The position numbers and the translations under genes were made by a program. A stretch of 63,975 nt of DNA, the filler included, from Asterionella formosa (Eukaryota), in assembly GCA_002256025.1 (NCBI GenBank). It is 24 parts of 24 records of this genome, joined end to end, with 100 filler letters (N's around TTAATTAATTAA, not from the genome) between each part and the next. Parts side by side here need not be neighbours in the genome. Positions count along the whole stretch, not along the records: positions 10,713 to 13,289 come from NKIB01015103.1; 23 more parts are not named here. One strand, given 5' to 3'. Below, piece by piece: positions 1 through 63,975 of this stretch. Under the pieces are notes generated by a model, which saw only the letters and a list, made by a program, of their open reading frames with translations, had not been told where the DNA came from and did no database searches. Position 1 is the first letter of the stretch. Every line of letters begins with the position of its first letter.

Positions 1-793
1 AGCTGCATAAAAATAATCATTATAATATACCGATCGTAATTTCAAATCAGTACTGGTCACCAGTACAAATATACAAAGGTACAAGATACAAGTACATTCT
101 ACTGTACAGTAAAGTGTTAACATTGTCATACAACCATTATCATTGACATCAAAAACAAACACACCATGACGATCACACTGTCCATTGTTTCTCATTCAAT
201 TCTTGTCCAAGTGGCAACGTCTTTACTCGATTCAATGAACCCAACTCATCTTCAAATATGACATGAACATCTTTTTCGTACCGATACCAATTACATTTTT
301 CAAACCATATCATCATGCCGCAACTGTTGCCGTGCCCACGGAATTGCGAAACCATACCAAAAAGTATTAACGAATATTTCCACTCCACCATGTCATTCAG
401 GACGCACCCACGAATGCGAATTATATATATGACATGCATAACATTATAATAATTTGTAACATTTTAACATGACCATCACTCTGGTAAGTACAACAAAGTT
501 CACTTCTACATATTGATATGAAAAGACAAACAACAGGTACTGATACATTCATTCTCATAACAGTTTCCATCTATATGACTATGTCCAGCCCTAGAAGGGC
601 TGGATGCTATATAGGGAAGACACCTAGAGGCATCTACGCTTTTCCCTGCCCCTGACCCTAACAGATTTGTCTATGGATCAGTACACACGTGAAATTGGTT
701 AGTACCTGGGGTTTGGTACCAGGACATCTGTTTAGTCACATGCATGGAGTAATATTGGCTGTATTGGTACGTGGTACCTGGTACCTCGTTGTT

Positions 794-1750
794 CTATCCA
801 GTAAAATGTCCAAAAAAATCTCCGAAATGAAGTTCAGTAAAGACAGCATTGACCTTGAGAGCCTCTGCAATGGCCTTGTCTCCGTCAATACCAATTGAAT
901 TATTAGAGAGACCAAGTCTAGTCAAGACAGTATTGACCTTGAGAGCCTCTGCAATGGCCTTGGCTCCGTCATCACCAATTGAATTATTAGAGAGATCAAG
1001 TTCAGTCAAGACAGTATTGACCTTGAGAGCCTCTGCAATGGCCTTGGCTCCGTCAACACCAATTAAATTAAAAGAGAGATAAAGTGTAGTCAAGACAGTA
1101 TTGACCTTGAGAGCATCTGCAATGGCCTTGGCTTCGTCATTACCAATTGAATAACGTCCGAGATTAAGTGTAGTCAAACTTGGATCATTCGCTTTCAACC
1201 GTTTGACATCTTCTTCCCATCCAATCTCTGTTGGAAGTGTGCCAGTGAAAGAATTTGAGTCCAAATCTCGATGAGTGAAACCATCGTAAGGCATATCTAG
1301 ATCAGTGAGATTTGTCAAGAGTCCAAAGTACTCTGTGGGAAGTGTACCAGTGAGACTTGTCAAGAGTGTTTCAACCAATGATGATTTAGATTTTGTGAGC
1401 TGAATGGGAGTTACTAACAAGCCAATTACCAAAAATAGCACCAAGGCAGTCCGCACTTGATGTTTACATTGAGCCCTTTCTTCTGCTTTAATGTCAACAA
1501 CAGAGGCACTGGCAAGTTCTGGATCAACCAGCACTAGCTCAGCATTGAATAGTGTTGCACGTTCTAGCTGGTCATGTTCACTCCTAATCTCGTTGGTGTC
1601 AAAATCAGAATCAACATTACCATTCACAAAGGAATAGTTCTGTGAAGATGTCCATAATCCCTGTACTGGAAACGCACCAGGACCAGGAAATGAATCAACT
1701 CCGAGATTCAAACATTCTGTTTCCTTTTTCCAACCAAATGCTCTTAGCAT
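794..1750 (-). CDS. Chimeric LRR protein: membrane-receptor-type N-terminus, two TGTLPTE-type LRRs, then RI/NLRC3-like 28-aa LRRs; possibly a pseudogene
   Basis: PGAFPV motif, hydrophobic TM (TALVLFLVIGLLV), SLTGTLPTE and SFTGTLPTEIG, then repeats of AKAIAEALKVNTVLTxLxLxxNxIGxDG. First ATG at 1750; the last repeat breaks off. Confidence 0.65.
   Translation of the reverse strand: MLRAFGWKKETECLNLGVDSFPGPGAFPVQGLWTSSQNYSFVNGNVDSDFDTNEIRSEHDQLERATLFNAELVLVDPELASASVVDIKAEERAQCKHQVRTALVLFLVIGLLVTPIQLTKSKSSLVETLLTSLTGTLPTEYFGLLTNLTDLDMPYDGFTHRDLDSNSFTGTLPTEIGWEEDVKRLKANDPSLTTLNLGRYSIGNDEAKAIADALKVNTVLTTLYLSFNLIGVDGAKAIAEALKVNTVLTELDLSNNSIGDDGAKAIAEALKVNTVLTRLGLSNNSIGIDGDKAIAEALKVNAVFTELHFGDFFGHFTG
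841..1176 (-). repeat. 84-bp coding tandem repeat, about 4 copies (RI-like LRR units)
   Basis: AGACAG(C/T)ATTGACCTTGAGAGC recurs at 841, 925, 1009 and 1093. Confidence 0.95.
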
Positions 1751-1788
1751 TGTCAATGTCGTCTTGAATGTAATGAGAGTTGTCTATT

Positions 1789-1844
1789 GTTTATTCGAGC
1801 TACTTCTTTGGTTTATTCGAGCTACTTCTTCGGTTTATTCGAGC
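1789..1844. repeat. 22-bp tandem repeat, 2.5 copies, just upstream of the LRR ORF
   Basis: GTTTATTCGAGC at 1789, 1811 and 1833. Confidence 0.85.
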
Positions 1845-2499
1845 GACTTTATTGTTTGTGTCAAAAACTCCTTTTCCCGTCGTCGTTGTCGTCGTTTTAG
1901 TCGTGATTGAAAAGTAATTCTTCAGCCCTTCTACCAAAGTAGTGTCTCTACCACTTGTCGTAGAATTCTACGCAACTCATTCCTCCTGCATGCCGAAACC
2001 TGTTCGTATATGTAAACATAACATTCATTTGCGTGCATGTCGTATGATGTCGCTCGTGTTTGTAATTCTTGACACTTGTCAATCACAGTTAGTACCTGAA
2101 ATAATTTCTCTACCACCTGATGTCGTTGAGTTCTACATGAAATCATCACCATGATGATGCCGGAACTTTTGTCCATCATAAAATATGTTTGTACATATGC
2201 CCTTCGTGATAGTAAAGCGGTATCAGTACAACAGGTACATTTATTGGAAAAATACCATGTGGTACCACTCCACATGGTTCGTTATAATCGTTATATAGGA
2301 GAAGGTTGAAGTTTATTCCAATGTATGTATGATACCAGTATTTAACATAGATTAATGACCCCGAGGGTCTTATTCAGCTAAGCAAAATTCCGGACATGAT
2401 ATGTGAATTTTTCCCTTTCCACTCCTACTGACAAAATGTTGGAACGATAACAATACTTCCTGACTCAAAACGTCCTTTATTTTTGTGATCGCTGTTTGA

Positions 2500-2578
2500 G
2501 GCCGTTGCTAACCGTTGACCCAAACCAAAACCCAAAAACTATTTTTGGATTGGTTTTGGTTTTGGTTTTGGTCAACTG
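2500..2578 (+). mobile_element. Terminus of a putative PIF/Harbinger-type MITE with an internal hairpin
   Basis: GGCCGTTGCTAAC also occurs at the end of another contig (29312..29324, preceded by TTA). Here it is preceded by TGA and followed by an imperfect inverted repeat GTTGACCCAAACCAAAACC...GGTTTTGGTTTTGGTCAAC. Both copies lie at contig ends, as expected for a repeat that breaks the assembly. Confidence 0.5.
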
Positions 2579-2678
2579 NNNNNNNNNNNNNNNNNNNNNN
2601 NNNNNNNNNNNNNNNNNNNNNNTTAATTAATTAANNNNNNNNNNNNNNNNNNNNNNNNNNNNNNNNNNNNNNNNNNNN

Positions 2679-2766
2679 AAAAGTAACATAATATTTTAAA
2701 AAAGTAGCATAAATACGTCACTTTAGACATAAATTCGAAAAAGTGCCGTAAACGGCGTCTTAGATG
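2679..2766 (-). mobile_element. Terminus of a CATCTAAG DNA transposon inserted into a Copia gag
   Basis: The reverse complement is nearly identical to 55014 onward (CATCTAAGACGCCGTTTACGGCAC...) and it truncates the gag ORF. Confidence 0.8.
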
Positions 2767-3373
2767 CAAGTAACAGTGTTTGCACACGTCTCGTATCCGC
2801 AATGTAATACTGACCGTTAAGGGGGGCACGATGGATCATGCGCTCGTTGAATGAGCCATAATCGGCCTCAGCTTCGGGATCCTCCGCTTCTTTTACCACA
2901 TAAGACAATGGTATGCCGCTAACGCCGGGAATGACAGCCAAGTAGTTGATAAAGGCCTTTTCCCACTCAGGCCACTTCCTCTCATCTTTGAATTTTTCCG
3001 GATCGGCAGCCTTGGAATTAGTAGCCACAAGATCTATGTCGGACTTCCTGATCTGCGCAAGGCTCAACGATTGATACAGAATCTCAACATTGAAATCGTT
3101 GTGGTCCGGAACATCGTTAACTCGATGACAATCCTGGACCCAATGCATAACGCCTGTCAATTTCTTTGTGCGTCCAAGTCCAAAAACAATCTTACCGTTT
3201 GCCATGCTACGCTTCGCAAATTCGTCCGCCATGTCACGAATGTCCTTTTCTACTAGATAACGGAAGTCCTCAAACTCGCTAATACCTGCTGCCATGATGT
3301 TCATACATTCGACAGCGACCTCAAAACCGATTGCCAACAGAACGTGGGCGACTCCGACCAAGTTATTCGCCAT
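2767..3373 (-). mobile_element. gag: Ty1/Copia (diatom CoDi-like) gag N-terminal part, truncated by an insertion
   Basis: Motifs KWPEWEKAFINYLAVIPGVSGIPLSYVV and APLNGQYYIAD, typical of diatom Copia gag; the last 13 aa of the ORF come from the inserted element. Confidence 0.75.
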
Positions 3374-3498
3374 GATAATGAGTGGATTTGCTGGGAAAAG
3401 AGAATGATAGTATTTCGCAAACGCAAACGCATGTCGTCAGTGGATTCCCGCTGTAACAAATAGTACTTGTGTGCAGGCAGCACAGTTACGCCAATGCC

Positions 3499-3617
3499 GT
3501 CGTTGAGTGATCAGTTCAACTCCGGCCACAATCGCTATCGCTCTCTGGTCGTCTGTGGTCGTTGAGTGATCAGTTCAACTCCGGCCACAATCGCTATTGC
3601 TCGCTGGTCGTCTGCGG
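3499..3617. repeat. 59-bp tandem duplication in the retrotransposon leader (second copy of the locus at 6177..6295)
   Basis: GTCGTTGAGTGATCAGTTCAACTCCGGCCACAATCGCTAT occurs twice. Confidence 0.9.
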
Positions 3618-3853
3618 ATACCCGTCGGTACGACTCAAGTGCACACGGTCACCGACGCCTGCGAATGATCATCATCATCCAAATTCGGTACGCACACATG
3701 ACACTACATACTGAATATGAAAAATTCGTTACGAACACGTAACGCCAGACGCCTTGTCTCGATGGTTCGAATTCGACGCTCCTATTTGCTCGCACTGTAC
3801 GCTCTTCTCCGATTCAAAGATAACTCAAGTGGTCATCGTTAGAGCGCTGGGTC

Positions 3854-4250
3854 TGATAAACCGAAGAAATACGCTAGTGTGGTCGGCAGAACAACTTACA
3901 TGGTGCAAAAGGAAAGAAAGATAAAGGTTATACACCTACGCCGTTCTAGCGCATTCGCTGCTCCAAGCTTGCACGCTGTACTATCGCTAAAACACTCTAA
4001 TGGCTAGTTAGTCCCCTGTACCGTATGACACGATACGTTCATCCACGCGCCCACACTGCACTGCAATATTCGTTCACCCGTACATAGTATTTTCCACGAT
4101 AAACGAATCTTCTTTTTGCAGACCTCCCTTGAGAATATTGCTTGCGAAGTTTTGCTTGTTCGTTTGATGCTTTGTTCTTTTCTTCTCCACACAATCTTGT
4201 CCTTGCCTTACTGTTGTGATTATTCTGCGCACTAAACACAATATACAACA
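3854..4250 (-). mobile_element. Putative 5' LTR (397 bp) of the Copia element
   Basis: On the minus strand it starts TGTTGTAT and ends TTTATCA, lies upstream of gag and is followed by a tRNA-complementary-looking tract. The second LTR is not in the window. Confidence 0.6.
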
Positions 4251-4259
4251 AGCAGCAGT

Positions 4260-5256
4260 ATGAAAGAAGACAGCAAGGAAGTCAAGAAAGGCAGCCAATA
4301 TGATCACGTAAGGTCAGTGAAACCTTCTGGCACTGCAAAACAGAAGAGCGATTATGCCAGCAGGGTATCTTTTGCTGACGAAGCAAAGGAGGAAGAACGA
4401 GCTCGGGACTCTGAATCTTCACATGGAGAAGACATTAATGGAAAGGAATATGTTAACCACAGGGCTGGACCAGCGCCTAACATTTTGCAGGAGGATTCTC
4501 CTGCGGTGGTGGAGCATGAAGAACCAGGAGCACCTCCACAAACACTTCCTGGAGCAGTCGCAGTGGGAGGGAGTGGTCATGCAAGGTCAAGTGCCGACGA
4601 TGAATGGTCTTTGGAGGAGTCCCAGGGAATAAGTCAGCAACCACTCGCCATGCATAGCATAGAGGGAGGCCAACATGAGGCCGTGAGTGCCATTCTAGTT
4701 GATGAATCTGCCCCTGATATTCCTGCAAGGGTAGCAATTGTCGATGCTGAAGCTGAAGCGAAGGCCCAACGTCGCCGTAGCATGATTAACATCATGGTAT
4801 CTTGTGGACTCACAAGTCTTGTTGCGATTGTTGCTGCTGTAGTTGCAGTTGTGCTTACTCGGAACAAGTCAGGCAATGAGACATTGGCTCCTTTCACATC
4901 GAATCCAACATCAGTTCCTCCATCACCAAGTCCAACTTCTGTTTTGTTCCTCTTTTTATCTGAGAACTCGTTTGATAATGGGGCTGCACTTTTGACTGAC
5001 GGCTCCCCACAGCAGCAGGCAATGATCTGGTTAGAAAGTGAGCAAGGTACTGCAGAAATCATGGATACTGAATTACTCCAAATCTATGCCTTGGTGACCC
5101 TTTATTATGCAACCTCTGGAAACCAGGGGTTCAACCAAGGTTATAATGACCAATTCAATAGCAGGTCTTCATGGCTATTTAGTATCAACAATTATTGTGA
5201 GTGGTTTGGATTGACTTGCAATGCAGATAAAAGCCAGCTCCTTAAAATGAATTTGA
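4260..5256 (+). CDS. Diatom-type single-pass LRR receptor-like protein, N-terminal part (3'-truncated)
   Basis: PGAVAV motif, TM segment (LVAIVAAVVAVVL), PT/PS linker, and the LRR N-cap SPQQQAMIWL...QIYALVTLYYATSG...W...CEWFGLTC; open to the contig end. Confidence 0.8.
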
Positions 5257-5356
5257 NNNNNNNNNNNNNNNNNNNNNNNNNNNNNNNNNNNNNNNNNNNN
5301 TTAATTAATTAANNNNNNNNNNNNNNNNNNNNNNNNNNNNNNNNNNNNNNNNNNNN

Positions 5357-5444
5357 AAAAGTAACATAATATTTTAAAAAAGTAGCATAAATACGTCACT
5401 TTAGACATAAATTCGAAAAAGTGCCGTAAACGGCGTCTTAGATG
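5357..5444 (-). mobile_element. CATCTAAG transposon terminus (copy 2)
   Basis: Identical to 2679..2766. Confidence 0.8.
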
Positions 5445-6051
5445 CAAGTAACAGTGTTTGCACACGTCTCGCATCCGCAATGTAATACTGACCGTTAAGG
5501 GGGGCACGATGGATCATGCGCTCGTTGAATGAGCCATAATCGGCCTCAGCTTCGGGATCCTCTGCTTCTTTTACCACATAAGACAATGGTATGCCGCTAA
5601 CGCCGGGAATGACAGCCAAGTAGTTGATAAAGGCCTTTTCCCACTCAGGCCACTTCCTCTCATCTTTGAATTTTTCCGGATCGGCAGCCTTGGAATTAGT
5701 AGCCACAAGATCTATGTCGGACTTCCTGATCTGCGCAAGGCTCAACGATTGATACAGAATCTCAACATTGAAATCGTTGTGGTCCGGAACATCGTTAACT
5801 CGATGACAATCCTGGACCCAATGCATAACGCCTGTCAATTTCTTTGTGCGTCCAAGTCCAAAAACAATCTTACCGTTTGCCATGCTACGCTTCACAAATT
5901 CGTCTGCCATGTCACGAATGTCCTTTTCTACTAGATAACGGAAGTCCTCAAACTCGCTAATACCTGCTGCCATGATGTTCATACATTCGACAGCGACCTC
6001 AAAACCGATTGCCAACAGAACGTGGGCGACTCCGACCAAGTTATTCGCCAT
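5445..6051 (-). mobile_element. gag: Copia gag N-terminal part (copy 2)
   Basis: Same as 2767..3373 with two amino-acid differences. Confidence 0.75.
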
Positions 6052-6531
6052 GATAATGAGTGGATTTGCTGGGAAAAGAGAATGATAGTATTTCGCAAAC
6101 GCAAACGCATGTCGTCAGTGGATTCCCGCTGTAACAAATAGTACTTGTGTGCAGGCAGCACAGTTACGCCAATGCCGTCGTTGAGTGATCAGTTCAACTC
6201 CGGCCACAATCGCTATCGCTCTCTGGTCGTCTGTGGTCGTTGAGTGATCAGTTCAACTCCGGCCACAATCGCTATTGCTCGCTGGTCGTCTGCGGATACC
6301 CGTCGGTACGACTCAAGTGCACACGGTCACCGACGCCTGCGAATGATCATCATCATCCAAATTCGGTACGCACACATGACACTACATACTGAATATGAAA
6401 AATTCGTTACGAACACGTAACGCCAGACGCCTTGTCTCGATGGTTCGAATTCGACGCTCCTATTTGCTCGCACTGTACGCTCTTCTCCGATTCAAAGATA
6501 ACTCAAGTGGTCATCGTTAGAGCGCTGGGTC

Positions 6532-6928
6532 TGATAAACCGAAGAAATACGCTAGTGTGGTCGGCAGAACAACTTACATGGTGCAAAAGGAAAGAAAGAT
6601 AAAGGTTATACACCTACGCCGTTCTAGCGCATTCGCTGCTCCAAGCTTGCACGCTGTACTATCGCTAAAACACTCTAATGGCTAGTTAGTCCCCTGTACC
6701 GTATGACACGATACGTTCATCCACGCGCCCACACTGCACTGCAATATTCGTTCACCCGTACATAGTATTTTCCACGATAAACGAATCTTCTTTTTGCAGA
6801 CCTCCCTTGAGAATATTGCTTGCGAAGTTTTGCTTGTTCGTTTGATGCTTTGTTCTTTTCTTCTCCACACAATCTTGTCCTTGCCTTACTGTTGTGATTA
6901 TTCTGCGCACTAAACACAATATACAACA
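6532..6928 (-). mobile_element. Putative Copia 5' LTR (copy 2)
   Basis: Same as 3854..4250. Confidence 0.6.
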
Positions 6929-6937
6929 AGCAGCAGT

Positions 6938-7934
6938 ATGAAAGAAGACAGCAAGGAAGTCAAGAAAGGCAGCCAATATGATCACGTAAGGTCAGTGAAA
7001 CCTTCTGGCACTGCAAAACAGAAGAGCGATTATGCCAGCAGGGTATCTTTTGCTGACGAAGCAAAGGAGGAAGAACGAGCTCGGGACTCTGAATCTTCAC
7101 ATGGAGAAGACATTAATGGAAAGGAATATGTTAACCACAGGGCTGGACCAGCGCCTAACATTTTGCAGGAGGATTCTCCTGCGGTGGTGGAGCATGAAGA
7201 ACCAGGAGCACCTCCACAAACACTTCCTGGAGCAGTCGCAGTGGGAGGGAGTGGTCATGCAAGGTCAAGTGCCGACGATGAATGGTCTTTGGAGGAGTCC
7301 CAGGGAATAAGTCAGCAACCACTCGCCATGCATAGCATAGAGGGAGGCCAACATGAGGCCGTGAGTGCCATTCTAGTTGATGAATCTGCCCCTGATATTC
7401 CTGCAAGGGTAGCAATTGTCGATGCTGAAGCTGAAGCGAAGGCCCAACGTCGCCGTAGCATGATTAACATCATGGTATCTTGTGGACTCACAAGTCTTGT
7501 TGCGATTGTTGCTGCTGTAGTTGCAGTTGTGCTTACTCGGAACAAGTCAGGCAATGAGACATTGGCTCCTTTCACATCGAATCCAACATCAGTTCCTCCA
7601 TCACCAAGTCCAACTTCTGTTTTGTTCCTCTTTTTATCTGAGAACTCGTTTGATAATGGGGCTGCACTTTTGACTGACGGCTCCCCACAGCAGCAGGCAA
7701 TGATCTGGTTAGAAAGTGAGCAAGGTACTGCAGAAATCATGGATACTGAATTACTCCAAATCTATGCCTTGGTGACCCTTTATTATGCAACCTCTGGAAA
7801 CCAGGGGTTCAACCAAGGTTATAATGACCAATTCAATAGCAGGTCTTCATGGCTATTTAGTATCAACAATTATTGTGAGTGGTTTGGATTGACTTGCAAT
7901 GCAGATAAAAGCCAGCTCCTTAAAATGAATTTGA
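6938..7934 (+). CDS. LRR receptor-like protein, N-terminal part (copy 2)
   Basis: Translation identical to 4260..5256. Confidence 0.8.
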
Positions 7935-8034
7935 NNNNNNNNNNNNNNNNNNNNNNNNNNNNNNNNNNNNNNNNNNNNTTAATTAATTAANNNNNNNNNN
8001 NNNNNNNNNNNNNNNNNNNNNNNNNNNNNNNNNN

Positions 8035-8342
8035 TTTACTAGGCCAAATAAACGAGTTAGCCCGGTAAAATCCACTATTTTCAGCATAGTTAAAAAAACC
8101 GAAGTTCCTTTCTGCAGTTTCTCGCCAGATCCTATATCCTGACGATATATAGCGTTGACCTATACCCCTACTTTGATAAATGACTGTATTTAAGCATGTG
8201 GAAAGGGTGTGTATTGGTGAAAGCTCCGTTTAGCGATATACATTTACGTTTTACTCGTAAGAAGTCTATGTTTGACTACTCTGACTTAATATTTTTTTTT
8301 TAACCCTACCTCGAGCTAGGGGTTCAAATGCAGGAACCTTAA
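8035..8342 (-). mobile_element. Terminus of a TTAA-flanked DNA transposon (Kolobok-like)
   Basis: The reverse complement matches 11144..11450; homology ends exactly at ...GCAGGAACC|TTAA (8339..8342). Confidence 0.7.
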
Positions 8343-9376
8343 TTGAAAATCAGGGTGCAGCAAGATGTTGTAGTTCAGGGGGAACCACCATCCTTGTTCG
8401 AAAATCGGTTTCTTGTTTGTCACAATATTTGCAAAGGATATTCACCAGTCCAACAATGTTGACCGTATTAATTGTAAGTTCTTCTTGCCTGTAATCTGCT
8501 TTTAAGGTAAGAAATTTTCATTTTGCCTGGTTTTGGAGGTGCTTTAAAGGTCATGATCATTGGTAGTATTGCGAGCGGTGATTATTGTATATGCCTTTAA
8601 AAATTTTACAATTATTTGGGCGTGCCAGGAATTCCAATTTGACATTTTTCCAGCACATGTGAATTTATCTCTTATGGCGCATGAGCGAAAGAATAATGAC
8701 ATCAAAGCCATGATGTGAATGATTATTTCGGGATGCTAAACTCATTTTCTAGCCGAATTATATTCCATTTCACCTTAACACGTACTATATGAAAGGTAAA
8801 GCTGGCTCAATAGAGTTAAGTTTAAAAATGTCGACAGAAACCTTTGGGTAATAATACCTAATTAACAATGTACACAATGCAACAATACACGTGCGCAAGT
8901 AATTATTTGCTTTATGAATCTGAAAAACTCGTTTGTGAAAATAAATTCTGTATCTTGCAAACTATGTTCAATTCATGCTTTTGCTTTGTTTAGTGGTGGC
9001 TTACAGTTCAAAAGTCGCGATAGCGGTTGCTTACATTTTTCAACTGGTAGCTAGAATTCAACAAAGCCACATGCCGAGTACCAGTACAAAGTAAGCATAT
9101 GACATACATACCCTACTAGGGAAGGTCCGATGATGATTGAGATATTTAGCTAGCTAGCACAACTTTTTCCTTAGCTGAACCTCTCTAACTGGAACCCAAT
9201 CATCATTCGAGGACCAGCCCAGCCAGGATGCAACGACTGGGTAATTTCGAACTCGAGTGCTGATTATCACAAGGTGGTTTCATTGGTCTTTTGAAACCAT
9301 GCATCGCTCATGCATGGTCACAGCCAGGTCCCTTGCTTGTAAAGTCAGATGATGAATCACACTACATAATCCAATA

Positions 9377-9798
9377 CATATATAAAATGATAATCTGTTT
9401 TATTACCCATTTGTACTCCTCTTTTTCAAGGCAAGTATTCATTGTGCTAGCTCCTGCCAACAAGAGCTATCTGTGCATACCTTCTAGTTTTGTTAGTGTA
9501 GGAGGTGAGTCGCCAACAACCAGCATCTTTTGCGAAAGTTGATTGTCTGTCTTTGCAGCAGCGTTAGGGGAAATGCCGACCGCCTGCTAGAAAGGCGGCA
9601 CAAAGGTGCTTATAGTAGTGGTGGGCAACCCACTATTTCTTGAACACCACCAGGAAAGACTGTGCGGGACAGCACTAAGGTGTGTGGGAGTTGAACCCAA
9701 CCATTGCATCTCAAAATAATGCGAGAATCGAACCACATAACTTCAGGATCAAAGGCAAGCAATGGGGGGCTCGACCAACTAAGCCATCATTCCCTCCT
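9377..9798 (-). mobile_element. Candidate tRNA-derived SINE
   Basis: The minus strand has an A box TGGCTTAGTTGG, B-box-like GGTTCGATTCT and GGTTCAACTCC, and AATAAA near the 3' end; it is flanked by the 14-bp direct repeat TACATAATCCAATA (9363 and 9799). Confidence 0.45.
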
Positions 9799-9833
9799 TA
9801 CATAATCCAATAAATATAGAATGACAGTAAAAT

Positions 9834-10442
9834 TGTTGTAGAGTCTAGATTATACTAGTTAGGTGGAGCGAATAATGGGATGCACAAAGAAACCTACTGG
9901 GACTGGAAATATTGATGCCCTTTCATAGAATACCAATAGCTACAACAATCAGTCTGCTCTTTGGTTCATACTTGTTCTGTGTTAAATTGTCTAGTTGAAA
10001 TATCACAGATCTTACTTTTAAGATCTCTAAAGCTGAAAACGTATTTTCACTTTACACTTTGTAATATTGTGAGCTTTCTGTTAATAGTCTATCTAGTCTT
10101 GTTCTTGCCTGATTACTCATGTAATCCCGAACAAGACTTCTCACACTTTCCTTGATCCCGTCAAAATGATCTTGCTTACTTTGACAATAAGTAAGCATAT
10201 TCATTTGACAATAAGTGAGCAGCACTTATTCTTTTGACAATAAGTGAGCATCTGATTCACTTGTCAATAAGTAACATCTCCAGTCATTTGTCAATAAGTA
10301 AACATCTCCAGTCCAGTCATTTGTCAATAAGTAAACATCTCCAGTCATTTGTCAATAAATGACGAGATGTTTTTGGGTCTTGGTTTCTAATCACTACAAA
10401 GAATATTGATTCTCGATTCGTTGGATTCCATATATTTTATCA
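9834..10442 (-). mobile_element. Putative 3' LTR (about 609 bp) of a Copia element
   Basis: It begins TGATAAAA directly after a polypurine tract AGGGAGGG that follows the RNase H end. The candidate end ...CTACAACA at 9834 is less certain. Confidence 0.55.
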
Positions 10443-10612
10443 CCCTCCCTGATCTCGAAACCAACAATCCATGGTCCCATTCATAATGTGGGTTGCATGA
10501 GTGTCATGAATTTTCTGAGTGACATTCTTTGAAAGTAGGTCTGCAGGATTCTTTAAAGTATTCACATAGTCAACTCTAATATCCCCAGCCTTCACCTTTT
10601 CTCGAATGAAAT
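10440..10612 (-). mobile_element. pol: Copia pol C-terminus (RNase H) and PPT
   Basis: Manual translation FIREKVKAGDIRVDYVNTLKNPADLLSKNVT...DQGG* matches the Ty1/Copia RNase H ADxxTK region; not in the ORF track. Confidence 0.85.
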
Positions 10613-10713
10613 NNNNNNNNNNNNNNNNNNNNNNNNNNNNNNNNNNNNNNNNNNNNTTAATTAATTAANNNNNNNNNNNNNNNNNNNNNNNNNNNNNNNN
10701 NNNNNNNNNNNNC

Positions 10714-11147
10714 GATATCGGAACAGTCATTGAAGCTTTACTATTAAGTTTAGCCAGAGCCGGTCACAAGACAAAGTATGTCCGTTGCGATGACGCAGGC
10801 GAGAATACTAAACAATTGAGAAAGGTATGTGAAAATCGCGGTATAAAAATGGAATTTACTGCCCCGCACACTCCACAACACAATGGTGTAGTGGAACGCG
10901 GTTTTGTCATTGTGCAACAGAGGGCAATAGCAATGATGCTAAGTGCAAAACTAACAGATGAGTACCAAGGGCTATTATGGGCAGAGGCGGTACATACAGG
11001 TACATGTTTAACAAATAGTACAGTTAACTCAGTAACTAAAAGAAGTCCCGACGTCATGTTCTATGGCGAAATGAATCCAAGAAGGCCCTACAAGTTATAC
11101 AAGCAATTTGGGCGCGTAGGCTGGGTTACTGAAAGACACGGCATTAA
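10714..11147 (+). mobile_element. pol: Copia integrase core, interrupted at a TTAA
   Basis: YVRCDDAGEN...FTAPHTPQHNGVVERGF...LWAEAV is the rve-type D,D35E core; open from the contig start. Confidence 0.9.
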
Positions 11148-11763
11148 GGTTGCTGCATTTGAACCCCTAGCTCGAGGTAGGGTTTAAAAAAAAATATTCA
11201 GTCAGACTAATCAAACACATACTTTTCACATTCAAATTAAAAATGTATAACGCTCAACGGAGCTTACACCAATACACACCCTTTCCATATGCTTAAATAC
11301 AGTCTTCGGACAAAGTAGGGGTGTAGGTTCACTCTATATATCGTCAGTATATAGGATCTGGTCAGAAACTGCAGAAAGGAACTTCGGTTTTTTAACTAGG
11401 CTAAAAAGACTCGAAATTTCGGGGAAAATCTGTTTATTTGGCATAGTAAAAAAACCGAAGTTCCTTTCTGCAGTTTCTCGCCAGAAGTTATATACTGATG
11501 CTATTTGAAAGTTACCTATGTATCTAAATCGCCGTCAGACCCAGCCAACGTTTAGCTATCGTCGTCCAAAAACTCGACAAAATCGGCCTTTTCTACGGTC
11601 GCCAAAATATCGGAATCAGAATTATTAAGTGCCGAAATGTCATCATTGGAATGGCAGTCGTGTGCCGGAATTTTGAGTCCTAAAATCTCCTGTCCGAAAA
11701 AAATTCCATTGTGAGTACCCGCTTCCATATATATAATATGATTGGTCAGCATGAAGTACATTC
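11148..11763 (+). mobile_element. Kolobok-like element inserted at a TTAA in the integrase, itself interrupted by an LTR element
   Basis: TTAA|GGTTGCTGCATTTGAACCCCTAGCTCGAGGTAGGGTT; homologous to 8035..8338; internal inverted repeat of about 40 bp at about 11359..11399 and 11445..11484. Membership of the part beyond about 11510 is assumed. Confidence 0.6.
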
Positions 11764-11882
11764 TGTTAATATCTGCATATGATGCTCCATACATGAGTGC
11801 TAACAACGATGTACTTGGAACAGCAATAGAATAGTCATAATATTGTAGTTCACCTTTATTCACGATAAGGTTCCCCTCAACA
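11764..11882 (+). mobile_element. Short 5' LTR (119 bp) of a CoDi-like Copia element
   Basis: TGTTAA...TCAACA termini directly upstream of the gag leader; length almost identical to the independent 118-bp LTR at 23160..23277. Confidence 0.65.
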
Positions 11883-12029
11883 GAACTACAATATCTGTTC
11901 TTTCTCTCTTGTCCGCACCTGCGAAGTTGCGGCTCTTGTCGACAGTGCAAACCAGCACTGGTCTCAACAATCAACCGTCCAGCATCGCTTGCCCGTTCGC
12001 TGTCCCTGTCTCTCAGGCCTTCTTCCACC

Positions 12030-13289
12030 ATGACGACTCCAATCGTTTCCGCTGTTTTCCATTCCCTCATCCGCTCTTGACGCCAATCGAGGGCAAACCT
12101 ACAGCCTTCACTTTAACCCGCCTTCGCAAGGAACTCTTTGCCAACGCTTGCTCTGTCCACTGTACCAGTGGTGGTGATGCCAATGGTTTCCTTGGTATTG
12201 TCATGGCTGCTGCTCCTTATCTTTTACGTGCCGGTGAACCCTTTGTACCGCCCAAACATCCCGGCATCCAGCCGCCACACAGTGCTACTGCAACACAGTC
12301 CCAAATCACTGCTGCCAACCGTCTCTTTGACACCTCCCTTGACGCATTCCGCCGTTACTCCCAAATCCGTGAAATTCTCCGACAACAAATTCTAACAGCC
12401 ATTGACCCAACTTACTACAACGTTCTGGAAGATGATACATTTGGATATGCAGACATCACTGTTCTGACCTTGGTTGCTCACTTAGAATCTGCATATGCAA
12501 CATTGAGTGCGGATGATTTGGAACTCAATCGCATGCGCTTGGCCGATGCTTGGACACCAGTGGAACCTATTGAGCATTTATGGATCCACATCAAACATCT
12601 TCGTGCCATTGCCAATTCTGGTGGGGAACCTTTCTCGGACAGTACTGTCATGCGATTGACTCTTTCTGCTTTAGAACAGGCTGGTGTATATTCTCATAGC
12701 ATTCAAACTTGGCGTGATCGCGCTGAGCTGGACCGTACATGGGTTAATTTTTGCCCGCATTTCATGCATGCTGATAAGGAACGATTGTGCCTTGCCACCG
12801 CCACCACTGCCAGTTATCATGGTGCCCATGCTGCCATTCAAACCAGTGGCCCTCCCCCATTGCCAGCTATTGCTGCCACTGCTCGTGCTGTCCCTTCTGG
12901 ATACACTTACAACAATGTCCAATTAGGCTATTGTTGGACTCATGGTCTTACCAAAAACCCTGACCATACCAGTGCAACTTGCAATCATCCAGCTTCTGGC
13001 CATCAACTCAATGCCACCTTTGATCGACGTCTGGGTGGCAGCATCCGTCTTTTCAGTGATGGTCCCCGTAATACCCGGCCACCCCGTGTTTCACCGCCAC
13101 CTTCACCACTTGCTTGATGTGGAGGGGAGCAAGTTGCTGTCGATAATACTATTAAGACAAACTTATCTCCCATCACTTGTCCCTCCATCACACTCATTGC
13201 TGATTCTGGTAGTTCTGGCAATTATACAGCTGTTGATTTACCTATCATCAACAAATGACCTACCACCAACACTATCACCATTCAACTTC
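12030..13289 (+). mobile_element. gag-pol: CoDi-like Copia gag plus the start of protease, slightly decayed
   Basis: LTPIEGKP...ELFANACSV...GGDANGFLG and YCWTHG...HTSATC...GH...AT...R.GGS motifs; after TGA 13115..13117 the same frame reads LIADSGSSGNY (protease). The probable ATG at 12030 is one frameshift away from the main frame; a second stop lies at 13256. Confidence 0.8.
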
Positions 13290-13769
13290 NNNNNNNNNNN
13301 NNNNNNNNNNNNNNNNNNNNNNNNNNNNNNNNNTTAATTAATTAANNNNNNNNNNNNNNNNNNNNNNNNNNNNNNNNNNNNNNNNNNNNCGATGACTATG
13401 ATAATGGTTTATTCCTTGATAGTTTAGTAGATCATGATGCTGCTGCTATTAATGGTCCAATCATTCAGAACGGGGAAATAAACAACATTATAAACCCTAC
13501 CAACTTCCGATTTCGCGCACAAAGTATATCCGTTTCGTCCACTTCAGCATGAGAATCTCGCCAATCAACCCGTAAACAAACACATTCTACTTGTTCTCGT
13601 TGAAATTTTCAATTCTCACATGATAATACATCTACTATTTCGATTCAGCATAGAAGGAGATACGAAAATGTGCGTAACAGACTACTGTCCACATAGCTAT
13701 AGTCATAGAATGATTCTGATTAGGACGCATTTCATTTTCATGTCGCTTGCTCGTTTCTGCATTTGGCAT

Positions 13770-14185
13770 ACTGTACTTGAATTAACTATTGAACTTGTCC
13801 GCATCTTTGATACCATCAAGAGAGCGAAAGCAAGTGGCTCTTTTCACTGTTGTTTGCTCGTAGGAAGAATTTGATATCTGTATCGTCATTTGCTTGTTGG
13901 AATTGTCCGTTGCCTCAAACTTGCTTGGCGTGTGCGTGCACACACTGTCAACTTGTTTTCAATGGTATGTTGTTCTTGTATTCACTGTTGAACTTGTCCG
14001 TATCTTTGTTACCATCAATAGAGCGACAAGTGGGTCTCTTCATTGTTGTTTGCTCCTGGAAAAGTCGGTGTCGGTGTCCGTGTCCGTGTCATCCTCATCA
14101 ATAGAGAGACAAGTTCTTTCGTTGGAAAAATTGGTACAGTATCATCATTTGCTCGTTGGAACCACTGTCCGTTGCCTCAAACCTG
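13770..14185. repeat. Diverged tandem repeat of about 199 bp
   Basis: TTGAACTTGTCCG(C/T)ATCTTTG at 13789 and 13988; TGTCCGTTGCCTCAAAC recurs at about 13903 and 14166. Confidence 0.7.
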
Positions 14186-14219
14186 ATTAGCGTTTGAGTA
14201 CCGGTACCCGGTATGTGCA

Positions 14220-15593
14220 CTGTCATGAACATATGGTGTTCTATTTGTTTTGAGTTTTACGATTATACGATCCTAAAACTATGATGATTTACTGTCCCAC
14301 TGTAATTGCAACAGTCATGAACATATGGTGTTCTTTTGAATTTTAGTTTTATGATCATACGATCCTAAAACTATGATGATTTACTGTCCCACTATAATTG
14401 CAGCAGTCATGAACATGTGGTGTTCTTTTGGTTTTTAGTTTTATGATCATACAATCCTAAAACTATGATGATTTACTGTCCCACTGCAGTAGCAACAGTC
14501 CTGAACATATGGTGTTCTGTTGCTAGTTTACTACTCCGACTACCCCCAGTATATCAATTACCACCTGCTACTGGTACTCTGTATATATATATGATATATT
14601 GTTATTGTCATATGATGTACCAGTACACATAAAGAGCTCCCGACCAAAAAAGGGGCTTAATCAATTTGCTATCATAACCCTGGCGGCTATTTAACGGTCT
14701 AAATAATTAGTTTCAACGGACATAAAAAATATCGATGCAAACAAATTTCAGAAACAATTCCGGTACACGTAGTCGTGGAAAACAATGGACATATAGTGCA
14801 TTGAGTATTTTCGAATTATGTATATGCGAGTATGATCATCTCAACCATAATATCAGATGTTCCATATCGAGAGCGCCTTTGAATATAATAAATATATAAC
14901 ACTTAATATATATATATATTTACAAATTTTATTACTATATTCATGGCATATATATTTTTGAAATCGTTCTGTCATGTTAACAAACAATGCCTGCTGCTTC
15001 ATGAAAAGATACGTCGTAGTAAAGCACAGTAAAAGAAAAGAAAATTTTCGCAATACATAACGAAAAACATTGTGACTATGACACATTGCGCCTTCGAAGG
15101 ATGGAGAATGTTTAAGGTAATGAAGCCATCAATGTGGTAGCTACTTGGATGACAATCGTTGGGAGGCAGGACAACAACAAATTGTTAACTAAACGCAGCC
15201 ACATTTCCTTTTTTCTCAGTTGATTAAACAGCTCGTTTCGCTTGTTGGGGAGCGCACCAATGTAAAACAAAACAAAATTGCGTAAGTGCTCTTGTCGCTC
15301 GTTGGACCTATTCACTTCTGTTGGAACAAAGCTGACAAAACGTTTACCTTCTCTCAAAGTTAAGATGACAAAAATGTACCGGTAAGTTTATTCAACAACA
15401 TTGGATACCCGAAACTTACTTATTCAAGAATTTGGCTTACTGACAAGTTACTATTACAGACTTATGCATCAGTTGCATTGATTTGTGGTAAGTGAAGCAA
15501 GAGGATACGATGGAATTGCGTGTCGTTGTTTCAATGTAACATGACTGCTAGCTAACAAATCATTCCTTCTCATTGTTTCTGTAACTGCATAGG
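14220..15593 (+). repeat. Dispersed repeat (non-autonomous element body) beginning with a minisatellite of about 90 bp
   Basis: Colinear with about 19640..21001; the unit ATCCTAAAACTATGATGATTTACTGTCCCACT...AACAGTC.TGAACATATGGTGTTC is repeated. Confidence 0.9.
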
Positions 15594-16064
15594 TTGCTGC
15601 AATGTAAATTGAATCCTTGACTCAAATGAAAGAACTCTGCAATACAGTTGAATGGTGAGTGTGTTCTTGTTGTGTACCTAAATGCTAGTATGGCTTGTCA
15701 GCTCACGCATTGTTGTTGACAACAGGCAGGGACAATGAGGTCCGGAATGAACTGTGTGTTGCTTTCTGCTGTTGCTAGTTCTATCATATACATTACTGAC
15801 ACACTGTTGTTATGAAAATCTCTGCAGGTCAATGAAGAAGTCATTTCAAGTACAAGAAGGAAATCAGTGTGTGAGGATGCATTCATGTTGCAACTTCGTA
15901 GAATGATGCCTGTTCAAGAGTGAATAATTTTCCCCTTCTGAATGAATGGCTTCTCCTTGTCTTGNNNNNNNNNNNNNNNNNNNNNNNNNNNNNNNNNNNN
16001 NNNNNNNNTTAATTAATTAANNNNNNNNNNNNNNNNNNNNNNNNNNNNNNNNNNNNNNNNNNNN

Positions 16065-17163
16065 ATGTTGGATCATCGGAGCCTGATTGATAGCTAGTTA
16101 CGCCCGGCTTTAAAGTTAGACCCTGTCTACTTGGCATTCGAGAGCCGGGCGACATTTCCGGTGCAATGCTTGTGTGCAAATACATTACTGTCGGCAAGCT
16201 TGATGGTACCATCGTAGAAGATGTTGGGGCAGTTGAAGAAGCTTTTGTGGGTGCTCGAGGGCAAATATCCAACGAGTAACAAAATAAATCACATTTCGGT
16301 TCTGTACAATTTCCAAGGCGAGCTACAATTCCATTGCAAGTGTCACTATCATCACCACAGTTTCCCTTATTGATTGCCAACTCAGCATCCAATCCCAATA
16401 CAAGTGGTGCCCGCCCTGTCAAGACGACATTGTTTCTCAGCTCTGAATTGGTGACTAGCAGTGTGCCTCCCAGGGATCCTACCAAGTCATCATTCACCTC
16501 ATTCCCAGAAAATATTGTCCCCGTGACAGTTAAAACTCCCGAAGATTGGATAATTATGGAACGATCGACTGTATTGCCTTGAAAACTGCATCCATGGATG
16601 TCGACCTTAAGGTTGGACTCTTTTTTCCTTCGGACTTGAACCATTCGATTGCCTAAAAAGTCATGCGTAGTTGAGATGTTTCCAGCGCCCATAGAAGGTG
16701 CGTCGTACACGACGGGATCTATGCTGATCGCAGATGTACCAGTGATTCCGTTCCAAACACAGCCTTTGAATGTTATGGCAGTACTCCCGTTTGGGGTCCC
16801 GGTATAGATGGATATTGATGTTTGAGATGATTTGGCAAAGACAATGCCTGAAAATTCGACGAATGTAATGTTCTCGCCATCCAAAATGATTTGCTCACGA
16901 CCACCCTGGATGGTGCAGGGGTAAGTGCCGACACATTCCATCTTCATGTTCCTCGTTATTCTCAGCGTGTCCTGTTCTCCTAGCGTCACGAGTGAGCAAA
17001 GGAGAATTACTTCTTTCCCACTGCTGATAGCCTTCTGCAGTTCGACATGTTTGGAAAAAGAGCCCTTAGGACATCCTGGCTCTGCCCCGCCAACAAGGGT
17101 CATGAACAAGATGAACAAGGTGAGCCATACCGACATGACAGATGAATTTCGAAGCCTTCTCAT
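16065..17163 (-). CDS. Secreted protein with a pectin-lyase-like beta-helix domain and an S/T/P-rich tail (3'-truncated)
   Basis: Signal peptide (VWLTLFILFMTLVGGA), C...CTIQGG, repeated FxGN/FSGN turns, APT/LPT-rich C-terminus. The ATG at 17163 is preferred over the ORF start, which lies inside a GGTACC array. Confidence 0.7.
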
Positions 17164-17979
17164 TGAAAGTATTTTGGGCACTATTGGTGTTGAATCACTT
17201 TCTCTTTGTTGTATGTATCCTGGTACCTTCAATGTGACAACCCTCCCAATTAGGTACCAGGTACCAGGTACCATTTGCATTGTATCATATCACTTACTAG
17301 ATATTTTGGCCTCAATAGTGGATGTGACATGGCTGACAATTTCGGGATATACAAGATAAACATAATTTGGAGTAATGTTTTATTTTTGTACTATGAAATA
17401 GATTTTGACAAAATGAACTCAAACAACGACGCCGCAAACGTACAAAATATACCGGTATATATATTTTAATTTGTTACATATATCCCATATGACATGACCC
17501 GAAGAAATTCGTCCAAATCGCGCTGTTAAAATGTCTTTTCGGCGGCAATTTTTTTAAAGTAAAATCATGATGCCATCTGAAATGAACTGCTATGTCGAGT
17601 CCACATCGATATTATGACCATCAGCATGTAAAAAAATACCGGTGGACAAAACTACATAAAAATTTATACATGAATCTACCCTTATATATTGGTATACCGG
17701 GACTTTTCCCAAAAAGAGAAAACTATTCGTTTACAAATAGTTTTCTCTCTTTCAACCCTGTTTGGGAAAAGTCCTACTGGTATTATTCAACAGTGTCAAA
17801 CAAGGCAGAAAATCGAGGAGAGTGGGAAATCCAGTCCACCTGCAGAGCAACAGGTACACATCAGGTGGGCATGTACCCATCACACCAACACCAGCCACTA
17901 TGCAATAGCAATTCCTGCAAGGGCACACATCAAAGCAGATTAGATATTCACATTAGAAAGCCTGACTTGGAGACACAAA

Positions 17980-18637
17980 TAACATGGGGAGACAAATTGG
18001 AAACAGTCAGCCCTACTAGCTAGGACAACATTGCACATGTATTTTCAGAACATTAAGGGACTGCATCTTCAGAGAACACAATTGGACATTTAAAAAAATT
18101 ATTTGGAAACAATGCAAAATATGGGGTTGGGATTATTTGGATTGGCAGAAACATACACAAATTGCCTTGACTTGTCCACACAAATTGAATACAGAGAGGC
18201 GGTGTTGAAAGCCCTGACGGTTGCAAAAAGTACTTCCTCCACAAGTGCTATCCACTCAGCGTCAAAGTACAAACCAGGTGGCGCACACCATCAGCATTGT
18301 TGGTAAATGGTGTAGTCATTTGGAAAAGAGTCAGGAATGGATTCAATGGGAATGGGAAGATGGAGCTATCAGATTTTGAAAGGAAGAAATGGAATAGGAA
18401 TAACCATAAAATAATTACCGGTACCAAGTAACTGGTAAGCAGCCTCCCTCACCATGGAGAGCGATGTATATTTACAGCTACACCATCAAATAAGTCCGTT
18501 TCAGCGCCATAGCGGGTACACAGTATACAACATGCTACAAGCAGATGAAAGGAGCACAGGAATTGACAAGAAACACATGGAGATAGACCAAAATGACCGA
18601 GATCCACCCAACAGCATCAGTAAATTGAGTAAGGCTA
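17980..18637 (+). pseudogene. Degenerate APE endonuclease of a non-LTR retrotransposon
   Basis: Frame-shifted remnants WGDKL, FQNIKG, GLAET, SKYKPGG and DSMGMGRWSYQILKG, parallel to the endonuclease at 53435. Confidence 0.65.
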
Positions 18638-18739
18638 NNNNNNNNNNNNNNNNNNNNNNNNNNNNNNNNNNNNNNNNNNNNTTAATTAATTAANNNNNNN
18701 NNNNNNNNNNNNNNNNNNNNNNNNNNNNNNNNNNNNNTT

Positions 18740-18958
18740 GCAGGTCATTATTGGAACCCTTCGAACTACGGTACTGTTGATCCTTGGACTGTTGTCAATG
18801 GGTCTTACTACAATTCGGATGCCATTGGACATGCTGATAGGTACTTTCATTTAGATGATGGCTATGGCATTGACCTCAATTATAGACATGCAGTGGTCTT
18901 CCATGATGGAACTGGTACACGTATTGCATGTGGTGTATTGTCCATTATGGAACTTTAG
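18740..18958 (+). CDS. C-terminal part of a Cu/Zn-superoxide-dismutase-fold protein (Cu-only SOD-like)
   Basis: Manual translation AGHYWNPSNYGTVDPW...YRHAVVFHDGTGTRIACGVLSIMEL*; GHxxNP, AVVFH and RIACG are Sod_Cu motifs. Missed by the ORF track. Confidence 0.75.
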   Translation, partial: AGHYWNPSNYGTVDPWTVVNGSYYNSDAIGHADRYFHLDDGYGIDLNYRHAVVFHDGTGTRIACGVLSIMEL

Positions 18959-19088
18959 ATACAATACATGAGCAACTGTTCCAATTGTGTCATGCTTGAT
19001 TATATTTTGTAAAAGTCCTTTGATTGCTCTATATCATGTGCGTACCAGTTTTTCAATGGTTCTACCATCTACTTCTGTGTCCTGATAA

Positions 19089-21001
19089 CTCTTCCCAGTT
19101 TTCATGTAATGTAGGTTACTACCGGTACTAGGTAATTGTACTTCTACTAGTAGTAAGCAACCCAATATTTCTATGTGATTATTATTACTCAAAATCAACA
19201 CTGGTGGAGTTATGTTTGCTGACGAGGATGGTAGTATTGTTTGTCAAATATGTGCCGAACAAGGTCCATTCAAGTTACCAATTCAGAAGCCTAAAGCACA
19301 TTAGAGACTGATGCTGATACTTGCTTGTTCAGCAAACTTTAGCTACCGGTTATTCTTATTTTTCTCTCGCCAGCACAGCACTGCAACGACAGCAAATATC
19401 ATGGATCTGTGTGACAATAACAATAAGGACAAATGTCAATTCTGTGGTAAAGGTCCTTTTAAATCAATTCGTGCTCATCACAGACACAGCCCCTTGTGTG
19501 GGCAACAGTTTATGATTCAATCTCAGATTCAAGCATTGCAGACATCATCATTGGTAGCGACTTCGCCAAGAGATGGACGACACCACTCTCATACAATCCT
19601 AAAACTATGATGATTTACTATCCCACTGCAGTAGCAACAGTCCTGATTATTTGGTGTTCTATTGGTTTTTAGTTTTACAATTATACGATCCTAAAACTAT
19701 GATGATTTACTGTCCCACTGCAGTAGCAACAGTCCTGAACATATGATGTTCTATTGGTTTTTAGTTTTACGATCATACGATCCTAAAATTATGATCATTT
19801 ACTGTTCGAATGCAGTAGCAACAGTCCTGAACATATGATGTTCTATTGGTTTTTAGTTTTACAATCATACGATCCTCAAACTATGATGATTTACTGTCTC
19901 ACTGCAGTAGCAACAGTCCTGAACATATGGTGTTCTGTTGCTAGTTTACTACTCCGACTATCCCCAGTATATCACTTACTACCTGCTACTGGTACTCTGT
20001 ATATATATATGATATATTGTTATTGTCATATGATGTACCGGTACACATGAAGAGCTTCCAACCAAAAAAGGGGCTTAAACAATTTGCTACCAAAACCCTT
20101 GCGGCAATTGAACGGTCTAAATAATTAGTTTCAACGGACTTAAAAAATATCGATGCAAACAAATTTCAGAAACAATACCGGTACATGTAGTCGTGGAAAA
20201 CAATGGACATATAGTGCATTGAGTATTTTCGAATTATGTATATGCAAGTATGATCATCCCAACCATATCAGATGTTCCATATCGAGAGCGCCTTTGAATT
20301 TTATAAATGTATAACACTTAATATATATATATTTACAAATTTTATTACTATATCCATGGCATATATATTTTTGAAATCGTTCTGTCATGTTAACAAACAA
20401 TGCCTGCTGCTTCATGAAAAGATACGTCGTAGTTAAGCACATGACAAGCAAAGAAAGTTTATGCAATACTTAACGAGAAACATTGTGGCTTCGACAAATT
20501 GCGCCTTCGAAGGATGGAGAATGTTTAAGGTAATGAAGCCATCAATGTGGTACTTGGATGACAATTGTTGGGAGGCAGGCAGGCAGCACAACAACAAATT
20601 GTTAACTAAACCCAGCCACATTTCCTTTTTTCTCAGTTGATTCAACAGCTCGTTTCGCTTGTTGGGGAGCACCAATGTAAAACAAAACCAAATTGCGTAA
20701 GTGCTCTTGTCGCTCGTTGGACCTATTCACTTCTGTTGGAACAAAACTGACAAAACGTTTACCTTCTCTCAAAGTTAAGCTGACAAAAATGAACCGGTAA
20801 GTTTTATTCGACAACATTGGATACCCGAAACTTACTTATTCAAGAATTTACTGACAGGTTACTATTACAGACTTATGCATCAGTTGCATTGATTTGTGGT
20901 AAGTGAAACAAGAGGATACGGTGGAATTGTGTGTCGTTGCGTCAATGTAACATGACTAGCTAACAAATCATTCCTTCTCATTGTTACTGTTTCTGCATAG
21001 G
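19089..21001 (+). mobile_element. Non-autonomous element with zinc-finger remnants and a minisatellite of about 90 bp (4 copies, about 19590..19940)
   Basis: The start matches 47961..47994 (30/34 nt); CQFCGKGPFKSIRAHHRHSPLC zinc finger; the body is shared with 14220..15593. Confidence 0.65.
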
Positions 21002-21410
21002 ACAATAAAACCAATGAAACAACGGAATAGTCGGTGAGTTCAGAGTGTCACTAATTGCAGGGAGAAATGCGAGTCATTAAGCACTGCATGGCGCAAGATT
21101 CAGAATAGAGGAAGGAAAGGGCAAGACAGGAACAATATACATTGAGCCGAGTAGAGAGAGAAACATTGGGTCACTGGCATGTAGTAGATCATTAATAGAT
21201 AGCATTGCTAAATTTGATAGTTAAATTACGATCCATTTCAATCTATTTTGAACAATGCTTGTGATTAGAATTATGATCATGTTTACGATAGATTTACGAT
21301 GAAACAATTCNNNNNNNNNNNNNNNNNNNNNNNNNNNNNNNNNNNNNNNNNNNNTTAATTAATTAANNNNNNNNNNNNNNNNNNNNNNNNNNNNNNNNNN
21401 NNNNNNNNNN

Positions 21411-22878
21411 TTTCGTTAAACCATACTTCTCCCCATTCTGGAAGATCAGCCTTCATATTAGTTACCATGGATCCACCATTTGTGGCCAGGTGCATGCTTC
21501 CGTTGGTTGACATTCGAATGTTATTAACCATTTTTGGGTTGCAAAAGACTGTGACACTTGATTGATTATCCAATAGTATCCAGTCACGCATCTCAGATGC
21601 TTGGTAAAATTGTAGTTTCATATGAGCTCCCGTCCATCCAAATTGATTGGCATTTGCTTGTTGTGAAGCTTGTGATGATGGCAGGTTGTTGGAATTAACA
21701 GAGGTAACTGTACTCGTGTCGGATGTATTAGTAGCCTGTGCTTGTGCATGGCTTTGGGCCTTGTTGATAGCCCATTCCTCTTTGGGTTTGTTCTTGTCTC
21801 GACACGAAGGAGATTTGTGACCTGCTTTTCCGCAGCAGTAACATTTTCCTTCTAACTGTGCAAACGATAAGTTCATGTCTTCGTCTTCCCTGCCTGCATC
21901 CTTCTGTTTCCTCTCTTTATCATTATCTCCTGGTTTCTTGTATTTGGATTTATTTGTTACATCAAACCGATGGTTGCTGAGAACATTATTTGATTCGGTG
22001 ATGGTCTTCGGGTATTGATTGTTGCCGAGTGATTGCTGAGTGTTCAGCCCGGTCATAATTGAACCGTATTTAGCTTTATCGGCATTATCGAGATATAAAT
22101 AGGCCATAAATTGACTGAAAGCTTGTTCGCGAAATTTATCTCGTTGCTTGATGTCGTTCTCATTGTATCCTTCCATGGCTTCAATGAACTTGGTGAGGAT
22201 AATGGGTCCTCCCATGTGTGACTTGAGCACATCTTGTGCCACACGGAATCTCTTGGTGTAGTCTTGTAGACTTTCTCCTTCCTTTTGCTTTGTGAACAAA
22301 AGCGTTCTCATCGCATCTAAAATGATCGACATTGAATATCGATTCTCTTGAAAATTTTGTGCGTGTTCTTTAATTGCCATAAGCAATGTTATTGGGTTAT
22401 TTTCGATCCTATTGTAATCGGATCTCGCTTCAATCTTGTTCTTCATGGCTTTGTTGCATCTTTCCCAGAGCAATGCATATGCCTTGGTATTATTATTTTC
22501 GTAGGCCTGTACCCTTTTACTGTAGGTGTCATAGTCAGCCTTGAACTCAATCTCAAACTGCCGATTCTCTGCGGCGCGATCTTCTTCTGTTGTTGCCATG
22601 CTCACTTGCATTCTTGGCTTCCATACCGATGTGTTGATTGTTTCTAATGACTTGAGTGCGCTTCCAATGTCGCTGCCATAATCAAACACTTTCTTGATGT
22701 AGTTGATGAGATACTCAGTAGTAGTCTCATAATCAGATGCCTGCTTCAATGATCCGAGGTAGTAGTTATAGTCATTGACTGACTTCTTGATTGAGTGAGA
22801 AGCAATATTGCTCCCTCCCTTGGCTTGAAACTTGCCCTTGGCTTGAGCCTTCTTGGTGAACTTTCCTTTGCCACTCAT
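21411..22878 (-). mobile_element. gag-pol: Copia gag-protease ORF, uninterrupted to the contig end
   Basis: UBN2-like gag (KQKEGESLQDYTKRF), CCHC knuckle CYCCGKAGHKSPSC, protease WILLDNQSSVTVFCN. Confidence 0.9.
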
Positions 22879-23159
22879 GATGCGCCCTGTGCGACTTCTT
22901 CAGACTCTGGATGGTCTGGTACCTTCAGATCTTGTCTCCGGACTCTCAATTGTCCGCTTGTTGTTGATTGTGGTATCACGGCTCTTCCTGGCCGGCTAAT
23001 TCTATTAAAACTGTTGAAATTGCGTCCCGAAGCACTCTATGCTTTCTTGTATCCTGTAAGGACACGTCAGGGACCAAATAGGCTGTAGATATAACAACGA
23101 TGTCTCCGTGATCGATTGTAATCGTTCCTAAGAGTTTTAATAGAATTATGGGTTTTTAC

Positions 23160-23277
23160 TGTTGGTGTAGATTGTTTTCGAATTCTCTGGTACCATATTC
23201 TTTCTTGATTCATTCGATTCAATATGTAGTAGGTAATTTATACCGGGATTTTCTTTCCTAAAATATTCTCTCCAACA
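23160..23277 (-). mobile_element. 5' LTR (118 bp) of the Copia element
   Basis: Perfect TGTTGG...CCAACA termini upstream of gag; a homologous LTR lies at 34553..34660. Confidence 0.85.
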
Positions 23278-24721
23278 GATATGGCATGTCGCTTGAAATA
23301 GGCGCCTAGTAGTAGGCGCAGTTGCCCAGCGCCAACCGATTTTTCGAGCTTTGACTGCGACGCTTTGCCAGCCGATGCTTTGGGTTAGGGAACAGGATTG
23401 AAGGGGAGATCGGCATCCATAGGATCATCAATAGGGGTGGTCGGCATTGCGGCTGCCGAAAGCGCCATGTGGGGGGAATGATCGGAGCAGCAACAGCAGC
23501 GTAGGGGTGGCCGTAGGCCGTGTACCAGAGCAAAAGAAGTAATGACCGGGATGTACCCCGGAAAGTTAAAGTTACGTTGGAAAAAAGTAAATTGTATAGA
23601 AACTTATTTTCTAGCAACTTATACTGAGTGAGAGCTACGGATTCGTAGGATCTACCAACTTCTTGTGGTACCGGTACCAAGTCTAGAGCTAGTAAGTATA
23701 CCGATAGACGAATAGCTGTTCCTGGTTGCGGGCAGAGTTGATGCGAAGATTTGGTCGACTTCGAAATAGTCACTTTTCTTACTCTATCCTGTTTGCCAGT
23801 TAACCTCAGAAACTGTTAGCTACTATACGTATGTATTTTAGCAAATAAAATAATGAGGATATCTAGCGAGAAGGGCGAGAGACGAAAAGAATGCTGCTTG
23901 TTCAGTAACTTTATTTAGTCCACTATATCCCAAGTTTCTAATTCTACCATTGGAGTTTTCGTTACCATAAAAGCTTGTACAATNNNNNNNNNNNNNNNNN
24001 NNNNNNNNNNNNNNNNNNNNNNNNNNNTTAATTAATTAANNNNNNNNNNNNNNNNNNNNNNNNNNNNNNNNNNNNNNNNNNNNACCAAATTCTTTTTACT
24101 ACATTACTGGGGGTCATTGTCAACCTAATAATGCCGGTAGTCTACTTGTGGTCAATCAAAGGAACCAGCTACACACGAGTCGAGTACGGTACCTGGTAAT
24201 AGACTACCGGTACCTGGTGAGCGATCCCGCGCACCATGACAGCTGTATATAGGGTTAGAGTTATATCAAATATATCAGAACTAAATAATGAGAGAACTCG
24301 ACTAACACCTATTGTATACTTTGGTGTCAACTCAGGAAACGAGATGTACACAAGGCCCCTAACCCTAACAGGTCAGCGAAAAAATGGTGTGAAAAATTAT
24401 CAACATATTTTCATCAACAAATGTCAACTCACACTTTTTTGTAATCACAAAGAAATTTCAGAAATGTTCAGATTGGGCCTGGAGCAGCAGAAACCGATGC
24501 ATGAATAGATTTGGGGGGAGTGATTTCTGGATTGATTTCAAGTTGTGGTGGTGGAGGTGGTTGAGGAGCTATAACTTGTTGATAGTGGAGGTTTGGTGCT
24601 GGTGGGGGTGTAGGCTGCTGGTAGTATCTGGCAGGAGAAGGAGCAGGATGCATCGAAAAATTTACTGCCTGAACGGATCATACTCTACCGGTAATCATCT
24701 TTTTCTACATATGTATATGGT

Positions 24722-26001
24722 TCTAAAAACAACCATGCATGGTTTAAGCTATACTTTAACGCTTACTTTGAACACGTTATAATATTATCTCTGTAGACTC
24801 GGTATTATTTTTACGAGACCTGAATGTTAAATTATATCATTCACATATTCATTGATTTTATGTACCGTATGCCCGATTTCGTCCTCACAAATATAGTTCT
24901 CACTCTATCTTGCCTGCCTTTGCTCTATTCGGGCTTGCAATAGGCAACGTTCGTCTTTCTTTGATCCCATCGTCTGCTGCTTGTTATGCTAGTTGAAGCG
25001 GATCGGTGAGTACAACAGTGAAACACTGAATGTGGATTGTAGATCGTATTTATCGACTTTCCGATTTGATTGCTTCTGTGGTTTGTTTTGATCGCTTCCA
25101 TCGTTGTTTGTCGTTACGCACTGTCGTTTTGTTTCGATTGTACATATCTACATAAGAACCAATGCATTCATCAATGACTACTCATTGAAGATGTGGTATT
25201 GTGCCATTGTTGATTGTATTTGTTGATTTGTATAGTCGTTGACAATGATGTCAATATTGCCGCCAAGCAATGCATTTCTTGTACTAACGCGCTTTGCTAC
25301 AATTCTACTACGAGTTCATATCAGAAGCTACATGAATACTCAGCTAGAGAGAGTCAATAGTGCTGGAGCAGCATGGCGATCACGCTTGCTCAGAATGGAA
25401 TGATCAGGGTTCTTGCTTGTTTGGTGGGCGGCGGAGAGGAATGACTGTAGCGGAAATACTGCTAGTGGGGTCAGGCTGATACTACAGCGATGCACATGGT
25501 TGCAGCAACCAGATCATCTACGCTACATAACGATGCAGGTCGACATTGGGTTCAGCTTTTTTTCTTCTTCTTTTGGTCTTCGATTGTGTGGTGATGGAAA
25601 GTCAATGTTGCCTGTGTAAGTACTACAATGATTCACAATGCATATGTCTCCATTGGAACTCTTATTTTTTATTTCATTTCTAACCCAAAACAATTTTTTC
25701 TATTTCTCATTTGATGCTACTTATTACATCGCATTTCATACTTTGGTTGCTCCAAACATCATGTTAAATTTTCATTGATGTTGCATGTTACAATCATTCT
25801 CATGTGTTTTACGCTTGTTGTACCATCTCTATGCATATTACCGTTATTCTGGTTGTCATGCTAAAATCGGCAATTTTATTGCCGAAAAATTCGATGTGCC
25901 CCATATTGCCCTTAAATAAAAATTACTTAAGAAATTACTTAGAGCCTAAAAATTACTTAGAAGTAACCGAATGGCAAGACAATAGCTAGAGCGGGAATTG
26001 C
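24722..26001 (+). mobile_element. Copy of a dispersed TIR element, right end ...GATAGCTAGAGCGGGAATTG(C)-like
   Basis: Colinear with 30192..31429 and, inverted, with 41893..42662; homology stops at GGGAATTGCT. Confidence 0.8.
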
Positions 26002-26754
26002 TTGTTGAATACTACAAGTTAATGCAGAACACCGGTTCCATCATGTTCTGGCTGCTTTGCGGAGTTTGCGATAGCTCATTGAGATTGACAACTTCTGGTT
26101 GTCATTGTAGATGATTATATAGAAGTAACAAAGGTAATATTGTGATTAGAAAGCAATTTAACAATACTATTGTAGGGCAGCGGAAAAAAGCCAACAAATG
26201 AGCGCTAAAACTTGCTGCCGAGATCTGATTTGAGATAGTGTAGGACACGTAGAAAACATATAACAAAATTATAGTTAAAATTTAATGGCTGATCATATCT
26301 GACGAAAATACCCGTTCAATGACGAGACAGAAGCCTAACTTTGACCTACCATAACGTTTTGAGTTTTGATACTCAACGACTGATTGAGGTTGTTTTTGAA
26401 CAATCATTAATTTATTTATCACTACATATAAAATCTAGCGAAGGAGTTGACCAGAAAGGCTATTGGAAATCAACAGAAAGGGGAACCGAAATTTTGGCGC
26501 CACTGTGATGAAGCAAGCATGATGCGGTGATATGAATTCGGAATTGCCATCAACACTTTACAGAAAACCATTACGTGCCTTCACGTAGCTCATCCTACTC
26601 CCTTCCAATTTCGGCAGTCCATTTGCTTTCCTTAAGTAAATGGCAGTCCATAGGNNNNNNNNNNNNNNNNNNNNNNNNNNNNNNNNNNNNNNNNNNNNTT
26701 AATTAATTAANNNNNNNNNNNNNNNNNNNNNNNNNNNNNNNNNNNNNNNNNNNN

Positions 26755-28258
26755 CTGACCCCCGGTCAGTGGAATCAAATTTGCGGGCAAATAAGAAGCC
26801 AATCTCCTTTGCTTTGACCAAGTACTTTTGGAGATATGGCCCCTGAACTCTGCTGGTATTCCATTGGACTCTGGCGCTGTAATCACCCAATAAGTAACAA
26901 GAAGTATCTTCGGACGTCAAGAGGGCATTGCTCATTGTATAATTGCATTGTGGCAATCCGCTCCAAAATTGTAGCATGCTGCCAATCGAAAGAGCTTCCT
27001 CTGCAAGACCAATCACATTCATTACTCCATACCACACTAACTCTTCCAAACAACAACAGCAGCCATATTTCGAGGTAGCCATGATCTCCATGGAGTCAGC
27101 ACTCTCCAAGAGTGTCTTTACTGTATCATAGTCAAAGATCGCCTGATTTCCAGAATTGCTCTTCCTATCAAACATTTCCATGATCTCTGGGCGCATTGGT
27201 AAAACTAGTTCTGCCCTAGATTTCGAAGCAGTCAACGGATATACCTTGGTGTTTTGACGTGAGTAGGTGAGACCTATGGTACCAAAAAGTTTTCTTGCAA
27301 TCCTGGGGGCTGCATTATTTGCAAGTTTACCCATGAATACCTTTCGTCCAGAGGCTTGCAACGTCTGTGCCAATTCACTCGCCGAATAGAGCGGGTAAAC
27401 CGCACCTCCCATTGTCAGGAAGTAGGAAAAGGTTAAGCCTGAGTCAAACAGAAGCCAACGCATTATACGTAGATTGATATCCGTCACTTGACTAGTTTTG
27501 TATACAACACTTCCGAATTTCAAAACAACAACGTTGTCGTACTCCTTTGCCAGCTCGCGAACGCCTTCTTCGAAATAGGGATCCGTGAGTCGTTCTAAAT
27601 GAATAATGATGTAGTGCTGTGGCAAGTGGATTGCCTGCACCAGAAGTTCCAGGTGCTCAATATCTTTGTAGGCCACAATGGCTATGGCCAAGCGAATGCT
27701 ACTCTTGTCCACGTGCGGTACTTTTCTGAGTATGGCCGCCGCACTTTCTGGGTCGGCTTCCCTTGTAACAGTGGGCTTAAAGTGGGCAAAGTCACAAAAC
27801 CTAGAATGGTTGGAAGCATAAATCTCCAACAGCTCCAACTTCATTTCATGTTGAGCATCAAGTTGCATACTTTTGTTTGGAATACGTCTGACGAGATCCA
27901 GGGGCATGGCACTGGACATGAAGTTGAAAATATCATTCCAATCCACATCTTTAAAGTCGCAATGGTCCAAGTGTGCCGTATCAGACCACGAGGAGGCTCG
28001 ATAGCCTTTAGACTCCGGATCAATAGACAGCGCATATCGCAGAAATAAATTTTCAGGGGGGGGTTGTCCAGGAAGTATGAGGCGTTGCCGAGCACCTGAG
28101 TTGAAATCTGATCGATCCGTAAACTCAGTTGTTTGCTTCTCGTTCTTTTGCTCCAACGTCAGTCTGTTCCCGTTGGCAACGAACGTGAACCAGAAAAGGA
28201 AACCCAATGGCAGCCAAATGCTGGTTACAACGATACATCTCCCAGTCGCCCACTTCAT
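26755..28258 (-). CDS. Glycosyltransferase family 14 (core-2/I-branching or xylosyltransferase-like), type II membrane protein, 3'-truncated
   Basis: N-terminal TM; LAIAIVAYKD...L...I..PQHYIIIHLE, YFLTMGGAVYPL, FLFARKFD. Confidence 0.85.
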
Positions 28259-29311
28259 TGCGCTATTAACTACTAGCGAACTGTTGTTGTTGATCTTCTT
28301 TGGAAGCTATCGTCAGTGAGTCTCGCTAATGTGAGATGCAAGCAAGGAGAAGAAGCACAAGTCGTAGGATTGGGCAACCTGATCCAACCGAGACATCAAA
28401 ACATATGTAGAGACGTTGTTTCTGCGTCGAGAAACAAAGGATCGAAGAGTCCACTACCCTTGTTACCAGTCGTTTAGTCTAGTTTACTTTCACATGAACA
28501 ACAAAGTATGAAACATAAGAAGAAACGATGACTCATTGCCTCCAAACGAAGCAGCGTGCAGAAATTTTTTCATGGTTATAATGGTATAGCTACATATATA
28601 AAATACATAAATTAATAATGAGCAAAGGGCGACCATCCCGTGAGGGCGAATTCTTTAATTTATTTAAGAATTCTTCTTATGCGTGCTATTACTGGTTCCT
28701 ATGTCGAGACAATAAGAATACCGGTACTTCCCTACACGAATAAAAACGACGGAAAAAATCTTTCTGCTTTGCTGGCTCATTGTTCATATTATACGTTAAC
28801 GTATGTAGCATTTGATGCTTGACATTCTCTTTGACGAGCAAGCAGAATGTGTGACGCAAGCAGAACAGCCACTCTATGTAAATTAGCACTCATTGATTTA
28901 CTCCGGTGATTTCACAACATCGATACCGGTACGTACAGTTCTTGTATGTATGAAATATGTACAACCAAATTACCGGCAAACAACTGCACCACACAGTCAA
29001 GGACCATTATCACTGGATGCAGTGACAATCCTATGGCAGTAAGCTGCGAGTTTTTCTGATGGAACCAGCAGGCATTTCAATGTGAAGATGGATTATAATT
29101 CTTTTCTGGCTTTCTAATTTTCACTTTCTTGCTCAAAAGGATGATGCATTTCTTTTGTTTAGTTCTTCTTAACTATGTACTAGCTACTATTCTTTCATTT
29201 TGTCAGCCAAGTAAAGTGCATGTCACTGAGGCATTTCTGGTGGAATTTAATAAAACACACATTTCTTCACTTTCTTTGGTACAGAGACACAAATATACAT
29301 ACAGTTCGTTA

Positions 29312-29324
29312 GGCCGTTGCTAAC
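29312..29324 (+). mobile_element. Second GGCCGTTGCTAAC terminus at a contig end
   Basis: Preceded by TTA (Harbinger-type target); identical to 2500..2512. Confidence 0.45.
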
Positions 29325-29553
29325 NNNNNNNNNNNNNNNNNNNNNNNNNNNNNNNNNNNNNNNNNNNNTTAATTAATTAANNNNNNNNNNNNNNNNNNNN
29401 NNNNNNNNNNNNNNNNNNNNNNNNTCTCTTGCCTGCGAGTATACATGTGTTCGAGGATGGGTGGCGCATGTAGGTTGACCGTACGAGTGCCATCCCAGTC
29501 GAGTCCACATGTATACGAGAAGGCAAGTAGCCGCCGAGAAGGGTATTGTTGGG

Positions 29554-31429
29554 GCAATTCCCGCTCTAGCTATCGTCGCGTCATTCGCTGACCTACTGCC
29601 TTCAAATTGAGCATAAATGTCAATTTTTGCCTACTATTGCCCATCATATAAAATATATTTTGTATAATTCCTATATTCACCTCGAAAATTGCCAAAGGTC
29701 CGATATTGCCCATCATTAAAATACATTTTGTATATTTCCTATTTTGGCATTACAATTTGTAAGCAATTGCCCCTCGATTATCCAGCCCTGGGAATGCCGA
29801 AATCGGCAAGGGGTCTACTTAAGGAAACCATTTTATATACTATTCAGATTTTCATAATTTAAATATAGAATTCACCTCATTTTCGTTCGTCTCCTGAAAA
29901 GTGGACTCCGGCAATTCACCTTTCACCATGCCAATCGTCGTCCATCATGACCGGTTTGAAGCGAAATCAGTTCCGCAATGACACCAGTAGCGATTCTTTG
30001 CCTAGTAACGGATGCGGTTGATTGTTGGATTACTTGTCTTCTCGAGGCATTCATGTAGTCGCATTGTCCATTTTTCGTCGGACGAACGATGATATCGATA
30101 CATCTGATGTTGGTGGCAAGTTTTTGCTCCGGTCATGTAGTATGTAATGATGCTTAACGGATATTGGGACCGGTTACCGGCAGTCATCTAGTCTAACAAC
30201 CATGCATGGTTTAAGCTCTGCTTTGACGCTTACTTTGAACACGTTATAATATTATCTCTGTAGACTCGGTATTTTTTACGAGACCTGAAATGTTGAATTA
30301 TGTCATTCACATATTCATTGATTTTACGTACCGTATGCCCGATTTCGTCCTCACAAATATAGTTCTCACTCTATCTTGCCTGCCTTTGCTCTATTCGGGC
30401 TTGCAATAGGCAATGTTCGTCTTTCTTTTATCCATTGTCTGCTGCTATGTTAGTTGAAGTGGATCGGTAAGTACAACAGTGAAACACTGAATGTGGGTTG
30501 TAGATTGTATTTATCGACTTTCAGATTTGATGGCTTCCGTGGTTTGTTTTGATCGCTTCCATCGTTGTTTGTCGTTACGCACTGTCGTTTTGTTTCGATT
30601 GTACATATCTACATAAGAACCAATGCATTTATCAATGACTACTCATTGAAGATGTGGTATTGTGCCGTTGTTGATCGCATTTGTTGATTTGTATAGTCAT
30701 TGACAATTATGTCAATATTGCCGCCAAGCAATGCTTTTCTTGTACTAACGCGCTTTGCTACATTTCTACTGCGAGCTAGTAACAGAAGCTAAATGAGTAC
30801 TCAGCTAGAGAGAGTCAATAGTGCTGGAGCAGCGTGGCGATCATTCTTGCTCAGAATGGAATGATCAGGGTTGCCTGTTTGGTGGGCGGAGAGGAATGAC
30901 TGTGGCGGAAATACTGCTACTGGTGTCAGGCTACTGCAGCGATGCGCATGGTTGCAGCAACCAGACCATTGACGCTAAATAACGATGCAGGTCTGTATTG
31001 GGTTGAGCTTTTTTCTTCTTCTTTCGGTCTTTGATTGTAGCTATGTTGATGGAAAGTCAATGTTGCCTGTGTAAGTACTACAATGATTCACAATGCATAT
31101 GTCTCCATTGGAACTCTTATTTTTTATTTCATTTCTAACCCAAAACAATTTTTTCTATTTCTCATTTGATGTTACTTATCACATCGCATTTCATACTTTG
31201 GTTGCTCCAAACATTATGTTCAATTTTCATTGATGTTGCATGTTACAATCATTCTCGTGTGTTTTACGCTTGTTGTTGTACCATCTCTATGCATATTACC
31301 GATATTCTGGTTGTCATGCTAAAATCGGCAATTTTATTGCCGAAAAATTGGATGTGCCCCATATTGCCCTTAAATAAAAATTACTTAGAAGTACCCGAAT
31401 GGCAAGACGATAGCTGGAGTGGGAATTGC
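29554..31429 (+). mobile_element. Non-autonomous element of about 1.9 kb bounded by terminal inverted repeats of about 34 bp
   Basis: GCAATTCCCGCTCTAGCTATCGTCGCGTCATTCG versus CGAATGGCAAGACGATAGCTGGAGTGGGAATTGC; subterminal TATTGCCC repeats; no target-site duplication is visible. Confidence 0.7.
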
Positions 31430-32142
31430 TAAATAAAACAATGGCATCAAAAAATCATACTGGAAGGGTGGGTCCTACATTCCGGTACCAGGCACCTGGT
31501 ACCACTTCTTGACATTCAAAGTACCAGGTACCAGGTTACCTGGTTACCATCATACCTGGTACCTGGTACCGGTATGTCGGATAGAATGACTGGCGTCACG
31601 ACGAAGCAAGCAAAATATCGGATAGCTAAGCAAAAAGGCCAGCAATGACGAACAGACTTGGTAATTAGCATTCATGACGGTGTGCTCTTTGCAGACCCGT
31701 AATAATCCCTGCTTTATGTGCTGATGGTTCATTCTTCCCTCTTGATTGCATTGTCAATTAAGTCTTGCTCGAAATTCTTTCGTTGCCTTCCTTGATGAGC
31801 AATTGGATGAAGAAGAAGTCGTCATTTATTGAACAACTCACTGTGAGCAACAACGACAGCAGCCGCAACAACAACAACAACTTCTACTAAAACTACAAGC
31901 TTCCTTCACAATCCATAGCAAGGCAGACCAGCATGTCGCTCGACTGGTTTCATCACTCGCAACTTCCAGTACCCCTTGATCGCTACATATCCNNNNNNNN
32001 NNNNNNNNNNNNNNNNNNNNNNNNNNNNNNNNNNNNTTAATTAATTAANNNNNNNNNNNNNNNNNNNNNNNNNNNNNNNNNNNNNNNNNNNNTAACTCAC
32101 GCTCTTGTTTTGCCATCCAAATCAAATTCTCAAATCACAATC

Positions 32143-32574
32143 ATGATGCCTCTCCGCACGGCTATGATTCGCTTCCCCGTCTCTCGTGTCGTGAACTCGG
32201 CGAGCCCGCAAGCACGTATGCTTTCGTATCAAGGCGAATCTGCAGTGCGAAAGCTCAAACAAGTTATGGAGGATTATCGTGTCGCCAAGTAAGTTTCGAT
32301 TTCAAAATTTATTCACGACGCCGATAGCACAATATCTGACCAATAGCTCAATTCTCTACACAGCTACACTCAAGAAGTACCTTCTCGCTTCAAGAAGGAC
32401 ATTGTCCAAGCAGCCAAGGATCAAAATGATGCAATCGCCATTGATGCATTGCAGCGAGTCCTCAAAAACATTGGCGCTCCGAACAGCCTTTCTCCATCTG
32501 AACTTCGCACCATCTTTGACGAACTTGGAGAAGCTGGATATATTCGGGCTGACCGTATGGTTCAAATCCTATAA
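32143..32574 (+). CDS. 118-aa protein with a probable mitochondrial presequence and a degenerate EF-hand pair; exons 32143..32288 and 32364..32574
   Basis: A 75-nt GTAAGT...ACAG intron joins the frames into MMPLRTAMIRF...DYRVANYTQEVPSRFKKDIV...LQRVLKNIGA...SELRTIFDELG...RMVQIL*. Confidence 0.8.
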
Positions 32575-33102
32575 AGTGATTTGAGCGCCGCAGTTGAACT
32601 GACTGAACGGAGGAAAATGTGGAGGCATTACTTGGCCGTTTCCCTTTCAGACCAGGATTGATCCTGAAAATCATCATAGACTACAATAGAAAATAAAGCA
32701 TAGAGTAATAAAGAATAGATTAAATTAAAATAGTTTCGAGTTGTCTCAGGTCACTAGTATCTTGTGACGTAGATTCAAGTCCTTGAGAAGACACTATTTC
32801 TAGGTGGAGACAAGATCACTCTCAATTTACGAGAACAATTTACAAGAAATGGAGCAACAACTAGGCCCCCAGATTGCTGCCATTGTCACTCCTCTTTCTT
32901 TTCTTCAAGTAATCTCAAGCGTCATCGTGATAAACTCACCTGGAACTGTCCGTCAACAACAGCCCGTCAGTTTACTCTACCCTACCGGGATTGACGTCGG
33001 CCTACTTGTGAAATTGCAAATTTGACGTTGACGTTGACCATGAATATTTTCATGGGCACTTCTAGTATGAAGCTCCCCACATGGCAACTACGGTCTACTT
33101 TG

Positions 33103-34464
33103 TTAGTTACATCGAACTTGAAATCTCCCGCTCTTTGTGATGTTTCTTACTCCTTTGTATGGTCGATATGCTTCACCAGTCAAACTCAGGCCTGACACAC
33201 TCAGCCCACTGACTGAAGCCAGAGGAATCTTCCATTCCACTGTCAAATTCGGGTTGGATTCTGGTTTTGTATTGCCTTCCAATTCCAAAGTTGCCTGCAG
33301 TTGAGGCTTCTTCGTCGTATCCAACTTTCCTAAACTCCACTTGGCGATCTTGCCTACTTCGTCGTAAATGACAGTACCGGCATTCACACTAAGCTTGGCG
33401 GTCCGTACTGCTTTGGGGAAGGGGATGATGATTGCCACCTCCTCCATGACGATAGGTCCCTTGCGCGATGATGAAAATATTAGAGATGAAACGGAACGCA
33501 ATCCCACACCAATCACTACTCGTCCTGTGCCCGTGTCAGAAAAGGACCATTGAGGAGAGAGATAAATAGGCGGGCAAAATCCCTGCTGTGAATTATTTAC
33601 TCGGTATCGCATGAGTTCAAAGTTCCCGTCAGGAGGCACGAAAGAAACCACCTTGTCCATTTCGTATCGTCCATATCGTACACATGGATGAAATGAACAG
33701 TCGTCAATGACGTCTGGATCCTTAAATGTCAATAGTAGGTCGGGGACTCCACTCAGATGAGATTGAGCTTGGATGCTGCCATTGACGTCAAAGGAAACGA
33801 CGTTTCCCATCGCGTCGACGATGGCGTCAATTTCTTCCATGATGTCAATGTATATTTCATTCTGTGTGTACTTGACCCCGGCTGCTCGCCAGGGCATGTT
33901 GCTAATGGTCCCACTCGGCAAGGCATCACTGACAATAGCGTTACTACCTCCAGTCACCACGGATTGCAGCTTCCCCATGACTGTAGGGGGCCTAATCATG
34001 GCCTTTAGAGCGTTGGGTTCAGTCGTTAGCGGCCATCCATAATCCACCATTTCTTCCAACAACTGATAGACAGTAGAAAAGTTGTCCTTGATGGCAGACT
34101 CATCTGCCGGACTTCCGAAGTAATCAATAAATATATCAGCAACTCTGTGCAAGAATTCCAAAATGAGCAAAGGCGATACTTCAGCGGGACAAGCTGCCAG
34201 ATAGGAGAGGCCGTCTCGTAGAATGCTGAACAAATAAAGGGTCCCGGCTTCAATCGTCTTGAATTCAATGACAGGTGGTACTGTATCATGTAGAGGGTCA
34301 AACGAGTTCATCAAGCTCGATGTGGTGGCCAGGCCTCCATGATGGTTGACGGATGCCGATGCCTTTTCCCAATAGTAATCACAAACAGACCGAGATGTGA
34401 CGTCGCGGAAGTGACGTTCAATGAGGACTTCGCCGGTTGGCGAAAGGATAAAGAGAGACTGCAT
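33103..34464 (-). CDS. AP3M: AP-3 adaptor complex subunit mu
   Basis: MQSLFIL...ERHF, IKDNFSTVYQLLEEMVDYGWPLTTEPNALK, PWR...KYTQNEIY, FHPCVR, SFVPPDGNFELM, YRPYKGV; intronless, ATG at 34464. Confidence 0.95.
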   Translation of the reverse strand: MQSLFILSPTGEVLIERHFRDVTSRSVCDYYWEKASASVNHHGGLATTSSLMNSFDPLHDTVPPVIEFKTIEAGTLYLFSILRDGLSYLAACPAEVSPLLILEFLHRVADIFIDYFGSPADESAIKDNFSTVYQLLEEMVDYGWPLTTEPNALKAMIRPPTVMGKLQSVVTGGSNAIVSDALPSGTISNMPWRAAGVKYTQNEIYIDIMEEIDAIVDAMGNVVSFDVNGSIQAQSHLSGVPDLLLTFKDPDVIDDCSFHPCVRYGRYEMDKVVSFVPPDGNFELMRYRVNNSQQGFCPPIYLSPQWSFSDTGTGRVVIGVGLRSVSSLIFSSSRKGPIVMEEVAIIIPFPKAVRTAKLSVNAGTVIYDEVGKIAKWSLGKLDTTKKPQLQATLELEGNTKPESNPNLTVEWKIPLASVSGLSVSGLSLTGEAYRPYKGVRNITKSGRFQVRCN

Positions 34465-34552
34465 CAATGTTCCTGTTGCTATGGGCGAGGGGTGTGGTGC
34501 CAAGGACTCTTCCGTTCGTTCCTGAGCCGATGCTGATCAAAGGGAGCGAGGG

Positions 34553-34660
34553 TGTTGGAGACATTTTTTCAGGAAAGAAAAATCCCGGTAGGAATTACCT
34601 TCTACATATTGAATCGAGTGAATCAAATCGGTGAAAACTCAGAATTCGAAAACAATCTAC
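34553..34660 (+). mobile_element. Copia LTR related to 23160..23277, truncated by the contig end
   Basis: TGTTGGAGA...AGGAAAGAAAA.TCCCGGTA...CTACATATTGAATCGA.TGAATCAA...AGAATTCGAAAACAATCTAC is shared with the reverse complement of the other LTR. Confidence 0.85.
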
Positions 34661-34760
34661 NNNNNNNNNNNNNNNNNNNNNNNNNNNNNNNNNNNNNNNN
34701 NNNNTTAATTAATTAANNNNNNNNNNNNNNNNNNNNNNNNNNNNNNNNNNNNNNNNNNNN

Positions 34761-35906
34761 GGGAGAGGATGGACTTTTGATGACATTGAGGAGAATACTG
34801 GTATCAGTCAAGAGACCCACAGGCAATTCTTCCACGCCTTTATTGAAGTTGGAAGTACCATCCTTTACAAAAAATATGTTAGAACTCCAACAAACCCATT
34901 GGAAGCAGAGCATCACATGTTTGAAATGACACAGGCAGGTTTCCCTGGATGTCTTGGGTCCACAGATGCTACACATGTGTCAATAGAGCGATGCTTCAAT
35001 CGGCTTCGGAACCAGCATATATCATCAAAACTTCCTTGTACAGCCAGGACTTATAATGCTACTGTGAATCATCGCCGGAGGATCCTGTCTACTACCACGG
35101 GGCATCCTTGTCGATGGAATGATAAAACATTAATCAACTTTGATACTTTTGCTCGAGGCATCCAGAATGGTGCAGATGCCTTAAAAGATGTGGAGTTTGA
35201 GCTTAAAGAAAAAGATCGGAATGGAGCAGTTGTATCCATAAAGTATAGTGGATGCTTTTTGATAGTTGACAATGGATATCTAAAATGGTCTACAACAGTG
35301 CCTCCAACCAAAAACCCAGAAACGGAACAAGAACTTAGATGGTCTGAATGGCTGGAGTCACTTAGAAAAGATGTGGAATGTACCTTTGGAATACTAAAGG
35401 GACGCTGGCGGATTTTAAAATCAGGCATCCGAATACATGGAGTAACAGAACCTGACAAAGTCTGGCTAACATGTTGTGCATTTCATAACATGTTACTTGA
35501 TATTGATGGCTTAGACCTGCAATGGCAAAATGGTGTTTTAAGTGACTGGGAAGGACCATTAGGCCAATTAAATGGTGCTGAAGCACCTTTTGCTATTCAA
35601 AGGCTAAATACAGTTGCAAGACCGGCAGTACTTGGATTAGCCAGTTTGCGAACAATTGATACCTCTGGAATGGGTCCTGGTAATGATGGTGATGGACAAA
35701 TTCCTGATGCAATTCGCAATTTAGTGCCAGATCCAAATGATAACTTCAATATTGAAGTGCTAACAAAGAATGTTGATACAGTTCGAGTGGTTCGGCATTT
35801 AAGTTTACAGTTCTTCAAGAGTAAACTCATTGAACATTTTGATATTTTATGGAAACAAAACAAGATTGTTTGGCCATCACGTCGTAATGTAAATGATCAT
35901 CCCTAA
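34761..35906 (+). mobile_element. PIF/Harbinger DDE transposase (5'-truncated)
   Basis: GFPGCLGSTDATH, VDNGY, RKDVECTFGILKGRWRIL, CCAFHNML; the frame is open from the contig start (GRGWTFDDIEE...). Confidence 0.9.
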
Positions 35907-36001
35907 ACCATACAATTATCTATTTAGAAACTAAAAGAAAATTAGTATGAGCATGAACTAAATTAGATTACTGGGCACCAACATCTGTGAATAAAATTTC
36001 C

Positions 36002-36331
36002 GCATTCCTATCATCCCCTTGTTTCAATACCCGGTCGGAACATGATGTGGCTACTGTGAAACTGTACCTATTGCTACGTTAATACTGTGAGACTGTAGGT
36101 TTGCCCTACCAGCATTCCCTTCTTCCTCTTGTTTCAATACCCGGTCGGAACATGATGTGGCTACTGTGAAACTGTAGCTATTGCTACGTTAGTACTGTGA
36201 GACTGTAGAATTGCCATACCAGCATTCCCTTCTTCCTCTTGTTTCAATACCCGGTCGGAACATGATGTGGCTACTGTGAAACTGTACCTATTACTACGCT
36301 GGTACTATGAAACTGTAGCTTTGCACTACCA
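36002..36331. repeat. 110-bp tandem repeat, 3 copies, downstream of the transposase
   Basis: CTTGTTTCAATACCCGGTCGGAACATGATG at 36018, 36128 and 36238. Confidence 0.95.
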
Positions 36332-37428
36332 ATCTAATGTATATTACTGAGTATGTCGGTGCTGAAACGCTTCTGATACAGCACTCGCCCACTGTTTAAT
36401 CCTTTGTTGACAGACCATTATCCCTTTCTGCTTCCTTGTTTCTCTTGACATTCGCACGCTATCGATAGTGCAATATATCATTTCTTGTTATCTGGGCGGA
36501 ATGGCAAATGTTCCGAGTGCTACAAGGAATGGAACGATAATGGTTGTGAAGGGGGTACCAATTGCAGATTGTTCAATCAGGAAAAACGTGTTTCTATGGC
36601 GCATTTCATGTCTGTTCAAGAGACAACGGAAAAGTAAGGAACGACTCTTACTGGTTAGATACTTTGATCATGATGACAAAGGCAAGGAGACGAGGCTAGA
36701 TGAATGTATGGGATAACTGTGCAGATGAGAAACATGCAATACATTTGTCCATACCATTCAAATTCATCTTTCTCATGCGTGGAGATATAGTCCATGGAGG
36801 AGCTTTGGATAATAGTTAAAAAAATGGTGCTCTACGGATTCATTTCTATTTATCGCCAGCTATAAAACAAAGAAATGGACACACTGTTGCCGAACTGAAA
36901 CGACAAGATAACAACATACACACTGATGGATCAATATGCGGTTGTAACCAGAAATTTTCGTCATTCTTATTGCAACATGACGGAACAGGGTGGTCTAATT
37001 TATAATCTAATTTCACAATTTATGTAATTGAATTTTTTATAATGTTGGATTCCATATGTATTTATTTAGTGGGGTAGTCGACAATTAAGCAAAATTGTTA
37101 GAAGGCCTAACGCATTTTTCATTCATAGACGAAGTCATCCAAATTGCCAATTGGATCTCGCCTTGCAACAGGCGAGATAATGTCACCTAGTTGCTGATTT
37201 CTAGTAGTCATACTTAATATACCCAAGTCATTCACAGGTGAGAAAGGGCTTGAGCTGGGAATATCATCTGACAATGGACTTGATGATGACATGAATCTAC
37301 TCTTCTTTGAGTAATACTCATCCACAATNNNNNNNNNNNNNNNNNNNNNNNNNNNNNNNNNNNNNNNNNNNNTTAATTAATTAANNNNNNNNNNNNNNNN
37401 NNNNNNNNNNNNNNNNNNNNNNNNNNNN

Positions 37429-38574
37429 GGGAGAGGATGGACTTTTGATGACATTGAGGAGAATACTGGTATCAGTCAAGAGACCCACAGGCAATTCTTC
37501 CACGCCTTTATTGAAGTTGGAAGTACCATCCTTTACAAAAAATATGTTAGAACTCCAACAAACCCATTGGAAGCAGAGCATCACATGTTTGAAATGACAC
37601 AGGCAGGTTTCCCTGGATGTCTTGGGTCCACAGATGCTACACATGTGTCAATAGAGCGATGCTTCAATCGGCTTCGGAACCAGCATATATCATCAAAACT
37701 TCCTTGTACAGCCAGGACTTATAATGCTACTGTGAATCATCGCCGGAGGATCCTGTCTACTACCACGGGGCATCCTTGTCGATGGAATGATAAAACATTA
37801 ATCAACTTTGATACTTTTGCTCGAGGCATCCAGAATGGTGCAGATGCCTTAAAAGATGTGGAGTTTGAGCTTAAAGAAAAAGATCGGAATGGAGCAGTTG
37901 TATCCATAAAGTATAGTGGATGCTTTTTGATAGTTGACAATGGATATCTAAAATGGTCTACAACAGTGCCTCCAACCAAAAACCCAGAAACGGAACAAGA
38001 ACTTAGATGGTCTGAATGGCTGGAGTCACTTAGAAAAGATGTGGAATGTACCTTTGGAATACTAAAGGGACGCTGGCGGATTTTAAAATCAGGCATCCGA
38101 ATACATGGAGTAACAGAACCTGACAAAGTCTGGCTAACATGTTGTGCATTTCATAACATGTTACTTGATATTGATGGCTTAGACCTGCAATGGCAAAATG
38201 GTGTTTTAAGTGACTGGGAAGGACCATTAGGCCAATTAAATGGTGCTGAAGCACCTTTTGCTATTCAAAGGCTAAATACAGTTGCAAGACCGGCAGTACT
38301 TGGATTAGCCAGTTTGCGAACAATTGATACCTCTGGAATGGGTCCTGGTAATGATGGTGATGGACAAATTCCTGATGCAATTCGCAATTTAGTGCCAGAT
38401 CCAAATGATAACTTCAATATTGAAGTGCTAACAAAGAATGTTGATACAGTTCGAGTGGTTCGGCATTTAAGTTTACAGTTCTTCAAGAGTAAACTCATTG
38501 AACATTTTGATATTTTATGGAAACAAAACAAGATTGTTTGGCCATCACGTCGTAATGTAAATGATCATCCCTAA
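37429..38574 (+). mobile_element. PIF/Harbinger transposase (copy 2; contig 37429..39995 duplicates 34761..37328)
   Basis: Identical translation; the few differences seen between the contigs lie in the last 350 nt. Confidence 0.9.
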
Positions 38575-38669
38575 ACCATACAATTATCTATTTAGAAACT
38601 AAAAGAAAATTAGTATGAGCATGAACTAAATTAGATTACTGGGCACCAACATCTGTGAATAAAATTTCC

Positions 38670-38999
38670 GCATTCCTATCATCCCCTTGTTTCAATACCC
38701 GGTCGGAACATGATGTGGCTACTGTGAAACTGTACCTATTGCTACGTTAATACTGTGAGACTGTAGGTTTGCCCTACCAGCATTCCCTTCTTCCTCTTGT
38801 TTCAATACCCGGTCGGAACATGATGTGGCTACTGTGAAACTGTAGCTATTGCTACGTTAGTACTGTGAGACTGTAGAATTGCCATACCAGCATTCCCTTC
38901 TTCCTCTTGTTTCAATACCCGGTCGGAACATGATGTGGCTACTGTGAAACTGTACCTATTACTACGCTGGTACTATGAAACTGTAGCTTTGCACTACCA
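38670..38999. repeat. 110-bp tandem repeat, 3 copies (copy 2)
   Basis: Same as 36002..36331. Confidence 0.95.
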
Positions 39000-41892
39000 A
39001 TCTAATGTATATTACTGAGTATGTCGGTGCTGAAACGCTTCTGATACAGCACTCGCCCACTGTTTAATCCTTTGTTGACAGACCATTATCCCTTTCTGCT
39101 TCCTTGTTTCTCTTGACATTCGCACGCTATCGATAGTGCAATATATCATTTCTTGTTATCTGGGCGGAATGGCAAATGTTCCGAGTGCTACAAGGAATGG
39201 AACGATAATGGTTGTGAAGGGGGTACCAATTGCAGATTGTTCAATCAGGAAAAACGTGTTTCTATGGCGCATTTCATGTCTGTTCAAGAGACAACGGAAA
39301 AGTAAGGAACGACTCTTACTGGTTAGATACTTTGATCATGATGACAAAGGCAAGGAGACGAGGCTAGATGAATGTATGGGATAACTGTGCAGATGAGAAA
39401 CATGCAATACATTTGTCCATACCATTCAAATTCATCTTTCTCATGCGTGGAGATATAGTCCATGGAGGAGCTTTGGATAATAGTTAAAAAAATGGTGCTC
39501 TACGGATTCATTTCTATTTATCGCCAGCTATAAAACAAAGAAATGGACACACTGTTGCCGAACTGAAACGACAAGATAACAACATACACACTGATGGATC
39601 AATATGCGGTTGTAACCAGAAATTTTCGTCATTCTTATTGCAACATGACGAAACAGGGTGGTCTAATTTATAATCTAATTTCACAATTTATGTAATTGAA
39701 TTTTTTATAATGTTGGATTCCATATGTATTTATTTAGTGGGTAGTCGACAATTAAGCAAAAGTGTTAGAAGGCCTAACGCATTTTTCATTCATAGACGAA
39801 GTCATCCAAATTGCCAATTGGATCTCGCCTTGCAACAGGCGAGATAATGTCACCTAGTTGCTGATTTTTAGTAGTCATACTTAATATACCCAAGTCATTC
39901 ACAGGTGAGAAAGGGCTTGAGCTGGGAATATCATCTGACAATGGACTTGATGATGACATGAATCTACTCTTCTTTGAGTAATACTCATCCACAATNNNNN
40001 NNNNNNNNNNNNNNNNNNNNNNNNNNNNNNNNNNNNNNNTTAATTAATTAANNNNNNNNNNNNNNNNNNNNNNNNNNNNNNNNNNNNNNNNNNNNAAAAC
40101 GATCACCGCCATGATGATGATCATCAGAGGACTTGTGAGGTGTTTCTTGTGTTGTCATCGCACCATCATCATCCTCATCCTCATCACCATATATATATAA
40201 TAAATCTTTTGCATTTATTCATGCATGACTATATTTATTTATATCTGTATTTGGAGGTTTTTGTTCTCATAAACTCATCAGGTATGGATGTGAGAAAATT
40301 TCTTCCATCCTACCGGTAGTCTGTCTCTATGGATTTTTATATGCCGGTATAAATAACAACATACTCCTATCATATTAGGTATAGCTATAGTACTACATGC
40401 AGGTAGTATATGTATTTATCTAGCTAAACAAGGCCGTAGTTGTGGATCCCCATCACCGCTGCAATCTTTCAACATTTGGGTGAGGAGAATGTGAGTAACA
40501 CTCCTCTTATCCTTACCATCTGTCTCATAGATTTAGTCCAGGGCTACATGTGCCATGTACCCACTCAAACTAGCATCCCAGAAAAGCTTGCGCTGATAGT
40601 AGATTCATATTTCCCCATCCTCCCTGCCCTGCTGCTTGTAAATAGTAGCCTTTCTGGTTTTTTTGTTCTGCAATTCCAACTTCCTATTCTTACCAAGGAA
40701 CAAGTTTAGTTTGGTGTCTTGGAAGGTTACTTTTGTTATCAGGATCCACATCCATGTTTGTTTGTTCGTCCTCAATACCTGCTTGATTGTTGGTGTTGTT
40801 GGTTCCTAGAGCAAGCTGTTCTAGATTGACCTATGATGGTACATTGCTTCGCTGGGTAGCCTAGCTTTTCATAAGACATTTAAATAGCTACAATTTACAT
40901 AGCAAATGTTGACTATTCCATGAGCTTTACTAAAGTAGAATCTTCGCTAGCTCAAGAATGGATCTGACATAAAGGGATAGTGCTGCTATGTAAACTAACC
41001 CAGATATATGATTCATCAGTTATAGATATGTGTGCAAACACAAGGCATAACAACTTCAGAACACTTCATTAGTCTCAAAGTCAGCATAAAACCTGCCTGA
41101 CATAAAGAAATTAATGGGTTATATCAACTATCATGAATATAGGATCAAGGGTATTGTACGCTAAGTGGCACAGGATTTTTACATATATGATAGTTTTTGG
41201 ATCAAAAATATGATCAATGTATCATATAATTATGATTATGGAGTGAACTTTTACCGAGCTTGAAGTATGATGATACTATCATAGTTATAATACGATTGCA
41301 TCATATAATTAGCTAGTTAAACATGGTCATATGATGTGTATACTTTTGTCATACATCTATCTTAGCATGATCATAATTCTCATCGATATCACTGTCTAAA
41401 ATAGGATGAAATTGATCGAAATTTAGAACTATATTTAGCTAAGAATGGCATGCTCTCATCGCGATGATTGGTGCTTCAGCTGCTTTCACTTCCACCCTTC
41501 ACCCAATCCAATTCTGAAGGTTGTTGTTGTAGTACTGGTTGCCTTGCCATTGTTCCCCTGCTTTGTTCCATTTACTCCTGACGGATCTGAGTTTGCAGTC
41601 ACGCATTTTCTTATAACTATTTAATCCGTTTCGTTGTTCCAATCAGCCATACTAACAAAGAGAAGCAATTCATTGTTAGCTGTTCATGTTTTGCTTACAC
41701 AACAACATGCATTTCGCTTCTATCTGCTTTCACTTACCACAAATTGAGGAAGTGACTGATGCATATTTCTGTAGAAGAATGTGTCAGTCGTCGAAGATTG
41801 AACGAGAAGCAAAGTATCGATCAATAAATGGGCTCCAAACACTGCTGTTTGTAACTTACAAATACTGTTTGTCTACCAATATCCTGAAAGAA

Positions 41893-42662
41893 GCAATATG
41901 GGGCACATCGAATTTTTCGGCAATACAATTGCCGATTTTAGCATGACAACCAAAATAACGGTATTATGCATGGAGATGGTACAACAAGTGTAAAACACAT
42001 GAGAATGATTGTAACATGCAACATCAACGAAAATTGAACATGATGTTTGGAGCAACCAAAGTATGAAATGCGGTGTAATAAGTAGCATCAAATGAGAAAT
42101 AGAAAAGATTGTTTTGGGTTAGAAATGAAATAAAAAATAAGAGTTCCAATGGAGACGTATGCATTGTGAATCATTGTAGTAGTACTTACACACCAGGCAA
42201 CATTGATTTTCCATCACCACACAATCGAAGACCGAAATAAGAAGGGAAAAGCTGAACCCAATCTTGACCTACATCGTTATGTAGCGTAAATGGTCTGGTT
42301 TCTGCAACCATGCGCATCGCTGTAGTAGCCTGACACCAGTAGCAGTATTTCCGCCACAGTCATTCCTCTCCGCTGCCCACCAAACAAGCAACCCTGATCA
42401 TTCCATTCTGAGCAAGCGTGATCGCCACGCTGCTCCAGAACTATTGACTCTCTCTAGCTGAGTATTCATGTAGCTTCTGATACGAGCTCGTAGTAGAATT
42501 GTAGCAAAGCGCGTTAGTACAAGAAATGCATTGCGTGGCGGCAATATTGACATCATTGTCAACGACTATACAAATCAACAAATATGATCAACAACGGCAC
42601 AATACCACATCTTCAATGAGTAGTCATTGATAAATGCATTGGTTCTCATGTAGATATGTACA
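41893..42662 (-). mobile_element. Third, inverted copy of the dispersed TIR element body, lacking the terminal repeat
   Basis: Reverse complement of about 25140..25910. Confidence 0.85.
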
Positions 42663-43012
42663 NNNNNNNNNNNNNNNNNNNNNNNNNNNNNNNNNNNNNN
42701 NNNNNNTTAATTAATTAANNNNNNNNNNNNNNNNNNNNNNNNNNNNNNNNNNNNNNNNNNNNTTTTAAACCTATAAGCTTATTGCAATGCATACCTACAG
42801 CAACCTACAGTTTTGCATTTTGCAGATTTTGATTAACTTTTCAGAAATGAAATATCCGATGAATTGATATGGGTCAAGGGATTGAAAACCCAGACTGAAT
42901 CCAGTCTATTAGACTGAAATCAGCCTAGCCGGAAAAATCCGATACCGGTACACATGCAACAATTTTTTTTAAAATTCGAAGCACGCCATAATCGTCTCAC
43001 CAACTCTCTTGA

Positions 43013-45064
43013 ATGAGTAGAGTAGCTAGGATACAGCTGAGGCGGGGACGCTTCAGAATTTTGAGAAAGTGGCAGCCGCTTTCTTGTTTCTCGCTTGTCA
43101 TTTTGCTCAGTCAGCTTTTCCTAATCAAATTAGAATTTTCCTTCCGAAACGAAAGTAAAACCAACTTTTTTGAAGGACTAAGTCGTTTTAAACTTCATAG
43201 TAATGGCGTTACCACGCCTGACTCCTCCGTGCTGGTAGTCGTTCCCGGTATCGGTGACATGAGCAGACTCACGAACCTGAAATCTTCACTCCTACAGCTT
43301 CGGAAAACTTCTTCTGCTGATTGTTTGGTTATTGTGTGGAATGCTTCGGCGATGGAGCAAATTAAAGAAGAACTCCAATTTTGCCATGTCCAGTACAATT
43401 CTGGAATGTGGACTGATCATATGAAATTAGTAACCAGTGATCACCCCAAAATAAACTTTGGTCTTTTGACACACGTTGCCGTTTTAATTGATGATATTGA
43501 TGTCAGTAAAGTTCACTTCACCCAATTTTTGAATCTGATGAGAATTTCCGGATATGGTATGGCCTCCGCTTCCTTTAATCAGTGGCACTATCCTGTAATG
43601 CATAGTAGAAGCGTCTGCAGTAGTCATCGATCTGATTTTTCCGACATTTTGTTTTCCGTTTTCACAATTCCCACTTGGATTTGTTGGCTGAGCTTGATAA
43701 CTGAAGACAACAGAATAGGGTGGGGTTACGATCTTGTTCTTGCAGGAAAGTGCAATGTAACTGTTGGTGTCATCGACAAGTTTGAAGCATTTCATGATGG
43801 GCAGTGTGAAAATGGTGGTGATTGCACTCGGTCTTATAATGAAACCCTAGCGTTATCACAGCTCTGGAAGTTTATTATCGACTCGACCACAGCCACTAAT
43901 GAAGACGAAGCACATACTTTTCTTGCTGAAATCACAGCTAACCGTCCCAAGAACTATATGCTCTGTGACTTTTGGAATCCGAATTTTGTCACGACGCTAA
44001 AGGAAAGTAAAGCCATGAAATTTCATTTGGCAGATGACAGTTATTTTCAAACGGTGAGCCATCGAAGTGGATGGGGACGCGTGATACAGTATTTGATTGA
44101 TTCCAATCTTATGGTTACAAATTCTGAAAATATCGATATTGATCGAAAAGGCGGTAACCTGACCGACATATTTTTTCTGGATTTCGTAGAGAAATATTTT
44201 GAATCGGACAAGAAAGAAACAGTGAGAATGCCATGGGTTGGTATCATGCATCACGCTATGAATCTTCCCGTACACATTCATCAAACATTACGCCTCGAGA
44301 ATACATTAAGGAACAGTAATTTTCTGGCAAGTCTTGAGCACTGCCTCGCTTTGTTTGTTCTGTCTGATGATGTCCGATCATTCTTGACAAAAAATCTGAA
44401 TTCTATTGGGTTTGGGAAAGTTGCGGTTTACACAGTTCGACATCCAGTGACAGTGGAAAGTAGTGCTGAAAAATTCACATTGCAAGATCTTGACATTTTG
44501 ATTGAGTCATCAAGTGCAGGAGTTATCTTGCTTGGACAACAGTATAGGCGATTAGCCACAATTCACAGTTTAAAGACCACACGAAAGAAGTTTTGGCTAC
44601 CAGGGGCACCAAAAGGCAGTGCTGAGGTACAGAAGATGGAAAAGAGATTACCTATTGAGTTGGCAATAGATAATTCAACAACAATTGACCCCTCTGTGAT
44701 GATGCTTTACACTTCGAACTTTACAGATTATGACAATTTGATAAAGCACAACATTGTCATTATAGACCTTTGGGGGGCCACAGCCAATAATGCAATTCTG
44801 GAAATAATGGCTTTAACTATTCCTGCATACGTGAGAAGAATCCCATCAACAATTGAGTATCTTGGTGAAGACTATCCCATGTTCTTTGACAATAAAGCAG
44901 ATATTGAGCATGGACTTAATCAAGACCCAGTTCTTTTGATGAATCGATTAAAAAGAGCACACTACTACCTCCAAAATATAAAAATGGAAAATATGACACT
45001 CGAATATTTTTTGCGTTCTCTTCAAGAGAATACCCTTTCATCTTTTAAAGTTTCTGGTGTTTGA
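43013..45064 (+). CDS. 683-aa type II membrane protein with two putative glycosyltransferase-like domains
   Basis: N-terminal TM; GT-A-like part with LIDDID and GWGYD; second domain with HRSGW, PWVGIMHH, NIVIIDLWGATANNAILE and EYLGEDYPMFF; complete and intronless. Confidence 0.75.
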   Translation: MSRVARIQLRRGRFRILRKWQPLSCFSLVILLSQLFLIKLEFSFRNESKTNFFEGLSRFKLHSNGVTTPDSSVLVVVPGIGDMSRLTNLKSSLLQLRKTSSADCLVIVWNASAMEQIKEELQFCHVQYNSGMWTDHMKLVTSDHPKINFGLLTHVAVLIDDIDVSKVHFTQFLNLMRISGYGMASASFNQWHYPVMHSRSVCSSHRSDFSDILFSVFTIPTWICWLSLITEDNRIGWGYDLVLAGKCNVTVGVIDKFEAFHDGQCENGGDCTRSYNETLALSQLWKFIIDSTTATNEDEAHTFLAEITANRPKNYMLCDFWNPNFVTTLKESKAMKFHLADDSYFQTVSHRSGWGRVIQYLIDSNLMVTNSENIDIDRKGGNLTDIFFLDFVEKYFESDKKETVRMPWVGIMHHAMNLPVHIHQTLRLENTLRNSNFLASLEHCLALFVLSDDVRSFLTKNLNSIGFGKVAVYTVRHPVTVESSAEKFTLQDLDILIESSSAGVILLGQQYRRLATIHSLKTTRKKFWLPGAPKGSAEVQKMEKRLPIELAIDNSTTIDPSVMMLYTSNFTDYDNLIKHNIVIIDLWGATANNAILEIMALTIPAYVRRIPSTIEYLGEDYPMFFDNKADIEHGLNQDPVLLMNRLKRAHYYLQNIKMENMTLEYFLRSLQENTLSSFKVSGV

Positions 45065-45087
45065 ATCTCAAAATAAATTTTTTCTCT

Positions 45088-45290
45088 TGCATACGTGAGA
45101 AGACAGCCATCAACAATTGAGTATCTTGGTGAAGTCTATCATCCCATGTTCTTTTACAGTAAAGCGGATACAGAACATGAAATTAATCATGGCCCAGATT
45201 TTCTGATGAATCAATTAACAACAGCAAAAATGGAAAATTTGACACTTGAATGCTTTTTGTGTTCTCTTAAAGATGATACTCTCTTTGTTA
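45088..45290 (+). pseudogene. Decayed tandem duplicate of the 3' end of the preceding gene
   Basis: TGCATACGTGAGAAGA...ACAATTGAGTATCTTGGTGAAG repeats 44824 onward, with indels. Confidence 0.85.
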
Positions 45291-47165
45291 TATAATTATT
45301 ACAAGTCATCAGGCATTTTTCTGTGACAANNNNNNNNNNNNNNNNNNNNNNNNNNNNNNNNNNNNNNNNNNNNTTAATTAATTAANNNNNNNNNNNNNNN
45401 NNNNNNNNNNNNNNNNNNNNNNNNNNNNNTGGATCAATGGCAGAGCATCCAATATTTTCATCATTTCCAATTCATTTGAAGTCGACTGTCTTCCAGTTAT
45501 TTGATTTCATATTTCCTTCGTAGCTCTGGAATTATTCAATTTTGCTCATCATTGATCAAAAAGTTGAGGGCAAGCCTGTAGCCACTCAGATGGATTGGAA
45601 AGATGGTGGAGGGGAAAGTGTGCGCAGATCATGAATGACAGAAAAAGATGAGATTGACAGTGGTTTTATACCACCACTACAAATTTTAGCATTCTGTTGA
45701 CGATCATAATACAACGAGGCATTCCCCAATTAGTTTGGAGGTGGAATGGGCGACAAAATGGTGGCCAAATAGAGTATTTGCATTCCTCCTTTCAGTCACA
45801 GAAGTAAATGACATGCTGGCATATTAACACTTCTTCATATAAATACAAAGGAATTTCGTGAAATGACCGGAATTTTTTTCCAAAACAAGGTATGAATAGT
45901 TTCTTCTAAATAGGGCTTAATTTCCAATACAAGAAGTGCCTTGTATTGGCTTTACTACTTCGCATCCGCCTTGAATTGATTAACCAATCAGAACATCTGT
46001 TCCAATTTAAGGTATACCTTGTTTTGAACATGCCCATATAGTACCTTGATTTGGACCCAATACAAGGATGCCCTTGAATGGGACCCAATAACTCATTTGC
46101 AAACCCATGTCAGTATGAGGATAATCATTTTGAGGTTAAAAGCAAACTAATATTTATAATCCTGTATATTCTTTTACTAATTTTAATGTTAATTTTGCTA
46201 TTTTAATGAGAAACGAATACATTATTAAGTCCTGTAGTAACAGAGAATTACTGAAAATTATTGAATCATCTGTTGGAATCGAGTCCAAGCATTGCCATCA
46301 TCGCAATTCAAGAATCCTTTACCAGTTAATTCGAATTGGAGAGCTCTGAACGATGTTGACAGTGAACCGCCTAAATGAAGCACAGAAGCAAGAGCACGTT
46401 TGAGAAATTTCATGAACAAATATAACAACAAAACCTTCACCAATTTGGACTACTTACATCATTTGGCATGAAACAACCGGAGCTGACGTTTTCTTTTCAA
46501 TCTCACGGCAATTTCACTGGTCCTTCAATTGCATCGAAAGGAGCATTGAGACAGAGATGGTGTCGCCGAAGAAGCACTCCTGAACTGAACAGAATCATGA
46601 TAATAGGTGAGAAATAAATCAAAGGCAATTTTTTGTTATGTCCAAGAAAGCCGCAGGACCTACAGGCTATGGCGTTAACCAATTTCAAATCCTTAAACAT
46701 GGCATCTTACCTATTCCCTGTTCAACTGGTGCAGATAAGTAAAGCAGTGAGAAAATGGTTTCCGCACATCATTGTAAAGGATAAGAAATAATTCGGAGGT
46801 TTTGTTTTAGCGATGTCAATAAATAGTGTAGACTCAGTGATGATTTCCCAGTAGTATTTGCTATGCTAATATACGCAGTGAGTACAGAATAATTTGAGAG
46901 ACAAGATATCATATGCCAGCCAGACACATCAAAAAAATTTGAAATTAAAATTACTGTATGATCATATGAAAAAATGACGGTTTTATATGATCAATAGGCA
47001 TAACAGACACATAGTGTAGATTTGAAAGTTTTGAAAGTACATGTTACTGTATTGGGAACATTGCGACGCCCAATACAAAGTATACCTGGCTATGGTGGGT
47101 TGAAAACATACCAACAATTGTCAATACAGGGTACTTTCGTTTCCTGTGTATGTATACCGTCAAAA

Positions 47166-47363
47166 TCTATACTGTCAACAACTATATTGTCAACAATTAT
47201 ACTGTGTCAACAACTATACTTTGTCAGCAACTATGCATACTGTGTCAACAACTATACTGTGTCAACAACAACTATACTGTGTCAACCACAACTATATTGT
47301 GTCAACAACAACTATACTGTGTCAACAACAACTATACTGTGTCAACAACAACTATACTGTGTC

Positions 47364-47434
<71 letters not shown>
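47166..47434. repeat. 15-20 bp minisatellite (CAA)nCTATACTGTGT ending in a pure (CAA)24 tract
   Basis: Directly visible; CAA run at 47363..47434. Confidence 0.97.
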
Positions 47435-47583
47435 GTGAAAAGATTAATTAATACATGCAATGGTATTAAAATTATAAACTTTAACGAATCTGTATTATTT
47501 GAACTTTCCTTCCTTCCTACCTACTCTTCAATCATATGGATTTTCACTTAATTGACTTTATTCTATCCAACATTGATATGCTA

Positions 47584-47994
47584 CATCTAAGCCGCGAAAT
47601 ACGCCACTTTTCGAAATTTCGTCTACGTATGAGTGTTAATTATGTGGTACTTCACATGCATTAATGCCACTCTTCACGTAGAAAAGATTACTTTTAACGG
47701 TTTCATGTGAAGTTTTAACTGCTTCATGTGAAGTTTTCACAATGAATTTTGAACGCGAGACTGAATTAGTTGATGTTTCAAATAATTCATTTGAAAGTTC
47801 AACTAAGATCCTGCTCTTGAGGCTAATACATTCACAACACGCATTTTACTTAATGAAATAGTAAGGATATTTGTGGTGTCTAATGTCATCCATCTGAGAT
47901 CAAAGTTTTACGGTTGTACACATCACATGAAGAACTCACACTCACCGGTAAAAAAGCTCCCTCTTCCCAGTTTTCATGCTATATAGGTTATTAC
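47584..47994 (+). mobile_element. Terminus of a related CATCTAAG transposon subfamily
   Basis: CATCTAAGCCGCGAAATACGCCACTTTTCGAAATTT resembles CATCTAAGACGCCGTTTACGGCACTTTTTCGAATTT. Confidence 0.6.
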
Positions 47995-48096
47995 NNNNNN
48001 NNNNNNNNNNNNNNNNNNNNNNNNNNNNNNNNNNNNNNTTAATTAATTAANNNNNNNNNNNNNNNNNNNNNNNNNNNNNNNNNNNNNNNNNNNNAT

Positions 48097-48525
48097 GCAG
48101 ACGGTAGCTATTCTTGTGAAAAAATCAACAATTCTTCCAAAAAGGTCTTGTCCTTTTGCACGGCCTATGGCCTTCAAACCTTACAGCGCATTTTACTGCC
48201 CTTTGATAAGGATACCATAGACTTCCCATTCGACTATATTGAAGCCATGGCCTGCCCGTCTGGTTGTTTGAATGGAGGCGGACAAGTTAGACTAAGTGAC
48301 AGGGAAGATCCCTCGGAAACTCGTCAGCGAGTGGCATTGAGCCAGGAGACAATGGAAACGTCTCGTGTAGTAGATGCGAGTAATACTGATATTTACAATG
48401 AAACGATTACTCCATTCGGGCATGACGCACAAACATTGTTGCATACTCGATATCATGTGGTCCCCCAATTACAATTTAGCACAGGAGCAACAGCGGGAGT
48501 TGCAGTTCAAGATACGCACTGGTAG
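48097..48525 (+). CDS. NAR1: Cytosolic Fe-S assembly factor NAR1/NARFL ([FeFe]-hydrogenase-like), C-terminal part
   Basis: FCTAYGLQTLQRI, FDYIEAMACPSGCLNGGGQ, LLHTRYH. Confidence 0.88.
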   Translation, partial: ADGSYSCEKINNSSKKVLSFCTAYGLQTLQRILLPFDKDTIDFPFDYIEAMACPSGCLNGGGQVRLSDREDPSETRQRVALSQETMETSRVVDASNTDIYNETITPFGHDAQTLLHTRYHVVPQLQFSTGATAGVAVQDTHW

Positions 48526-50209
48526 GGGCAAATACAAAAGTCGAAATGAATTGTGTCCACGAAAACCGTGATTTAGCCCAAGACTACCCGAGCAAGGTAT
48601 AGACGTCACTCCATTGGCAAACGATTGCTTCCAAGAGACATTTACTTCGTGTGAATGCCACACGTCTACCAGTACCAGTACTTTTATCACAGGGGTTAGG
48701 GATCAAGGCTATATCAACAATACTCCACACATCAGGGTGGACTATCACATATAAATCTAATTAGATAACAAAGTAGGAGTACATTTTAGTCCCTGGTCCC
48801 GGGTAGCAGAGGGACCTGCTTAAAAGTGAATTGCTGCATTTTATCCATGTACGGCAAGAGCTTAAAGGATCACTCCTTTCCCAGCACGGTGGAATCATCT
48901 GCAAAAGTGATCATATCAGGTATCTGGTACCACCTGATGATGTCACTCACTGCATCTTTCCATTGAACATAAGGCAAAGAAGCATTGCTCTTGGAGTACC
49001 AGAGTACCTGGAGACCAGGTAATACCAGCTGCACGGGCAACAGAGAGCGTACAAGAAGGTAGGAAGACCTGGTACACGGTACTCCCACACATGTAGTACC
49101 TGGTACCGGGATACCACATTCGCTCAGTATCCACATATTTATTTATACCAGTACACGGTATACCCTACATATTCAAAACGAGGAACGAATGCCATCATGG
49201 TAAAAATGGCTTTATCATAGCTATCCTACTACATGTGTGTTTCAGGAATGGTGAAGGAAGAAATGAAACTGGCATGCACGCCTCAGCCAAGCAGCAAGTT
49301 TAAAAAAAGTATGAGCGGCAAGCAAGTTGCTAGGTTGAATTTCACAAAGCAAATATTATTTAGGCATGTCCTTCTGATACATAGTGCGGAGACTTATTTT
49401 CTTACATATGATCATACAGAATTATTCCTAAAATTCTAATACTACCAAATTTTATTTAGGCATGTCCTTCTGATACGACGGGGATTTATTTTCTTGTTAT
49501 GTAGGATCATACAGAATTATTCCTAAAATTCGAATACAAGGTAATATGTAAATTGCAAGGTCACATTCAATTTATCATAGCCATATACCGTTACTTGAAA
49601 GTATCATCTCCTTCAACCGACCGCTTTTAGTGTTCTCAATTACCGCGTCAACAACAGTTTGTGTTCGCTACTATGTATTGTGTACATAACCGCCAATGTT
49701 CTGATTTCTATGTAAATAATAGGGTAAGTCGTGTAGATGATGATTGACTGCATCATCACAAGCAAGGGAACATCGCTCAGCTTATATCGAAACTACCAGT
49801 ACTTCAAACAACTTTAAACATGACTACCGGTACCTGGTACCTGGTAAACGATAGTATGGCCATTGTCTGTTCGTTCTGGTACCTGGTACCAGGTACCAGT
49901 ATCTGGTAGGACCAGGTGGCAATTGACATCATGAATGAATATGAGTTGTCAAATGCGATGTTTGAAGTATATCGTACGTACAGAATACTTCGTAGCCATC
50001 TTATTTTAAATATACATGCACAAGTTACCTGTAGAATGCTCTTCACAAAGAACCAGGGTCAAGGACGTCAACATATAGCCAAATCATGTTGACGCCACGA
50101 AGCAATGGCTGGCTTTTCTTCAACAGATATATTCGCCGTTCTCATAATTTAAAGCACGTTGTAGTAATTCATAGACTTGCACAAAAATCTTTTCATCAAC
50201 GAACAGAAA

Positions 50210-50659
50210 ATGAAGGCAGAAAGAAGGAACCGCAAAGTTATCATCACCGCCATCATAGTCGGTGCAGTCCTCTTGGCAGGAGTTATCACTGCCTCAGTCT
50301 TACTCACGCGAGACGATGACAACACAAATACTAATCCATGGATTCCGGTAGATACAGAAAACGTCCCAGCTTCCCTAAGTTTTGACGTGGTTACAAGTCT
50401 TGTTGAAGCCGGATGCTCAGATACCTCTGCAGTGAAGGGGCAAAAATGGCTTAACGCTCTACTCAGTAATGACGAACAGGTTGTGCTCGTTAAACTGAAC
50501 GTGATCATCACTAAAACCATTTCCTCAAATAATTCCGCGGCATTTCAGGTCTATTATCTTGTAAATGGTACTTTGATACCTCAGGGTGATCAACTTGTGG
50601 ATCCTGACTTCACGCCCACCGCAGAGCTTTCGTTGGACTTGTCAAATGATGGATCAACA
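50210..50659 (+). CDS. Single-pass membrane protein, possibly with FG-GAP-like beta-propeller repeats (3'-truncated)
   Basis: RRNRK followed by a strong TM segment; the QGDQL...SLDLSNDGST pattern at the contig end; the start is uncertain. Confidence 0.55.
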
Positions 50660-50829
50660 NNNNNNNNNNNNNNNNNNNNNNNNNNNNNNNNNNNNNNNNN
50701 NNNTTAATTAATTAANNNNNNNNNNNNNNNNNNNNNNNNNNNNNNNNNNNNNNNNNNNNCTTGATCACAATTCTCTTGATAAATGAATTAGCTTTGACTG
50801 GATAGTACCCTCCCTTGTCTTAAGGTCAC

Positions 50830-51450
50830 AGCCAAAACGATTTGGGATCCCAAAATTCGTGGCAAAATGCATGTTAGCAATAATTTTATGCCATGACCTG
50901 GCCCGCCTTCTATGTCCGCACTGCATGTGGTGTCTCTACCACAATATTCACCACTACTACCGCACTCCTTAGTATCCTTGGCGTCCTCCAGGGTAGCGGC
51001 GCGGCGCCTTACATCTGGATGTGTCTTAGCAATGTCCTGCTACAAGCCCTCAGCTCCTTAACAGATGGTTTCTATGCATGTTGTCCCTGTGGCTTACTTA
51101 TCTCTCAACGCCCAGGCAAAGCATTTGTGGATGACACTGACCTGTGGCGATCCTCTGACGCACATCCTTACTGGTTTGGAGATAGTTGCCTCAATGGCGG
51201 AAGTTGCACAACATTGGGAGCGCCTTCTCTATGCCAGTGGTGGCGCTCTAGCCCCGCAAAACTGTTTCTTTTACCTAATGGGTGGACTGGACCTGGGATT
51301 GCCACGGGTGCCCCTCTCTTCTACCAAACTGGGCCTCCCCCCATTTGACTCTCAAAGTGACTTTTGGAAGATCTTTTCTGTCTTTTTCAATTCCGTAAAT
51401 AGGATGTCACACCGGCAAACACTCTCTCGGTGTCAGAGCAGCCCCTAATG
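50830..51450 (+). pseudogene. Degenerate reverse transcriptase of a non-LTR retrotransposon (possibly the diatom Ambal-like group)
   Basis: GVLQGSGAAPYIW, AFVDDTDLW and WERLLYASGGALAPQNCFFY split across frames. Confidence 0.8.
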
Positions 51451-51994
51451 GCTTGTTTCCGTCTGCAAATAGCTAAAAAACATCATATTCCTATGATGCA
51501 TCATAGGATTATGATCTGTTATGTCATTTCAGCTGAATTTCTTTATTCAGCTGAAATGATGATATGAGCACACAAAATCTGGTGAGCAATTTTCTTTAAA
51601 ATGAATTAGCTGCAAGTAAATATATTTCTGAGGCAGGCCTCATGATTCCTCTTATCTAATTTTTGGGTAATTTTTATTTCACCCAAAACCTCTTTTCTCT
51701 ATCGAAACTTAGATTTATTTAGATATCAGCAGGACGAGCGAGTGATAGCAATCTCTCCTGTCAAATGCTTACCTGTAGCCACGTCTGCAAATAAAAACCA
51801 TCATATTTCCATGATGCATCATAGGATTATGATCATCTGATCATAATTTTTTGTTATATCATCTAATAATTTTGATAAATGCCCTTGTAATTTAAATAGT
51901 AACCCTTTTGACTATGGAAATTTAATTATTTTATGTATTGTTTCGTTTAGGTTCCTTTAATTAAATTTCTTGTTAGGATAATGTACCAGGTAGA

Positions 51995-53323
51995 GTAATG
52001 TGGTTTGGCTCATCATCCTTGCCAGTCCTCACTCTGATTCTTGCAACAACGACAAACCAGCCTTGTCGAGAGGAACGAATGTTTGTGATAAAATCTTCAT
52101 TTGTCATTCAAGTCATCACATGTCTTCGATGAATCATCATCTACATTGCACAGTATGTTTGTACCAATCCGTTAAGAGCTTGTTGAAAAGAAATCCAATG
52201 AAAACGAAATGGCTCATCACACAAGACGAATTCTTCCGGCCGGTCTGTCACCAGAGCATCAATCAGTGTTACAACCTCAATCATAGCTAAACAACATCCA
52301 TTATAGAACAGCACAATCTACTTCTCCGTAACATCGTCTCTCTAACAAGAATGTAATACATCTACAATTGAAACGCAGCATAGCAGGCGATATGCTCAAA
52401 GAAGCATGAGACTGTCTATTTATAGTAACAGAGTGATTCTAGTTTTGTAATTTTCATGTCTCATTAGATTTTATTTGTCATCGTTCTAGTTCCTTACCAT
52501 TAAAGATAGAAGCCTATTCTTTGATGTATCTGGAATATTTCAATGGATGGCAGCAGTTGGATTTAGACACAAACCTCCACAAAAGCACTAGTACCTTGTA
52601 GATGTTCATGAAAAGCGAGACACTTTGGCCTATCGAACATTAGCCAGTCTATACTGCAAATATGCAAGAAGCACAAGTTGAATGCCCATTTATGGAGGGA
52701 TTCAATTTTCAGTAGTGCAACAATGTAAAATATTAGAAACCGGAAGTCACATTTCATCTAATTACGGTTTTCATTAGTAGCTATACTAGCTAGTATTGAT
52801 TGAGAGGAAGAAATGGTAGAATGGCTGCCAAACGGGCGGGAGGCAAACACAGAGAATCCTACTAATTTTTCTCCCCAATGATCCCCATCCCTTTTTGAAT
52901 GTCACTTGCTAAAGAAAATGGAGAACAGCCGCCATGATCTGTTGATTGTTGCTTTATGGTGCCACTGACCAAAACCTCCAGAAATCTCAATGAGTTGCTT
53001 GTTTCTTGACTTGAATGCAAAAGGGATCGAAACCAGTGGAAAAATCAAAAGGGAACTAAAAATGCTCTGCAAACATCAGGACAATTGTGAAAGAGAAATG
53101 AAGGTTCTTGGGAGGAGAAGTAAAGAGATAATTGCTTCTGGTCTTGCGGGAACAAGAATAGATTGACCCAAACAATGTTGACAAATCGGTACCTACGGGA
53201 AAAGAAAGCATTGCTTTCAGCATCATCAATCTATACACAAGCCTGCGCCACCTGATGTCGTCAATATAGCTACCTCGACTTCATCAATGAAGAAGTCAAT
53301 GAGTGGAGCATGTGAGGAAAATC
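51995..53323 (+). mobile_element. Decayed DNA-transposon copy (inverted homologue at 62300..63632)
   Basis: Colinear reverse-complement similarity over about 1.3 kb. Confidence 0.8.
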
Positions 53324-53423
53324 NNNNNNNNNNNNNNNNNNNNNNNNNNNNNNNNNNNNNNNNNNNNTTAATTAATTAANNNNNNNNNNNNNNNNNNNNN
53401 NNNNNNNNNNNNNNNNNNNNNNN

Positions 53424-55013
53424 ATGCTGTTCCCTTGACCACTATATCCCAGGCTGGAGGCACATTACAATTCGTCACAGGCAGATGCAGCGGAAGAGTT
53501 CTAGCCACAGGTAGTGATCCTCTAGGCAGATGGAGCTACCAGACACTCCGATCACACTCTCATAACCGCCTGACATTTATAACAGCTTACCGAGTCTGTC
53601 AGAATCAAAGAACAGGCCCACAAACAGCATATGAGCATCAGCGTTCTCACTTAATTGAACATTACAAAGACAATAACCCCAATCCACGGCTCTCAATGCT
53701 TCAATCTCTCCAAACATTCATTATTTCCCTTACAGCCAAAAATCATGAGGTTCTCTTGATGTGGGATGCAAACTGTCTTGCGTCAGATTCTGATATTGCC
53801 CTCTTCCTGCGTACATGCTCTCTCACTGATCTTCTATCCTCCCGCGGCATTCCATCCCATGCGTCAACCTCTTCCAGAGGACGCGACATTGACTTTATCC
53901 ATGGCACTCCACTTCTCCTCTCAGCAGTCCAAAGGGGTGGTATTCTGAGTTTTCACCAAAGCCCCCATAGCAATCATCGAGCGCTATATGTAGATCTCGA
54001 CGAAAAACTACTCTTCCAGGATAGCTCGACAGACCCCACTGCTCCCAGCCACCGCCTGCTCCGTCTTAGCAACCGAGGCCAGTGTGCCAAATATCTAGGG
54101 GCAGTCAATGAATACCTTACCTCGCACAAAGTGTTTGATCGACTCAACCTTCTTGTCCATCTTAATCTTTCAAACAAATCCTTACAGGAAATTCAAGCAG
54201 CTTATGAATCACTCGACAGAGATATCACAGCAGCTCTTCTGAATGCTGAACGACGATTGGCCCGAGCTTCATATGGCTATCCCTGGTCTCCCAAACTGGT
54301 GCGCTGTGGACAGGACCACCTTTTTTGAAAAAAGCGACGCTCCGATCTTATCCGCTTTGGTGATTCTCTTGCAAGCCTATCAAATCTCTCTACTCTTTAA
54401 ATTCCAGACCTACCCACCCTCCTTGACCATAGACAGGATCTAGATTACCTGACAAATTGTCTTCAAGCTTCCCGTCTAAAGCTTAATGAGTGTCAGGCCC
54501 ACTCGAAATCACTACGCACCGCACATCTTGAAGAACGGGCATTATATGCAGCTCAAACATCAGATTGTAACGCAGAAATTGCTCTGAACAACATCCTCAA
54601 GGCTGAAGAGGTTCGCCATACCTTTCAAAAACTTAGAAAACATGCAAAAGGGCAACACCACTCTACCCTCCAACGAGTGGAAATGTCACTTCTAAACCCA
54701 GATGGATCTCCCACTGGGGCAACCACCTCTATTTCCGATCCTGCACAACTGTTCACAGCGATTATCAATCAAAACAAAGAACACTTCAGCCAGGCCACCT
54801 CTTCCCCTGGAGCTAGTGGCCGCCTGAGCACTTTCATTCCCCCATTCTCCCGGAATAAGTACACAGATGAAATATTGGCAGGCACTTTCGTCACTCCCAA
54901 CATTGACCCGATTGAGGAGGTTAGCCTTTTTCTTCAAACAATGGCTAAACCCACATCTCTCCAGGGCATTGATTCCATTGATATCACCATCACTGGAGAG
55001 AATTTTCGATCTA
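53424..55013 (+). mobile_element. Non-LTR retrotransposon ORF2: APE endonuclease and linker, with a stop and a frameshift, cut by a CATCTAAG insertion
   Basis: QAGGT, DPLGRWSY, ITAYRVC, LMWDAN, IDFIHG, SNHRALYVDL, PWSPKL; TGA at 54326..54328 probably replaces TGG. Confidence 0.85.
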
Positions 55014-55987
55014 CATCTAAGACGCCGTTTACGGCACTTTTTCGAATTTATGTGTAAAGTGACGTATTTATGCTACTTTTTTAAAATATTATGTTACTTT
55101 TCTAAAATATTATGTTACTTTTTTGAAATATTATGCTACTTTTTCCCTAATTTATTCGGGTTAAACAAAAATTTATTTCACTTATTGAATAATTATGTGA
55201 TCACACCAATAATTATGTGTGTTCGTGACAATATATGTTGACCAACTAGCCATCGCAACAGTTTAAAAGCGAAATTATGCTGCTCTGCCGCAATATTATG
55301 CTGCTTTCACCATATAATGAACGAAAGAGTCGCCAATTCTGATACACTTATTATTTTTTCCGCTCCGACATATCACTTTGATCTGAACTGGCAAAGAATA
55401 ACACATGCAAGAGGAAGATTCACACTGTAGAATTCAGCACACGTAGTAGTAGTAGTTGATGTTGTAGACACATAATTAAGTCATTGTTGATTGTAGAGAT
55501 TACAATAGCCTGCCAGATTGGAAATAAAGCACCGTTGGTACTTGTTGAACATCGTTTAGCATTGCATGTCGCCATAGCTAGTGAGTCAAAATTGAGATGT
55601 GCCGCAATGGCCTTCTCCGTTTCGGAGCAGCTACAAATAGTCTGCAGCAATAAGTCGAGCAAGTACAATATAGAAAAAGAAGGAAACGATGCTGAGTAGC
55701 TCACAATAAGGAATTGAATCCGTTATTTCGTTAAGAAACAGCTGTTGCATATTTCAACCTTGGATGTCGCCGTAGTGAGTCAAAATTGAGATGTGCCGCA
55801 ATGACCGTCTTCTTTTCGGAGCAGCTACAAATAGTCTGCAGCAATAAGTCGAGCAAGTACAATATAGAAAAAGAAGGAAAGGATGCTGAGTAGCTGACAA
55901 CAATTGAATTCGTAAATTCGTTCAGAAACAGCTGTTGCATATTTCAACCTTGCATGTCGCCGTAGTGAGTCAAAATTGAGATGTGCC
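55014..55987 (+). mobile_element. CATCTAAG DNA transposon end with subterminal repeats (CACTA/CMC-like) and a tandem repeat of about 190 bp
   Basis: Four TATG(C/T)TACTTTT units at about 55065..55145; TAGTGAGTCAAAATTGAGATGTGCC at 55579, 55773 and 55963. Confidence 0.7.
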
Positions 55988-56104
55988 NNNNNNNNNNNNN
56001 NNNNNNNNNNNNNNNNNNNNNNNNNNNNNNNTTAATTAATTAANNNNNNNNNNNNNNNNNNNNNNNNNNNNNNNNNNNNNNNNNNNNATTCTACATACCT
56101 TCTG

Positions 56105-56335
56105 CTCATATACCGGTATGCCAACTACCGGTAAACATGCAGGCTGGCTGGTGGTTAAGACTACCGGTATCAGTACTGTCACCTGGTACCAGGTGGAGTA
56201 CCGGGTACCAGGTACCAGATACTGCCTCTACCTGGTATGGTACCTGGTACCAGGCACCTGGTACCCTACCAGTCCGGTACCTGGTACCGGTGTCTGGTTG
56301 CGTCTGATCGGTACCAGGTAGCTGGTACCGGCACT
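56105..56335. repeat. Dense TA-punctuated CCGG/CCAGG/CCTGG array; similar arrays at 700..786, 17220..17272, 24183..24220, 31483..31575, 48925..49110, 49824..49918 and 56811..56856
   Basis: Directly visible, e.g. TACCTGGTATGGTACCTGGTACCAGG. Confidence 0.9.
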
Positions 56336-58750
56336 CACATGAGTACAATAGGTACAGCCATCGTGGAGGTGAACGAGGTGTTGTTCTAAAAAGTCATTGC
56401 TCATCATCAGACATCTACCGGACACTTACGCTGATTTTCGTAGAAATGTTCGGACAGTAGGCCGGTTTTTCAGCCGAAGTCTGAACTTCCGTTCATTCCC
56501 ATTTCATAATTTAACACGGTATATCTAGTACTACTATGTTGAACTTGGAGTGAAGTTTGATCATTTGAGGGAAATACCGGACGAACGGCCGTTTTTTTCT
56601 GGTAGCTGTTTTCTCGTGGCATTTTACATATGTAGTAGTTGTCTTGATGGAATCTGTGTTTATGCACTTCGATGCAAATTACGTAAGTATCATGTGTGAA
56701 TGGGCAATTGTCAACTATCGTACTGGTATCTTAGGAACCAGCGTCACCAAGCAAAAAGGCAAGGACTTGGCTGTGGTACATACGTGGTCTCTCACGATAG
56801 GGCCCCTTTTGTACCTGGTACCTGGTACCATACCATACCATGTACCTACCGGTAGTATACAGCACTTCGATCCAAATTATGGCTTGGTGGCCCCCCCAAA
56901 GTACATCAGGTACAAACCGGCCCATTGTACCAGTAGCTGGTTCTACTTTTTTAAATTTTAGCACAACCTAATATTTGTTTTGAATACATAAAAGTAGAGT
57001 CGTCCAAGTTGATGTCGTTCATTTCCTCTTCATTAAATATATGAATGAACATACCACTTGTTAATAATAAACCATCATGAATCTCTTGACAAATACATGC
57101 CACATACACTGAGGAGCCACAGCCTCACACTTGATTGCTACACTCACCATGATGATACCTCTGTTTGTCATTGTTTGATCTTCACCATCAACTCCTTGCT
57201 ATAACTATGATCGACCAGCAATGCCATCCTCATTGAGTCTCAGATGTTCTTGGTGACAGGTAGTACCATTCGTTCCATGTTCCATGAGCTTGTTGGAAAC
57301 TTGCAATTGATTTTCAGTGATAAAGGGAGAACGAATAGAAAGAAACACGACAAATGGTAACAATACTAACAAGCAAGGCACTGAAGGTAATCCTTGCCCG
57401 TCAGCATAAATCCAATGCCCATGTCTGAACATGAAGAGGCGATTTCTCAGAATTGCCAAAAGCTTGCTGTGGTGAATTCTGTCTACAAGTTTCAACCAAA
57501 AAACAAGGAAAGGAGAAAGATATCTACAGGTTTCAACGAAAAGTACAAGAAGGATTTGATCCATTTCGAAGTAATTTAAAATGATGCAATTGATAAGAGA
57601 GTCTTGGAATTGAGAGGATTGATTTTCGTGGTGACAAGAGAATGCCTTGCATCAATCAAGGATACAAGATTGATGTTATGGGGAATGTGGGTCCTCCTTT
57701 ATTGTTTGTTGAAACAGGAACATTTACCCACGCAAATTCATTTCTGAAATTGAGTGGGCTCAACATATTTGATGTACCACTATAATTTCTGTTTGTAAAC
57801 ATCTTTGGAGGAAGGAAAAAAGAAAGGCAACTAAATCTTGAATGCATTGCATTTTGGTCTCAACCAACGGCCATACATACTTTAATATAATTGTTGCGAA
57901 GTAGACAAAGAAAGATGGACCAAAGCAATGAACATACTTGTTCTCAACCACATATGATTCATAATGCTGCGATATAATTGAACTTATTAATCCTTTCCAC
58001 TTACTAATGTATGTTATTAATAATATTCTAGCATTAACTATCTTCCTTGGCAGTTTTGAGGTTCATCAAACTTGTCATGGTTCATTCCTCCTTCTCAGAC
58101 CAAATGTCCTGTGCATTTTGCTTTGTAATTTCAAAATGTTTGCTTTGCTTTGCCTTGCCTTGACAACCAATGTTAAAATCGCTCAAAACTAAATTGGAAT
58201 GAGTGCCCTCGAGGAACCATCATCTCATAGTTCCAATTCTTGAACCAGCAGTGAACAAGCAATCCACAGGATCACATTAAGGAACAAAGATAAGAGAAGG
58301 TAAGTGATGGCCATTGCAATGGCCGTTGTGATGACCAAAAACAAGCACTTTTGAGGGATAAATATTTAAAAGGTGACCAGTCAAGATTCTCAAGGCCTGC
58401 TTATCCCAATCCAATGGTTATTTGTCTAATCTTTGCACTTGGAATGTATTTATGTCAATTCAATGCAGCTGTTGAAAATATTAGTTGTTTAAAGGCCATC
58501 ACCAAGACAAGAGATTTTGTCCCTTTTTAACAGGTTTTGAGGATGAGCAGTGATGATGAGCTTCTCGATCCTTGGATGGCAAGAGTATACTCTGCAGTAG
58601 TAGACAAAATGGTTGTAAATTATGGTAACAATCAGCATTATATATGCCGCNNNNNNNNNNNNNNNNNNNNNNNNNNNNNNNNNNNNNNNNNNNNTTAATT
58701 AATTAANNNNNNNNNNNNNNNNNNNNNNNNNNNNNNNNNNNNNNNNNNNN

Positions 58751-61313
58751 TTTTGACGGATACAAGATCAAAGCATGTGCTCATTATTCTAGTATGCAGG
58801 AGTGGTGAAGTCAAAGAAGACTCTCCGATGGAAACTTTATTGCACTTGGAGAGCAATTGCAAACTGACGGGTGAAAAGTGCTTGGTGTCGACGGGTATTG
58901 ACCTTGGGAACTTGCAAATCGATACAGTGAACATGATTATTTCCAACCTGACAGGCTCAGATCTGGAAGTTACGTTGTCGCTTAGCAAAGTGGTCTTTCG
59001 AAAGACACTCGGAAACGTTTTCTTTGTTTTTCAATTTCTGGATATGCTGGCATCTCGCAGGCTATTGGTATTCTCCCTAAGAAAGAACCAAAATTGGGAG
59101 TGGGATATTGAAAAAATAGAATCCGAAACGACTGTTGCCGACAACGTCGGAGAACTGATTGCAAGTAAGATACAGCGACTCAATCAAAATGTCATGGAAG
59201 CCCTCAAGCTTGCGTCTTGTTTGGGAAGTTCATTTAATTGCACTGTGTTGCGAAAAATTCTTGCCTCGGAGCTTGCCTGCCAAGAAGGCGTCGAACCTAA
59301 CGAGGCCTCATCAGAGGATTCTGGAGGAATAATCTTCAAAGGGAGCGTGGATCTTATGCTTGAAATTGCAATTAGCGAAGGAATGATTGAGAATAGCGTC
59401 CAACGATACAAGTTCACGCACGAAAAAGTAAGTGTTTCATTTGTGATTTTTCGGCACATGTACCTACAAGACTCTAATACCTAGTTCGAAGATTCAGTCT
59501 TGTTTTTATAATATGATCCCAGAGGGGAAGGAGCGTGGTCTGCTTCATTTGAGAATAGGAGAAGTAGTGCTGAAGTGCTGCATGAATGATGAGGATTCTC
59601 TACTTTTTCTTGCTGTTGACCAAACAAATCGAGGACTTAATTTTGTGACCGATGAAAGGGAGAAGGTCGACTTGGCAAAATTGAATTTGAAGGTAGCAAA
59701 ATTAGCAAAAGCCAGGTCTGCGTACTTTCCAGCCTCGCAATATCTGAGAAAAGCACGTGGATTGCTAGAGAAAGAATGTAGGTGGCGCAAGTATTACAAT
59801 CTAGCACTTGAACTCGCGAGCTTCGGGGCAGAGATGGAATATTGTTCAGGAGATTTCTTGATGTGCAATGAGTTATTTGATGAAGTACTGGCTTTTTCTG
59901 TTTCGCGTCGGGATTGCCTTCGTGCATACTACGCAAAAATTGAGTCTCTCAGAGCATGAGGTTGGCTATTGGATGCTTTGGATCTCGGCTTTAAGTTTCT
60001 GTTGCAATTCAAAATTTCGTTTCCGAAGAAACCATCAACAATACATATCCTCACAAGTCTAGTGCGCGCATCATCACTAGTGCCGAAGAGCATTAGTGAC
60101 ATTGTGAAATTACCAGAAATGAAAGACGAAGATAAGCTGGCATGCATGAAAATTATGGGCATTTTGGCTTGCAGCGTTTTTTTTCTTGGAGAAAGGGAGA
60201 GAATTCATCTTAGTCTCTCTTGAGATGATGCGCTTCACGTTACGTTTCGGTTTGTCTGCGATGTCCACACAAGCTGTGGGCACCTTCGGAATGATAAAAG
60301 CATTCGTTGGGAGATATGACGATGGGTTTGCCTTTGGTAGGCTGGCAATGCACCTCTTGGAAACAACGAAATCACAGGAAGTAGGGGCCCGCACAATACT
60401 AGTTGTGTGCTGTTATACAAATCATTGGAAAATGCCTCTCGACACTCTTGTCGCCCCTTTGCATCGGGCTTACACCAATGGACTTGCCACAAGTGAGATC
60501 GGAACTGGTCTTCTTGCAGCTTACAATCGCATTATGGTTCTTGGCAGTATTGGCACTCCACTAGATCAAATGGATGACGAAATACTAGCGATTGAAGAGC
60601 TATGCTTTGAATTTAAGCAGGATGGTATTAAAATAATGCTTGCCCCAACCCACCAAGCAGTCTTGAATTTTCAGGGTCGCTCCACATTTCCAATGATTTT
60701 GACAGGAACGATCATGGATCAAGTTGCATTCACCGAAGATGCAAAGAATGAGAAGAACCAGGTTCACTTGCACAGCATTACATTCGCTCAATTAAAGTTG
60801 GGCCTCCACTTTCAGGAATGGAGTACAGTTGCATGCTTACTTCCAGTGATTGAGGTATATCGAGCGCAGAGTAAGGGTGCCGCGAAGCACTTCACTGTGA
60901 ACGACTTTATCTTGGTCTCTGGTATCGCCTACGCGGTAATGTGGCAGCAAACTGGAAAGAAAAGTAACCTCAGGAAGTTTAAGCGGGCACTGAAGCAGTC
61001 GCAGCTGTGCCTTGCGTCAGGGCTGGAGCAGTGTCAAGCAAATTGTTCGTTTTTGGTTGCAGAAGAGAAAGTGTTGCAGAAGGCTGGCGTAGATGCTATA
61101 ATACAAGCATTCGACAAGGCGATTCTTGACATGGAGCAGGCAAAGCTTATTCATTTTCAAGCGTTTGCAAATGATAGAGCAGCAAGAATCCTGTCAGAAC
61201 TGAAAGAGCACACTGCTGCTCTTGAATATTATATTGAGGCCCGAGAATTGTACTGGCGATATGGGGCTCATGCGAAGGTTGATCGACTGGACAGTAGAAT
61301 TGAATCACTTCGC
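58751..61313 (+). pseudogene. COG3899-like STAND ATPase (C-terminal part) plus TPR-like helical region, with one intron, a premature stop and a frameshift
   Basis: TLGNVFFVFQFL, WEWD, LKLASCLGSSF, YKFTHEK|IQS, HLRIG, VDQTNRG, LAKLNL, YGAHAKV; intron 59428..59491 (GTAAGT...CTAAT...AG); TGA at 59957..59959; frame change near the T-run at about 60177..60184. Confidence 0.8.
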
Positions 61314-62199
61314 NNNNNNNNNNNNNNNNNNNNNNNNNNNNNNNNNNNNNNNNNNNNTTAATTAATTAANNNNNNNNNNNNNNNNNNNNNNNNNNNNNNN
61401 NNNNNNNNNNNNNTCATCAACAACACCGTTTATCATGTGATCAATATGTTATGATCAAAGGTATAGGATAAACGAATCAAAATTTATGGATTAAAGATCA
61501 TAGTTTTTACCGGGGTAGTTGCTCATGCAGCATGCAACCCCTTCCCCCCCTGTACACAGTACAGAAGTGATAACCCCCAAGCTACCAAATTTTTATGTCT
61601 TGTAAGAATTATCGCAGCATGCATGCATATTACATGACTCCTACTGGTATATACAATGCAGAAATGATGACCACCAGACTACCAATCCTATAGGTCCTGT
61701 AGAATTATCGCAACATCATGGCTGGCTGCATATCTAATGAAAGGGCGGGAGGAGTCATACATGCTGCACCTGTATAGTATGAAATAGTATGGAAATGATC
61801 AAATATAGCTAGTCTACACAAGGAGCAGTGCATCATATATGCCTGCTGTTGTTATTTTAATTCCAATGAAATCTCTTGATCTGTTCTGCGCTTTTTCGCC
61901 ACAATCGTTTTCATTGGCTGTTTCACTGGACAGCATTCGAATTGATTGTGCTTTGAACGAAGCAATGATCAAAGTCCACCCCATTGGAGAATGGTGAGTC
62001 TCACAACTAAGTATCAGCCAGTCGATTAAAATTGGACTGTCTTTTGCGCACCCTTGTTGTGTTTGTACATTGACTTCTTGGCAACTGTCAGCCAAGAGCA
62101 GTAATGGTATGCCACCATTTATTGCCTATACACATTTTCGAATGCGTTCAGCTATGATAACTTTTGCTCCTAGACGCTATCTCACCACCACCCTTGCCA

Positions 62200-63632
62200 T
62201 GGAATTTTCTTTATCCTTTGGCTGCAAAGACCCAGGTTACTTAATGCCTTCATCTGCAAGTTCAGCCAAGCACGTTGGCGTGAAGAAAACCTCAACTCCG
62301 ATTTTCCTCACATGCTCCACCCATTGACTTCTTCATTGATGAAGTCGAGGTAGCTATATTGACGTCAGGTGGCGCAGGCTTGTGTATAGATTGATGATTC
62401 CGAAATCATTGCTTCCTTTTCCGGTGCATAGGAACCTATTTGTCAACATTGTTTGGGTCAACCCATTCTTGTTCCCGCAAGACCAGTAGCAATTATCCCT
62501 TTACTTCTCCTTGCAAGAACCTTCATTTCTCTTTCACAATTGTCCTGATGTTTGCAGAGTATTTTTAGTTCCCTTTTGATTTTTCCACTGGTTTTGATCC
62601 CTTTTGCATTCAAATCAAGAAACAAGCAATTCATTGAGATTTCTGGGGGTTTTGGTCAGTGGCACCATACAGCAAGCAACAATCAACAGATCATGGCGGC
62701 TGTGCTCAATTTCCTGTTGCAAGTGACAAAGTGACATTTAAGAAGGATCTGCGTTCATTGGGTAGAAAAATTAGTAGGATTCTCTGTGGTTGCCCCCGCC
62801 CATTTGGCAGCAATTCTAGCTACCATTGCTTCCTCTCAATCAAGAACACTAAAATTGAAAACCGAAATTAGATGAAATGTGACTTCCGGTTTCTAATATT
62901 TTATTTTGTTGCACTACTGAAACTTGAATCCATAAATGGGCATTTAACTTATGCTTATTGCACTTTTGCAGTATAGACTGGATGGTGGTAGATAGGCCAA
63001 AGTGTCTGGCTTTCTATGAACATCTACAAAGTAGTGCTTTTGTCGACGTTTGTGTCTAAACCAACTGCTGCCATCCATTGAACCATTACAGATACATCAA
63101 AGAATACGCTCCTGTCTTCAAAGGTAAGGAACTAGTACGATGACAAAGGAAATCTGATGAGACATGAAAATTACGAAACCAGAATCACTCTGTTACTATA
63201 AATAGACAGTCTCGTGCTTCTTTGTGCATATCACCTGACTGCCATGCTGCATTTCAATTCTAGATGCATTACATTCTTGTTAGAGAGACGATGTTACAGA
63301 GAAGTAGATTTTGCTGTTCTATAATAGATGTAGTTTAGCTATGATTGAGGTTGTAATGCTGATTGATGCTCTGGTGACAGTCTGGCCGGAAATATTCGTC
63401 TTGTGTGATGAGCCATTTCGTTTTCATTGGATTTCGCTCTTTTCAAGCTCTTTACGGATTGCATACAAACATACTGTTTAATGTAGATGATGATTCATTG
63501 AAGACATATGATGACTTTAACGACAAATGAAGATTTTATCACAAACACTTGTTCCTCTCAACATGGCTGCTTTGTTGTTGTTACAAGAATCAGAGTGAGG
63601 ACTGGAGAGGATGTTAAGCCAAACCACATTAC
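62200..63632 (-). mobile_element. Degenerate Tc1/IS630-like transposase-bearing element
   Basis: Minus-strand remnants YLDFINEE and EHVRKIGVEVFFTPTCLAELADEGIK* resemble the PKxHxEL...IE..W catalytic-Glu region; repeated at 51995..53323. Confidence 0.5.
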
Positions 63633-63975
63633 TTTAACCAGCCAGCCATGACAATCAAAGATATCATGCCAAAAGGTGATTTTGTCACCAATAATACTGG
63701 ATAAGTCTTGAGTTCCCTAGTTTTCAGGGGTGTGGCTGACAAGGAGACAACAGGTCCCATTGCACTGTATGGACAAATGAAACCAACTTTATTTGTGTCC
63801 ATTTATTTGCGCCGCTATGATGCTCTTTTTCTTTGTCATTGTTCTTGCTTGTGCTGCTGTATATCCATTCTTTTTGGTCGTTTGCCGGTGTTCTATTGCC
63901 AGCAGGCGATACTAGTTTCAGTTTAGTACTAGCGATTGTGTTGCAGCCGCTCTGCCGGTTAAATTTCTGACAGCA

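Follow-up and report, generated by a model that had tools for sequence, protein, structure and literature searches.

Nearly all LTR retroelements start reverse transcription from a tRNA borrowed from their host. To our knowledge, experimental proof of self-priming, in which the RNA of the element itself takes over this role, is confined to Tf1 and its kin, the mechanism having otherwise been predicted for a few other groups. Tf1 and Tf2 of S. pombe, Tj1, and the sushi and Tcn1 groups are the self-priming elements of the Ty3/Gypsy type. According to PMC7175516, the opening 11 bases of Tf1's RNA pair with its primer-binding site (PBS), cleavage by RNase H falling between bases 11 and 12, and a self-priming mechanism is described for Tj1 of S. 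japonicus in PMC4600332. The preliminary description of the locus reported here had taken this mechanism for a trait of the Ty3/Gypsy group, a view that proves too narrow, since PMC6317226 states that in plants the TAR lineage of Ty1/copia, to which Houba and Osr-1 belong, is predicted to self-prime (its source for these two, reference 62, is listed there as a nomenclature paper). The element considered here is consequently not the first self-priming case in Copia: the TAR prediction is earlier, and the novelty is smaller than first stated. Two further groups are of interest. Fungal GalEa elements have no tRNA-type PBS and carry a Conserved Hairpin Site at the PBS position, both arms of the hairpin lying downstream of the LTR and the first being palindromic with the last A of the LTR; no complement in U5 or R was found, as far as the excerpted text of PMC5445492 goes. 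According to PMC2806351, the CoDi elements (Copia of diatoms) have LTRs from 153 nt with TG/CA ends, measure some 5.2 kb or more and show at most one stop codon or frameshift at the passage from gag to pol; PBS, tRNA and priming are unmentioned in the main text of that paper, to the extent of its excerpts. A full-text literature search for self-priming LTR retrotransposons in diatoms brought up no description of such an element in the parts of the texts that it returned.

The locus analysed below belongs to a family that shares with Tf1-type elements a putative PBS placed directly behind the 5' LTR and complementary to the LTR and 5' RNA of the element itself (about 11 nt), together with a structured loop. 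Unlike the Tf1/sushi clade, it has the Copia order of domains, a loop of only ~31 nt and LTRs of 116-325 nt. With the TAR lineage it has in common a Copia-type pol and a PBS that is predicted to be complementary to the element rather than to a tRNA (as TAR is portrayed in PMC6317226); this likeness is one of description only, and the loci of our family come from aquatic metagenomes, not from land plants. GalEa, which has no tRNA-type PBS, resembles it in being Copia and in bearing a hairpin at the PBS position, judging from the excerpted account in PMC5445492; a tRNA-type PBS is apparently missing from our family as well. An assignment to the GalEa Conserved Hairpin Site, as that account defines it, was nevertheless rejected: here the left arm belongs to the LTR interior, 31 nt short of the LTR end, in keeping with the requirement of the Tf1 model and unlike the arrangement in GalEa. 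Finally, the family is like CoDi in Copia order, short LTRs, TG/CA ends, length and the stop between gag and pol, a comparison that again is by description only and follows the excerpts of PMC2806351.

The window, by which we mean the whole stretch of 63,975 bases that was analysed, consists of 24 unplaced contigs of 2,562-2,578 nt set end to end, longest first. Between them stand spacers of 100 nt (N runs around TTAATTAATTAA, with stops in six frames; 2579-2678, 5257-5356 and so on to 61314-61413), and any feature spanning one of them is an artefact. Pfam matches of other ORFs in the window show a eukaryotic host and nothing narrower, and the taxa of the ESM Atlas clusters are uninformative in this respect. 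The element sits on the 2.6-kb contig 10713-13289, of which it occupies the right-hand part. A divergent LTR retrotransposon of the Ty1/Copia type is represented here by the 5' end of one defective copy (Table 1). This copy is cut by the contig end, where the N/stop linker begins, so that the 3' LTR of the window copy lies outside the view.

Table 1. Parts of the defective element, in positions along the window.
Feature	Position	Strand	Basis
5' LTR (TGTT...AACA), 119 nt, deletion variant	11764..11882	+	start: flanks of relatives; end: inferred from TG..CA termini and junctions of three relatives
CATAA motif bordering the left arm on its outer side; putative initiator or transcription start	11836..11840	+	conservation in 42 rows
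Left arm, putative self-primer (5' end of R)	11840..11851	+	complementarity, covariation
Loop of 31 nt, remaining R/U5 to LTR end	11852..11882	+	layout, fold
Right arm, putative primer-binding site (PBS), exact complement of 11840-11851	11883..11894	+	complementarity, covariation, junctions of relatives
5' leader, from PBS to gag ATG	11895..12030	+	placement of gag start, relatives
gag, YCWTHG type, no Pfam family; frameshifted; TGA stop 13115-13117	12031..13117	+	homologues
Start of pol, in frame with gag behind a single TGA; truncated by the contig end	13118..13289	+	reading frame, protease D-S-G

The protein collection holds 28 homologues of gag, of ~360 aa, all of which begin M..(P)FPHP.LTPI.GKPT and carry YCWTHGL near the C-terminus; no Pfam family is matched by gag. 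The frameshift of the window gag is due to one missing nucleotide (C) behind 12058, which is present in other copies, as judged from the homologues and from the contigs of RNA runs (the runs X1, X15, X16 and X20 were compared as assembled contigs, which are devoid of strand, start and poly(A) information). The pol begins with the protease motif I-A-D-S-G-S (D-S-G at 13202-13210) and has a premature stop at 13256-13258, most other copies among the RNA-run contigs reading C at 13256 (T>C). In the intact relative L003, the 1,356 codons of pol encode an integrase SH3-like domain (residues 441-497) followed by RVT_2 (914-1030), and four further pols match RVT_2 at residues 809-1124; the RVT_2 scores run from 20.5 to 36.9 bits against a Pfam cut-off of 31.6, which only L025 passes (36.9). 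The nearest ESM Atlas clusters are RVT_2/Ty1-Copia. An RVT_2 downstream of the integrase and a protease DSG at the start of pol place the element in Ty1/Copia, and the same order, with the integrase SH3-like domain preceding RVT_2, rules out the Tf1/sushi clade of Ty3/Gypsy. The element unit measures ~5.4 kb plus an LTR. Taken with a gag that falls in no Pfam family, the weak RVT_2 match suggests a distant lineage. As regards the border of gag and pol, gag ends in a single stop with pol in the same frame at 19 of 20 distinct gag ends (TGA 16, TAG 3), the loci of such stops being 1522-1533 in L003, 13115-13126 in the window and 18 further ones; 5-9 nt past the stop comes a G-rich motif that is conserved, in most cases as GAGGG, and the combination has the look of stop-codon readthrough, with a signal placed downstream. 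On the same contig, part of an integrase core (rve_3, E = 5e-4; ...HTPQHNGVVER...) is encoded at 10714-11184 and ends in a stop at 11185-11187. Its inclusion in our element was rejected, BLASTP against the pol of this family giving E = 0.46 and so no detectable relationship, and it is a piece of a different element.

At the 5' end of the element, the 12-nt match from which this work started is exact: ATATTGTAGTTC, in the left arm, is followed after 31 nt by its reverse complement GAACTACAATAT in the right arm. The latter begins at the first base past the LTR end ...CCTCAACA (11882), and there is indeed no TGG behind the LTR of the window. RNA of 11834-11900 folds into the arm helix with -15.2 kcal/mol (z = -4.24 against 200 shuffles). 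The statement that a chance match is unlikely stands by virtue of position and conservation; it fails in so far as it leans on a single 12-mer, which is weak alone in a window rich in such repeats. Indeed, the window holds 18 perfect inverted repeats of at least 12 nt (loop 10-120 nt), many of them in GGTACC-rich repeats, while 20 shuffles gave 0-3 twelve-mer matches, and a lone 12-mer is therefore unremarkable, so that position and conservation have to decide. The AATAGA proposed as a poly(A)-like signal is present at 11825-11830, yet the stretch is unconserved in the relatives (alignment columns 1-22), and we have dropped this part of the preliminary description. Within the loop, 11852-11856 pairs with 11867-11871 (ACCTT/AAGGT) to form a small inner hairpin; it was rejected as a feature of the family, with 60.5% of cells paired and conservation in only part of the family. 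A search of 11650-12100 against Rfam, with E up to 10, gave no tRNA-like match, its sole match, to a lncRNA, being meaningless, and tRNA scans found no tRNA gene in the window and in 34 relative loci.

A metagenome scan with the gag alignment yielded 76 related loci, whose gag identity ranges from 95% down to 33%. Adding the contig of the window gives 77 sources, 54 of which have at least 200 nt upstream of gag and provide 58 distinct regions; in each of these, up to 400 nt upstream of the estimated gag start was searched for the longest perfect inverted repeat with a loop of 10-120 nt. Of the 58 regions, 51 contain such a repeat of 10 nt or longer; with the limit raised to 11 nt there are 47, and with 12 nt there are 38. 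Mononucleotide shuffles, five per region, reached 10 nt in 3 of 290 cases and 11 nt or more in none of the 290. Seven regions miss 10 nt, namely L014, L072, L022, L040, L068, L034 and L033. Two of them (L014 and L072) stem from spurious second start estimates inside gag; L022 and L040, as well as L021, have one mismatch each in the helix; the inverted repeat of L068 is 9 nt long; in L034 the hairpin lies further upstream, across the contig wrap; and L033 has unrelated repeats upstream and no LTR there. The 23 remaining sources fall outside the count of 58 regions. Ten of these have 65-197 nt upstream of gag and no hairpin within it, mostly because the contig starts too late (that of L013 begins right at the typical right arm). 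One clear exception has to be mentioned: at positions 1-60 of L018 the LTR-start motif TGTTGA is joined nearly directly to the loop, and this sequence aligns to the hairpin region of L017 with the arms unpaired, although its gag seems intact over the matched part. L018 is probably a decayed or rearranged copy.

Across the 43 rows compared for layout, one of which is false, the order of the parts is constant: (CT)CATAA, a left arm ending in AG(C/T)TC, a loop that runs to the end of the LTR, and the right arm. The arms are 9-15 nt long (12 nt in 23 of 43 rows) and the loop 26-35 nt in 38 of 43 rows, with exactly 31 nt in 18. The loop closes with the 4 nt AATA in 24 and AACA in 12 rows. There are about 30 distinct arm sequences; the right arm starts with GAG in 19, GAA in 14 and GAT in 4 of the 43 rows, and with TGG in none of them. 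At the outer edge of the left arm stands CATAA, mostly as CTCATAA; its C, its first A, its T and its final A do not vary across 42 rows (columns 25-29), and in none of the 43 rows does the helix extend upstream of the A in C/ATAA. CATAA may be an initiator or a poly(A) signal.

The preliminary description had proposed that relatives with a gag of the YCWTHG type be collected and the bases behind the LTR compared with the LTR interior for covariation, and the outcome is clearly positive. In a MAFFT alignment of 42 distinct regions, 93.0% of the cells of a 12-pair helix are paired and nine of the 12 pairs have changed on both sides, while slid controls leave 26-38% of cells paired. The covariation score of the whole structure is 0.438 against 0.134 ± 0.013 in shuffles, none of 500 reaching 0.438. 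These figures include the misaligned L064 and L076, which weigh against the helix. Possession of an inverted repeat of 9 nt or longer served to select the rows, so that inner pairing is partly given by construction, whereas the diversity of the pairs is not. RNAalifold, unaided, predicts the arm helix with 10 pairs, eight of them compensatory. On a FastTree gag tree of 39 rows, from which L001, L052 and L054 (gag too short) and L040 (the false row) were left out, no fewer than 49 switches from one Watson-Crick pair type to another are required to account for the ten inner pairs. Thus the family has two of the traits of Tf1-type elements, a sequence behind the LTR complementary to its own LTR and a complementarity kept by compensatory change.

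The exact position of the arms relative to the LTR boundaries is of prime importance here. The LTR start that had been placed at 11764 holds: it is at TGTTAATATC, preceded by differing flanks, that homology to L003, L052 and L021 sets in. Close relatives align from exactly this position, L001, L002, L003 and L052 with ~97% identity and L021 with 82%, and the DNA upstream of it differs among the window, L003 (5' side), L052 and L021. Furthermore, the TGTT start follows the internal end ...GGTGAGGGTG in L001, in L002 and at the 3' LTR of L003, and loose ends at 11764 in the RNA runs X1 (22 contigs) and X16 agree with it. The LTR of the window lacks 48 nt behind 11795, the LTR of its close relatives being 167 nt long according to the relatives and the RNA-run contigs. 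Of 42 distinct rows, 23 show the junction GAGGGTG/TGTT upstream of the hairpin, from which the LTR lengths of 116-325 nt follow. In addition, some contigs of RNA runs (two of X15, one of X16) pass from 11763 into other sequence (CTCTGTTTGATT...) in place of the LTR; they resemble the flanking repeat in a state free of the insertion and might reveal the empty site and the target-site duplication.

The LTR end at 11882 is more delicate. The right arm stands directly behind the LTR at the junctions of relatives; in the window copy, whose contig stops at 13289, the end itself is inferred. Junctions between a 3' LTR and flanking DNA were found in L025, L058 and L062 (the same as L063), and none of them comes from the window's own family. 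The LTR of L025 ends ...ATCAACA, with flank behind the 3' copy and GAGCTACCTAA behind the 5' copy; that of L058 ends ...TCAATA and is followed either by flank or by GAACTGACTAA; L062 has the same pattern, with an ambiguity of at most 3 nt at its junction. In all three, LTR+1 is the place where the right arm begins, and the comparison with 3' LTR boundaries, carried out on these relatives, revealed no differing boundary. Among the loose ends listed for the RNA-run contigs there is none at 11882/11883. Several other contigs (L001, L002, L006, L009, L015, L045, L047, L050 and L054) repeat their start at their end over 91-739 nt, with a unit of ~5.3-5.6 kb, and L025 has an end repeat as in circular contigs that goes 14 nt further into the flank. 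Such repetition may stem from cycles of the assembly through collapsed LTRs, from tandem arrays or from circles with one LTR. Being circular assembly paths, many of the relatives' contigs are therefore unusable for fixing the LTR end.

In the light of these observations, we consider that the element most likely primes its minus-strand DNA with its own RNA, by a Tf1-like self-priming; for this reading, put forward when the locus was first described, the covariation among relatives and the LTR boundaries provide support at the level of sequence. Transcription would start within the LTR, at CATAA or just behind it, and the RNA's initial 10-15 nt (the left arm) would fold over the ~31-nt loop and pair with the PBS from LTR+1. 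The RNase H of the element would then cleave at the junction of left arm and loop, after which the freed 3' OH would be extended across the loop to give a strong-stop DNA of ~31 nt that jumps to the 3' R. Plus-strand synthesis would re-copy the primer into the PBS in each cycle, and as a result the arms would stay matched while their sequence drifts. The end of U5 is defined by the 3' end of the primer, so that whatever primes must pair from LTR+1. It is precisely the 3' end of the left arm that pairs with LTR+1, which is the geometry required of a primer, and the left arm, located on the same RNA, is the only conserved partner. That the helix stops at the A of C/ATAA would be an indirect hint to the start site. 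The self-priming model would also entail an R/U5 of only ~43 nt, which would be unusually short.

Since covariation proves the helix and not its role, one may object that the helix is a structural element of the 5' leader, such as a U5-leader stem acting in packaging, dimerisation or the control of translation or polyadenylation, and that another primer is used. The hairpin that fungal GalEa Copia elements conserve at the PBS position, with a role given as unknown in the excerpted text of PMC5445492, speaks in the same direction. We regard this alternative as rather unlikely, because at all three junctions the right arm occupies the very place where a primer must pair and has an exact complement in cis, the left arm, because the alignment contains no other conserved candidate PBS past the right arm, and because the right arm never starts with TGG.

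A host RNA, for example a tRNA half or a small RNA ending in ...AG(C/U)UC, could also prime at the right arm, the copy in the LTR being incidental or a mimic. Over its inner 6 nt the right arm shows fair conservation, as the prevalence of GAG and GAA starts illustrates, and the 7-mer CTCATAA before the arm resembles what we take to be the anticodon loop of tRNA-Met; moreover, several Copia lineages use half-tRNA primers, as PMC6317226 has it. This explanation nevertheless appears very improbable. A fixed RNA cannot yield some 30 arm sequences that change together on both sides, with the number of switches counted on the gag tree, and it leaves the match of the outer arm positions to the LTR unexplained; the CATAA motif itself is unpaired with the PBS, and Rfam contains no tRNA-like match for the region. 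Lastly, chance is excluded and an assembly artefact in a repeat-rich, unplaced 2.6-kb contig hardly conceivable, despite the abundance of perfect inverted repeats in the window and the circular assembly of many relatives, given that the layout recurs in most regions, from independent assemblies with differing sequences, at lengths that shuffles never attain.

Returning to self-priming, dozens of independent compensatory changes support the pairing, and a large and old self-priming family of Copia type would hence widen the exception to tRNA priming. With ~55 nt, it would offer a compact natural system for the study of how reverse transcriptase and RNase H recognise and cut their own RNA, and it would have a bearing on the proposal that hairpin priming preceded tRNA priming. 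From a practical point of view, annotation tools that seek a tRNA-type PBS will miss or mis-score such elements in algal genomes. One could go as far as to speculate, and we find it rather doubtful, that self-priming is ancestral and obligate in a deep-branching Copia clade of aquatic microalgae, relying on a minimal module (CATAA start, ~12-nt primer, ~31-nt strong-stop) that either arose independently of Tf1/sushi and TAR or survives from the hairpin-primed ancestor proposed for LTR elements in PMC3601003.

Other repeats of the window deserve a brief mention. Between the integrase fragment and the LTR lies a high-copy repeat (11143-11700) with inverted arms of 73 nt (11338-11410/11432-11504) that are 84% complementary; an 84%-identical copy is found at the edge of another contig (8035-8343, reverse). 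In run X1 the contig depth over this repeat is ~3-fold up, and many loose ends fall at 11143-11149, 11432 and 11490. It may be a MITE-like element. The contigs 13390-15964 and 18738-21310 are 94-98% alike over much of their length and each contain three tandem 92-nt units (14127-14610 and 19545-20028), which probably makes the two contigs alleles or duplicates. Palindromic repeats based on GGTACC (GGTACCTGGTACC and similar) form clusters in several contigs, at 31521-31569, 49829-49899 and 56182-56320.
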